A DNA stretch of 64,000 bases, taken from Squalus acanthias (Eukaryota). The position numbers were made by a program, and so were the translations under genes. The stretch is from positions 22,942,001 through 23,006,000 of the forward strand of contig CM059432.1 in assembly GCA_030390025.1 (NCBI GenBank), given 5' to 3'. How positions within the stretch are numbered: the first letter of the stretch is position 1; each line of letters starts with the position of its first letter. Positions 1 through 64,000 of the stretch are shown here, in pieces. The notes beneath the pieces are model-generated. The model did no database searches and was not told the DNA's origin. It saw only the letters and a list, made by a program, of their open reading frames with translations.

Positions 1-14
1 TTCCGAGCACTGCA

Positions 15-3000
15 ATGGCGGACACGAACGCAGTTTCCGTGAAACTGCTGGAGTTTTGGGAAAACCAGCCCGAAGCCTGGTTTCTCCAAGCCGAATCCCG
101 CTTCCGGCTGCAACACATCACCACAGATGGGACGCAGTACGACTACCTCGTCACATCACTCGGTAGCTCCACATTTACGAAGGTCTGGACAACGCTGCAG
201 AACCCACCAGAGGAAGGCAAGTATGCACATCTTAAGGAAGCGCTCCTTAAAAAATTTACGGCCTCGGCATACCAGCGAAACTGCCACCTCCTCGACCTTC
301 CAGGCCTCGGTAATACCTCACCGTCAGACCTCCTCTCCCACATGCTCTCCCTCACCGACGAGAGCCCACCCGGATCCCTCTTCCGCACGCTGTTCATCCG
401 CCAGCTACCTCTCAGCATCCGCCCAGCGATCGTGGCGTCCGGCCTCATGAACCTGGAAGCCCTGGCCGATGAGGCCGACAAGCTGCTGTCCGCTCACTCC
501 AGCCGCGACGTCACTCCGGACCTGGCAGCCAATGCCTGGGCGCGCCCCTCACCGGCCACCACGCGGCCACAAGGACCAGCCACCAGGCCCACGGGGCCTT
601 CGCGCCCCACTAACCCGGGCCACTGTTACTACCACGCACGGTTCGGCGCCAGGGCACAACGGTGCACACCTCCCTGCTCTTTCAAGTCCGCCCCCGTACC
701 AGCCCCCGTGATCGCCGTGGGCCACGCGGGCTCCCTGCTGTACATCACGGATGACAAAACCAGCCGCCGGTTCCTGTGCGACACTGGAGCTCAGCACAGC
801 ATCATCCCGGCCTCCTCCCTCGACATCCAAAAGGGCGAATGAGGACCGGCGCTGGCTGCTGCTAACGGCTCGGAAATCCGGACGTACGGCACCCGCACAG
901 TCACTCTCGACCTCGCTGGTCGCCACTACCGATGGGAGTTCATCACTGCCAAGGTGCTCTCCCCTCTCATCGGCGGAGATTTCCTGTGCGCCCACGGCCT
1001 ACTGGTAGACATCCCTCAACACCGCCTCGTGGACATGAACACCATGTCCCCCATCCTGGGCGCCATGGCCCCCCGTCAACCCGCCGACATGGCGTCACAG
1101 TGCCACGCCCGGGCCACGGATGACTACTCGGCACTCCTGGCCGAATTCTCGGCCCTTACCAATCCGACCTTCTCCACGGAGGCCGCCAAACACGGGGTGG
1201 AACACTTCATCCCCACCACAGGCCCCCCAGTGTACGCCCACGCCCGCAGGCTGGACCCGGCCAAACTGGAGATCGCACGGACCGAGTTTGCCACCATGGA
1301 ACAGCTCGGCATCATCCGCTGCTCCAACAGTCCCTGGGCCTCCCCACTCCACATCGCCCCCAAACCAGGCGGGGGTTGGCACCCCTGCGGGGATTACCGC
1401 CGCCTCAACGACGCCACCACCCCTGATCGGTACCCCGTGCCGCACATTCAGGACTTCTCGGCTAGACTGGCCGGCCGCTCAGTCTTTTCCAAGGTCGACC
1501 TGGTGCGCGGCTACCACCAAGTCCCCGTCCACCCCGCGGACGTCCCCAAGACGGCCGTAATCACCCCCTTCGGCCTGTTCGAGTTCCTGCGGGAGCCCTT
1601 CGGCCTCAAAAACGCGGCCCAGGCATTCCAACGGCTCATGGACTCGGTCCTTCGGGACCTGAAGTTCCTGTTCGTCTACCTGGACGACATCCTGGTAGCC
1701 AGTTCCTCCAAGCAGGAACACCTCGAACACCTTTGCATCCTGTTCGGGCGACCATGGGCTCATCCTCAGCCCAGCCAAATGCCAGTTCGGCCTGGACAAG
1801 ATCGACTTCCTCGGCCACCACATCACCCATGCTGGGGCCATTCCCTTGCCCACCAAGGTGCAGGCCGTCCAACAATTTCCCCGCCCCACCACCATCAAAG
1901 GCCTCCAGGAGTTCCTCGGGATGGCAAATTTCTACAACCGCATCATCCCCAAAGCGGCGTCCCTCATGAGGCCCCTGTATGAAGCCCTCCGGGGCAGGAG
2001 CGGCAAGATGGCGGTCGAATGGACGGCAGACGCGTCCGCCGCCTTCGACTCCACCAAGACCGCGCTCGCCAACGCCACCCTGCTCGCGCACCCACGGCCC
2101 AATGCCAGGGTAGCGCTCACCACGGATGCCTCCGACCACACGGTCGGCGCCATGTATGAGCAGTGGGTCGACGGTACCTGGCAACCACTTGCCTTCTTCA
2201 GCCGACAACTACGCCCCCCGGAGGTCAAGTACAGCACCTTCAACAGCGAGCTCCTCGTGCTGTTCCTGGCGGTCCGCCATTTTCAGTTTTTGCTGGAGGG
2301 CCACCCCTTCACTGCGTTTGTCGACCACAAGCCCCTGACATTCGCAATGGCAAAGACAACCGACCCCTGGTCCGCCAGGCAGCAGCACCAGCTCGCGGCA
2401 GTGTCCGAGTTCACCACGGACATCCAACACGTCTCCGGCCGAGACAATGTGGTAGCCGACTGCCTCTCCCGCCCCGCCATCCATGCCGCACACCTGGCAG
2501 TCGACTACGCTCAACTCGCAGCAGACCAGATCACCGACCCTGATCTGCTCTCCGCACCTACCAACCAACCAGGGCTACGCCTGGCCGACGTCGCCTGTGG
2601 CCCGACCGCAGTCACGGTCAAGTGCAACATATCCCTATGTCAACCTCGGCCCGTCGTCCCAGCGTCCTGGCACCGCCGGGTATTCGAGATTCTCCACAAC
2701 CTCTCCCAACCCGGCGCCCTCGCATCCATCAAATTGGTAGCCAACCGCTTTGTCTGGCGCGGCCTTCGCAAGGATGTGCGTACTTGGGCCAACTCCTGCC
2801 TAGCCTGCCAACGGGCCAAGGTACAGCAACACATGAAAGCACCCCTCGAGGAGTTTACCGTCCCTTCGCGTAGATTCAACCACATCCACGTGGACATCGT
2901 CGGGCCCCTGCCGCCGTCGCAAGGCCACACGCACTTGCTGACCATCATTGACCGCACCACGCGCTGGCCCGAGGCAATTCCACTGACCTCTACCACCACC

Positions 3001-3818
3001 GCCGACATCGCCAGAGCCTTCGTCAGCACCTGGGTCGCACGGTTCAGCGTCCCCTCCGACATGACGTCGGACAGAGGTCCGCAATTTACCTCTGAACTCT
3101 GGACCGCCGTCGCACGCAATCTCGGGGTGACCATTCACCGCACCACAGCGTACCACCCCCAAGCCAACGGACTGTGTGAGCGGTTCCACAGATCCTTGAA
3201 GGCATCTCTTCGAGCCAGCCTCCAGGACGGCGCCTGGACCGACCGACTTCCGTGGGTCCTCCTCGGCTGCGCACCGCGGTTAAAGAAGACCTCCACGCAT
3301 CGGCAGCAGAGCTCGTGTACGGTCAGCCGCTGCGCGTACCCGGCGAGTTCCTGCCCACCGCCACGACACCCTGGTCAGCCGACCAGCAACGCCACGACTT
3401 CGCCTCACCGGCGCTGCAGTTCGCCCCGGTGCCCATTGCCCGACACGGCGAATCCACCTCACACGTCCCACTAAGCCTGCACCAGGCACGGTTCGTTTTC
3501 GTCCGGCACGACGCCCACCGCGGACCCCTTCAACCCCCATACGACGGGCCCTACAAGGTGCTACAGGCTGGGGACAAATTTTTCACCCTGCAAGTGGGCG
3601 ACAGGACCGAGAAAGTGTCGGTTGACCGACTCAAGCCAGCACACTCGGAGCCCGGTGAGCAGGTCCCTGTAGCTTGTCCACCGCCACGCAGCCGACCTGC
3701 CCTCAAGCCGGTTCACCCGGCTGCTCCACGCCCGGCCGTTCCACGTCCACCGGCATCCTACAAGAGCCACTCCGGCCGGCCCATCAGACCGCCGCACCGT
3801 CTCGTCCACACCTCCTAA
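15..3818 (+). pseudogene. Disrupted gag-pol polyprotein
   Basis: Gag CYYHARFGARAQRCTPPC; protease FLCDTGA; RT YLDD; RNase H LTTDAS; integrase CLAC, HVDIVG/SDRG/CERFH, PYDGPY. In-frame TGA at 840-842, frameshifts near 1750 and 3265. Confidence 0.93.
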
Positions 3819-3838
3819 GCGGATTCTGGGGGGAGCTG

Positions 3839-4084
3839 TGTGGTGGATCGCCACCTAAACGGGCGCAATCCACTTTTCCGTCCATGGACAATATATTGGG
3901 CACCTTGCCTTTAAGGCACCTTGCCTTTAAGGCAGGAGAAAAGGAGTGGGCGGGGCCTTAGGATTTTTCCAGATAATTCTGTGAGCAGTTGTTTTCAGCC
4001 ATTTTGACCAGGCAGTTGTAATAAAAAGCTTTATGTCCCACACATGGACTCGGCCTTAATTCGTGTTTCGCGGCAGCCTCAACA
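3839..4084 (+). repeat. 3' LTR (~246 bp)
   Basis: Follows the PPT; starts TGTGG, ends CAACA; AATAAA at ~4020; internal tandem GGCACCTTGCCTTTAA x2. The 5' LTR is not available to confirm the ends. Confidence 0.75.
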
Positions 4085-4089
4085 AGACC

Positions 4090-4900
4090 ATAGTTACCAT
4101 GAATCTCATCGCCAAATACCCCACCTACCTTTCATATGTTGTGATATCAGCCACAGCCAGGAAGCTGTCAAGCTCACTGTTGAACACTTGCACATGCCAG
4201 CAACTTGTTCCAAAGGTCAATGAACTACTAGAAAAAGAAAAATCTCCTGACATCTAATTTAGTTCTATGCTTACATAACTTATATGCATGTCTCCTGGTT
4301 CTCCTAACTTATCGAATACAAACAGCCCATCTCCATAGGCACAATCTAGTCCCTTCATTATTTTAAAAGCCTCGATCAAATCCCCCCAAAATCTACACTT
4401 TACTAGAGTAGACCCAGCTCACTAAGCCTATTGTGCTAACTAAGAGCTTTTAAACTAAAAATAAATCTAATGGCCCTAATCTGAACTTTCTCCAGGGCCT
4501 CTATGTCACCAACTATGTGAGGGGACCCAGATAGTATTCCAGATACAGCCTAAACCCAGTCTTTTACAAGGATGATATAGTGCTTTTTGTTTTTATATTG
4601 CATCATCCAGCCATACATTCTAATATTCTGTTTTCTTTTGTTATAGCCTCATAGCACTGATCATGACCATTTAGAGATTCATGTATTGTAACACCTCGGT
4701 CTCGTTCCTGCTCAAAAGACCTTAGTTCAGAACTCTGCAGCGCATTAGCCCTACCCACAAGCATAGCACCATAATTATCTATATTAAATGACATCTGCCA
4801 GGTGTGGGCCCATTCCTCCGTCATATTTCAATCCAATTGTAGTTATTTCTTCCCTTCTATGGTTCTACTACTCACAGAAATCTTTGTATCATCTGCAAAC
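4090..4900 (-). mobile_element. Degenerate CR1 LINE 3' fragment
   Basis: ORF 4603-4824 WAHTWQMSFN...ERDRGV...ENRILECM resembles the CR1 RT C-terminus. Confidence 0.75.
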
Positions 4901-5100
4901 TACTAACTAAGTGGTTCCATATTCCTCAACACTTTGGCATGGCAAACTATGCTTTTGGCTAACATACAAATCTGTATTTCTTTTTGTGTTATTTCTTGTA
5001 CCCTCAGCAGCCTTTCTCTCAGAGAAATTCTGGTTTGCCACAAGTTATCCTGCCCTATTAGTGACTTTGGTCAAGTCTACAAATTCTCAGCTTTTACTAC

Positions 5101-6157
5101 AGGACTGATTTTAACTTGGAGCGTGAACTGGGTGGGCAGAAATCAGCAAATCCCCCTGACCTTGGCAGTGTAGTGAACAGATGATTTTAATTCCCCGGCC
5201 TCATCTTGGGTATGCTAGTATAGTGGTTATGTTACTGGACTAGTAATCCAGAGACATGAGTTCAAATGCCCACCATGGCAGCTGGGGAATTTAAATTCAA
5301 TTCAATAAATCTGGAATAAAAAGCTAGCATCAGTAATGGTGACCATGAAACTACTGGATTGTCATTAAAAACCCATCTGGTTCACTAATGTCCTTTAGGG
5401 AAGGAAATCTGCCGCCCTTCCCCGGTCTGGCCTATATGTGACTCCAGCCCCACAGCAATGTGGTTGACTTTTAACTGCCCTCTGAAATGGCCTAGCAAGC
5501 CACTCAGTTGTATTCAAGAAGGCGACTCACCACCACCTTCTCGAGGGCAATTAGGGATGGGCAATAAAAGCTGGCCTTGCCGGCGACGTCCACATCCTGT
5601 GAATAAATTTTTTTAAAGATCTGCAAGCTCCCCCAGTCAGTTGCCCGCCCAACAATGGCAGGAAGGGCAGGAGCGGAATGTCGGGCAGCAGGAGGTCGCC
5701 GACCGGGACCAAGGGCACGGTCACCGGCACTCAGGTTTGGGATTGGGTTTTCGGAAGGGTCTCAGGATTGGGAAGGGGAGGTAATCCCGAGGCACAGGAG
5801 GCCTAAACTTTCCTTGGACTTCCACTCCTCCTGGCCTCACAGGGAAAGTAAAAGGACTCACCTCTTTGGGCCTCTTCTAGCCAAGGCCCCTCATCCCGCT
5901 AGCCACAGTGGCTACCCCACTCAAGCCACCAGTTAAAATAACAGTCGGGTCCTGATGATGTCACTGATTTGCATATTTAAAGAAGAACCCCACCGGTTTC
6001 CGTAGGTGTCCTTGCCACCTGCTCAGAATTAAAATGAAGACTGTGGGAAGGGAGCGGGATGTCAGGGGGTGGGAGGCAGGGGCAGGTAGGTCTCCCGGCT
6101 GATTTTAAATGCCCACTTGCCCAGTCTCCACCAGCTGGCAGGGTTAAAATCATCCCT
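5101..6157. mobile_element. Harbinger-type MITE interrupted by a SINE
   Basis: Imperfect TIRs AGGACTGATTTTAAC / GTTAAAATCATCCCT; no ORF. Confidence 0.6.
5207..5617 (+). mobile_element. tRNA-derived SINE with LINE-derived tail
   Basis: A/B-box-like head (TAGTATAGTGG...GAGTTCAAATGCC); 3' ~90 bp matches the 3' end of the LINE at 63170-64000; related copy at 10860-11116. Confidence 0.8.
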
Positions 6158-6174
6158 TATGTGTTCATAATTTG

Positions 6175-6675
6175 TTGAATCATAGAATATCACAGTATAG
6201 AAACATGTCATTCAATCATCAAGTCAATGCCAGCATTTTTCTCCCAATGAATCACTGAGTCTAATCCCACACTCTTGCTTGTTCTCCATACCCTGCAATC
6301 ATAAAATCAAAGAATGTTACAGAACATTAGGAGGACATTCTTCCAGCTCCAGCTCCCTGAAAGACCTTTCCACCAAGTCTCTTTCCAATGAATATTACAC
6401 TGTTTCATACAACTGTCAAATTCCCTTTCAAAATTATTTATGGTTTCATCTTCAACAATGATTTATGTTCCACATTCTAATCATTCACTGTTTAAATTTA
6501 TGCTCTCATGTTACCATCTCACTCTCCTCATAACTGTTTCCCTGGTAACATCCCAGCGAATCTATGCTGCACCTGTTCCATTGCTTTTATATCCTTTCTA
6601 TATGAGTTATCCAGAACTGCAGTCTAAGTAAAGTCTTGTACAAGTTCAGCATTATCTCATAGCTTTTATATTTTA
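6175..6675 (-). mobile_element. Highly degenerate CR1 3' fragments
   Basis: GAATCATAGAAT tail and similarity to other CR1 3' ends in the window. Confidence 0.5.
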
Positions 6676-6679
6676 AAAT

Positions 6680-6975
6680 CATTCTTGGGATATTGGCGTT
6701 GCTAGCAAGGCCAACATTTATTGCCCATCGCTAGTTGTCCTTGAGAAGGTGGTGGTGAGCCTTCTTCTTAAACCGCTGCAGTCCCTGTTGTGAAGGTGCT
6801 CCTTAGGTAGTAAGTTCCAAGATTTTGACCCAGCGACGATGAAAGAACAGCGATTTATGTACAAGTCAGGATGGTGTGTGACTTGGAGGGCAACTTGGAG
6901 GTGATGTTGTTGCCATGCACCTGCTGCCTTTGTCCTTCTAGGTGGTGGAGGTCGCAGGTTTGGGAGGTGCTTGGC
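6680..6975 (-). mobile_element. 3' end of the LINE family seen at 63170-64000
   Basis: Direct similarity to 63170-63470 (CTTGAGAAGGTGGTGGTGAGCC...GATTTTGACCCAGCGACGATGAA). Confidence 0.85.
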
Positions 6976-7054
6976 AGTTCCATTCGATATTAAGCTTCCA
7001 ATACTTTATCAACAACTGAAGTAAGACTAATTGGTTATAATTTTGTGGATTATT

Positions 7055-7458
7055 CAACCAAGGGTTAGATTATTAGGAGAGATTACATAAACTAGGTTTT
7101 GTATTCCCTGAAATATAGACAGTTAAGGGGTGATTTGATTGACGTTTTTACGATTTGGAAGGAATTGATGGGGTAGATCGCGAGAAGCTTTTCCGCTAGT
7201 AGGGGTGTCCAGGATGAGGGGAAATAACCTTAAAATCAGAGCCAGGCCTTTCAGGAGAAAAGTTAGGAAACACTTCTTCATGCAAAGGGTGACAAAAGTG
7301 TGAAACTCTCTCCCACAAAAAGCAGTAAATGCTAGCTCAACTAATAATTTTAAATCTGAGAACAGTAGATTTTTGCTAGCCGGTGGATACAGATCAGCCA
7401 TGATCTCATTGAATGGCTGAACAGGTTCGAGGGGCTGAATGGCCTACTTCTGTTCCGA
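7055..7458 (+). mobile_element. CR1 3' end
   Basis: Similar to the RT C-terminus and 3' UTR of 39700-40168 (GATCAGCCATGATCTCATTGAATGG). Confidence 0.8.
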
Positions 7459-7459
7459 T

Positions 7460-8280
7460 GGGCAGGATTTTAACTTGGAGGTGGGTAGAGAGTGAGGGGG
7501 CCTGGTTTACAGTCGGGAAACCCGGAAGAACGGGCTTCCCTCAAGCCTTGCCGAATTTAATGGCAGGGCCTGGTTAATATTTGTTTTCTCTGTTTGCCGC
7601 CCACAGCCGGCCAGATTGAGAGACTGGCTGGCTGTCGGGCAGGTAGGCCTGTGGCACCAGGCCACAGCCAGGGAGCAGAAGGGAGGGAGGGTTCAGAGGC
7701 CGGGGTGGGGGGTGCCAGGGACCGGAGGTCGGAGGGGGTTGGAAGGTTGAGATCGGAGGGAGTCTGAAGGCCGGGATCGGAGGGAGTCTGAAGGCCGGGA
7801 TCAGAGGGGGTCGGAGATTGGGGGAGGTGGGTGTCTGAAGGCCGAGATTGGGTGGATCAGAAGGCTGGAATTGGAGGCGGGCGGTATCGGGCGAGAGTCG
7901 AAAGGCTGGGATCGGTGGGGGTCGGAAAGCCAGATGGTGGGGGTGTCAGTGATCGGGGCTCGGAGGCCGGGGGCCGGGGATCGGAAGGTCGGAGGGGTGT
8001 CGAAGATCGGGGGTCGGGGACCGGAGGCCAGAGTGTAGGTCATGGGCCAGGGGCCAGGGATCAGAAGGCTGGAGGAGGGGTGGCTGCCGCTCTTTCGCCA
8101 GCTGGTAGTGGGTCCTGTAGTGGGCGCCATATTATTCTCCCCCTTTGTGCTGCCAGTAACTGGCAGCGCCCTGGAAAAAAAAATGGTGGCATGATGACGT
8201 CAATCGGCATGCAACGCCGACTTAACGTCACCAATGCGAACTTCGACCCTAGCGCTGAATTCAGTGCTGGGTCCTAAGCA
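7460..8280. mobile_element. MITE with G-rich internal tandem tract; same family as 53501-54507 (opposite orientation)
   Basis: Left end GGGCAGGATTTTAAC; 7460-7680 matches the reverse complement of 54300-54507. Confidence 0.65.
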
Positions 8281-10609
8281 ACACCAGGTTAACTTAAATG
8301 GAAAGAAAATAATGTGTAAAGAATATAAAAGGAATCTGGGGGTCGTGATTGACAATAAATTGAAGCTATGCAACAACGCCCGGTGTTGGTGAGTAAAGCA
8401 AAACAGATTTGGGATGTATTAAAAGAACAATAGGAGCTAATTTTTTTTCAATGTTCTACTTTTGAAGGATCAGGAGTGCTACTCCTGGATCCACAAAAGT
8501 ACTGTGGACCGCTGCCAGCCTGGGCTCCCCCCACTTGGCTTCACCTCGCCACCCCATCCCACCTCCGAAGACCCTCCTGCAGGCCGGCTCACGGTGGAGC
8601 TGACTGGAATGCGTCATACCCTGCTTCCATTCAAATACGGCCCGAGGCTGAATTTTGCTTGAGCTCCACGCTGGGCACTCGATCTGCCAATTTGGGCGCA
8701 AGTCTAATTTCTTCCCCATTATCTTTGGGAGACGGGAGAGAAACGAGAAATGAATTGGAAATAGAGAGTAATATTACTAAAAAGAAAACTGCATCACGAG
8801 CATCCAGGTTGTAACACAGCTAATAAAATTTGAACTGTCTACATCTATATCACCCCACGACTGTAGAGTACCAAAGGTCTTAGTTATTACAGTGTATAGC
8901 GCAGTAGAGTGAACATTATAGGGATTTTTAATAAAGTGTTTATGTTATAATATCAATGCTTCCCAGCAGGTTTCAAACATTCTACGTTCTATGATTTTTT
9001 TTTTCAAATCATTGATTCATCAATAGCTTTAGGTAATGGGTAAATGCACATCCCCCTCAGTTGCTATGAATTTAATCTCATCGAGCCCATTAAGTGACAA
9101 ATACTGCTATTACATTCAAAGGCACTATCGATGCTCATGTAATTTAAATGCGTGAGAGTGTGTAATGTTGCATGAATGCAACAAATAACTTTTAGCAAAC
9201 TTAACCTTATTCTCCAGTCTGCCTATTTCCTGGCAGTTAGTTGTAATTACCTTGCTTGTTTTCCTTGTATCCCCGAGGGACTTCTTGTGAGAATGTATCT
9301 GTGTTTACTGGCTAATGATTTTCGAGGCCATCAGTTCTGCAAAAGACTGTGCCGTGCTTTTACCTCAGTGTCAAGATACAGAACGCAAGCTGGTCGGACA
9401 GCATAGCAGAGTTTACAGATCTGATATGCATAGTTTGAGCACAATGGGGCATGAAAGCAATAGTGATTACATTTCCAGGCAAGACAAATATTGAAGGCTT
9501 TGAGCAGCAGGTTCTCTGCAGCTGATGGCATATTTATTCTTTTATATTAGGAAAGTGATTGGTCTGGAAATCGGGGCGCGATCCCAGCGCAGCACACAAT
9601 GAGGCAGGCGGCAGCACCATGGAAAATTGGTTTCGCTGGCCTCGTTTGTTGACTACCGGCACCAGTCGAGACCCCCCCCCCCCGAGGCAGCACTCGCCGG
9701 TCCCCGGAAGAACGAAAATTGGCCAACTCAGATCTCAGCATAGGCAGCAAGTAGAATCTGGAAGGGGGTGGCGAGGCAATCAGGAGGGTGGGCGAGCAGT
9801 GGTCGGCTGCGGCCTGCAATTTTAACGTGGAGCCAGGAGGAGCACTCGTCCTCCTCCCGACTCCACAAAAAAATATATATTTTTGGCTGCCAAGCGTCTG
9901 AGAATACCGACCGTAGCTTGCATGCTGCATGATGCCTCAGTAGGTTTGCAAATAAAAAGGGTAGGGTTCTGGACGCCTATAAGGAGTCTTTATCAGTAAG
10001 GCAGAAGGCGCACATCAGGCTTGAAATGTGCACGTGCATTCCACCCGCCCGCTTAGGTAACAGCAACAAATTTATCTGCCTCTTTGTTTTGCTTTCTTCT
10101 GGTTCTGACCAAAGGTTCAAATCCTCCAGGTTGCCGTAGATAACACTTGATACCATCCATAGTGGACATCAATGCATCCCTTGGGAATATGTCAGGGAGA
10201 AATTTGCAGTCTCTTTCCTCAGGAGGTTAAATTGGTTGTGTAAAGTCCAAGCTAGAGAGGAGAGCACACAGTTTGAAGAGCAGAGTGGGCAAGTGGCCTT
10301 TTCTCATCCCTTGCTTTGTAGTATTCTTATAATCATCTCTGCACTGGTAGGGATGAAATGAAGACACCATAACACAAGGGATTGGATGCCGATATCCTTG
10401 TTATATTTTTGGGTTGTTACTCTTTAAATTTTTCTCAGGTTCAGTGTCTCCGACCATTCCCGGGGGAAACCTCACTTCCTATGATCTGACCAATATGTAG
10501 GTATGTGTAATGAACCCAGGGAGCAAATGGAAAACCCTTGTTGCTGGTTATATCGCATGATTCATCTCAACTTTGGAAGGTGATAGATTAAACATTTAAA
10601 TAAATAAGT

Positions 10610-10850
10610 GAGTTTAACCAATGAGTAGCTGAATCATACAGACCAGAATGGTCCAAAATTCAATCCCTGCTCTATGCCAAATTGGTTGATCCCACCTAAG
10701 CAGCAGTAAAGGTGCTGCAATGGCATCAGTGTCCCTAACTTAGAAGGTTGAAATCAGCCTGGGTTCCCACTTCGATCACCATCCAGGGACTCCAACTGGG
10801 AGAGATGTAAAGTGGGCTGCGATTCGCTATCACTTATTTCACAAAGTCAG
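10610..10850 (+). mobile_element. Old SINE-like repeat family (also ~29030-29430 -, ~40380-40570 +, ~41910-42260 -, ~62700-62840 +)
   Basis: Mutual similarity (TACAGACCAG...GGTTTAATCCCTGG...AGTTGGCTGATCTCAG); B-box-like motif. Confidence 0.5.
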
Positions 10851-10859
10851 AATTATCCC

Positions 10860-11116
10860 CAACCGGTGTGGACTGGAGTCAGATAATCAGATAAGGCCGA
10901 CAAGATAAGATCCCTAAATTAGTTAATCAGTTGGGTTTTTACAACAATCCGACAGCTTCATGGCCACATTCACTGATACCAACTTTTTATTTCCAGATTT
11001 ATTTAAGATGAATTCAAATTCTCAAACTGCCATGTTGGGATTTAAACCCACATTCTCTGGATCGTTAGTCCAGCCCTCTGGATTACTAGTCCAGTAACAT
11101 AACTACTATGCTACCG
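10860..11116 (-). mobile_element. tRNA-derived SINE related to 5207-5617
   Basis: Reverse complement shares GTTATGTTACTGGACTAGTAATCCAGAG and AATCTGGAAATAAAAAG. Confidence 0.75.
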
Positions 11117-12084
11117 AAACCTTGAAAGCTGTTGCATATGTAACTGAGGGACTTTGGTTCTTTTGTATATACTTACCCAGAGACTGACATTGTGTTTATC
11201 AAGTAACTGATGGAAAATATTTTGGGTGGAGTCTTTCATTATAACTGGTGTGGTCAGTCCCATATGGTACAGTGTAGTGGTACAAACAAGCACAGTAGTT
11301 CAAGAAGAAGGCCCACTGTCACCTGCTCAGAGCAACTGGGGCTGATAGAAATACGCCCTTGCCAGTATTGCCCACATTTTGAGTTCTCCTGCATATGCCA
11401 GTTCTGATAAAAATGTCTTGCCTGAAACAATAACCAATTATTCTGTTTTTTTCTCTTTCAGATACTGACTGACCTACATTTCCTGCATTTTGCTTTAGAA
11501 TAATGCACTTCCTTATTCCATTGAAGGCTTTCATCATTCTTCACAGCGGGGGACTTCATTATCTGGTTTATATGTAGACATATTTTAAGCTATAAGCGTG
11601 TACATCATTCTGAGATTAAAAATAGGGAAGTATTTGCAACAACTGTTAAATATAATTGCCTAAAGCAATTTCTACCTTTGACCTCTAGAGTAGGCTATGG
11701 GATAGTTATGACTAAAAATGTCTCCATTCGAAGGGTAAGCATTTTCTATTGTTCTTCACCAGCGCGGCAGAGGCATCAGACCTTGAACCATGGCATCGTG
11801 ACACTTCCGCACACAACATAATTTCTCTTTGTGGTAATAATGGAGCTGTCCATGTTGAACTATAAAGTCCCAACAGCATGTCTGGAAAAAAGAGAGCATC
11901 AATAGTGAAAATAGTAGTAAACTGTTGCTGAGCACAGACCATCACTGTTTCACTGTTCCTTCCTGAAGCACTGAGGGACCCTGTAAATTTAATACAGTCA
12001 ATATGTAGTTTCACATGTATTTTTCTGGGTCTAGGGAAACACACTAAATCTGAAGGTTGTCATCAGCTCACAATGAAAAATAAT

Positions 12085-12722
12085 GTCCTAGAATTTGCTG
12101 TAAAAATGACTGCCAGTTCACGGCGCATGCCGTTATTAGTGCGTAAAAAAGCCAGCAATTTGTGGCGAGGAAGAGCTACGCCGTGAGTCGGGAATCACCA
12201 CAAATTGCTGGGCAATTTGCGCCGTTTTTCCATTAACCTCGCAAAAACGGGAGCTCGTCGTCAACCTCCCCTTGAGTGTTAAGAAATTGCTGGATTTGCA
12301 CCATAAATACAAATTAAACCAGCCGCACAAAGTTAGGGCTGCTATTTCACGGCGTAAGGACCCTGTTCGTGGGATGATTTATGATCCTGACATGCCACTC
12401 AACCCTGGAGGCCCAGAAAGGAAACAATTGAAACTGTGGAGTTTCACTTCTACAGGTAGTAAATTGTTCCTAGAGGTTTTTAAAATTAAAAATCTTAAAT
12501 GTTGTAATTTTTTTTTACTTTTCTTTTCTGTCTCTTTTTTTCCTCTCTTTTAATCAACTCGTTCTTTCCCTCTCTGTATTTCCTTCTATCTTTAAATTTC
12601 ATTGGTTAAGGAGATAAATTATTGATCTCATTATTCACCAAGGTCCCAGATGCCCCATTGACCTCATCATACTGTTATCAATTGGCACTTCCAACGTGCC
12701 CCACTCCAGCAAATTCTGGGCC
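12085..12722. mobile_element. Harbinger-type MITE
   Basis: TIRs GTCCTAGAATTTGCTG / CAGCAAATTCTGGGCC; AAT on both flanks. Confidence 0.8.
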
Positions 12723-13008
12723 AATACTTAAAGGGGAAGGAAAATATATGCAGCATACGCAGTCAGAAGCATGGCTCCCGATCATTTCCCTTGCTGGTCT
12801 AAAGTTGTGGTTCCCATTCAAATTAATGAAGCAAGGTAGAACACGGTGCTGGTTTTCATTAGTAAGGTCATCAGCATGACCCTAGAGAAATAATGGTGAA
12901 TCTCTCTCAACTTGGGAAATTTTGATCACAGTACAACATATATACATAGTTGTGTAAAGAGGAAAGAATGAACTTGAATTTATATAATGTCTTTCACATC
13001 CACAGGGT

Positions 13009-13195
13009 GGGATTGACTTTGGGTGATAGTGTACAACAGGCAACGTCAGATAAGCTGCCCGTTTTACTCTGCCACCCAAAGTTGGGAATGACTTCAATGG
13101 AAATTAAAATCGGGAGAGATGCATAATGGGCGATAACAGATCAGCGGCCCGTTATAAATCTCTCCCGATTTTCATTTCCACTGAAATCAATCCCA
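13009..13195. mobile_element. Short palindromic MITE (relatives ~23019-23200, ~58730-58930)
   Basis: GGGATTGACTTT...GAAATCAATCCC ends; internal inverted match AAAATCGGGAGAGAT / ATCTCTCCCGATTTT. Confidence 0.6.
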
Positions 13196-13876
13196 ACTGT
13201 GCTGGGAGTACACCTGGACCGTGCAAATAGCCCAGGAGAGAAACATTGAGTGGTGTGCATGCCTCCTCTCACAGCTGCAGCACACCTCTGGTCTTGTCTG
13301 TTTTCTCCACAGATGCTGCCTGACCTGTTGAGTGTTTCCAGCATTTTCTGTTTTGTTTAAGTTCCATTAGTGTCCTGGCCAGCATTCCTCCTTTAACCAA
13401 AAGCAGAGTAACTGCTATTCAACTTGCAAAGTGCTATGGGTTGTGAAAAGGCACAATATAAGTGTAAGGTATAGGGAATATTTTAATGAATACTGCCCTT
13501 GGACTTTCCTTCAAATTTAACCATACCATTTTCTATTCAGCTATATTTTACATAATGAATATTAAATTCCGTGCTGGTTTATGGATTTCAGGCAATTCTG
13601 ATGAGTATCAGTTGCACACACTGACATGAATTTGTCTGCAAATACCTGTTTAAGCAGTGACCCTAATCTTCATGTAATTACCTTATACTGACATTTATAG
13701 ATCTCTTATCCAAAGTCATGCTGAGAGCTCCCTGCTGGTCTCTGGGCTGCACAGTACTGGAGGTGAAAGCTGCAGGGAGATGATCAAACAAAGACCAAGG
13801 CAGGAACCACTGGGAAGGCTAGTAAGTTAGTCCTTTGCATTTATAAAGCAGCTTCCTATCTCTGTAATCATTCTAG

Positions 13877-14095
13877 TCTGTCTGTCTGTCTCTGTCTGTC
13901 TGTCTGTCTGTCTCTATATATTATCTATCTATCTATCTAACATCTAGCTATTTAACATCTATCTATCTATCTATCTATCTATCTATTTATCTATCTATTT
14001 ATCTATCTATCATCTATCTATCTATCTATTTATCTATCTATTTATCTATCTATCATCTGTCTATCTATCTATTTATTTATCTATCTATCTATCTA
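13877..14095. repeat. Compound (TCTG)n/(TCTA)n microsatellite
   Basis: Directly visible. Confidence 0.97.
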
Positions 14096-14798
14096 ACTGC
14101 AGCCAGAATCTATAACAGTCCAAATGAAGGATGTAGATTAAATTGTGAATGTCTTATTTTGACCTCTATTGGAATATTTCAAATTCAGAGGGAACAAAAT
14201 TGGGTGCCTTTGTACCTCCCGTTAGTGCCCCCGGGGAGCGCTAACGGTGTGCATATGGCTTTGCGACCAGGCGCGGCGCTGACATCGACTCCCGCCATAT
14301 TCGGCGGGCCAATCTCCTTTGCCCAGGGATTGTGACGTCATCGCCGTGCGCATTGCCCCGGTAGCGCCCCGGACCCGAAATTGGCTTCCGCCCCCTGCAG
14401 CAGCACCGGTCGAAAACACCGACAGCTGCAGGAAGTGTGCGTCTGGCGGCCGGCCGCTTCGGGGGCGACGATTAAATGATGGTGGCCGAGGTAAGTGAAA
14501 AAAAAAATACCTTGTTCCAGTTTTTTTCGCGGGTTCCTGCCTGTGATCGATCAGCCCAGTACTCTGCTTGAGTGCCAGGCTGATCGCGCGGGATCGCAGC
14601 TGCCTTGGTGGTCCAGGTAGGTATTTTTTATATTGCAGAGCCTGCAGCGATGGTCCTTCATTTTAAGGGAGGGAAGGAGCCTTTGAACGCGGCAGCGCTG
14701 CGCTGAAATTGAATCTGAAATGAAAGTCCAAAACTGTTTGGGTTTTAATCTCTACTGCTTTGAAAGGACACAGTGAGATATTGGTGTGCAAACACTTA

Positions 14799-16535
14799 GG
14801 GAGGAATTTTTTGGGGTGTCAGCGGGTGGTGGGTCGGGTAGGAAGAAGTTTTCTTTTGACAGCGGGTCGGGACCTCGCTGTCAACCCGCCGCCATGCGCC
14901 TTTCCCAGATGCAGCGGCTGGGGAGGCAATTCAGGTCATTATGACCTTGTTAGCAGCCCATTAAGAAGTATTTTGAGCTCAACTTACCATTTTACGAGGT
15001 CGCCCACGGGGTCCACGTTGTTCCAGGATCACGTCAGGTGAGCAGGTTAGGAGTTGTGTTACCATGGAATCATCTCATTGCTTGACTGCTGCAAATGTGC
15101 TGCAAAAGCTCCTATCTCACATCTGTTCACTTTCCAAGCTCAGAAGCTATTGCTTACAATATTTGGAAGACAGATTGAGCTTTATGCAGGTTGCAAGTGT
15201 TTGGAGTAAACTCTCTATCCAGTATCACCTCATTGGAACAACCTCTCTCACCACTGAAAGATCGCTTCTGTCATCTCAAATTCACCTGCCATCTATTACA
15301 TCAGCATCGGTACCCTTGAAACTATTTCACCTTGGTCCTCAGAATCCCACCACGATCAGCCTCAACACAAGCATCACCAGGCACACCAGCAGCACTAACA
15401 ACAACAACAACCTTCTCCGCAATCACCTGATGCTGCACAGGACAGAGGGCATCACCACCCGACACATTGCTGCCTGGGGACGCCAGTGATGGCCTCACCA
15501 TAGCCAGATTTACTTCACTTAACACTGTACACCCTGGCTGCTACATGATGCGCCAGGTTGGCACCACTACACACCAACACCATAAAGCATCCCTACAATG
15601 TCCAAGCCATTCCTTTCACACTCATGATCATTGTGGGGGGGTACCGTTATGTCTCACCATTCACTAAGCCACTTCCAAAGTTTCACACAAAGCTGTCCAA
15701 GAATGCAAAGTGTTGAAAATAAAGATTTCAATGCTTGACAGCACATTAACAGAAACTTCACATGAACATTGGCTAAAACACACAAATGCCTACCCGTGTA
15801 TGTTGTTAGTTGGTATGATTGGACTAGGATGAGGTTGAGTGTGAGGGGTGGCGAGTGAGATGGGGATGTGATAATATAGATAGAGAGGGATGGATGGAGG
15901 TGCAAGGTAAGTTGCTTTGAGTAAGGATGTGCAGGAGTAGGGTAGGGAAGGCAGAGTGATGGGGATGTGATGAGTGGCACAGCAGGATGAGGTTGAGTGT
16001 GGCTTTGTACTAACGTTTCGTGATCAACTGAGATCATTGAAAAGTTTGTCCCACTGCAGTCTGGTCCTCCTGATGACCTCCCTGCTTGTGCCCTCCTATG
16101 CAATGTGCAACCAGGCTGTGTTGATCTCCTGGGGAGGTCTCTTCCGCCCATTGGAAGGGAAGAGAACCTCCCTGCGTGCTGAGACTCCCTCCATAAGCAT
16201 ATGGAGGGAGTCATGGGAGAGCCTGGGTGCAGCCCTGCACCTCTGTCCAATGCTTGTCAGAGTTTTGCAGCACCTCAATGCTGTAGAACACTGGCAGTAC
16301 AACTGTCAAAGTAAATTTGCGCATGGTCCCTTTAAGGAAACCGGCTGATGGCACGTCATCAAATGACGTCATCAGACCCGCTTCCTTCAGTTGGTCAGCA
16401 AACGCGCTGGGCGGGCTTAACAAGCCCAATCAGGGGAAAGTCATTTTGGACAGCGGGTTGGAGCCAGCAGCGGGGTTGGGACCCCCCACCGACGTTGCCC
16501 AGTATGGACCCGCCGAGGTTGGTAAAATTTTAATG
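14799..16535. mobile_element. Internally deleted Harbinger relic
   Basis: Q/H-rich transposase N-terminal remnant at ~15340-15480 (+); Myb/SANT exon remnant at ~16010-16250 (-): AAPRLSHDSLHMLMEGVSARREVLFPSNGRKRPPQEINTAWLHIA, homologous to 33484-33718. Confidence 0.8.
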
Positions 16536-17967
16536 TGTGGTATGAAATTCCTTTGTCTACTATTTTAATGGAGGTGATAAGTCATTTGAAATAAAATTAT
16601 CAATGCCGCTACTAAAATAGCAGACAAAGGCACTAAGCATTCCTGGGCTAATAACACGCAGTGTCATTTCAACGTATTAATCTGCAACAATCTTTTCCTC
16701 CTCTCCTTTCCTTTCATTCCCAAGTGACCACTCTTCATGGTTGCATTCTTTTAGATTTAGTTATCTTTATATTTCTTCCAAATGATTACTTTTCTTTCCT
16801 CTATTTTTTCTTCATTTAACACTTTTGATATGTTGGACAGAGGAATGCAATCAGCACAGCTGGTAGTGTAGTAGTAAAATAAATAACGGCAAGAATAAAG
16901 GAGATCAATAAAAATACACAACAGTAACTCACCAATGAAATGTTCAGTGCGATGGAGAAGTGCAGGGGGACTCCTGCTTATATTAGAAAATATGGTAATT
17001 CATGTAATAGACTCCAGATTGCTCCCAGGAAAATAATTGGGATCAGATAGTGCACAGAAGATTGCACTGTGATATAAGAGCTTGCAAAAGCAACTGGTGC
17101 TTCTGAACAACCAAAAAAGGCAACTCGGGGGAAAAAAATAAATCACACGGCAGCATTTTCTGAGGCAGTGTCTTTTACCCTGTCTGGTCCCATTTCCCAT
17201 GCTACTGTTTCCATGGCAGCACTCCCTGTTGCTGCTCTCACTTACAGATAGAAATCTGTATCAAAAATAACAAAATAACCATAATCAGCGCCTTCAGGTC
17301 ATCTACACATGCAACATTGAAGGATTCAGTTGTCACGCTCCTACCCAAATTATTATAATCTGAAAGCCCATTGTAAAAATGCCACTACTCTGTCTAAACT
17401 CTGACCTTTCTATAGGTGGGTTTTCCAAAGATTCAGTTTAGATGTCAGCCTAATTTCCTAATGATTATTGTGAACCAAGCGATAACTAATAGAGAAGTTT
17501 TTACAAATTAGAGGCAGAACCACATATTAAGATTGTTGGAGGTGACATTCCAGACAATTCTGCAAGTGCGCAGAGAGTGGGGTGGGACATAACTAATGCT
17601 GCTGGATCAGGGGAGAACCGAAACTTCTTACCTAATCCTGTCCCCCACTCTAACTGGTCAATAACTTTAACCAAATTAATTTGTATAATATAAAACAAAC
17701 CCTTTTTTAACAGATCGCCCCTACTTACCCATGTTCTTACCATGTCCTTCAAATTCTTCACCAGGAACAAGTCTAATTGCCTCTTGACCTATTTATACTA
17801 ATTACTTCCCTGATAACTAACTCCATAACTGTATTATCTTTCGTGCAACAACAAAACATGTCTTTCGTGTCTCTCCTTCAATCTCTTTACTTCCTAATAT
17901 CTGATTTTAAATTTTAAACACAATAAAGGAACCCAAAATATTCAAAATAAACCAAAATACGGTATCA

Positions 17968-18330
17968 AGGCTGACAGTCTAGGGCTGTATTGAGGGAGTG
18001 CTGCAAGGCGATGATGCCGTCTTTCAGATAAGACATTAAACTGAGGCCCTGTTGCTATCTCTGGCGGACATAAAAGATCCCATGGCACTATTTTAAGGAA
18101 GAGCAGGGGAGTTTTCCCTGGTGTCCTGGCCAATATTTATCCCTCAACCAACATCACTAAAATAGATTATCACATTGCTGTTTGTGGGGCCTTGCTGCAC
18201 ACAAATTGGCTTCCATGTGTAATTGTACGTTGTAACAGTGACTACACTTCAAAAGTACTTCATTGGCTGTAAACCGCTTTGGGATGTCCTGAGGTCATGA
18301 AAGGCGCCATATAAATGCAAGTCTTTCTAT
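17968..18330 (+). mobile_element. Deu-domain SINE (SacSINE1/AmnSINE1-like), 5' truncated
   Basis: GTCTTTCAGATAAGACATTAAACTGAGGCCC...TAAAAGATCCCATGGCACTA...GTGTCCTGGCCAA core; L2-like tail ATATAAATGCAAGT. Confidence 0.8.
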
Positions 18331-19290
18331 TTTTCCTTTCTTATGGATGGCATAGCAGCAGCACCCTGTGATATTACATGCTACAGGATGGCAATCACAT
18401 TTCCCAGGTCCAACAAAGAGCTTCCCTTCAAAGTGCTACCTTCAACTGGAATTATCATTTAGTAAAACCAAATTGAAGATTATGAAGTGAGTGTATCAAC
18501 CATTATGTGCCTAAGTCCTACATTCTCCATCAATGTCCTCAAAGTGTAGAGTTGAAATGGCGAGTTTATTGAAGCAGCCTAGGTTAATGATAATAAAATT
18601 CAGTTAACTCACACTGTCTGGCTCAGTTTCCCTGCTGATATTGCCAGCAACTACCATTTAAAATATTCAAATAACCCATAGATATGAAGGTGTAAAAATT
18701 GATAATCATTTAATATTTATACATGTACTAATGGTGAGAATCCTGCTCCATATCAACAAAATGACTGTTTTTGGTAAAAGGAGTATTCATTTAAACAACA
18801 TTTACATTGTTTAATGCAATGTTAAATCTGAAACCATAGCAGACCTGTAAAAACAAAGGTTTCTTTAAACAGTTACATATATCAGGTTCAAACAGCAGTA
18901 ATACTGTGCTCCCCAGAGTGGTCTACAGTTCCCACACGGCCAGTTCACAATGTCACTCAGATCATCTGAATGGAGATAAGATGCTAGAGGGAGTGAATGC
19001 CATTCTTGTGCCGAGTTCATGAATGATGTCGGTAGAGGTCTTGGAACAGATTCCTGTCTGCCCTCTGTTGAAGAATCAGAAAATAAAGTACAAGTTACAA
19101 AAGCAAGGACATGCGGAAGAGAGAATTGTAGATATCTTTGCTTACACTTTTTGAATTAAATCTGTTTTGATTTAATTTCTAATTTAAGAGTTTCTGTCTT
19201 TTAAGGGAGGCATATATGAGAATGTGTGACACTACACTGTACACCGTATATGTTTTAAAACGATAACAAAATTAATTGGTTATTTTCAAG

Positions 19291-20187
19291 GGAGTCCCAA
19301 CTGAGGGGAGGTCAGAATCCAAACTTAAAAAGGCCTCCAATAAGCTAAGCAGCCTCAATCTCAACCAAACTAAAGACGGAAAGAGCTTAAATGCAGCTGG
19401 TGCAAATCATTCAGCAACCCGTGATATGGACAGCCCTGCTGATGTATCCTTATCTGCCAATCCAGATGAGGGACAGCTCAAGGCTACATCACCAAAGTCA
19501 TACCAAGGAGCTAAGGTTGAATTAAAAGAACTTCCTCCTAAGAAGCCAATAAAGTTGGCTCCATTAGAACTCTCTGAGGATGTCAAGAAAGCCCAACTTG
19601 AGAAGCTTAGAGACATTCAAATAGAGGCCAAGATAGCTGCAGAGAAACTGGCCACCACTGGAGCAATTAACATTGAACACCAGCCAAAAAAAGTGAGGAA
19701 TCGCAAGCAGCTGGAGAACTTGGAGAAGATAAGGCTGGCAGAAAAGACATTTCTAGACAACCAAAAAGCCCCAAAACATCTGCTGCAAGAAGCACCATTT
19801 CTCCCTGCCAAGATCTCGTACTCAAGCACCAACCGGAAATTTGAAGAACCAGCACTTCCAAGCAAACCCTTGGTTCCTAAGAGCACAAAAATAAATGCTA
19901 AATCTGAAATAGCACATGAGGCACAGAGTTATATTCCTAATGAAAATCCTGAATCCTCACTCGGCGCTGTAAGAGGGAGATTAAGGCTGAGGCACGGAAA
20001 AGGCTGTGATAATGGAACACGTGATAAGTCTAAGCCTTTAAAACCATTGCGATTAACCTTTAGTAATGGTAAGATCAATGAAGAACTTAACACTGCCAGC
20101 CAGCAGACAGAGAAAGAACTCTGTGAGGCAAGCAAGCTACTTAACAATGGAGCCAGGGGAAAATGTATAAGAAAAACTAGTGGATAG
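19291..20187 (+). CDS. Putative terminal coding exon of an unidentified host gene (K/E/S/P-rich, short predicted coiled coil)
   Basis: Stop-free frame of ~298 codons in AT-rich non-repeat DNA; acceptor-like TATTTTCAAG at 19281-19290; AATAAA at 20615; no TE motifs recognised. Confidence 0.65.
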   Translation, partial: GVPTEGRSESKLKKASNKLSSLNLNQTKDGKSLNAAGANHSATRDMDSPADVSLSANPDEGQLKATSPKSYQGAKVELKELPPKKPIKLAPLELSEDVKKAQLEKLRDIQIEAKIAAEKLATTGAINIEHQPKKVRNRKQLENLEKIRLAEKTFLDNQKAPKHLLQEAPFLPAKISYSSTNRKFEEPALPSKPLVPKSTKINAKSEIAHEAQSYIPNENPESSLGAVRGRLRLRHGKGCDNGTRDKSKPLKPLRLTFSNGKINEELNTASQQTEKELCEASKLLNNGARGKCIRKTSG

Positions 20188-21029
20188 CAGACCTGATTTC
20201 AGCAAACTGAAAGAAGTTGCATACTTCAAGTCAGTGACCGTTGACGCTTTGAGAAACTAGTTTGCACAGGGGAAAAAAACAAAGAAAGAAATAACAGAAA
20301 AATGCCAAACCGTTGAGAAACAGATTATCAAATGCAGTAGAGGAGAGCACATCAGGAGCATTGCGAAAAGGAGTGTCTGCTTTGTAAGAAATTTATTCTT
20401 CTGTTTACATTTTCCAGCTTATATTTTTCCATGGATTGTAGTTGATTTTACTCTCGAATGTAGGACTGTTGCTGGGGTTGAATGATGGAATGAAAAATCC
20501 CACTGTAAATGACAAATCTGAATAACAAAGAACAAGCAATTTTGAATATGGCGAAAGGAATACCACGGGCACTGAACTATTCCCATTGATCATCCAAATG
20601 GAAATTCATACATGAATAAAATAGATGATGGCAACACATTTAAAATTTCAGCAAGCTCATTTGTTCCTTATGTTATGAATATGCAGGTTTATTTTGAATT
20701 CTCCTACTACAATGATGTAATTTCTGTTGTTTATATGCACCAGAATAGAAATATGCCAGTTTGAAGGTTGAGCTTCAACCGCTGACATATTATAGTACAA
20801 TGTGTTTGGTGGCTTGCAAGGAATTAAAAGTAGACTGTGCCAAGTGCACAGGTGGTACCAAGGTTGATGGCAAGGCACGGTCCTCAGAGGAATGGCTAAA
20901 ATTCAAAGAGATCTACAGATATTTAGCAACTGGGTTAATTGCAAATGACATTTAACCCTTACAGTATTAAATTCCATTAAGTCCTGAGGCTTACTTACTG
21001 TCTTGTTGCCGAGCAAAACAGTTCCTGGA

Positions 21030-21365
21030 ATCGAATCATATAGCACAGAAGGAGGCCATTTGGCCCATCGTGCCTGTGCCAGTACTTTGAAAAAGCTACC
21101 AATTAGTCCCACTCACTTGCTCTTTCCCCATAGCCCTGCAAATTTTTCTTTTTTAAGTAGGGATCCTTTTGAAAGTTACTATTAAATCTGCTTCTGCCAC
21201 CCTTTCAGGCAATGCATTCCAGATCATAACCACTCGTTGAACAAAAAAAATTCTCCTCATCTCCCCCTGGCTTTTTTGCCAATTATTTTAAATTTGTGTC
21301 TTTTGGTTACCGGCCCACCTGTGAGTGGAAACAGTTTCTCCCCAACTACTCTTTAAAAATCCCTC
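21030..21365 (-). mobile_element. CR1 3' end
   Basis: Similar to 26660-27050. Confidence 0.8.
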
Positions 21366-21426
21366 AAAACTTCTTGTTCTTGATATGATTCTAGTATCAA
21401 GAATTGACCTGCCACATCAAATTATA

Positions 21427-22028
21427 GAGATAGATTTTGGTCTGGGCCTGTTTTTTGACCAGTGTGCGCCCGAACCGAGAGGCCTGAGGATTGGTGAAAA
21501 TTAGTTCTCGAGCCTCATCAGCATACTGGCCACAAGTTGCTGGCGTTGTTCGCGCCACCACAGGCAGCTCGCCTGAGTGTAAAGATCAATTCCAGGCCGC
21601 CTCGCCAACATCGGCCCTCAGGTAAGCCTGGGAGTGGGGGTTGGAGTGGGTTACGGGGTGTGGGCAATAATCGTGACTCCTATGGAGTCGGTGGAGCACT
21701 TATGCTCCTCCAGTAATTTTTTTTTTAATTGCCTACCTTTCGTTGACGGCCACTGATTAATCCTGAGTGGGGCAGGCAGGCTGACTGTCCTACTCCTCAC
21801 CGACAAATTTCTTAATGAAGTCTTTCAACAGGCATTAGGCCCCCAATTTATATATTTAAGGTGCCTAAGGCCTGCTTTAAGTGTTTGCCCAGGACGCCTA
21901 AAAAAAGGACCCCACGAATTTAGCAGTGAGACCAATGCCTGAGCAGATTAGTCTCATTGCTAAATTGGTATGCTTTGCAGTGTTTTTTTGGGTGCAAAAC
22001 AGGTGCAGCGTGAAAGAATTTCTACCCC
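21427..22028. mobile_element. Harbinger-type MITE
   Basis: TIRs GAGATAGATTTT / AATTTCTACCCC; ATA on both flanks. Confidence 0.65.
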
Positions 22029-22149
22029 ATAGAATTTTGGTTTTACATTGGCTGCAAAACTAACCTTCAAAGTCAGTTTTCAGCCATTGAAAAAAGGTTG
22101 CTTCCACTACTAAAATGGGTAGAATAAGTAATATAGAAGCAGACTATTA

Positions 22150-22435
22150 GAACAATCTTAAAATTAGAGCTAGGCTGTTCAGGAATGAAATCAGGAAGCA
22201 CATTTTCACACAAAAGGTAGTAGAAATCTAGAACTGTTCCCCCCACCCCATAAGGCTGTGGATGCTGGGACAATTTGAGCTTTCAAGACTGAGATGTATA
22301 GATATTTGTTTGGTAAGGGTATCAAGGGATATGGAGCAAAGGCGGGCAAATGGAGCTGAGGTGCAGATCAGCCAAGATCTAATTGGAATGGGTTGAATGG
22401 TCTACTCCAGCTTCAAATGTTCCTATGTTCCTAAT
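22150..22435 (+). mobile_element. CR1 3' end
   Basis: Similar to other CR1 ends; ATGTTCCT tandem tail. Confidence 0.8.
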
Positions 22436-23603
22436 ACAGTTCAATTGAAATAAAATTAGGAAGATTGTGATAATAGTTGGTTTTTTTTTTGGTCAGCTTG
22501 TATGTGTGGAAGCCTTAGGAGTCTCCAAATCAAATACTGTACTGAGAAATTCACATAAATAGAACTTCACATTGCCTGAAGTGTGCACTAATCCCATGGA
22601 CAGATCCCAACCTGGCCTGAAGAACCCAGGTGCACTTTGAAAACTATCAAGGCTTATGAACACCCAAATGTGCATGGAGTACTGCTGTAACAGAAAACCA
22701 ACCCCTAAAGCAAAGACCACATTTACCTACTGCCATTCCCAAGGAGGTTAGACTCTAGTTGATCATTACACAAGACACAAGCATGGGTTTAATCCTTTGC
22801 TAGATGGGTCTTCCACCCAGCAGGAAGATAAGCAGCACCACTCACCATGAAATGTGTGAATATCTCCCTACTATCCTCTGCCCACAGCATGGACATACAC
22901 CATACCCTAGTAAGCAAAGCACATTTAAACCCTTATCATATGAACAGTTGCAAAGGCAAACAAAACAGAGGTCCAAGGCAAGGATACTGAAACTATCTAA
23001 CACATTAGTAAAATCATGAGGTAAATTTTCAGCTTCATTGCTTGGACAGTAATCTGGCGGAATCCATTGCCCTTCCATTATAGAACCCACCCAATTTTCA
23101 TTCCATTAAAATCAATGGAATGAAAATCGCGGTGTTATATAACAGGCGAAGGAACCACTCTGCAGATTACTGCCCATGTGCTGAAGATGAAAATTTATCT
23201 CTACATGTTATACAGTGTATTGAGTTGCAATCAAGGGCCCGAATTTGCAGTTGTAATGACGGCAAAACTGTCAGCGCTCGCCGTCATTACTGTGCAAAAC
23301 TGACAGCAATTGCTGGCATCTGCACATGTGCAGTTAAACGCGGAAATCTGGATGTTGCTGTCAGTGATACCCTGCTCCTCTACAGGGTACACTGTTGCAG
23401 TTTTCACAGATGCAAGCAACACAGAATCAGTGATTTGACGTGAACTTCAACTTTTTATGCACCATTCTCGCTGTAAAAACCATTGAAAATGTTAAGCCAT
23501 GTTGACTGAAGGGTAACTGAGTTTTTAATGGCATACTAAGTCATAATTACTGCTGTGAGAAGTTGCACAACACCAGGTTATAGTCCAACAGCTTTATTTG
23601 AAA

Positions 23604-23640
23604 TCACAAGCTTTCGGAGCACTGCTCCTTCGTCAGGTGA
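23604..23640 (-). ncRNA. Minimal hammerhead ribozyme motif (left arm)
   Basis: Minus strand TCAC-CTGACGA-A-GGAGC-agt-GCTCC-GAA-AGCT-T-GTGA. Confidence 0.75.
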
Positions 23641-23837
23641 AGTGAAGAGATACATATAGGCACAGCATATATAGTCAGAGACCACTGCCAGATGATTACA
23701 GTTAATCTTTCCAACTGCCCTTTATCACGCCTCGGCAGAGAGATAATCACGGCAATCAAAGGTGTGGAAAGATTAACTGTAATCATCTGGCAGTGTTCTC
23801 TGACTATATATGCTGTGCCTATATGTATCTCTTCACT

Positions 23838-23874
23838 TCACCTGACGAAGGAGCAGCGCTCCGAAAGCTTGTGA
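23838..23874 (+). ncRNA. Minimal hammerhead ribozyme motif (right arm)
   Basis: TCAC-CTGACGA-A-GGAGC-agc-GCTCC-GAA-AGCT-T-GTGA: core CUGANGA/GAAA, 5-bp stem II, palindromic AGCU stem III. Confidence 0.78.
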
Positions 23875-25059
23875 TTTCAAATAAAGCTGTTGGACTATAA
23901 CCTGGTATTGTGCGACTTCTCACATTTGTCCACCCCAGTCCAACACCGGCATCTCCACATCATAATTACTGCTGAACAGCCTCTCTGTCCCTGAAAAACA
24001 AATTTTATAAATGTGCAGCATCATTCCCCCAGAATAGCATTTAAAAATATATTTTTTTTAACGTTTGTTTATGATATTTCAACTTCTACCTAATCCCATG
24101 TGTATGTCCCAATCTTAATTTTGCTTTCTGTAAAATGATTAAAAAGTGAATTATAATCCATGCTTTTTGCTTCCTGGTTTGCTGTCTGTGAGAATTCTTC
24201 AATCTGATTGGCTGATCAGCCTGCTTGATGACTTCACTGTTGCTGGACACCACAGATCCCCTATAGATGGTGCGAGAATAACAACAACAACAGCAACAGC
24301 AACAACTTGTATAGGGGAGATCTTTGTGGGCAGCTTTTTTCGAGGTCAGCGACGACGCCGTCCCTTCGCCACTGACCGCAAAATCCAAGCCATTATATAT
24401 TTTTAAAAACCAATATTGGAGTAAATTTTACAATTAAGCATTCTTGACACAGAACTTAGTACAACAGGTGCCCATTTGTGGATTTTGGGTGTGGAAGTCT
24501 TTTCACCCTATTTGACAGCATGGCTTTCTGTCCACTCATTTTAATTATAAAATTTGCCCCATGGAGACAGTGCTGAGAATTCAGAGATGGGCAACAAAGC
24601 TGATTCCACAGTATTGATTCTCAAAATCCTTTCCCTGTTGAGATACCATGCACACCACCAATGTGCATTGGAATATAGCGGGCCCACTGCTCGCAGCCTG
24701 AGAGATACCCCGTCACAAGTAAAGATGTATAACTGGGTTATGACAAACAATAAGAAAGCATAATCTATTCCTAGTCAAAAAGAAAACAAAGACTCAAGGG
24801 CAATGTTCCCTTTAACCTGTGCAGGCCGCTCAATGGCGTTATAATGGGAAAAAACTGTGCACTTGTGGTAATTTGAATGGGCCGCGCAGCTCCTTAAAGG
24901 GGCTACGCACCCAAAAAAAATGTACAGGAATGTTGCTCAAGGGACAATTTTGTGAGGCTTCCCATTGCCAGCAAGGCCTCAAACACAGCCAGCAAGGAAT
25001 GCAAAATCACAGGCTGCACGATTTCCTGCCCTTGCCTCCTGAGCAACTAACCTATGTTC

Positions 25060-25232
25060 TTTCCTCCCCTCTCCCCTTTCCCTGCCTCTGCACTTGCTTA
25101 AAATCTGTTACATCTGTTACATCTCTAACTTTTTCCAGTTCTGATGAAAGGTCATTGACCTGAAATGTTAACTTTCTCTCTCCACAGATGTGGCCTGACC
25201 TGTTGAGAATTTCTAGCATTTTCTGCTTTTAT
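25060..25232 (+). mobile_element. Second PLE-type 3' end with hammerhead motif at 25137-25173 (fragments also ~11400-11495, ~13290-13355, ~28870-28950)
   Basis: AGTT-CTGATGA-A-AGGTC-att-GACCT-GAA-ATGT-T-AACT, followed by the shared CTCTCCACAGATG..CCTGACCTG tract. Confidence 0.7.
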
Positions 25233-25849
25233 AATCTATGTTGGGGTTCAGTTGCCACCGGCAGCTCTCCAATACCACATTAAAGTGGCCATCCTTCATG
25301 CATAAGATTAGGAAGAGAAGAAAAGATTATTAGATGCTGGCCACTATCTGGTGGTGTAAATTAAGTGGTGCAATTCAGAAAATGGGCAGAAATCCTGCCC
25401 CATTTGTGATTTATCCTGACACGTTTTCTGATGGGTGGGACCAGTAGAGGCAAAAGTTGAGGATGTTTCATTTAACTATTAATTTATGGGCATGTCAGTC
25501 CTGTATAGCATTTCCCATCACTCTGGTGATGTAAGGAACGCTGATTTGAAATGCGCATCCAGGGATGCTAAACGGCAGTAAATATCCTGGAAACCATGGA
25601 TAGGACACGGTGATAGAAAGGTAAGTGCATTTTAGCCATTTAAAAAAAAAATCTTACTTTTTTTTCATGCTGGCACTTCAGCTCTAATGAGCCCTGCAGT
25701 AAGTTATTCACCATTCTAGTACCAATTGGTTTCCCAATTAGAAGCCCCATATCTGATATGAATGGAAGATTTAGGAGAGCCTACTGAGGGCTGCTAAGCA
25801 ACTCAGGTTGCATGAGACATGCTCTGCTCACCTATGAATTACCACACAT

Positions 25850-26510
25850 CCGCATCTGCAGACGTACCTCCTTTTGGCAAATATTAGTGCTGGTGGAGGT
25901 TTCTTCTGCCAGAGGAAGCTAGGACAGCAGATCACTGATAGCATCATTAAGGTATGTGAATGCCTGACTAACTGCAATGTTGGATTCTTCCATGAAAGCA
26001 CCTGCTCACATGAAAGGCACGATCATTTGGCCACATACACCAAGATGCCACTAATTTTTACTGTAGGCCTTGACACACCCACCTACCAGTGGGGAGCTGT
26101 CTTCTCAGGTTCTAGGTTAGCAGAGAAGCCAGTGGGGTGCAGTGCCATCTGTTGCAAGGATGCTTACAGCTACCATGAAGTACAAGGCTGGCACAACCAG
26201 TGATCGTAGCGGTCAACTGATGACAGAAACTTGGCTTTACCACATTGCAGGTATGCTGCAATGTTGACCTATGAGATGGTGCCATGGAATGGCTCAGGTG
26301 GCACTCACTGGCAGTTCTGATTGCAACCCCGTCATGCAGCGCAAGATGCAAACCAGTCCAGTCCGTCCGAAACATGCTATTACATTTTTGGGGTTTTATG
26401 CTCGGGATTCTACTTGGGTTCAGCATCAATGATCACTCTCAAAAGTGGAACTTGCATGCCTTTATCTGCCCAAGATCCAGGTAAATGTAGTGAGACCCAG
26501 GGTCAAGGAA
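25850..26510 (+). pseudogene. Very degenerate Harbinger transposase remnant
   Basis: Fragments SARGS*, IIKVCECL, AQDPGKCSE are colinear with [23 protein letters not shown] of the 30221-31479 transposase. Confidence 0.45.
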
Positions 26511-26659
26511 TGGACAGGGAGCTCAGCATACTGCAACATATCATGTCTTACCAATAGGTAGATGGAATATACCCTCTGTTAGAATGAGCTCAGGCTATAA
26601 ACCCAAAAACAAATTAATTTAACACTCAACTGGTAAACGAACAGCAAAAACAGGATATT

Positions 26660-27256
26660 TAGAATCATAGAATCATAGAATGGTTACAGCACCGAAGTTG
26701 CCATTCGGCCTGGCGAGCCTGTGCCAGCTCTCTGCAAGACCACGTCAGCTAGTCCCACCGCCACCCCCCCACCCCCCACCCTTTCCCTGTAGCACTGCAA
26801 AAAAAATTCCTTCAGATACTTATCCAATTCCCTTTTGAAATCCACGATTGAATCTGCCTCCACCACCCTTTCAGGCAGTGCATTCCAGATCCTAACCACT
26901 TGCTGCGTAAAAAAGCTTTTCCTCATGTTACCTTTGGTTCTTTTGCCAATCACCTTAAATCTGTGTCCTCTGATTCTTAACCCTTCCGCCAATGGGAACA
27001 ATTTCTCTCTATTTACTCTGTCTAGACCCCTCATGATTTTGAATACCTCTATCAAATCTCCTCTCAATCTTCTCTGCTCTAAGGAGAACAACCCCAGCTT
27101 CTCCAGTCTATCCACGTAACTGAAGTCCCTCATCCCTGGAACCATTCTCGTAAATCTTTTCTGCACCTTCTCTAAGGCCTTCACATCCTTCCTAAAGTGT
27201 GGCACCCAGAATTGGACACAATACTCCAGTTGAGGCCGAACCAGAGTTTTACAAAG
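26660..27256 (-). mobile_element. Well-preserved CR1 3' end
   Basis: ORF 26684-27205 PHFRKDVKALEKVQKRFTRMVPG...RRLRGDLIEVFKI; (TAGAATCA)n tail. Confidence 0.92.
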
Positions 27257-27529
27257 GTACTTGCAAATTTTACGTATCCCCTTGAAAGATCAGAACAACA
27301 AAGATACTTCTCCGGTGCTACCTGTCAACAAATATTGATCCTTGAAACATCGTCACTCACTTGTGTGATGAAATATTACCGAAGAGCCAGATCTTGCTCA
27401 GTCTCTCTGATGGTTTCAGACTGATCTGAGCCTTTGCAGACTGATATAAGCTCTCAATTGGAAGCTCCTGGCCACACAGCAGTCTGTTAAAGGGACTACA
27501 AAAATCATTACCCCTAAGCTTCAGACATA

Positions 27530-27865
27530 TATAGTGCCATATCAGGTCCTCAGGGCATCCCAAAGCATTTTATAACGAAGGGCTTACTTTTCAAAATGTA
27601 GTATCTGTTGTTATGAAGGCTAATGTGGCTGCCAATTTGTGCACAGCAAGGTCCCACAAACAGCAAGTGAACAAATGAATGAATTAACCTGTTTTTGGGT
27701 GGATGAGTGAGGACTGTTGGTCAGGACTTCTCCCCACTCTTACCAAATAACGGCATGGGTTCTTTTACATCCATCCAAGGAGGCAGATGGAGGTCTTAGC
27801 TTAACGTCTCATCTAAAATGCGCCACCTCCAACAATGCAGTGCTCATTTAGTACTGCACTCGAGG
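27530..27865 (-). mobile_element. Deu-domain SINE, degenerate
   Basis: Similar to 34385-34846. Confidence 0.7.
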
Positions 27866-30220
27866 GTTACAATTTTGTCTTGTGCCCAAACCGGGCAGCA
27901 TGTCGGCAGAGCAATTGTTCTGCCTGCCGCTCCGTGCCAACCTGAGGTTTGAGCAGAAGAAAAGAAACAGAATGACGTGTAAAATGCTTAGGTGGCGAAC
28001 AGGAAGTAGTGAAGTGGCAGAAGTGATATTAGCAGAAGAGAATAGGAGACAGAATATGAGAATTCTAAGAAATAAAAGACATATATGAGGCACAGGGACC
28101 GTGTGAATAGCTAAAGGGGCGGTGGGGGGGGGGCGGGGGCGGTGGGGGAGGGTGCGCAGGGGATAGGTAGTAGAAAGAAAAGCATGAAACACTTTCAAAG
28201 CAGAGTAGGATTCAGTGGCCCAGGAGTCTGGTTTAATGAACAGTTTGATACCAAGGGTGTAGACCGCGACATTCCAACCCTTACTCATATTCCAGACTCT
28301 CGCTCTTGCAGTTAAGAACTACTTCATTGAATTATTTCCTTGTATATAATTGCCAGTCATCTACTTATCTTCCATAGCAAAATAAAGCTCCCCCTCCTCT
28401 CAGCGGGAAGCGATTAACCATGCGACTGTGTGGTTCGACTGTTTGCTCTTATCTTACTGAATGTTTGTTAGAGAGGAGTTAAAATTACAAAAACGACCTC
28501 TCCTCCATTGTGCTGTTCACAGTTTTTAACATCACTAAGGTTGCCAAAGCAGCAAATCGACCTTGAGACACATTAGTCCTCTGCAGAGAATGACACAGAG
28601 AGAAAAATAGCTGCCACTATCTGAGGAAAGAATTGTATTATATCAGTTTCTCATCATCAGTCTTGCATTAAACTGAAAATAATCGTTCATGTCATGCAGT
28701 CAGCCCCTTATTTATAGGCAGAAATGACAGCTCTTTAGATGAAACTGCAAAATAATAATCTTAGGAAAAAATCTGTGTGTAATATTGCCATCCTTTATTT
28801 TTCTTCTATTGAAAATGTATTGTTTTTTAAGAAAGCTGTATGGGAGCTTTGGAAAGGAAGATACAGCTCTGACCTGAAACATGAACTCTGCTTCTCTCTC
28901 CACAGATGTTGCCTGACCTGCTGAGTATTTTCAGCATTTCCTGTTTATATTTCTGAAAGGAAGATACGTGTGAATTGGTCTTTTCCTATTTATATTTTTC
29001 CCCTTCGTCTTCCTCCAATTTTCCCCCTTTGTCTTCTGAAGGCGCCAACTCATATTGGGGTACAGTTCCAGATGCCAGGTCGCCCAAGTGGCCATCCATC
29101 ATGTGTAAGTCCACACACTGAATCAGTGGGCTATATGACCATTCGGGGCATTACAGGTGAGCTGGAGTCTGGTCTCAATCTGCTGCCCACAAACACACAT
29201 TCTGGAGCAGTCACTGGACACCGTTTGGGAGTGAGAACTATTACATAGAATTACAGCACAGAAACAGGCCATTCAGCCTAACAAGTCTATGTTGGTGTTT
29301 ATGCTCCGCACAAGCCTCCTCCCACCTTACTTCATCTTACCCAAGCAACATATCAACTCTGGCGGATTTTTACCCCCTCCCTGTAAAAGAAGCACTGAGC
29401 CAAACTGCAGCACCCCTGCTGCCATCCTGATTATACGTGCATGGTGATAATGTGCCCAATTGCAGTGATGAGTGCTTTGCTCATTGTCTATGATTTTGCA
29501 TTAGAATAAAAATGATCCAACAATAAATAAACAATGTGAGAAAATTTATCTCTCCCTTCCCCATAACTCCTTCATAGCTTTTTATACTCATCCATACAGA
29601 TATGATGGTCTCCTAGTATGGTCCACATATTGGAACAATTGGCTTGGATTTTCTAGTGCCCATTGGAAAAATTTCAGGGTTGGAGTCATAGGGCTCGAAT
29701 TTCATCGGGCCGTTGAGGCGGGATTGGAGGCGTGTGGGTGGTTAAAATTGCAAAAACTGGCGGGCGGGCCCAACCCTGCCTCCATCCCGCCTCCAAGCAA
29801 TTTTCATTAAATCGTGTCTACTGGTCCCGTCTCCGTCCCGCCTCCAAGAGGCGGGATAGGCCGTTAAGGCCCTTAACAAGCACCAAATTGCCTCTATAAT
29901 GCCATTTTGATAGGCCTTTGTGATTTTAACCCTTTTCCCACGTGAAGCACGCCTGTTCTGAAACACGACGGTGAAACCTGGCGGTAGCACAATTGGATTG
30001 CTGACTATCAGCTGCAGCTCAACCATTAAATAGGAGATTTGATCAGCCATCATTTGCAGGTGGCAGGACTTTGCTGTCTCAGGTCTGGGGGATCTTTTAG
30101 AAGGCATAACCACAGCTGTGGAAGTTTGGAGCCTGACACCCATCTCCAATGTGACCTCCTGGGAAACCCCTCTCGCCACCTTGACTGAGCGCTTCCTCAA
30201 CTGAGGCATATACCAGAAGC

Positions 30221-31479
30221 ATGGGAGCCATTTATTTCCTTCCCTTCTGGACCTCAGATGAGGACGAAGACCAGCCGCAGCACCAGCAGAACCATGAACA
30301 ACAGCAGCACCAACAGCAGCACCAAAAGCAGCAGCACCAACAGGAGCGCCAAGCTGCTGCTCACCCACCTGAAGCTGCACAGGCCAGAAGGGGCCAGCGC
30401 ATGGAAGCCCGTCGGCGCAGGAGATACCCCCCAAACAGGGTCTACAGACATAGGGTCAGCTACCTCAACATGTCTGAGCAGCAGTGCCAAAGGCGGCTCC
30501 GACTTTCGCGAGAGGTAGTGGTGACATCTACGCAATGCTGCAACAAGACCTGGAGCCCAGAGGACCAGGTAGACAACCCTTACCAGTGGCCATCAAAGTC
30601 ACCACCGCACTCAACTTTTTTGCCTCAGGCTCATTCCAGGGATCAGCAGCAGACATCAGCGGCATCTCCCAGGCGGCCGCACACACTTGCATCACGCAGG
30701 TAACCGATGCCCTCTTTGCCATCGCACACAATCACATCCATTTCACCAAGGATCAAGCAAGTGTCACGGCGCGATGGGTTGGATTAGCTAATCTGGCAGG
30801 TTTTCCAAGGGTGCAGGGCATCGTTGACTGCATACATGTGGCCCTTAAGGCACCCCATCGCAATCCAGGTATTTTTGTCAACCGCAAGGGCTTCCACTCC
30901 CTCAATGTTCAGCTGGTGTGTGACCACAAGAAGGAAATTTTGCATGTTTGTGCCAAGTACCCTGGCAGTTGCCATGACTCCTTCATACTGCGCCAGTCTA
31001 GTGTGCCTCCGCTATTCAGTCCGCCAGACCAACTTAATGGATGGCTACTTGGAGACAAGGGCTATCCCCTGAAGACCTGGCTAATGACGCCATTGAGGAG
31101 CCCATCCAATGAAGCTGAGGAGAGCTACAACTCCAGCCACATGTCCACCAGAGCCATAATCGAGCAAACCATTGGTTTGCTAAAGATGCGCTTCAGATGC
31201 CTGGATAGATCAGGTGGAGCCCTGCAGTACTCAGCAGCCAGGGTCTCCAGAATCATTGTGCTTTGCTGTGCACTTCACAACATGGCACAGCGTCGTGGCT
31301 TGCAGATTCCTGAGGACCAAGTGGCTCGTCACATATCATCCTCAGATGAGGAGGAGGAGGAGGAGGAGGAGATCGAAAACGAACATCTTGCAGAGGCCCA
31401 TCAACCAGCGGCAGCAGTACGCGAGAACATTGCTGCCCGGGATGCAAGGAACGCACTCATCTTGGCCAGATTTGCTTAG
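30221..31479 (+). pseudogene. Harbinger (HARBI1-like) DDE transposase with one frameshift near 30520
   Basis: [72 protein letters not shown]-rich N-terminus in the other frame. Confidence 0.93.
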
Positions 31480-31736
31480 CCTAGCCAATCAAGCACTTTT
31501 GCCTCGCAGCTTCTTACCTGAGCATCGACAATGGCCAAGAACCAACGGATTCCTAGCAATTTGAACACCATACTGACAATTGCAAGTAATCCTAAGCCCT
31601 CAATGTGGAAGTCCCATTCGCGAAATGACACATGCCACAACTACAGCAGTAGCCATCAGATTTTTTATTTACAGTAATCATCTGATGGCTTTTTAACATA
31701 AAACATCAAAATTCACCCAAGTGACTACCCTTGTGA

Positions 31737-33718
31737 CTATTTGTGCACTATCTTTCTCTTACGCATGCTCCTACGTGGTGCTTCCCCTGTGGCTTCAGCA
31801 GATGTGGAGGCCCCTTGCTCACTTTCTTGCTGCTCCTGTTTCGACACCTTTGGCGGGCGTCCTCTGGGGTTGCAAACCTGTGAGGGCTCACCAACAGTCT
31901 GCTGCTCCTACGGCTGTGCAGGGGTTGAGACGCCGATCACAGTTGGGTGCGGACTCTGGTGGGGCTTTGACTGAGGACTTGTCAGTGGCATGGAAGTGTG
32001 AGCGCTTGGAGAGGAGCCCCCACTTCCTTGTTCTCTGCAAACAACATCCCTCTCATGGGTCAGGTCCACCTCAGCACTTGCAAGTGGATTGAGAGCACCT
32101 TCCTTGCTGCACATCAGGGGTGCCATGGGGACCCGTATCTGCACTGGAAGTCCTACTCAGAAGGACTTCTATGAAGGTCTGGTTTCTGTGTTCATTAGAT
32201 GACCATCGCTCCTCCAGAGATGTCATTCTATTCTGAACACTCACCATGTTTTCTGCACTCTGGCGACTTATCTCCTCCATGGCTGCAGCCATCCTCTCGT
32301 CTACTGTAGCCATCCTTTCGACGGAGATTGCCATCATTTGCACGGAGGTTGCCATCCTTTCCGTGGTGATGCGTTCATGCGCCAATGACTCCAGAAAGGC
32401 TCTGCTCATGTTCACAATGGACTCCTCCATTCGCTCCACACTCACAGCGACCCTGGAGACAAAACCTGTCAGAGACTCCTGCATCTGTTCCTGGAGTTAC
32501 AGCACCGCTGATCTTATGGATGGACCCAGAGGCAGAGGGTCGACATGCAGCTGAGCTGAGCTGGGAGAGTCCTGCACCCTCCCACTAGGACTCTCCACTG
32601 CTGTCACTGTCTCCACAATCTGCTGATGCTCACTTGTGAGCTGTGATACACCAGGTGACAACACTACGCTATCTCGCAATGTTCCCTCCAAGGTGTGAGT
32701 GTCTGCGCTGGTGCTGGGTGCACTGAATTCTGCTGACGCTGCGCCTTCAGAGGTTGCAGCTTCCTCTGAGGAGTCTTGAGACTCATGCTCTTCCTCCTGG
32801 ATAGTGGGGACGGGTGCTTGCGATGGTCCTGGGGGGAGTAAAGGAAAGCGTCAGAGATGTGAGGCCAAGGTTACATGCATATTGCATATTGCAGATGATC
32901 ATAAGTCCAACTGTTAGAGCTTCAGAATCATTATCAGCGACTCATGCAATGTCATTGAGAGAGATGGAAAACTATTCTGTCACCAGCTTGCTGTGATGCG
33001 CCCGTCTGTCCGTCCCCCACTTGGGAATCTTCCTCCACTCTCACCATCTCCAGGACCGCCTCCTCCCAGGTGGTGAGCTGGGCTACTGAGGGTGGCCCTC
33101 CACCTGTCCTCACTCTTTCCCTCTTATTGTGTGCTCTCTTTTCCTGCAATGAGGGAGACAAGTGGAGTTTGAGTGAGAATGAAGGAGTGAGTGTAGAGAA
33201 TCCATAGCATAGATGCTTTGAGGGAGACAAAGATGGAGTGAGATGGCAAGACCAAGGGCCCTCCTTGTGTGTTGTAAGTTGTAATTGCATCACAGTGATA
33301 GGGAGTGTGAGGGCTGCATAGTCGAATAGTTAGGTGAATGTGACCATAGAGAGAGAGGGAATGGGTAAGGGTGCATGGATGTCAGTGTCAAGTGGGATGT
33401 GGAGGAAGAGATTGCTAAAGCTGAGTGCTGGTGAGGAGAGGCAATGGGAATCAGATTGAGGGTGATGGGAAATTCATACTCACTTTTCCAGTGCGCAGAA
33501 GTTCATGAAGTCTCTTCCTGCACTGAAGCCAGGTTCTGCGGGTTATTGACAAAGAGTTGACCTCCTCTGCCACCTGGATCCACACAGCCTTGGTTTGCTG
33601 GGGAGGCTTCTTCCTCCCTGAAGAAGGGAAGATCTCTGTTTGCTCTTACTCCCTCTACTAAAGCCTGCAGGGCAATGTCATCAAATCGGGGTGCAGACCT
33701 AGGTCTCTGGCTGGCCAT
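31737..33718 (-). pseudogene. Harbinger Myb/SANT DNA-binding protein gene, 3 exons (33484-33718, 32984-33143, 31737-32828), disrupted
   Basis: APRFDDIALQALVEGV / KAVWIQVAEEVNSLSITRRTWLQCRKRLHELLR; GT-AG sites with compatible phases; EKRAHNKRERVRTGGGPP; stops at 32497 and 31908, frameshifts in exons 1 and 3. Confidence 0.85.
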
Positions 33719-34384
33719 TCTTCCTGCAGGTGCCTCTAACATGCAAGGGCAAAAGCTTGGCAGTCTGCAGAAGAAGCAAGGCTTGTTGCAGTCCTTAAAT
33801 GCAGCAGCAATTATGACGTCATTGAAGGCGACTTTCAGACTGGAAAAACTCACTGGCCATGGGTTCCCACACGTTGGAACTCAATTGGCCAATTAGGTTA
33901 AAATGGCATCATTCTCCCACATCGATTTAGAAATGGGTGGCTAACACGAAATGCGGATTACACGACCCCAGCCCGCCCCGTATCAAAATCCAGCCCATAG
34001 AGTCATAGAGTCATACGGCACAGAAGGAGGCCATTCGGCCCATCGAGTCCGTGCCAGGACTTCTGCCCAATCACGAGATCATGCCTTTTCCTGGGAGTGG
34101 CCTAATTAAGCACACAAGAGTGGTTAAAGCCAAAATTCCCGTTGCTGAGCGGTATGTCACTGTTGGGGAGGGAGGTAAATCTTGTGCAGCTGCTGTGGTT
34201 AAAAGGCTGCTACAGCGCAATGGACCAAAGGACAGTTCAAGCCTTCATGAGGTAGAGATAGAGCAGGAACACAGTGAGCGGAGCATAGCAGAAAATGGGC
34301 CAGCACCAGAAGTGTTTGCTGTGATGAAAGTGCCTAGAATCTCAGCAGCTTCCATGGAGATAACATGAGCAGAGATATAAAGAA

Positions 34385-34846
34385 AAAGAAAGATTTGCAT
34401 TTATATAGCGCCTTTCACAACCATAGGATGTCCCAAAGCACTTTACAGCCAATGAAGTACGTCTGAAGTGTAGTCACTGTTGTAATGTAGGAAACATGGC
34501 GGCCAATTTGCACACAGCAAGCTCCCACAAACAGCAATGTGATAATGACCAGATAATCTGCTTTAGTGATGTTGATTGAAGGATAAACATTGGCCAGGAC
34601 ACCAGGGATAACTTACCTGCTCTTCTTCGAAATAGTGCCATGGGATCTTTTACATCCACCTGAGAGATCGGACGAGGCCTCGGTTTTAACATCTCATCTG
34701 AGAGGCGGCACCTCCGACAGTGCAGCACCCCCTCACTACTGCACTGGAATGTCAGCCTAGATTTTTGTGCTCAAGTCTCTGGAATGGGACTTGAAGCCAC
34801 AACCTTCTGACTCAGAGGCGAGGGTGCTACCCAGTGAGTCACGGCA
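34385..34846 (-). mobile_element. Near full-length Deu-domain SINE
   Basis: tRNA-like head, Deu core and GGCGCTATATAAATGCAAA tail on the minus strand. Confidence 0.85.
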
Positions 34847-35659
34847 GACATGGGCAATGGGGGTGGGGGGTAGATTATTTGGCATCAAAGTCAGAAAGTC
34901 CTAAATAAAGGATAGTGTATGCAATCTGGAGGGAGGTACTGCATGCAGTCAATGCCACATCAACCTACCCACAAACAACAATACAGTGCTAGACTCATTT
35001 TAATGGCCTCAACAGATTGGCCAAGGTAAGTGTCATGAGTGCTCACAGACATCCCAAGCAGACTACACTTACCAAATGTCATGTCTCAAATTACTCATAT
35101 GTGAGTTCAATATGATGTATGACATTTGATTGTGTGCTTGTCAACCAAGAAAATCAAACATTGCCAAACCCTTTTTTCATGAAGCTCATAAAACTTATGA
35201 CATTGGGAGCATTGGCTTGTAGGAATTACTAAACCCAGCACAAATGAAACAGATGGCATTACCAGAGGGATAACCATTAAAAGCAGATGTTTCAAGAATT
35301 GTGGTGACAACTGTTAATGTTAAGCTCTCTTGCACTCTTAGAAATGGCGATAATACTAACATATTAAACTCTTCAGGATATGTTTTCTTTCCAAAACTGG
35401 AGTCATTTATGTAAAGCAATCAGGATGCATGACATCCTAATCAATCACGAGTCCACCTAGAGAATGATCTTTTTTAATTGTGTTTTTTTTGGATGGATGT
35501 TAGTGCTGAAAAGGAATATATTTCCACTTTTTGCATCCAGTGTCTGCAGCAAGAGATCTCAGACCAGGTAACATGGGTTAGCTGCACATCAAAGCTCTGC
35601 TCCAATATTGGCCGTGAGTTTCTTCAGAGTTGCTCCTGCTCCCCCATTGTAACTTCACC

Positions 35660-35820
35660 ATAACTGTGGCCTCCAGTTGAAAATTATTAATCTTATGTTT
35701 AAATCCCTTCATGGCTTCCGCCTTCCAATCCTTGTAACCTCCCCGAGCTGAACCACCTTACGTTCCTTCGACACTGGCCTCTTGCGCATCTCCTCCTCCC
35801 TTCGCCCCACCATTGGCAGC
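35660..35820 (+). mobile_element. L2 LINE fragment
   Basis: Similar to 56600-56765. Confidence 0.6.
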
Positions 35821-36259
35821 TAGAAACGAACTCTATTGATTAAAGCAAGGAATGCTTGCCAGGACAACACCATGCTGTTCTCTGAATAGTGCCATGGTAG
35901 CTTTTACTATTTACCAAAACAGGTGAACATCTCCGACAATGGCTGGTACTTCTGACTCCCCTCAGAGTCAGACTAGGCTATGAGATCAAGCCCTGGACTG
36001 TGGCTTGATCCAGAACTGAGATGCTACCAAATGAGCCAAGCCAGCACACTTTATATTCTCCGTTGCATCATCTGCATTAACTTGAGAAATCCATGATGCA
36101 TTTCAATGGTAATAACTTAAGTTTGGTGTTAATACAAGGAACCTTAGCCCAGATCTGTCAATGCAATCAAATATGATATTGATTTTATTTACATTTTATT
36201 TTAAACTTTAATTTATTGCTGCAACTTTAACAAATTTCACGTTATATAATTGAAGCTAC

Positions 36260-37500
36260 TATCTGCCGTGACAACCGTTGAACCCCTTAAATTAATTTCA
36301 CAGCCCGAACACAAGGTGGCGCGATTTCTCTGCACCATCGCCTCGAGGCTGGATTATCACTTTTGAAAACATCAGTTCTGAAATAAAATAGCAGTTTCCG
36401 ATCAGATTACTGATATATCTTTACAATTGTATTAATTTTTTTTTAAACCCAGCCGGGGAATATGAAACAAACCTCAAATGTCAATGAAGGAAGGCAACCA
36501 GCCTCTCTGTTTAATGGATTTGCTATGAGATGGTTTCAGATACACAAGTACCAAAATACCCCAAAGTTTGCTATAATTGGATGGGCCGTCTATGTGCTGC
36601 CGCTGAAACTTAATACAGTGACACTGCCCCAATCTAGAAGGGCTGAAGATGATCAAGAGATGAGGGATTTACTGAGAGAGAGAAAAAATAAATAGTGAAG
36701 AGGGGAACTTTCTTGTGTTTCTAACTGGGTTTACTTCTTCAGTGGATGATCTTCAGATTCATTCAAAGTGTGATTTTTCTTTGGAAAAACTTGGACGCTT
36801 GGATCGTGATGGGAGAGCTGTCACTTTAAAAAAAACTGAATTGAATAATCTGGAGTGTTTTTTTGGCTCTTTGCTCAGTTTTGTCAATTATTTTCTTTTT
36901 CCCATGATCGTGAGAATTTGACCTTGAAAGTTCTTTTTTAAGGAAATCTTCAGTGCAGGTAAGAATCTAATTTGAAACGAACATAATCTTTGCTCCCTGA
37001 GCTAAAAGGATATTGCTCTAATGAGAGCTACTTACAGGTCGGTGGAATGCCAAGCTTAAATATTAATTTTAATGCTTAGTGCAAAAAGTTAATTTGTCTG
37101 CATGCTTCTTTAAATAATTATCCCGTGGTGTTTGTTTAACCTTTTATTTTAAATTAAGTGTATTGATTGTAAGTTCAGTAATTATGTCCCATGTGATGCA
37201 ATGTTGCGTTTTACACCCGCCCCTCCCGAGAACAAAAGCGTTATATAAATTCGGGAACATTTTTTGAGTTAAATGCAAATCTTATTTCTCGGTCACTTGT
37301 TTACTTTTGGACATGCAAAGCAAACGATAAGTTAAAGAATGCTGTCAGCGTGGTTTGAGGGCAACATTTTTTTCTCCTGTCTTTCCAGTCCTGGGTTTAC
37401 ATTCAAACTCCAGGATACTTTATCCTGCTTATCGGATCATCGAGAGTTCGATTATAGCTGGACATAACTGAAAGGCCAGTGCCATTCTGCCAAAATGTCT
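36260..37500 (+). promoter_or_regulatory. Possible promoter / non-coding first-exon region
   Basis: Non-repeat DNA retaining many CpGs; CTCF-like CACAAGGTGGCGC at ~36310; donor-like CAG/GTAAGA at 36959; acceptor-like TTTTTCTCCTGTCTTTCCAG ending 37388. Confidence 0.35.
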
Positions 37501-37724
37501 TAACCCGTTTTTAAAATGACCTGTGTGTGTGTGTGTGTGTGTTCATAGGTTTGATGCTTGCCAGTGCAGGCAATGGCACAGTTTTCCACTTTGGGCACCC
37601 AGTTGTCATGACAAGTGAGAGGCAGAACATAACACTCTCTGCTCTGCCACTTACAATATGCCCTCAAGCCCCCTACTGCATCAGGATAACATTGCTATTT
37701 CCAAACCAGCTTTCTTTTGTGGCC

Positions 37725-38140
37725 TATCTAATGCTCCAATTATGTGCCAGGTATTGGTGTCAGAGGGCATGGCCTCTCACCCTGTGTCTATCTAATGCCC
37801 CACATAAATGTCAGGTCTTGCGTTGGAGGGTGTCTTCTTCCATACTGTATCTAATGCCCCAATTAATGTCAAGTCTTGTGTTGGAAGGTGTCTTCTTCCA
37901 CATTGTCTCTATCTAATGCCCCATCTAAATGCCAGGTCTTGTGTTGGAGGATGTATTTTCCACACTGTCTCTATCTAATGCCCCAATTAATGTCAGGTCT
38001 TGCATTGGAGGGTATGTTCTTTCACGCTGTGCCTATCTAATACCCCACCTAAATGATAGGTCTTGCGTTGAAGGGTCTGTTCTTTCACGCTGTGCCTATC
38101 TAATACCCCAAGTAAATGCCAGGTCTTGCATTGGAGGCTG
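37725..38140. repeat. Minisatellite, ~7 units of ~59-64 bp
   Basis: Each unit starts TATCTAAT(G/A)C and contains an AGGTCTTG..TTGGAGG-like motif. Confidence 0.92.
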
Positions 38141-38721
38141 TGGTCATTCATGCTGTGTCAGAGCGGCTGCAGTGTAACTATGTGATATCATAGTGGCATC
38201 TGACACTTGGCACTTGGGACGATGCTTGAAGTCCCACACTATTTAAAGATAATAAATAATATGGGTAATTTTAACTCGTGCGCAGAGGACTTTTCAAATC
38301 ATTGGAAATCTCACTGGGGGACAGAAGCCAGCGAGCAGTGCACTGTTTGCATTTCAGAGTGCTGCCTTCCCACTCTCAAGGTGAATAGTACACGATATGG
38401 CTACACACTCACATCACTGTGAATTTCTATACTGTGGTGCTATTTGTTTTTCCAAAATTAACCCTAATCTTCAGTCTGCTTGACAATGGCACATCTATTA
38501 TCAGCAAGAAAGGCATTTTATCAACGCTCCGGTATCCAGCCACAATGAGATACTACAGACCACACAGCTGTGACTGCCCACCAATTTCTTGTTTTCCCAT
38601 CCTTCTTTTCCACCTTGTAGAGGAATGCCACTGGCTTGTCTTGGTGCCTTGCATTGCCGGTAGCACGGAATAGGTAACCTAGCCCTGGGCCTCAGCCACT
38701 AGTGCTATGAAACCAATCATT

Positions 38722-40168
38722 CTAACCCCGCTATTCAAGAAAAGGGGGAGAGAGAAAACAGGGAACTACAGGCCAGTTAGCCTAACATCAGTCATTGGGA
38801 AAATGCTGGAATACATTATTAAGGAAGTGGTAACAGGGCACTTAGAAAATCATAATATGATTAGGCAGAGTCAACGTGGTTTTGTGAAAGGAAAATCATG
38901 TTTAACAAATTTATTAGAGTTTTTGAGGATATAACTAGCAGGGTAGATAAAGGGGAACCAGTGGATGTAGTATATTTGGATTTCCAAAAGGTATTCGATA
39001 AGGTGCCACATAAAAGGTTGTTACGTAGCGCAAGATAAGGGCTCATGGGGTTGGGGGTAATATAGTAGCATGGATAAAGGATTGGTTAACGGACAGAAAA
39101 CAGAGAGTAGGGATAAACTGGTCATTTTCCCATTGGCAGGCTGGGGTGCCGCAAGGATCAGTGCTTAGGCCTCAGCTATTTACAATCTATATTCATGACT
39201 TAGATGAAGGGACTGCGTGCAATGCATCCAAGTTTGCTGACGATACAAAGCTAGGTGGGAAAGTAAGATGTGAGGAGAACACACAGAGCCTGCAAAGGGA
39301 TATAGACAGGTTAAGTGATTGGGCCAATAGGATGGCAGATGGAGTATAATGTGGGGAAATGTGAGGTTATTCACTTTGGCAGGAAGAATAGAAAAACAGA
39401 ATATTTTTTAAATAGTGAGAAACTATTAAATGTTGGTGTTCAGAGAAATTTAGGTGTCCTCGTACAGGAAACACAGAAAGTTAGCATGCAAGTACAGCAA
39501 GCAATTAGGAAGGCAAATGGCATGTTGGCCTTTATTACAAGGGGGTTGGAGTACAAGAGTAAGGAAGTCTTACTACAATTGTACAGGGCTTTGGTGAGAC
39601 CACACCTGGAGTTCTGTGCACAGTTTTGGTCTCCTTATCTGAGAAAGGACATACATGCCTTAGAGGCGGTGCAACAAAGGTTCACTAGATTGATCCCTGG
39701 GATGAGAGGGTTGTCCTATGAGGAGAGATTGAGTAGATTGGGCCTATACTCTCTGGAGTTTAGAAGAATGAGAGGTGATCCCATTGAAAAATTTAAGATT
39801 CTGAGGAGGATTGACAGGGTAGATGCTGAGAGGTTGTTTCACCTGGCTGGAGAGTCTAGAATTAGGGGGCATATTCTCAGGATAAGAGGTCGGCCTTTTA
39901 AGACTGAGATGAGGAGGAATTATTTCACTCAGAGTGTTGAGAATCCTTGGAATTCTCTATTCAAAAGGGCTGTGGATGCTGAGTCGTTGAGTACATTCAG
40001 GGCTGAGATAGATAGCTTTTTGGACTCTAGGTGAACCAAGGGATATGGGGATCGGGCAGGAAAGTGGAGTTGAGGTCGAAGGTCAGCCATGATCTTATTG
40101 AATGGTGGAGCAGGCTCGAAGGGCCATATGGTCGACTCCTGCTCCTAATTCTTATGTTCTTATGTTCA
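38722..40168 (+). mobile_element. 5'-truncated CR1 LINE (RT region, frameshifted)
   Basis: GNYRPVSLTS, PQGSVL, KFADDTKL; (TTCTTATG)n tail. Confidence 0.95.
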
Positions 40169-40720
40169 TTGGAAGAAATGCACCAGAATGGTCCTACAAT
40201 GGAATTATTTTTTAATGAATTATAGGATATCTAACCTGAGTAACTTGTTTTAATCCAATGGCATACACATGACTCTGCTTGTAAACTGAGGCCTCGGGCA
40301 CTAGTCTGTATTCTTGTGTTGAAGAGTGAGCAGGATGAGTTCGGTGTAACTAGCCCTCAAGTCAAGCCAACTGCTTCTTTAGTCAAAGTTTCTGCTCCTG
40401 GGTGTAGAGATCAAGATCAGGCTTTGTTCTGATGTCCCCGCCCCCCACCCATGGTGAAATAGTTTGCCCACACTCATTATCTAGGCTTGCAGACTTAGGG
40501 AAGGTACTGAATGGGTGTCAGTCGTTATGAGATCATACCACAGCACGAATCAGCACTTTCAGAAAAGAAGCTAAAATTGGGAAAAATATCAAATCATAGA
40601 ATCAAACTACATAAATATATAGAAGCTGTTCTACTTTTACATACCATGTGCAACAAGGATTTAGAATTATGACTAATCCTCCAGAACCATTATTCTTTCC
40701 ACTATTTTAATAGCAACAAT

Positions 40721-40815
40721 GGGCCGAAAATTGATCCCGGGACGCGAGAGTACGCACTGCATACTCTCGCGTATTCCCACTCCAATTGCCGGTTTTCTGC
40801 ATGCCCTGCGCAGTT
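40721..40815. mobile_element. Left-end fragment of the MITE family at 43051-43814
   Basis: Shares ACGCGAGAGTACGCACTG..TACTCTCGCGT..CTCCAATTGCCGGTTT. Confidence 0.75.
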
Positions 40816-41374
40816 TTGTGAAATAGTGGAGAGAGGAATGTAGTACATACATGTTAAGAGTTGTTCTCTTATTATCGCAAACGGTCATTTCGAGCTTACA
40901 GTTTCCATGATACTATTTTCAGATGTACATAGTCACTATCTCAGCAGTAGCAGGCGTAAATAGAACAAATTTATGATGCCCCACCTCAACCAGCCTGAAC
41001 CGTGAAGTTGGAGTGAGATGAAATCGGTTTCTCTGAAGGATCTTATAAGCAATGTATGAAGCAACAAGAGTTGGTTAAGTTGCTCTTCAGGTTGCTGTTT
41101 CCCTACATATACTGTTGGCATGTTAACATCTGATTAAAGGGATTTTTCTTTAACAAACTAGTTAAAAATAAACTTTGCTGTAGTGTATAATCAGTGTATC
41201 TGTCTGCTTTCTATTATGGTTATTGAGTAGGTTCAACGTCTATTTTTATTTTTGAAGCCACATTAGCCATTTGGAAGTCTTTGAGAGTTGCCTTCTCTGT
41301 TTAATTATACAATGCCTCTGCATACTTTAGTGCTCAGTGACAACAGGCCAGTAACTGAAAGCCAAGATCTATGT

Positions 41375-41745
41375 TTAAAATGATAAAGGGATTTAATAGG
41401 ACAGAAACAAAGAAAGCATTTCCTCTTGTGGGGGAATCCAGAACAAAGTGGTATAATCTTAGAATTAGAGCTAGACCACTGAGGAGTGAAATCAGGTAAC
41501 GCTTTTATGTGTAATGGATGGTAGTCTTGGCTCAGTGGTAGCACTCTTGCCTCTGAGTCAGAAAGTAATGTGCTCAAACCTCGCCCACTGGATTTGAGCA
41601 TAATCTCGGCTGACGATCCAGTGCAGTACTGAAGGAGTGCTGCACTGCCAAAGGTAGCATCTTTCAGATGAGATATTAAAGCGAGGTCCTGTCCGCCCTC
41701 TCAGTTGGACGTAAAAGATCCAATGGCATATTCAAAGAAGAACAG
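41375..41745 (+). mobile_element. CR1 fragment followed by the 5' half of a Deu-domain SINE (from ~41524)
   Basis: GGCTCAGTGGTAGCACTCTTGCCTCTGAGTCAGAA head; TAAAAGATCCAATGGCA core. Confidence 0.7.
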
Positions 41746-42869
41746 GACAGATATTGGGGTAGATTTTCCTCTTCACGGCCAGGGTGTTGAGCATCGCCTG
41801 TGCAGGGCGCAGAAAGGAAAATCTGGCACGGAGGTTTGCATGCCAGTAACAGAACCCACTGGATTTTCCTTCCATTGAAAGGTAGTAAAGAGGTAAATCT
41901 ACCACATTGACTCTACTGGCACTAGGTACTCTCTGGTAGTCACCCAAGTGGCCGTTATTCACGTATAAGCCTTGACAGTATCAGCAGGTTGTTTAACAAC
42001 ACAAGGTGGCATAGCTGCACATGATGCTTTCCTCACCTGATATCTATAAACTTGTACTTTCAATTCAGGGCTTGTTGGATAGCAACTGGGGATAGGGACC
42101 TTTGCTGCTTTTCCTTGATGTAACCCCTGGGAGCTGATGCTAGTTGTGGTCACCCTATCACTTTCTGAGCTGAGATCAAGTAACTCAGCACAGACTTGGA
42201 ATCAAACCTGGGTTCTTCCCAATTTGTATTGCTCAGGTACCTAGAATTGTGTGAGCTTTACAGAAGCCCCATTGATATTTTATTAATAATTCAGATGAGA
42301 GCAATTGGAAGGATTCTGGAGTCTGCTGCCTAAGTTATGAGAGACTCACAAAAGTGAACTGGATTTCTTTGGGATAAAAACATAAAATGGATGAATAGCA
42401 GGCCAATCAGCATTCCACAAAGAGAAAAGATGGGTTTATGTTTTATGTGTAAGACCCTTCCTGCTGTGCCTGTCCAGTAATTACTGCTTTTATTTCCGAT
42501 ATCTGCCATTTGCAGGTATTATTTCTTATATTTATTGTCTTTGGAGAAAAGAAGATTGGGAGAGGTATCAATAGGTCATTAAAGAGCCTAAGAGCACAAG
42601 ATAATTACAGATTCAGAAGGCCATTCATCCCATCTTAGTTCATCCTTCCACAAAAACCCTACATTTACCCCATTGCAGCATGCAGTTGTTTCTTAAATGG
42701 TTCCAGGGTTTTACCTCCACCACCCCACCTGGAAGTCTATTCCATAGGTTGATCACTCTTGTGTGAAGAAGAATTTCCTAACGTGATACTTGTCATTAGT
42801 TTCAACCTGTATCCCTTTGTCCTATTCTCAGCTTGACTAATGGCCTTCAGTGAAGAACTTTGTCAAGAG

Positions 42870-45800
42870 TCATAGAAACATAGAAGATAGGAGCAGGAGT
42901 AGGCCATTCGGCCCCTTGAGCCTGCTCCACCATTCGATGAGATCATGGCTGATCATCTAAACTCAGTACCCTGTACCTGCCTTCTCCCCATATCCCTTGA
43001 TACCTTTAGCTTTAAGAAATATATCTAACTCATCCTTGAATATATTTAATGGCCCGAAAATTAGACCTAATACGCGAGAGTACGCACTGTGTACTCTCGC
43101 GTTTTAGGTCTCCAATTGCCGGTTTCCTGCATGCACTGCGCATGCGCGGGAAACCGGCACTTCGTGAATTCAAAAGGGGGCGGTTCCTAAGTGAACCGCG
43201 TGCGCGCTACAGGCTGCGCGCACGCAGTGCACTTAGTTATTTTTGCAGCTTTGAACACGCAGGTAAGCATGGAAGATTTTACACATGAAGAAAGGAGGCG
43301 TAAGACCCTCTTTTAACAAGGTAAGTAGTTAATTAAGTATTATTTAAAAAAATTTTTCAACAGGTTTATCTTTTTTAGAGACTTTAAAGAAAGGTAAGTT
43401 TATTTTTATAACTTTTAAAAAGATTTTAAATTTTTCAAAAATTTTATTTTTTGTTTAAAGTGGTTAATTTATTTAACTATACTTATTTTATTAATGTGAT
43501 GGTTTTTTTTTTAATTTAATTGAGGTTTAGCTGTTCTTTTGGGGGTGTGTAGGATTCATAGCTTTGACAGCTCTTGCTGTGAAAACTATGAATGAAAGAT
43601 GGTGTGCTGCCATTGGCTCTAACTGAATCACGTGATCCCAGAGCTCGCACGAACTAATTGCGCCTCTGGGATACGCACACACTGCACAGCTGCATGTGGG
43701 ACTGGCCTTGAAACTAAAGTTCGTGTGGGCCCGGAGGAAAAAGGTAGGCGTGGAGTGAGATATCGCGGGGAAGCCTTACCCCCGCAGGAACACTCACTGT
43801 TTAATTTCTGGGCCAATGACTTCGCCTCAACTACCTTCTGTGGTAGAGAATTCCACAGGTTCACCACTCTCTGGGTGAAGAAATTCTTCCTCATTTCTGT
43901 CCTAAATGGTTTACCCGTTATCCATAGATTATGACCCCTGGTTCTGGACTCTCCGACCATCGGGAACATTCTTCCTGCATCTAGTTTGTCCAGACCTGTC
44001 AGAATTTTATATGTTTCGATGAGATCCCCTCTCATTCTTCTATACTCCAGTGAGTATAAGCCCAATCGACCCAATCTCTCCTCATATGTCATTTCTGCCA
44101 TCCCAGGTATCAGCCTTGTGAATCTTCGCTGAACCCCTTCTATGGCAAGAACATCCTTCCTCAGATAAGGCGACCAAAACTGCACACAGTACTCAAGGTG
44201 TGATCTCACCAAGGCCCTGTACAACTGCAGCAGGACATCCCTGTTCCTATACTCAAACCCTTTCGCTATGAAGGCCAACATACCATTTGCCTTCTTCACC
44301 GCCTGCTGCACCTGCATGCTTACTTTCAGCGACTGGTGCACAAGGACACCCAGGTCTCGTTGCACTTCCCCTTCTCCAAATCTATTGCCATTCAGATAAT
44401 AGTCTGCCTTTCTGTTTTTGACACCAAAGTGGATAACCTCGCACTTATCCACATTATATTGCATCTGCCACGCTTCTGCCCACTCACCCAACCTGTCCAG
44501 ATCATCCTGGAGTTTCTCGGTATCCTCCTCGCAGCACACACTCCCACCCAGCTTTGTGTCATCTGCAAACTTGGAGATATTACATTTAATTCCCTTATCT
44601 AGATCATTAATGTATACTGTGAATAGCTGGGGTCCAAGGACCGATCCCTGCGGTACCCCACTAGTCACTGCTTGCCACTCGGAAAAAGACCCATTAATTC
44701 CTACTCTCTGCTTTCTGTCCGCCAACCAGTTCTCTATCCAAGTCAATACCTTGCCCCCAATCCCATGTGCCTTAACTTTACACGCAAATCTCTTATGCGG
44801 GACCTTATCGAAAGCCTTTTGAAAGTCCAAATACACCACATCTACTGGTTAGTCAAGCACGATTTACCTTTTGTAAATCCATGTTCACTTTGTCCGATCC
44901 TGTCACTGTTTTTCAAGTGCTCAGCTATTACATCCTTTATAATGGACTCTAGCATTTTCCACACTACCGATGTCAGGCTTACCGGTCTGTAATTCCCCGC
45001 TTTCTCTCTACCACCCTTTTTGAATAGTGGGGTAACATTAGCTACCCTCCAATCCATGGGTACAGTTCCAGATTCCATCGAATGTTGGAAGATGATCAGC
45101 AATGCATCTACTATTTCTAGGGCCACTTCCTTAAGTACCCTAGGATGTAGATTATCAGGCCCTGGGGATTTATCGGCCTTCAATACCGTCAAATTCCCTA
45201 ACACCATTTCCCTGCAAATACTGATTTCTTCCAGTTCCTCCCTTTCATCAGACCATATGTTCTCCAACATCTCTGGGAGGTTATTTGTGTCCTCCTTTGT
45301 GAAGACAGAACCAAAATATGCATTTAATTGGGCTGCCATTTCTTTGTTCCCATTATAACTTCCCCCGCTTCTGACTGCAAGGGACCTACACTTGATTTCA
45401 CTAATCTTTTTCTCTTCACATATCTATAAAAGCTCTTACAGTCAGTTTTTATGTTCCCAGCAAGCTTACTTTCATATTCTATTTGCCCCTTCTTAATTAA
45501 TCCCTTTGTCCTCCTTTGTTCAATCCTAAACTGCTCCCAATCCTCAGGGCTACCGCTTTTTCTGGCCAATTTATATGCCCTTTCCTTGGATCTTATGCTA
45601 TCCCTAATTTCCCTTGTTAGCCACGGTTGAGTCACCCTTTTTGTTTTATTCTTATGCCACACTGGGATGAACAAATTCTGTAGTTCATCCATGCAGTCTT
45701 TGAATGTTTGCCATTGACTATCCACCGTCAACCCCTTGAGTGACATTCCCCAATCAATCCTACCCAATTCGCGCCTCATACCATCGTAGGTTCCTTTATT

Positions 45801-47055
45801 TAAATTCAGGACCCTAGTCTCTGATTCAACTACTTCACTCTCCATCCTAATGAAGAATTCTATCATATTATGATCACTCTGACCCAAGGGGCCTCGTACA
45901 ACAAGATTGCTAATTAATCCTTTCTCGTTACATAATACCCAGTCTAAGATGGCCTGATCTCTGGTTGGTTCCTCGACATATTGTTCCAGAAAACTATCTC
46001 GTAAACATTCTAGGAATTCCTCCTCCACAGTATTTTTACTAATTTGGTTAGCCCAATCTATATGTAAATTAAAGTCACCCATGATGACTGCTGTGCCCTT
46101 ACTGCATGCTTCTCTAATTTCCCTTTTAATGCCGTCCCCAACCTCCGTATTACTGTTTGGAGGTCTATATACCACTCCCACTAACGTTTTCTGCCCCTTG
46201 TTATTTCTCAGTTCTACCCATACAGATTCCGCATCATCAGAGCTAATATCCTTCCTTTCAATTGTGTTAATCCCCTCTTTAACCAGCAATGCTACCCCAC
46301 CTCCCTTTCTTTTTTGCCTATCTTTCCTAAATATTGAATAACCCTGGATGTTGAGTTCCCAGCCTTGGCCACCCTGGAGCCATGTGTCTGTAATCCCAAT
46401 CAAATCGTATTCATTTACCTCTATTTGCGCAGCTAATTCATCCACCTTGTTCCGAATGCTCCTTGCATTAAGACACAAAGCCTTCAGGCTTGTTTTTTTA
46501 ACGCTCTCAGACCTATATGAATTATTATTTACTGTGACCATGTTTGATTTAAACCGTTGAGTTCTTTGCATTCTACTTTTGTTTTTCTCCTTCCTGTCTT
46601 TAGCTTTTATCCTTGTTTCCCTTTCCTCTGTCTCCCTGCTCAGATTCCCAACCCCCTGCCACTTTAGTTTAAACCCTCCCCAACAGCACTAGCAAACACT
46701 CCCCCTAGGACATCGGTCCCGGCCCTGCCCAGGTGCAGACCATCCCGTTTATACTGGTCCCACCTCCCCCAGAACCGGTTCCAGTATCCAAGGAATTTGA
46801 ATCCCTCCCCCTTGCACCATTCCTCTAGCCACGTATTCATTTGAAATATCCTCCTATTTCTACTCTGACCAGCACGTGGCACTGGTAGCAATCCTGAGAT
46901 TACTACCTTTGAGGTCCTCTTTTTTAATTTACCTCCTAACTCCCTATATTCTGCTTTTAGGACCTCATCCCGTTTTTTACCTATATCGTTGATGCCTATG
47001 TGCACCACGACAACTGGCTGTTCGCCCTCCCCCTCCAAAATGTTCTGTAGCCGAG
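42870..47055 (-). mobile_element. Long CR1 LINE: ORF1 esterase remnant plus ORF2 (APE endonuclease-RT), disrupted
   Basis: ORF1 VVVHIGINDIG...DGLHL (SGNH-type); ORF2 NARSIRNK, GGGVALLV, MGDFN, SDHN, NYRPVSLTS, PQGSVLGP, FADDTKL; (CATAGAAA)n tail; frameshift at ~45340, deletion at ~44845, MITE insertion. Confidence 0.96.
43051..43814. mobile_element. Harbinger-type MITE inserted in the CR1
   Basis: TIRs GGCCCGAAAATTA / TAATTTCTGGGCC; AAT duplicated; CR1 sequence resumes on both sides. Confidence 0.9.
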
Positions 47056-50000
47056 TCAAAAGGCACGTATAATAAAGATGTAATTAGGAAATTTGAATTC
47101 AACTGTGACCACTGGCAATAGGCACGAGGAAAACATTGGCAAGCATCAGCGCCTATAAGAGATTAGAATCATTGCTGTCCCTGCAGTGAAAATATGAAAC
47201 AGACTGCAATGAAAGTTAGTAGATGCTGTGAGGATTATCGCCTTTCCAGTGGAGCTCGATGAATATCTGGTCCAGAATGGATTCAATGATAATAAGGATG
47301 GTAAAGATGTAGATTATCAACTACTCTATGGTCAACACATGGTTCCAGTCTTTTGGGGGCAATAGGGATATTAGCTGTGGAATGTAACCAGCCAGGTTTG
47401 ATTCATGTGGTTAGGAATTTGAGATTGATGTGTAACTTTTTTTGCATGTGTTTAGTGAAATTTATGCTCATTACAGTGAGCGATGCTAATTTTTTTGTAG
47501 CCTATCAGAGTGAAACTGCCAGTTTTCTGTCAATCAGTGCCAACTTGGATAAGTTTTGTGCTGTGGGTCCATGCCCACCAGAAACTGGATCAAGGCTGGC
47601 CAGGCTCATTTCACATAATATTCTTACAGCCAGTGGACAAAAGAGACTTTTATCTCATTAGTCTGGACTAGATTTGACCCCAACTTCTAGAGTTGAAAGG
47701 CTAGTGTCTAAATCACTGCACCACACAGTCTGCCAATAGATTGATATATGAATTCCATTCACTTAAGGAGAAAATTCATAAATGTTAATCTTGTAACTGT
47801 TACCTATCATTCCTTATCTCTCTCAGTAGGTTAATAAAATTGGGCAGAATGTATGAAATTGGACATGGTTTGTTGCACATTCACTATGTCATAATAGGCA
47901 TTGTTCTGGACAAAATAACCCAGGCTCTCTCTAATTAGCAATTTTAAAGACAAAACAAGGGTGATTCAGAGACATTGATAAGTAAACAGCATTTTGGGCT
48001 AAGTGACAAATCGTTAAATATATTTCGCCATTAAGGAAACTCACTTTTAGCTTGGCTGATTCTTGTTCAAAGGCAATATTATAAATTATCACTGCATAAT
48101 GAGTAGTTAAGTCAAAGGGCTGGTTTTATGCCCGATCAAACCCACCATTAAATTACCATTTTTTCTGTGGTTTATTTTGTTACCATCAAAAAACTGGAGG
48201 CTACACTCTTTCTTTTACTAGTAGAACATCTGATAAACATTGTAAAGCTGTCAAATCTTTATGTCTAACAGGTGGTTTATTTAATGCCCAGTTGTGAATG
48301 GGACTGGATTTTATTGGGATAGAGTGAAATGACCAAATATCCCCATAGGGCATGATGGCTCCTGAAATGATGGTGGTGGGGGGTGGGGGAGGTATAAGCA
48401 ATGTTGCTTGTGAATGACCAGAGATTGGTTTCCAATTGTGCAGACTGGGAAATGAATAAATATTTAGAGGCTTTACATCATAACTTTTGGGGAGCAAGAA
48501 GTAATTGTGTGGAATTTTCCCTCAGGAGATTAATTGGTAGAGCCCATGACAGGGTAGATTATACGTTGTCTATGTAAAGAATGAGTTTAATAGACTTCTT
48601 CTCACTGCAAGCTTTCTTACATTCTTATGTATCTATCTGTGTAATTAAACCCTTGTGAAGTAGGCCTACAAGTTGTCAGTCTGTGAGAACGTCAGTCCAA
48701 TCCTTCAAACTGATCACATTCTAACATTTTGGACTGCATTTGCCTTTGATTTACCACCCATTTTCAAGTAATTTGGAGTAAAATGGGCAATAATAGCTAC
48801 TACCTCAACTATGCTGATAAAAACTTGCACCAGAATTATCCTGCAGAAATAACACCATTCCTACCACAGTCAAATGGGGTCAAGTGGGCAGAGTTAACAC
48901 CTGCTCCATTTTCCACAATTTCCACCCCAAACCTCACCCAAATTATCACCATTACTATATAAGTGTCAGTATGAGCTGCAGAGCAGTATCTCTGGGAGTG
49001 ATACCAGATTCAGGAGGCCATTTTGTTTGCTAAAGCTGAAGGTTGGTTCTACTTCGCCTATGTATCAATTGTAGCTGCATGGCGCTCTGGAGAGTTTGTC
49101 GCAACTTTAACGATCCTGTACAGTTGTGGACTGGGGATGTAAATTCCCGATGGGAATACCTCTATTCCTATATTTTGTGAATGAGAAGGATGGGGATGAG
49201 GGATGAAGACATATATTCACTATACGCAAATACCCACTCACCAGGTTTACAGACTAAAAATGGTCTTATTTAGACTTGTCATCCTTGGCTCAGAAGGCTG
49301 CGCTTCTCCCCTCCTCAAAAAAACTGGGGAGATATGTTAGCTCCTGGCTTCAGACCTTCACCCCATTTCCACCAGGTTGAATTTCCTTCCAGGCAGCACC
49401 TGATGACCATTGACACATTAGATAGGCAGTATAAAGAAATTTCAGGCAGGCCATACAATTCTTTTCCTGATAGAGCCAAGCAAAGACAGTGAGTTGTCCA
49501 ATTCTACTGACTGATAACATTCCTATAGGTGCAAGGAACAATTGACGGAAAGCTCCATATGTGAACCCATTCAATTCCAAGAACAGAAAAACTTTTCATT
49601 CCATTAATGTAATGCCAATCACCCTATCCCGCATGTGAATACCCATTACCCAGGAAACTTTCATGATGTTTTCATCATATGACAATCTACTATACCAGCG
49701 TTCATGACGTAGTCATATATTCGGATGGCTGATTGGTGAACAGGGCTACCATTTGCAGTCATGACTCATGGGCCCTGTAAGGATTCCACGGATTGAGAGG
49801 GGAAACAGATATCATGAGACCCATGTCAGTACAAAAAGTACCAGAGAGCAGACTGCAGCCTCATTTTAGTTGGCTGGATAAATTTGGTGATACAGCCTAG
49901 TGAGAGTCACCAGAATCATTATAGTACAGCCAACAGACAGAGAAAGGAGGACACAGCTTATAGCCCAGTGCCTTTGATGAATAAAGGTTGACACACCAGG

Positions 50001-52033
50001 GAAAGTCACTTAACAGCTGCCGACCTCCACCCCACCCCCCACACCGCCAAAACCCTCACAAAGTCCCTCACTGTCAAAGCCTTCTGTCGATTTCTATCAT
50101 AAGACAGAAATCTATATTTCTGTTAGTATCACCTTGCAAGGATCCACAGAGATGAATTCAGAACTCTTTGTGGTCAAGCCATCTTTGGGTGAATGACATT
50201 CGTTCACCCTATCTAGAACTACTTCTTAACACCGTGTCTAGTCTTTGTGCTAGCTACCCTACTTGCTCGAGCTCTTTGTCTGCTACTATTATGAGGTAAT
50301 CCCTGAATGAGATCAGGTTGCGGTTGGTGGCTGGGATGGTTTTCCTGGAGCTTTACGGGTGACTCTTGTTTCCGTGAAGCAGCTGTCTCAGATGAATCAG
50401 CTTCTGGCTGCCTTTCTTTTGAATTGTCAAGGTGTGCTGGGCACATGTCTGAAGCTCTCTCATGTGCATCATTCGAAGGGACGTTAAGGAAGCAGGTTCA
50501 TTACCACTTTCTGGAGAGACAGTGGCATATGTAGCCACTCCTTGCAGCCCACTGGTGCAGGGCATAGGCTCAGAAGTGACATTGACCACTATGTCATAAC
50601 AGGCCTAACCAATTCTTGGAAGCTTTGTGCATGTGCGGTGTTCAGGTTAACCTTCAAGGCCTCGACTGAAGCATTGAGTAGCTGCCACTCTAGAAGTCAC
50701 CACTGTCCTTAGAATCTCCTCCTGGCAACATGTTGCTGCAGAACTTTTAGAAGTGTCACTCCAGGGTGCTCTGCATGCTATGAAAAACTTCCTGTAACAT
50801 GTTGCAGATGCATGTAGCGGGTACCTCTCTTTACATTGTCATCTCAGTCAAAAGGATGGACACTGTCTCCACTGTCTGCATGTAAGAGCGAAGCCCCCCA
50901 TCATAGGGGCTGGTCTCAGTGGAGGAAAAGTTCACATTGCTCTTCTGTTCTCCCTAGAATGGAACTGTGTGGAAGGTTAACTCTTCAGGAGAGAAAGCAG
51001 ACTGGAGGGAACTTAATAAAAAAAATACCATTTACATTTGAAAATTTTAAAGCATTCCAATAGTCTATGCGCCAAAATGTGTAATTATGGTTTACAGAAG
51101 ATTAGGAATGTACAGGACCAGAAAGGACCATTGCGGTCCACCTGGCTGGATTTCTGCTTGCCGAATAGAATGTTGAGAGCAATCTATGAGTTAACGATTA
51201 ATCTCTTTCTATTTTACCACAGGGTTTAATGTCCTAATATCTCTTCCCAGCAAAAAGGAATGGTCCTTCGAGCTATGTCTCGAGTTTCATATGTCATCAT
51301 AATTCTCTCGTTATGGGCTGGAGAGGAGACAAATGCACAGAGAGCAGGTATGGTGCCTGTTTCATTATTGAAAGTACAACTGGTCAGATATGATGAAAAT
51401 CCCTTTTCTCAGACAGCCGCTGCTTCCGTTGTCCACAGAGTTGTAAAAATTACAGCACAGAAAATCTCCATTTTGCTCAAAATCTAGTGTGATTTTGAGT
51501 TTGGCTCCTTTGTTCAGTTCAACATTGTTATATTCTGCCTTATCAAATACCTGTCTCATTCCATTTGAAATGAATCGCTACTTCAACAAGCACTTGTGGC
51601 AAATAGCACAGTGTGAAAAGTCTTCCAACTTTCCACTTTGCTCTTGTGATAACCGTGAATCTGTGCCCACTTGTTACTGTCCCATCTTCCTCTCTCACTG
51701 AACTTTCTGCCCAGCACGCCTGCTGGGGGCTAATTTCACCAACCTCCTTACCAACCTCCTCACCGTTCCGCTTACTCCGCCTACCAATAGGCCTGCTGTC
51801 ACATTGTACCGTCGAGAGTTGGACTCTGAAGGCATTCATCATTTGCTATATCGAGGTCTGATCTGCAGCTGTGGGTGTGTGGAGATCAGTGGATAAGCAC
51901 AGAGCCGCTCTCCTGCAGCTTGCTGCACCCTTCACTGCTGGAAGACATGTCAGCGAATGCCCCTTTAATCTGCAGCAAGCCTTTAAGACCTGCAGCAGCA
52001 GTACACGATTTACCACCCCCAATGGATGAACTC

Positions 52034-52446
52034 ATTTAGAAGAATGAGAGGGGATCTCATTGAATCGTATAAAATTCTGACAGGGCTAGACAGACTGGAT
52101 GCAGGGCGGATGTTTCCCCTGGCTGGGGGGTCTAGAACGAGTGGTCACAGTCTCAGGATACAGGGTAGGACATTTAGGACTGAGATGAGGAGAAATTTCT
52201 TCACTCAGAGGGTGGTGAACCTGTGGAATTCTTTACCACAGAAGGCTGTGGAGACCAAGTCACTGAATATATTTAAGGCGGAGATGGATAGATTTCTAGA
52301 CACAAAAGGCATCAAGGTGTATGGGGAGAGAGCGGGAATATGGTATTGAGATAGAGGATCAGCCATGATCATATTGAATGGTGGAGCCGGCTCGAAGGGC
52401 TGAATGGCCTACTCCTGCTCCTATTTTTCTATGTTTCTATGTTCTA
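52034..52446 (+). mobile_element. CR1 3' end
   Basis: FRRMRGDLIESYKILTG...; (TTTCTATG)n tail. Confidence 0.92.
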
Positions 52447-52507
52447 ATTGCAAATTTTAGGCAATTCTCAAGTCTGCAGGTCACCCACAATTTAAAAATT
52501 AAGTGTC

Positions 52508-52922
52508 AGCTTTGTCTCAGTGGTAGTGCTCTTGTCTCTGAGTCAGAAAATCATGGGTTCAATGTCCCACTCCAGAGACTTGAGCACATAATCTAGGCTG
52601 ACACTTTAGTACAGTACTGAGGGACTGCTGCACCGTTTGCCCTCTCAGGTGGATGTAAAAGATCCTATTGCACTATTTGAAGAAGACCTGAGAGCTCTCC
52701 CCAGTGTCCTGGCCAATCTTTATCCCTCAACCAACATCACTAAAACAGATTATCTGGTCATTATCTCATTGCTGTTCCTGGGACCTTGCTGTGCGCAAAT
52801 TGGCTACCACTTTTCCGACATTACAACAGTCACTACACTTCAAACGTACTTCATTGGCTGTAAAACACTTGAGACATCCTGAGATTGTGAAGGGCGCTAT
52901 ACAAATGCAAGTTCTTTATTTT
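52508..52922 (+). mobile_element. Deu-domain SINE with internal deletion
   Basis: Head, core and tail as in 34385-34846. Confidence 0.85.
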
Positions 52923-53074
52923 TTAAATTAGGCTGAACTCATAAATGTGGCTGGGTTCAGTGCTTGTGGTTCAGTGCTTGTGGTTCAGTGCTTGTGGTGT
53001 TATTCCCACCACCAGTTCCAAGACGGGACATCAAAATTGGCCCCAGTGCTTCCACGCTGTAAAGTAATACATTT

Positions 53075-53490
53075 TGGAAGTTAAAAATAGGGAAGGGAAT
53101 GCACCACAAATAGTTTAAATTTAACTATTGAAGTAGAGGAACAGAGAAACCGATGTGTGCAGACACAGAGGTCATTAAAGATAGCAGATGAAGCCATAAA
53201 AAAGGAAAATGGTATCCTTGGTTTTGTATCTAAAGGCATGGAATATATAAGCAAGGAGATAATGTTGAACTTGTACAAGTTCTTAGTTAAGCTGCTGTTG
53301 GAGACTTGTGTGTGGTTTTGAGTACCCTGTTACAGGAAGGTTATAGAATGAATGGAAAGGGTGCAGTGTAGAGTCACTAATATGTTACCAGGGATGAGGG
53401 ATTATAGTTATGAAGCAAAACTTGATAAGTTACAGATTTTTTTCACCAGAGTGGAGAAGTTTAAGGATAACTTTACATGAAAGGTAATTA
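53075..53490 (+). mobile_element. Old CR1 RT fragment
   Basis: Similar to 39350-39780. Confidence 0.65.
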
Positions 53491-53500
53491 GTGATACATT

Positions 53501-54507
53501 GGGGGGATTTTAACTCCAAAAAACAGGTGAGTTGGGGTTGGGTGGGAGGTTAAAGAGTTAAAAACGGAATCCCGACTCCAACCTGCCTTCAACCTGCCCA
53601 CTTCCGGTTTTAACACAGGCGGGAGGGGGGCGGGCAGCCAACCTGCTCCCAGGAGGCGGGTCGTCCATTTAAATATTAAAATAAGGCTCCGTGCCTCATG
53701 GTGATCCACCATTTCAAATTTAACTCTGGCTGGCCGGGTTTCCCAGGCCTTGGGGAACTCGCCAGCTAAAGGGAGGCAAGGGCTGCTGGATCCAGGAAGT
53801 AAGTGCCTTTCCACTTACCTGCTGGATCCAATATCCCTGCCTTGTCAATCCCCCGTGATCAGACACCACCCCCCCTGCCGACCCTTCCGATCTCCACCTA
53901 GGCCTCCGCACCCCGAGGCCTCTGCCACCCCCACCCCCGAGGCCTCCAAGGCCCCCTCCCCCCCGCAATGAGACGTATGATCTCCGATCCCCCCGATCTC
54001 CAATCCCCCCTCTGGCCTTCGATCCTCGGCCTCTGGCCCACGATCCGCTGTCTGGCCCCCAACCTCCCCCTCCGGCCTCCGATCCCCGCTTCAGCCTTCC
54101 AGCCTCCCCCCTTCAGCTCCTGGCCTCCCCCCCCCCTCCGGCCCCGATCCTCCTTCGGCCCCGATCCTCCTCCGGCCCCGATCCTCCTCCGGCCCTGTCC
54201 TCCTCTGCCCCCGATCTCCCTCTGGTGCCGAACCTCTGGCCCCGATCTTCCTCTGGCCGCCGACCACCACAAACCCTCCCATCCCTCCATCCCTCTTTTC
54301 TGCAGCTTGGTGCCACAGGCCTACCCGCCCAACAGCCAGCCAGCCTCTCCATCTGGCTGGCATGCGGGTGGGAATCAAAGCTTTGGGCTGCTAATCAGGC
54401 CCTGCCGTTAAATTCGACAGGGCCTGCAGGAAACCCCTTCTCCCCAGTTTCCAGACCTCTTTCCAGCACCCCCGCTCCCTACCCACCTCCAAATTCAAAT
54501 TCCGGCC
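53501..54507. mobile_element. Harbinger-type MITE with C-rich tandem tract
   Basis: GGGGGGATTTTAA / TTCAAATTCCGGCC ends; ATT on both flanks. Confidence 0.75.
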
Positions 54508-54546
54508 ATTGCTTCCATTATTTGACAAGACAGTAACTAAAGAACA

Positions 54547-55667
54547 GGGCCAGGAGTTTCTGCTTTGAGCACAAGCAGCCATATGGACGCAAATTGTGCT
54601 GAAAATTGCTCTAGTTTTAAGAAGTGTTTATGTTGCTTAAGTTTCCGCTCAATATTGCTAATTAGCGGAAACTCGCAATGGTGATTAATTCGATCTGGGT
54701 GGTGACGTAAGAAAACTACTAGGCACTTGGTCTAAGCATTAAACAAAGCTTTAATCAGCTGTTTTACAACATGGAGATCTAGTTGTCCTTCACTGGTTCC
54801 TGTTAAAGAATGTCCTGAGCAAGCTGGGCCCATGCCCGAGTATTTATACTCTCCCTGGACAGCGCCACCAGCAGGCCGCCCAGTATTATGTCATAAGTCA
54901 TTTCCCATGAATGACAAGATTCATGTCAGGGGGCATGGCCAGTTTTGTGGTTGGGGCCGGCTTCAAGTGCGATGTTTTTTAAAATAGCGTAAACGATTTA
55001 GGAACTTAAAACGTAAGTGAGTTACGGCCAAAATCACTTACGTTCGTGCTTTCTGTGATCTTTTACATTGGTTCAAGAATCAATTAGCCCAAATCAGGCC
55101 GCTCTCACAAAACTGGCCTCACCCCCCCCACCCCCCCAGGTCAAAATTGCGAGATTCCGCCATTTGCTCTGGTTCGGGAAGGCTCTTCAAATTGCACTCA
55201 TTCTCTTAGGTGCACAGGCATTGTAAGCACGTTTTAAAAGCTTTTTCATATCAAAGAATATTTAATTTACTAAGAAACTGACTAGTGTACACCAATGAAA
55301 CTATTAAATGGTTCAGCATCGTTTTTTAAGTCATTTTCAGTGAAGTTAAATCAGGTTACTCACAGATGGAGTACTGGACACTTATTAAAAATGCTTATTT
55401 TTGGTGATAAACCCATTTTCAGCTGTATTCATTATACTGCACCAGGTTATCGCTCTTGAACACATCAAGCAATACTCTTTAATGGAAAGAAACAATAGAG
55501 AAATGATAACGTCTATTACGCTGCCCGATTGCACTGGTTCATGGAAGATTTTACGCTTCTGATTACATGAATTAGCGGAAACATGAAGCATAACCTAACC
55601 AGCGCAATTTCAAGTGCATTTTGGGCACAATTTCCCAATTGCGCCCAAAGCGGAAACTCTACCTTGT
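54547..55667. mobile_element. MITE-like element
   Basis: GGAGTTTCTGCTTTGAGCACAA inverted with TTGCGCCCAAAGCGGAAACTCT. Confidence 0.6.
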
Positions 55668-56444
55668 GATATTTAAAGTCTGTGGGGAGCAAGCTGAAGG
55701 GTACCTCACCATCATCCACTCTCCATGAATTTGAGTTCATCCAAAACTCGCATCAAGTCCCGTTCACCCATCACCCCTGTGCTCGCTGACCTACATTGGC
55801 TCCCGATCCCCCAACACCTGGTTTTAAGCGCCTTGGGACGTTTTACTACATTACATATAAATGCAAGTTGTTATTGTTGTGGTGTGTTACAATTTCCGGG
55901 CCTATTCTAGGTATTCTCTTTAATCTGTCGTCACTGCTCTCTTCCGTAAGTGAATCCCATATCTGTTACAATGAGGAGTTTACCATTCCTGCCCAATATC
56001 TAGTTATATGATAGCATGACTCAAGATCATAACAATAAAAGCCCCATGCTCTATGAATTGGGTCATGTTATCTCCCACATGCAACCATGTGCATTTCTCC
56101 AATCTGCCAAGAGGCAGAACTGATGAACAGTGAGAGAGTAAGATGAAAAAAATAAGAAGTTGGTATATTTTACAGATTATACATGACCGAACAAAGTAGT
56201 AAATCCTGAATTTTAACTTCTTCCATAATGTTCCCCATAACATATGAAACAGCAAATTACGCCACACTATCGGGCTAACTGAACTTTTCCTGCTTAGCTT
56301 TTTCTCTTCAGATTTTGCTCTATTTTAAATAATGGTGGATCGTTCCCTTCCCTGTTACCCTTACCCATCTTCCACAACTGACCCCAGACTATGTTTATTC
56401 CTTACCTGGACAGGAAGGTGGCAGTTTGACTGCCTTTGTTTTCT

Positions 56445-57010
56445 CTAGGCTCCAATATTCTCCTGGCCAGCCTTACATCTTCCACCCTCCATAATTTTGA
56501 GCTCAACCAAAACTCTGCTGCCCGTATCCTAACTCGCACCAATTCCCATTCACCCATTAGCCCTGTGCTGACTGACCTACATTGGTTCCTAGTCCATCAG
56601 TGCCTTGATTTTAAAATTTTCATCCACGTGTTCAAATCCTTCCATGGCCTCGCCCCTCATTAGCTCTGTAACCTCCTCCAGTCCTACAACCCTCTAAGAA
56701 CTCTGCGTTCCTCCAACTCCGGCCTTGTGTGCATCCTCCACTTCCTTCACCCCTCCATTGGTGGCCATTCCTTCAACTGTCTTGGCCCTAAGCTCTGTAA
56801 TTCCCTCACTAAACCTCTCTACCTCTCCATCTCTTGCTCCTCCTTTAAGAAGCTCCTTAAAACTATCTCTTTGACCGAACATTTGGTCACCTGTTCTGAT
56901 GTCTCCTTCTTTGGCTCTTTGTCAATTTTTGTCTGATTATACTCCTGTGAAGCACCCTGAGACGTATTACTAAGTTAAAAGTGCTATATAAATGCAAGTT
57001 ATTGTTGATG
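56445..57010 (+). mobile_element. L2 LINE 3' end (shorter piece at ~55700-55880)
   Basis: QNSAARILTRT..HSPISPVLTDLHWF..CLDFKI; tail GTGCTATATAAATGCAAGTTATTGTTG. Confidence 0.85.
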
Positions 57011-57569
57011 CTAACTCCCTCCCTGGAGTTGGCCAATAGTACTACCAATCAAACTGGTCATGCCAAACAACCACTGAGCTGCTAGTCAGGGCAGTTATTT
57101 GAACATACCAGCTTTGAATGTATGTTGGAATTATCTGAAAATGTTGTGGTCTTGATCTCATAAGGATAACAATTTCAATGTCTGGCCCATCTCTATTCGT
57201 GAGAACCCATTGAGACACCTGGTTCTCTATGTTTCAAATGGCTCCAGCATTCCCTCTATTAAGGGACAAAAAACATTACCGGAACTTTGTATATTAAATC
57301 TTAGAATCTTAGGTTTAACCATATCAAAGCCATATTTTAGCTTAAACCAAGAGTCGCTCCCAAGTGAAATATACAGAAATCCTGAAACGTGACAGTAGGA
57401 TTAGACTAGGTACCTCATGTGGGGACAATTGCTGACACAGACTTGATGGGTCACATAACCTTTCTCTGTTGAAACACCCAATGATTCTATGGCAGTGTCT
57501 TGATCCTTTCGTCCACAGACCCAATAGTCTTACAAATAGCTGGAAAAAAAATAATGGAATCAATTGCTA

Positions 57570-58180
57570 GGAATAAACTCGAGGAGTACCCTTATTAGAC
57601 TAATCTATTAAGTAATAGGCGACTTAGCTTAAGAAGGTAAAGATACTGCCTAATGAGCCTCCTTGACTTTTTTGTGGAAGTGGCATCCCAAGTGGACAGT
57701 GCAAAACCGCCTGACATGGTGTACTTAGATTTTCAAAAAGCTTTTGATAAAGTCATTCCTGAAGGGCTACTGAAAGGGGTAGGAATTCAAAGTGAAACCT
57801 GGATGGAGATAAGGAATTGACTGAAGGAAAGAATGCAGCAGTTACTTGTTAGGGAAGTGGAGAACACTGAGTGGAGTGTCACGGGGTTTGGTGCTGGGTC
57901 CCTTTTGTTCCCAATTTACATTGATAAGTTGGAGACAGAAAAGCAATGTAAACTGGTCAAGTTCACAGATAATGCTAAACTAAGGAGGAATGTCAAGCAG
58001 CTAAGGATCTAAAAAGGAGTTAAATAAAATAAATCAATGGGTAAATCAGTGGTAGATGAAATTCAGTACAGACATGTGCAAGGGAATTTAGACTAGAAAG
58101 AAAAATGAATGCCTCATGTATATAAAGAATGGTGTAGAAATAGCTAAAAGTAAGGTGGAAAGGGATTGAGGGGATGATGG
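57570..58180 (+). mobile_element. Old CR1 RT fragment
   Basis: GTGTACTTAGATTTTCAAAAAGCTTTTGATAAA encodes VYLDFQKAFDK. Confidence 0.7.
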
Positions 58181-58504
58181 TTGAATTGGCACTTAACATG
58201 TGAGCCGGACATTGTCTTGGGAGATTCTCCCACTCGGCCACCATACCTTTGGTGGAAAATCAGCGGAAACCCCGTTTACGTGTCTCTCCCGGGTTTCTGC
58301 CAATGCGTAATTAGATCAGAAAAACTTAAGTTTTCATCAGTTCAACTGATTGCCAGCTATGGGGAGTTCCACAGCTCAGCCTGTGGCGGAGCAGTGAACG
58401 ACTGACCGCAACTTCAAGATTTTCGCCTTTATCTGGCATGCGCTAAATCCTGAAGTTGCGGTCAGTTTCAGAGGGGTAATGATGGCGAACGCTAAATCCG
58501 GGCC

Positions 58505-58700
58505 ATAGTCCTTTCATCTCTGGGACTTGAGTTTGACTCCATTCCATAATAATGGATCAAAGTCTCCATTCCCTGCAGGTTGTCAGGTTCCTACCTGAAA
58601 TGGATTTGCCTGATTTTAACCGAGTTTCTAGTAACCATGGGCCAATAAAAAAACAAAACTGTTGTTAAGTTGTCAATCTCACACAAGCACAGCAGGTGTG
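58505..58700 (+). mobile_element. Possible LF-SINE-related relic
   Basis: Ordered motifs CCTTTCATCTCTGGG, AAAGTC, CCTACCTGAAATG, AGTTTCTAGT resemble my recollection of the LF-SINE 5' half. Confidence 0.4.
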
Positions 58701-59044
58701 GAACTCTCGGACTGGTGCAGTGGGAAATATGGGGGGTAATTTTACACTTCTGTTAAAGAGCTCTGCGCGATGGAAGCACATAGCAGGAAATCAGACATGG
58801 TGGACAACACGCTTGATTTTCCATCCACTGAAATTAATGGATGGAAAATCATATGGCTGTCAAAAGACAAAAGTGCTCTTGTCGCTTCTAGCTCTGTTAC
58901 GGGAGCACAAACTTGCAAATTTATCCTTAATCATCCTTCACCCTAATGGGTGCAAATCACCAAAAAAAAGAAATGATTAAAGGGCTAATATTAACACAGG
59001 GCTGAACTGAGCTGAATAACATCCTTTTAATATAAAATTAAGTG

Positions 59045-59392
59045 TACAACAACAACAATTTGCATTTATATAGCGCCTTTAACATAGTAAAACCTCCCAA
59101 AGTTGCTTCACAGGAGCGTTATCAAACACAATTTGACACCGAGGCACATAAGGAGATATTAGGACAGGTGATTAAAAGCTTGATCAAAGAGATAGGTTTT
59201 AAGAAGCATCTTAAAGGAGGAGAGAGAGGTAGAGAGGTGGAAAGGTTTAGGGAGGGACTTCTAGAGCTTCGGGCCCAGGGAGCTGAAGGCACAGCTGCCA
59301 ATGGTGGAGTGATTAAAATTGGCAATACACAAGAGCCCAGAATTGGAGGAGTGCAGAGATCTCAGAGGGCTGTAGGGCCGGAGGAGGTTACA
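59045..59392 (-). mobile_element. L2 LINE 3' end
   Basis: Reverse complement matches 56660-57010; (AAC)n tail. Confidence 0.85.
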
Positions 59393-59794
59393 TAGAATAA
59401 CACCACCATTAGTGATAATCAACACAGTGAAACAATTGTTCCTTAAGCTTTTTTACAGAGCCCTACTCAATGCAAAGACCAGTTTTTGTTTGCCAGGTTC
59501 GAACATACACAAGTGGGGTTAAGTTCAAAGTTGAAGCGTTAGGCCTAAGGCAGTGTCATTTAACATCAATCAAAGTCAAAGCCTGCTGCTACAGTACTCC
59601 AGCTGTTTTTTTGGAGTGCAGAAAGACCTAGAAAAAATTACGTTGGTAATCACCTAGTCCAAGATTTAAGCCCTAATGCATGCTCCAAAAACCTTAGTTT
59701 AGCAAGTAATAGTTAATTTATAAGGAAATGATAAGGAAGTAGGACTTAGTAATTTTGGAAAAAGGTACTTCAGGGTGCCCTAACTGAAGTTTTT

Positions 59795-60180
59795 AAAAAT
59801 GAGAAGTCGCACAACACCAGGTTATAGTCCAACAGATTTATTTAATTTTACAAGCTATCGAAGCAGTTCGCTCCTTCGTCAGGTAAGTTAACAGCGTAAT
59901 TACTGTGGAAGAGCCGAAGTTTTCGTCAGTTTCAATGATTTATAAGATTTCACTGAATGCCGCCTTTGTGGGGGGGGGAGGGGGGGTGGCGGGGGCACAG
60001 CGAAGCCAGTTCGGAGGCGTAATTGACAGACTGCAACTTCGTCACTGCTAACTTACCTGACGAAAGAGCGAACTGCTTCGAAAGCTTGTAAAATTAAATA
60101 AATCTGTTGGACTATAACCTGATGTTGTGCGACTTCTCATTTTTGTCCACCCCAGTCCAACGCCGGCATCTCCACATCAT
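59795..60180. mobile_element. PLE fold-back insertion with captured 154-bp insert, inside an old CR1 fragment (~59690-60290)
   Basis: ~95-bp inverted arms homologous to 23556-23963; same 3' extension; TGAAGTTTT repeated at both flanks. Confidence 0.85.
60053..60091 (+). ncRNA. Minimal hammerhead ribozyme motif (mirror copy 59848-59886 -, with GAAA>GATA)
   Basis: TTAC-CTGACGA-A-AGAGC-gaact-GCTTC-GAA-AGCT-T-GTAA. Confidence 0.7.
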
Positions 60181-60301
60181 GAAGTTTTCAAGATTGTGAA
60201 GGGAAATGACAAAGCCAATCCAGACAATTTTTTCACTATGGCGAAGGGTTCTAATACCAGGAACACAAGTTAAGAAGCTACAGTATCACCTTGCTTCTTA
60301 T

Positions 60302-60850
60302 TAGGAACATAGGAACAGGAGTAGGCCATTCACACTTCAAGCCTTTTCCACCATTGGCTGATCAGTACCTCAACTCCATTTGGTCATACCCCTTGATATC
60401 CTTACTTAGCGAAAATCTATCAATCTCAGTCTTGAAAATTTGAATTCACCCAGCATTCATAGCCTTTTGAGGAGAGAGGTCCATATTTTCACTACCCTTT
60501 ATGCAAAGAAATGCTTCCTGATTTCACTCCTAAATGGACTAGCTCTAATTTTAAGATTATGCCCTCTTGTTCGTGAAATAGTTTTTCTGTATCTACCTTA
60601 TCAACTCCCTTTATCAATTTAAATACCTTGATTAGATCACCCCTCGATCTTCTAAACTCAATGGAATACAAGCCAGTTTCTGTAACCTGTCCTCATAATT
60701 TAAGGCCAATATATATTTGCTGAGGTACAGTGTCCAAATCTGAACACAGTATTCCAGATGGGGTCTGACCAAGGCTCTACAACTGAAGCATCACTTCCTC
60801 ACTATTGAATTCCTATCCCCTTGAGATAAAGATCAACATTCCATTAACTT
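60302..60850 (-). mobile_element. CR1 3' end
   Basis: (TAGGAACA)n tail; similar to the reverse complement of 7055-7458. Confidence 0.8.
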
Positions 60851-61339
60851 TCCATACATCCTTTCCGGTATGTCAGAATCTCCAATTCATAATCACAATA
60901 GCACATGATCACTTAGTCACAGCTTATATTCCATATCCCATGTGTGTATGATGTTACCAGAGAAGGCCACTGACGTAGGCAGTACATACAGAGTAGGCAG
61001 TTGGGTTTCTGGAGAGAGTGGGACCCACAGGGATCGCATATCAGGGGTTATTCTGTGCTTTCCATGCTCCCAATGTGAAGCTGCACCTGCAGGGAACAGA
61101 GCTCAGTGAATTGAGGGGTAGTGTTGCAGTCTCCGATCTGTGGTCTCTGCGAGCTTGGCTTCCCCATGAAATTGCGGAATGGCCCTCTCAGGAATTTGCA
61201 CACCTGCCCCCATGATTCCGGTGGATGGGAATTTGCCGGGTCAGACATCCAAATTCCTGATATGCATTACTGACGCTTGAGGCTCTGCCCAGGAGTGTCC
61301 ATTCATGACATTTACCTTTACATTCCTACTTCTGCATAA

Positions 61340-62098
61340 TATGAACGGTGTCGCAGATAAAGGTATGACGGTGTACTCCCAGAGTATTAAAAGTGACCGG
61401 AACTTCGGGATTTGGCGCAAGGGCATGCAGAAATCCCGAAGTTGCAGTCTGTCAATTATGCCTCCGAACTGGCTTCGCTGTGCCCCCGCCACCCCCCCTC
61501 CCCCCCCCCCACAAAGGCGGCATTCAGTGAAATCTTATAAATCATTGAAACTGACGAAAACTTCGGCTCTTCCACAGTAATTACGCTGTTAAATTCCCCA
61601 CTAAAAGTTAGACCCAAAGGGATTAGGTGTCATTGGGGTTTTAAAAGCGTATTGACCACTAAACAAATGTTAAGGGCCTGGAAAACTAATTTTAATTTTT
61701 TGCAGTGTGAAATTTGTCCATTTTAATAAAAAATAAAAATTTTAAGAAACGTTTTTTAAAAATTACATTTTTTGAAGTTTGTGCATTTTTATTTTAGTTT
61801 TTCCTTTTCACCATATGAGAACCCCAATCTTTCTTTTGCTCTATCTAACTATTTTACAAAGGTAGAATTTTAAGGACTTACCCATTTCCTTGTTCGCTGT
61901 CAGTGAGAATTTTGCCTGTTGATTTGCTGCTTCGACAGCCTGTTGATGTCACAGCACTTCACTCAAGGGGATCCCCATTAAGTTCCGTTGAATTGAATTG
62001 AAGGTCAGAAAACCCGAAGTTCTCGACACGGGGATTGCGAGATCCCTGTGCGGAGTGTTCTTCAGGGTCAGCAGCTGGCTCCTGTGCTTCGCTGGGCC
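61340..62098. mobile_element. Harbinger-type MITE (related diverged piece ~58250-58505)
   Basis: Internal similarity to 23235-24390; hairpin AACTTCGGGATTT...AAATCCCGAAGTT; ends GCTGGGCC. Confidence 0.6.
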
Positions 62099-63169
62099 AA
62101 AGACACTATCTGAAGAACAGATCCATGGGTAGGAGATGCAGTGTGTAAAGCTTTGCTGTTGACAGACTTTTGAAATTGACACAGAACATAGTCTTGCAGT
62201 TGCATCATCTCTTGTGTTCCTGACATAAAGGTAACAGTTTAGCTTAATACCAGCTCTTAAAAAATTCTTCTGGTCCTGAACTATGGTGGTGGGGGTTGGG
62301 GGGGAGTGGGGAGTGGTCATTTAGTTGATAGCACTCTTGTCTTGACTTCTAAGAGACGCACAAGAGCAATACAGGTTGACACGTTCTCTGATTTTCCCAT
62401 TCCCATAGCAGAAGCACTTTAACTCCACTCAGCAAGTGTTTCCTATGGTCCACTGTGGACACCTGGCTGTATCCTGCAACTCAGAAGCACATTAACACAG
62501 TGACCGTAGACTAAAATTTTAGTCCATTTATCTTGGCCTCAGTCTAAGCTTACCTCACCAAATCACTGCTACCAAACTTACCTTGACTTCTCTCTCATTC
62601 TTTTCAACTTTATTGGTGTCTGCACTGTGGGCCATCGCATTGGTTTCAAGATTATAGGCGATCTACTTCTTGAATCAGAAATCAAACTATTAGCTCTACC
62701 TTAATGGCTTAGTTGGGAAATCCACTGCCCAATATGGTACTAAGTAGTACAGACCAGACAGACCCCAGGTTTAATCCCTGGTTTATGTTGAGTTGGCTGA
62801 TCTCAGGCAAGGCAGCTGTAAGTTTACTACAGTTGCTACAAATAGTATGCTAACATTCTCTGGTCCCACAGAATGAAGTCAAGTGAAGTACTACAGGACA
62901 ACTGGCACCCACAACACCAAGGGGGATAAATTGGTTAGTGTCCATTTTCGGGTGTGAACCAGGTGCCACACAAATTGCACGTGCCAGAAGAGGCCAGCCC
63001 AAGGACCACCTGAAATTGGTCTTTGGGCCTGATCTTAATATTTCAGGCTATCGTGCCACTAGAGGCAGCTAGGCTGCAAACACACCAGTGAAACTTGCAG
63101 AGAGCAGGCTAGATGCCTGCGCCACTCAGAGCAGCCCCAATTCCCAGAGGGGTCCTTTTCTTAAAATTT

Positions 63170-64000
63170 GGTTATGGGATGTGGGCAGTCGCTGGCAATG
63201 CCAGCATTTATTGCCCATTCCTAATTGCCCTTGAGAAGGTGGTGGTGAGCCGCCTTCTTGAACCGCTGCAGTCTGTGTGGTGAAGGTACTCCCACAACGC
63301 TGTTAGGTAGGAAGTTCCAGGATTTTGACCCAGCGACGATGAAGGATCATCAATATACTTCTAAGTCAGGATAGTGTGTGACTTGGAGGGGAACTTGGAG
63401 GTGGTGGTGTTCCCATGTGCCTGCTGCCCTTTTCCTTCTAGGTGGAAGAGGTCACGGGTTTGAGAGGTGCTGCCGAAGAAGCCTTGGCGAGTTGTTGCAG
63501 GGCACCTTGTAGATGGTACACACTGCAGCCACGGTATGCCGGTGGTGGAGGAAGTGAATGTTTAAGGTGGTGGATGGGGTGCCAATCAAGCGGGCTGCTT
63601 TGTCCTGGATGGTGTCGAGCTTCTTGAGTGTTGTTGGAGCTGCACTCATCCAGGCAAATGGAGAGTATTCCATCACACTCCTGACTTGTGCCTTGTATAT
63701 GGTGGAAAGGCTTTGGGGAGTCAGGAGGTGAGATACTCGCCGCAGAATACCTAGCCTCTGACCTGCTCTTGTTGCCACAGTATTTATGTGGCTGGTCCAG
63801 TTAAGTTTCTGGTCAATGGTGACCCCCAGGATGTTGATAGTGGGGGATTCGGTGATGGTAATACCGTTGAATGTCAAGGGGCGGTTGTTAGACTCTCTCT
63901 TGTTGAAGATAGTCATTGCCTGGCCCTTGTGTGGTGTGAATGTTACCTGCCACTTATCAGCCCAAGCCGGAACATCGTCCAGGTTTTGTTGCATGCGGGC
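63170..64000 (-). mobile_element. 3' part of a CR1/L2-group LINE distinct from the main CR1 family; runs off the window
   Basis: ORF 63452-63994 WADKWQVTF...ILGVTIDQKLNWTSHI...YKAQVRSVMEY...IQDKAARLI. Confidence 0.9.

Follow-up and report, generated by a model that had tools for sequence, protein, structure and literature searches.

How a stretch of host DNA came to lie, inverted, between two mirror-image copies of a mobile element is the question raised by a short insertion in the window, by which we mean the whole 64,000-nt stretch of vertebrate DNA analysed here. The loop between the two arms of this unit is the reverse complement of a segment 1.4 kb away, apart from one transition and a G-run that is 2 nt shorter, and the match is recovered by blastn within the window with an E value of 2e-74. 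An earlier note on this DNA had described the copy, and its coordinates are right (Table 1). It had also read the locus as an inverted partial duplication of a Penelope-like element whose synthesis jumped onto neighbouring DNA and back, and this reading has held up against the empty site, the local identity and the pairing at one junction. What is demonstrated is an insertion with a target duplication, mirrored arms with a single tail, a local copy, and one paired and one blunt joint. We propose, with a probability of about two in three, that these are the outcome of a single recent retrotransposition of a Penelope-like element, of Poseidon type by its layout, that was completed with a locally templated patch.

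Table 1 Features of the insertion unit, the donor of its loop and the sister unit, in window coordinates
Feature	Position	Strand	Basis
Left target-site duplication copy, TGAAGTTTT	59785..59793	+	Single copy in empty-site contigs
Left arm, inverted 5'-truncated putative Penelope-like terminal repeat, without tail	59795..59890	-	Alignment, 93/96 identity to right arm
Minimal hammerhead motif, left arm, core damaged (GAAA to GATA at 59857)	59852..59882	-	Motif scan, one mismatch
Loop, 154 nt, inverted copy of 61437-61592; first 3 nt common to left arm	59888..60041	+	Alignment
Right arm, sense 5'-truncated putative Penelope-like terminal repeat	60042..60144	+	Alignment, very high summed contig depth
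Minimal hammerhead motif, right arm, core boxes intact	60057..60087	+	Motif scan
AC-rich 'tail', 35 nt, right arm only	60145..60179	+	Sequence comparison; tail as defined in the available parts of PMC8557442 and PMC11167929
Right target-site duplication copy, TGAAGTTTT	60180..60188	+	Empty-site contigs, sequence
Perfect 13-bp inverted repeat (61401-61413 / 61431-61443) with 17-nt loop	61401..61443		-16.7 kcal/mol, DNA parameters
Loop donor, 156 nt, within an older high-copy non-coding repeat (about 61380-62100)	61437..61592	+	Alignment, contig depth
9-nt site pairing with the antisense arm end, at donor's right end	61584..61592	+	Pairing scan
Sister head-to-head unit, other subfamily	23541..23976 (approximate, including 14-15-nt duplication)		Window comparison
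Sister arms, 160 nt each, with 51-nt loop, 38-nt tail and two intact hammerhead motifs	23554-23713 / 23765-23924		

The insertion itself is documented by its empty alleles. Four of the 21 public runs listed were compared with positions 59500-62200 at 90% likeness, at the level of contigs, from which rare variants are dropped and which cannot show absence or RNA ends. No RNA run was among those listed, a result that has no bearing on expression. Both same-species runs (X1 and X5, from two samples and two studies) contain a contig at single-copy depth that joins 59784 directly to 60180, and comparison with the window shows 395 nt added between these positions. In both of the runs from relatives, 59762 and 60180 are linked in one contig by 17 letters, where an empty site predicts 22. 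Because the site is empty in all four runs, two from the same species and two from relatives, the 395-nt unit is a young insertion and TGAAGTTTT has been duplicated; the earlier note had seen the unit flanked by this sequence, which stands on both sides of it and once in the empty allele. The duplication may extend to 12 nt (59785-59796) if position 59794 is a later C>T change. The target is AT-rich. It lies in the decayed 3' end of a LINE ORF2 on the + strand (59730-59793 and 60180-60300), which is single-copy at 90% likeness, matches a LINE ORF2 end weakly (E 0.012) and is presumably of CR1 type; a second LINE 3' end, on the minus strand, follows at 60300-60860.

The two arms are inverted relative to one another and identical at 93 of 96 positions (59795-59890 against 60049-60144; three differences), with subfamily variants common to both. 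Only one of them carries a tail, of 35 nt in the focal unit and of 38 nt in a sister unit elsewhere in the window, and the ends of the element are 115 and 113 nt away from stem II of the hammerhead. Penelope-like elements are described, in the available text of PMC8557442, as carrying a 30-40-nt tail on one end and as often being adjoined by an inverted 5'-truncated copy, and the formation of such inverted units is still called undefined there. For PAc, a Poseidon element of Anolis, the accessible part of PMC11167929 reports that both target strands are cut and extended in vitro and that reverse transcription starts at two sites bounding the tail, mostly at 111-118 nt in a frame that starts at stem II. 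The tail lengths and element ends of the focal and sister units fit both these two start sites and the extension of two strands.

The focal unit thus shows an inverted 5'-truncated copy beside the 5' end, a one-sided tail of 30-40 nt and a target duplication with an empty site, and we regard the element as a probable Penelope-like (EN+) element, of Poseidon type by layout. The assignment is made by layout because there is no Rfam match, with 0 matches at the gathering score across the window, and no element reading frame within the unit. No GIY-YIG domain was found in the 17 open reading frames scanned of the 57 in the window with at least 120 aa, in which the matches were to LTR-type reverse transcriptase, RNase H and integrase, to an APE-bearing LINE and to a DDE transposase; a 22-nt pattern taken from the arm gave 0 matches in metagenome and viral contigs. 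The likeness to the units of PMC8557442 and to PAc (PMC11167929) extends to the inverted 5'-truncated copy, the 30-40-nt tail on one end, the minimal hammerhead, the AC-rich end about 115 nt from stem II and the AT-rich target. However, the focal unit is without a reading frame, and the portions of these two papers available to us report no locally templated spacer between the arms.

The unit had previously been described as flanked by hammerheads, and a motif is indeed present in each arm, but the two lie on opposite strands and each bears a damaging change. The exact minimal hammerhead motif occurs three times in the window against 0 times in 100 shuffles; a fourth occurrence has one mismatch. 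In the right motif, whose stem I pairs 60053-60056 with 60088-60091, a G>A change at 60065 breaks the conserved G10.1-C11.1 pair, which is listed as highly conserved in the minimal hammerheads of metazoan Penelope-like elements in the available part of PMC4209133. At the family level, the CUGANGA and GAAA boxes, the extra base at 9/10.1, the G10.1-C11.1 pair, the palindromic 15.2-16.2 and the short helix I are all found, whereas each focal copy lacks one of them. The two subfamilies differ in helix I by one compensatory pair (TTAC/GTAA and TCAC/GTGA). The motifs resemble those of PMC4209133, as far as that text is available, in their core boxes, the extra base before stem II, the palindromic helix III region and the short helix I; they differ in that both motifs of the focal unit are damaged. 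Motif pairs 100-700 bp apart on opposite strands have already been reported in the same source. As monomers the hammerheads fold no more stably than shuffled sequences (z -0.2 to -2.0), and self-cleavage is at most a prediction.

The joints between arms and loop differ in kind. The earlier note had seen imperfect microhomology at both, and this stands for the left joint, where the similarity is in register: the last 9 nt of the donor can pair with the antisense arm through seven Watson-Crick and two G.T pairs. Pairing over 9 nt that is as good is offered by 13 of 127,940 window positions, and 61584-61592 is alone in this on the top strand of 60180-64000; these statistics, like the others given for the junctions, were chosen after the data had been seen. 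At the right joint, ACTGC-AACTT and ACTGCTAACTT are out of register, with both copies present side by side, and this similarity was accordingly rejected as true microhomology; in-register homology is 0, i.e., the joint is blunt. The similarity beside it is reached by 90 of 20,000 random windows, again in a statistic selected after the fact, and is the sole such place in the 3.8-kb flank. The left end of the donor falls within the 3' arm of a perfect 13-bp hairpin, and such stems make up 0.2% of the window. At 60037-60070, the arm's own sequence and the arm end together with the first 5 nt of the donor make up a short inverted repeat (-7.5 kcal/mol). It is possible, though unproven, that a small snap-back took place at the blunt joint, the arm end folding upon itself and adding 4-5 nt that match the donor; to judge by one contig of another copy, the element itself does not seem to continue with the right-joint letters.

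We tentatively propose the following course of events. The endonuclease of the element would cut both target strands, and each target 3' end would then prime reverse transcription at one of the two start sites of the element, one at the tail end and the other 35 nt inside it. The result would be two short cDNAs, 138 and about 100 nt long and identical in sequence. Annealing between the two is impossible, since both carry sequence of identical sense. Instead, one of their ends could pair over 9 nt with 61584-61592, from where 156 nt would be copied, either by the reverse transcriptase of the element or by a polymerase of host repair, up to a stop inside the 13-bp hairpin at 61437; the new strand would finally be joined blunt to the other cDNA end. 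In an alternative path, the first cDNA may snap back on its own strand, once this is resected, and leave it through the same 9-nt pairing; this would yield an identical product and would also account for the inverted orientation of the loop. The copying direction, the enzyme and the type of template, whether DNA or a local transcript, would leave no mark that could be read from the product. Two private G>A changes in the right arm and one T>A change in the left arm are a mild argument against a plain fold-back origin of the left arm. When position 59794 is counted along with 60065, 60122 and 59857, three of the four private changes are C>T on the would-be cDNA strand of each arm, none of them at a CpG, which hints weakly that intermediates were deaminated while single-stranded. 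On this reading the unit is an integration by-product with no sign of function.

The main rival to a patch laid down during integration is a patch added afterwards, in two steps: a spacer-less head-to-head palindrome would have formed first, and a later break at its centre would have been repaired by copying nearby DNA. Head-to-head joints with little spacer do exist in the family, the four printed fillers of arm-to-arm joints in other copies measuring 1, 2, 4 and 9 nt among the 15 of 376 joints and 12 of 125 fillers displayed, in contigs too short to span long loops. The joints of the loop are ordinary repair joints, and the arms differ at 3 of 96 positions and the loop from its donor at 1 of 154, which would also fit a later patch, but the difference is not significant (Fisher P 0.16). 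Moreover, the empty site in both same-species samples leaves little time for two events, and no loop-less allele of the locus appears among the records listed. We therefore regard the two-step course as unlikely, though as the main competitor to a single locally patched integration.

A second point to be weighed is whether the segment 1.4 kb away was the template at all. The donor sits in a repeat that we take to be a MITE, although no terminal inverted repeats were found for it, and contig depths, summed over the donor, amount to 2,513-52,182 against 7-20 in the unique flank in the two same-species runs, a measure that is not a copy number. A distant copy of this high-copy repeat, or its RNA, could thus have served as the source, the neighbouring copy being coincidental, and the junction motifs may be common to members of the family. 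The single substitution also bears on the matter: the loop has CG where the donor has TG at 61460. One change in the donor or in the template allele is thus needed, and later CpG decay, another allele as template or a distant donor would each account for it. Nevertheless, the loop is a near-exact copy of DNA close to the site, the donor having been left intact and being in place in run X1, and the loop and donor form the most similar pair (96.9%, with ragged ends) of the 30 repeat pairs of at least 100 nt listed in a self-blast of the window, where the median is 76%; the best 15 of these pairs leave out the near-perfect sister arms, which were found separately. In the other copies of the repeat that were listed, which are long pieces only, 8-9 of 86-92 letters are different, and relatives of the host repeat within the window are 65-69% alike. 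One of them, at 58370-58468, is a 69% relative of the donor's hairpin region in opposite orientation, 1.3 kb left of the insertion, and was rejected as a template for being too diverged.

The expectation for a paralogue can be put in numbers: with Poisson statistics, one change or none in 154 nt has a probability of 0.007 at 4.6% divergence, 1e-5 at 9% and 0.13 at 2.3%. Of 609 letters of the orthologous flank, 28 and 30 are different in the two relatives. Contigs of both relatives run from the unique flank into both ends of the donor's host repeat, and the local copy is therefore probably older than the species split. In run X1 a contig of depth 8.4, i.e., at single-copy level, crosses 130 of the donor's 156 nt, while in run X5 the unique contig ends 20 nt into the donor. 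On this comparison the local copy appears to be the best-supported template for the loop, and a distant source seems distinctly improbable, more so than a patch added in a second step.

The earlier note had gone further and suggested a cassette of constant arms and variable spacers, a system that would repeatedly capture local sequence and present it in a hairpin or circular RNA. The window holds one clean case of local capture, and host DNA between pLTRs has been reported in Adineta vaga (PMC3846280, in the part available). If transcribed, the unit would fold as a long hairpin (-199.5 kcal/mol, z -15). Nonetheless, only one of the two units in the window has a local loop, and the sister unit does not bear out the cassette: its arms, 87% alike to the focal arms over 131 nt, differ from them in length and subfamily, and its 51-nt loop has no exact match longer than 10 nt within the window (E 2 or more) and hence no local source there. 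That loop may be no more than a continuation of the element on one side. The repeat into which the sister inserted is a distant relative (65%) of the donor's host. Further points against recurrent capture are the printed 1-9-nt fillers of other copies, the position of the hammerheads on opposite strands with both damaged, and the origin of the loop in a high-copy repeat, which would not make it a locus-specific guide. As a single transcript would hold one hammerhead, buried in the long hairpin, excision or circularisation of the loop by ribozyme action is not expected. A retrozyme-like cassette, with two hammerheads of the same sense that release the spacer between them, was rejected on the same two features of the motifs. 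A recurrent, expressed capture system is accordingly very improbable, and the loop looks like a one-off repair patch.

The least probable account is that an in-vitro template switch or a mis-join in library or assembly produced the loop or the whole unit, as the filled allele, known from the window itself, appears in 0 of the 28 contig records listed, with 90,906 further rows outside the listing, and inverted Penelope-like structures are known to trouble assemblies (PMC8557442, in its available text), but the target duplication is exact against a clean empty site, the tail is one-sided as in the sister, subfamily variants are common to both arms, and a CpG-type difference from the donor would be unexpected in an in-vitro copy of the same molecule.

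Perhaps the closest parallel to a locally patched integration comes from the L1 element. In the available portion of Zumalave et al., 10.1101/2024.08.27.596794, 22 templated insertions are given among some 3,600 solo insertions (about 0.6%); their templates are mostly shorter than 250 bp and mostly lie no more than 15 bp from the site. Mendez-Dorantes et al., PMC11702581, likewise in part, give 6 of 235 L1 insertions with local inversions or templated pieces, the figure of 235 being taken from a neighbouring sentence, and the legend of its Fig. S9 describes an L1 insertion with a local inversion, one homologous and one blunt joint. These L1 events share with the focal unit a target duplication and a short (<250 bp) copy of DNA near the site, and some of them also show twin priming, inverted orientation, or one homologous and one blunt joint. 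Despite this, the focal element is Penelope-like by its layout, its patch lies between two mirrored terminal-repeat copies, and it is a germline allele with its donor 1.4 kb away. As far as the available text goes, this distance, set beside L1 templates mostly within 15 bp, counts against the reading as a templated patch.

Two other systems can be compared, each through the part of the source available. The Adineta vaga elements Pen1 and Pen3a have captured host DNA between their pLTRs (PMC3846280) and, like the focal unit, display unrelated host sequence between terminal repeats, a target duplication and a verified empty site. Their spacers, however, are 0.9-1.5 kb or a whole gene, an NRPS gene lies between direct repeats and has moved to a new location, and no local donor is described in that part. 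Fold-back insertions at double-strand breaks in yeast (PMC11724301) likewise consist of an inverted copy of the flank with one microhomology-primed and one end-joined end, but are mostly 5-34 bp, lie beside the break and involve no retroelement. In Chlamydomonas, local duplications are tied to the LINE Dualen and not to Penelope elements (PMC9977147). Our literature search, whose coverage left most subscription papers outside, found no Penelope element with a locally templated loop.

The focal case is a tidy Penelope example of a repair outcome known from L1. The patched joint of a single retrotransposition would record an intermediate with two free cDNA ends, which fits the two-strand priming of PAc in vitro, and with a family as abundant as this one, a census of loops would be a cheap test of the model of priming at two ends. 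It is conceivable, though we consider it rather a long shot, that a sizeable share of Penelope integrations in this lineage are finished by the element's own reverse transcriptase copying 100-200 nt of flank, found through short homology just upstream of the hammerhead. If that were true, the loops would record, across the genome, the still undefined step by which inverted Penelope units arise, and would be a steady source of kilobase-range local duplications inside transcribable hairpins.

The remainder of the window contains further remnants of mobile elements. Remains of an LTR-type retrotransposon pol, with reverse transcriptase, RNase H and integrase in two frames, occupy 843-3474, and a frameshifted LINE with APE and reverse transcriptase lies on the - strand at 43628-46688, with a second LINE copy, 73% alike and in opposite orientation, at about 39320-40150. 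At 29742-31479, a 333-aa DDE_Tnp_4 transposase frame on the + strand has a 237-aa frame on the - strand beside it, an arrangement that we take to be the layout of Harbinger elements. A 303-aa open frame without a Pfam match is found at 19276-20187, and a degenerate tandem array with a period near 62 or 123 nt extends over 37724-38157.
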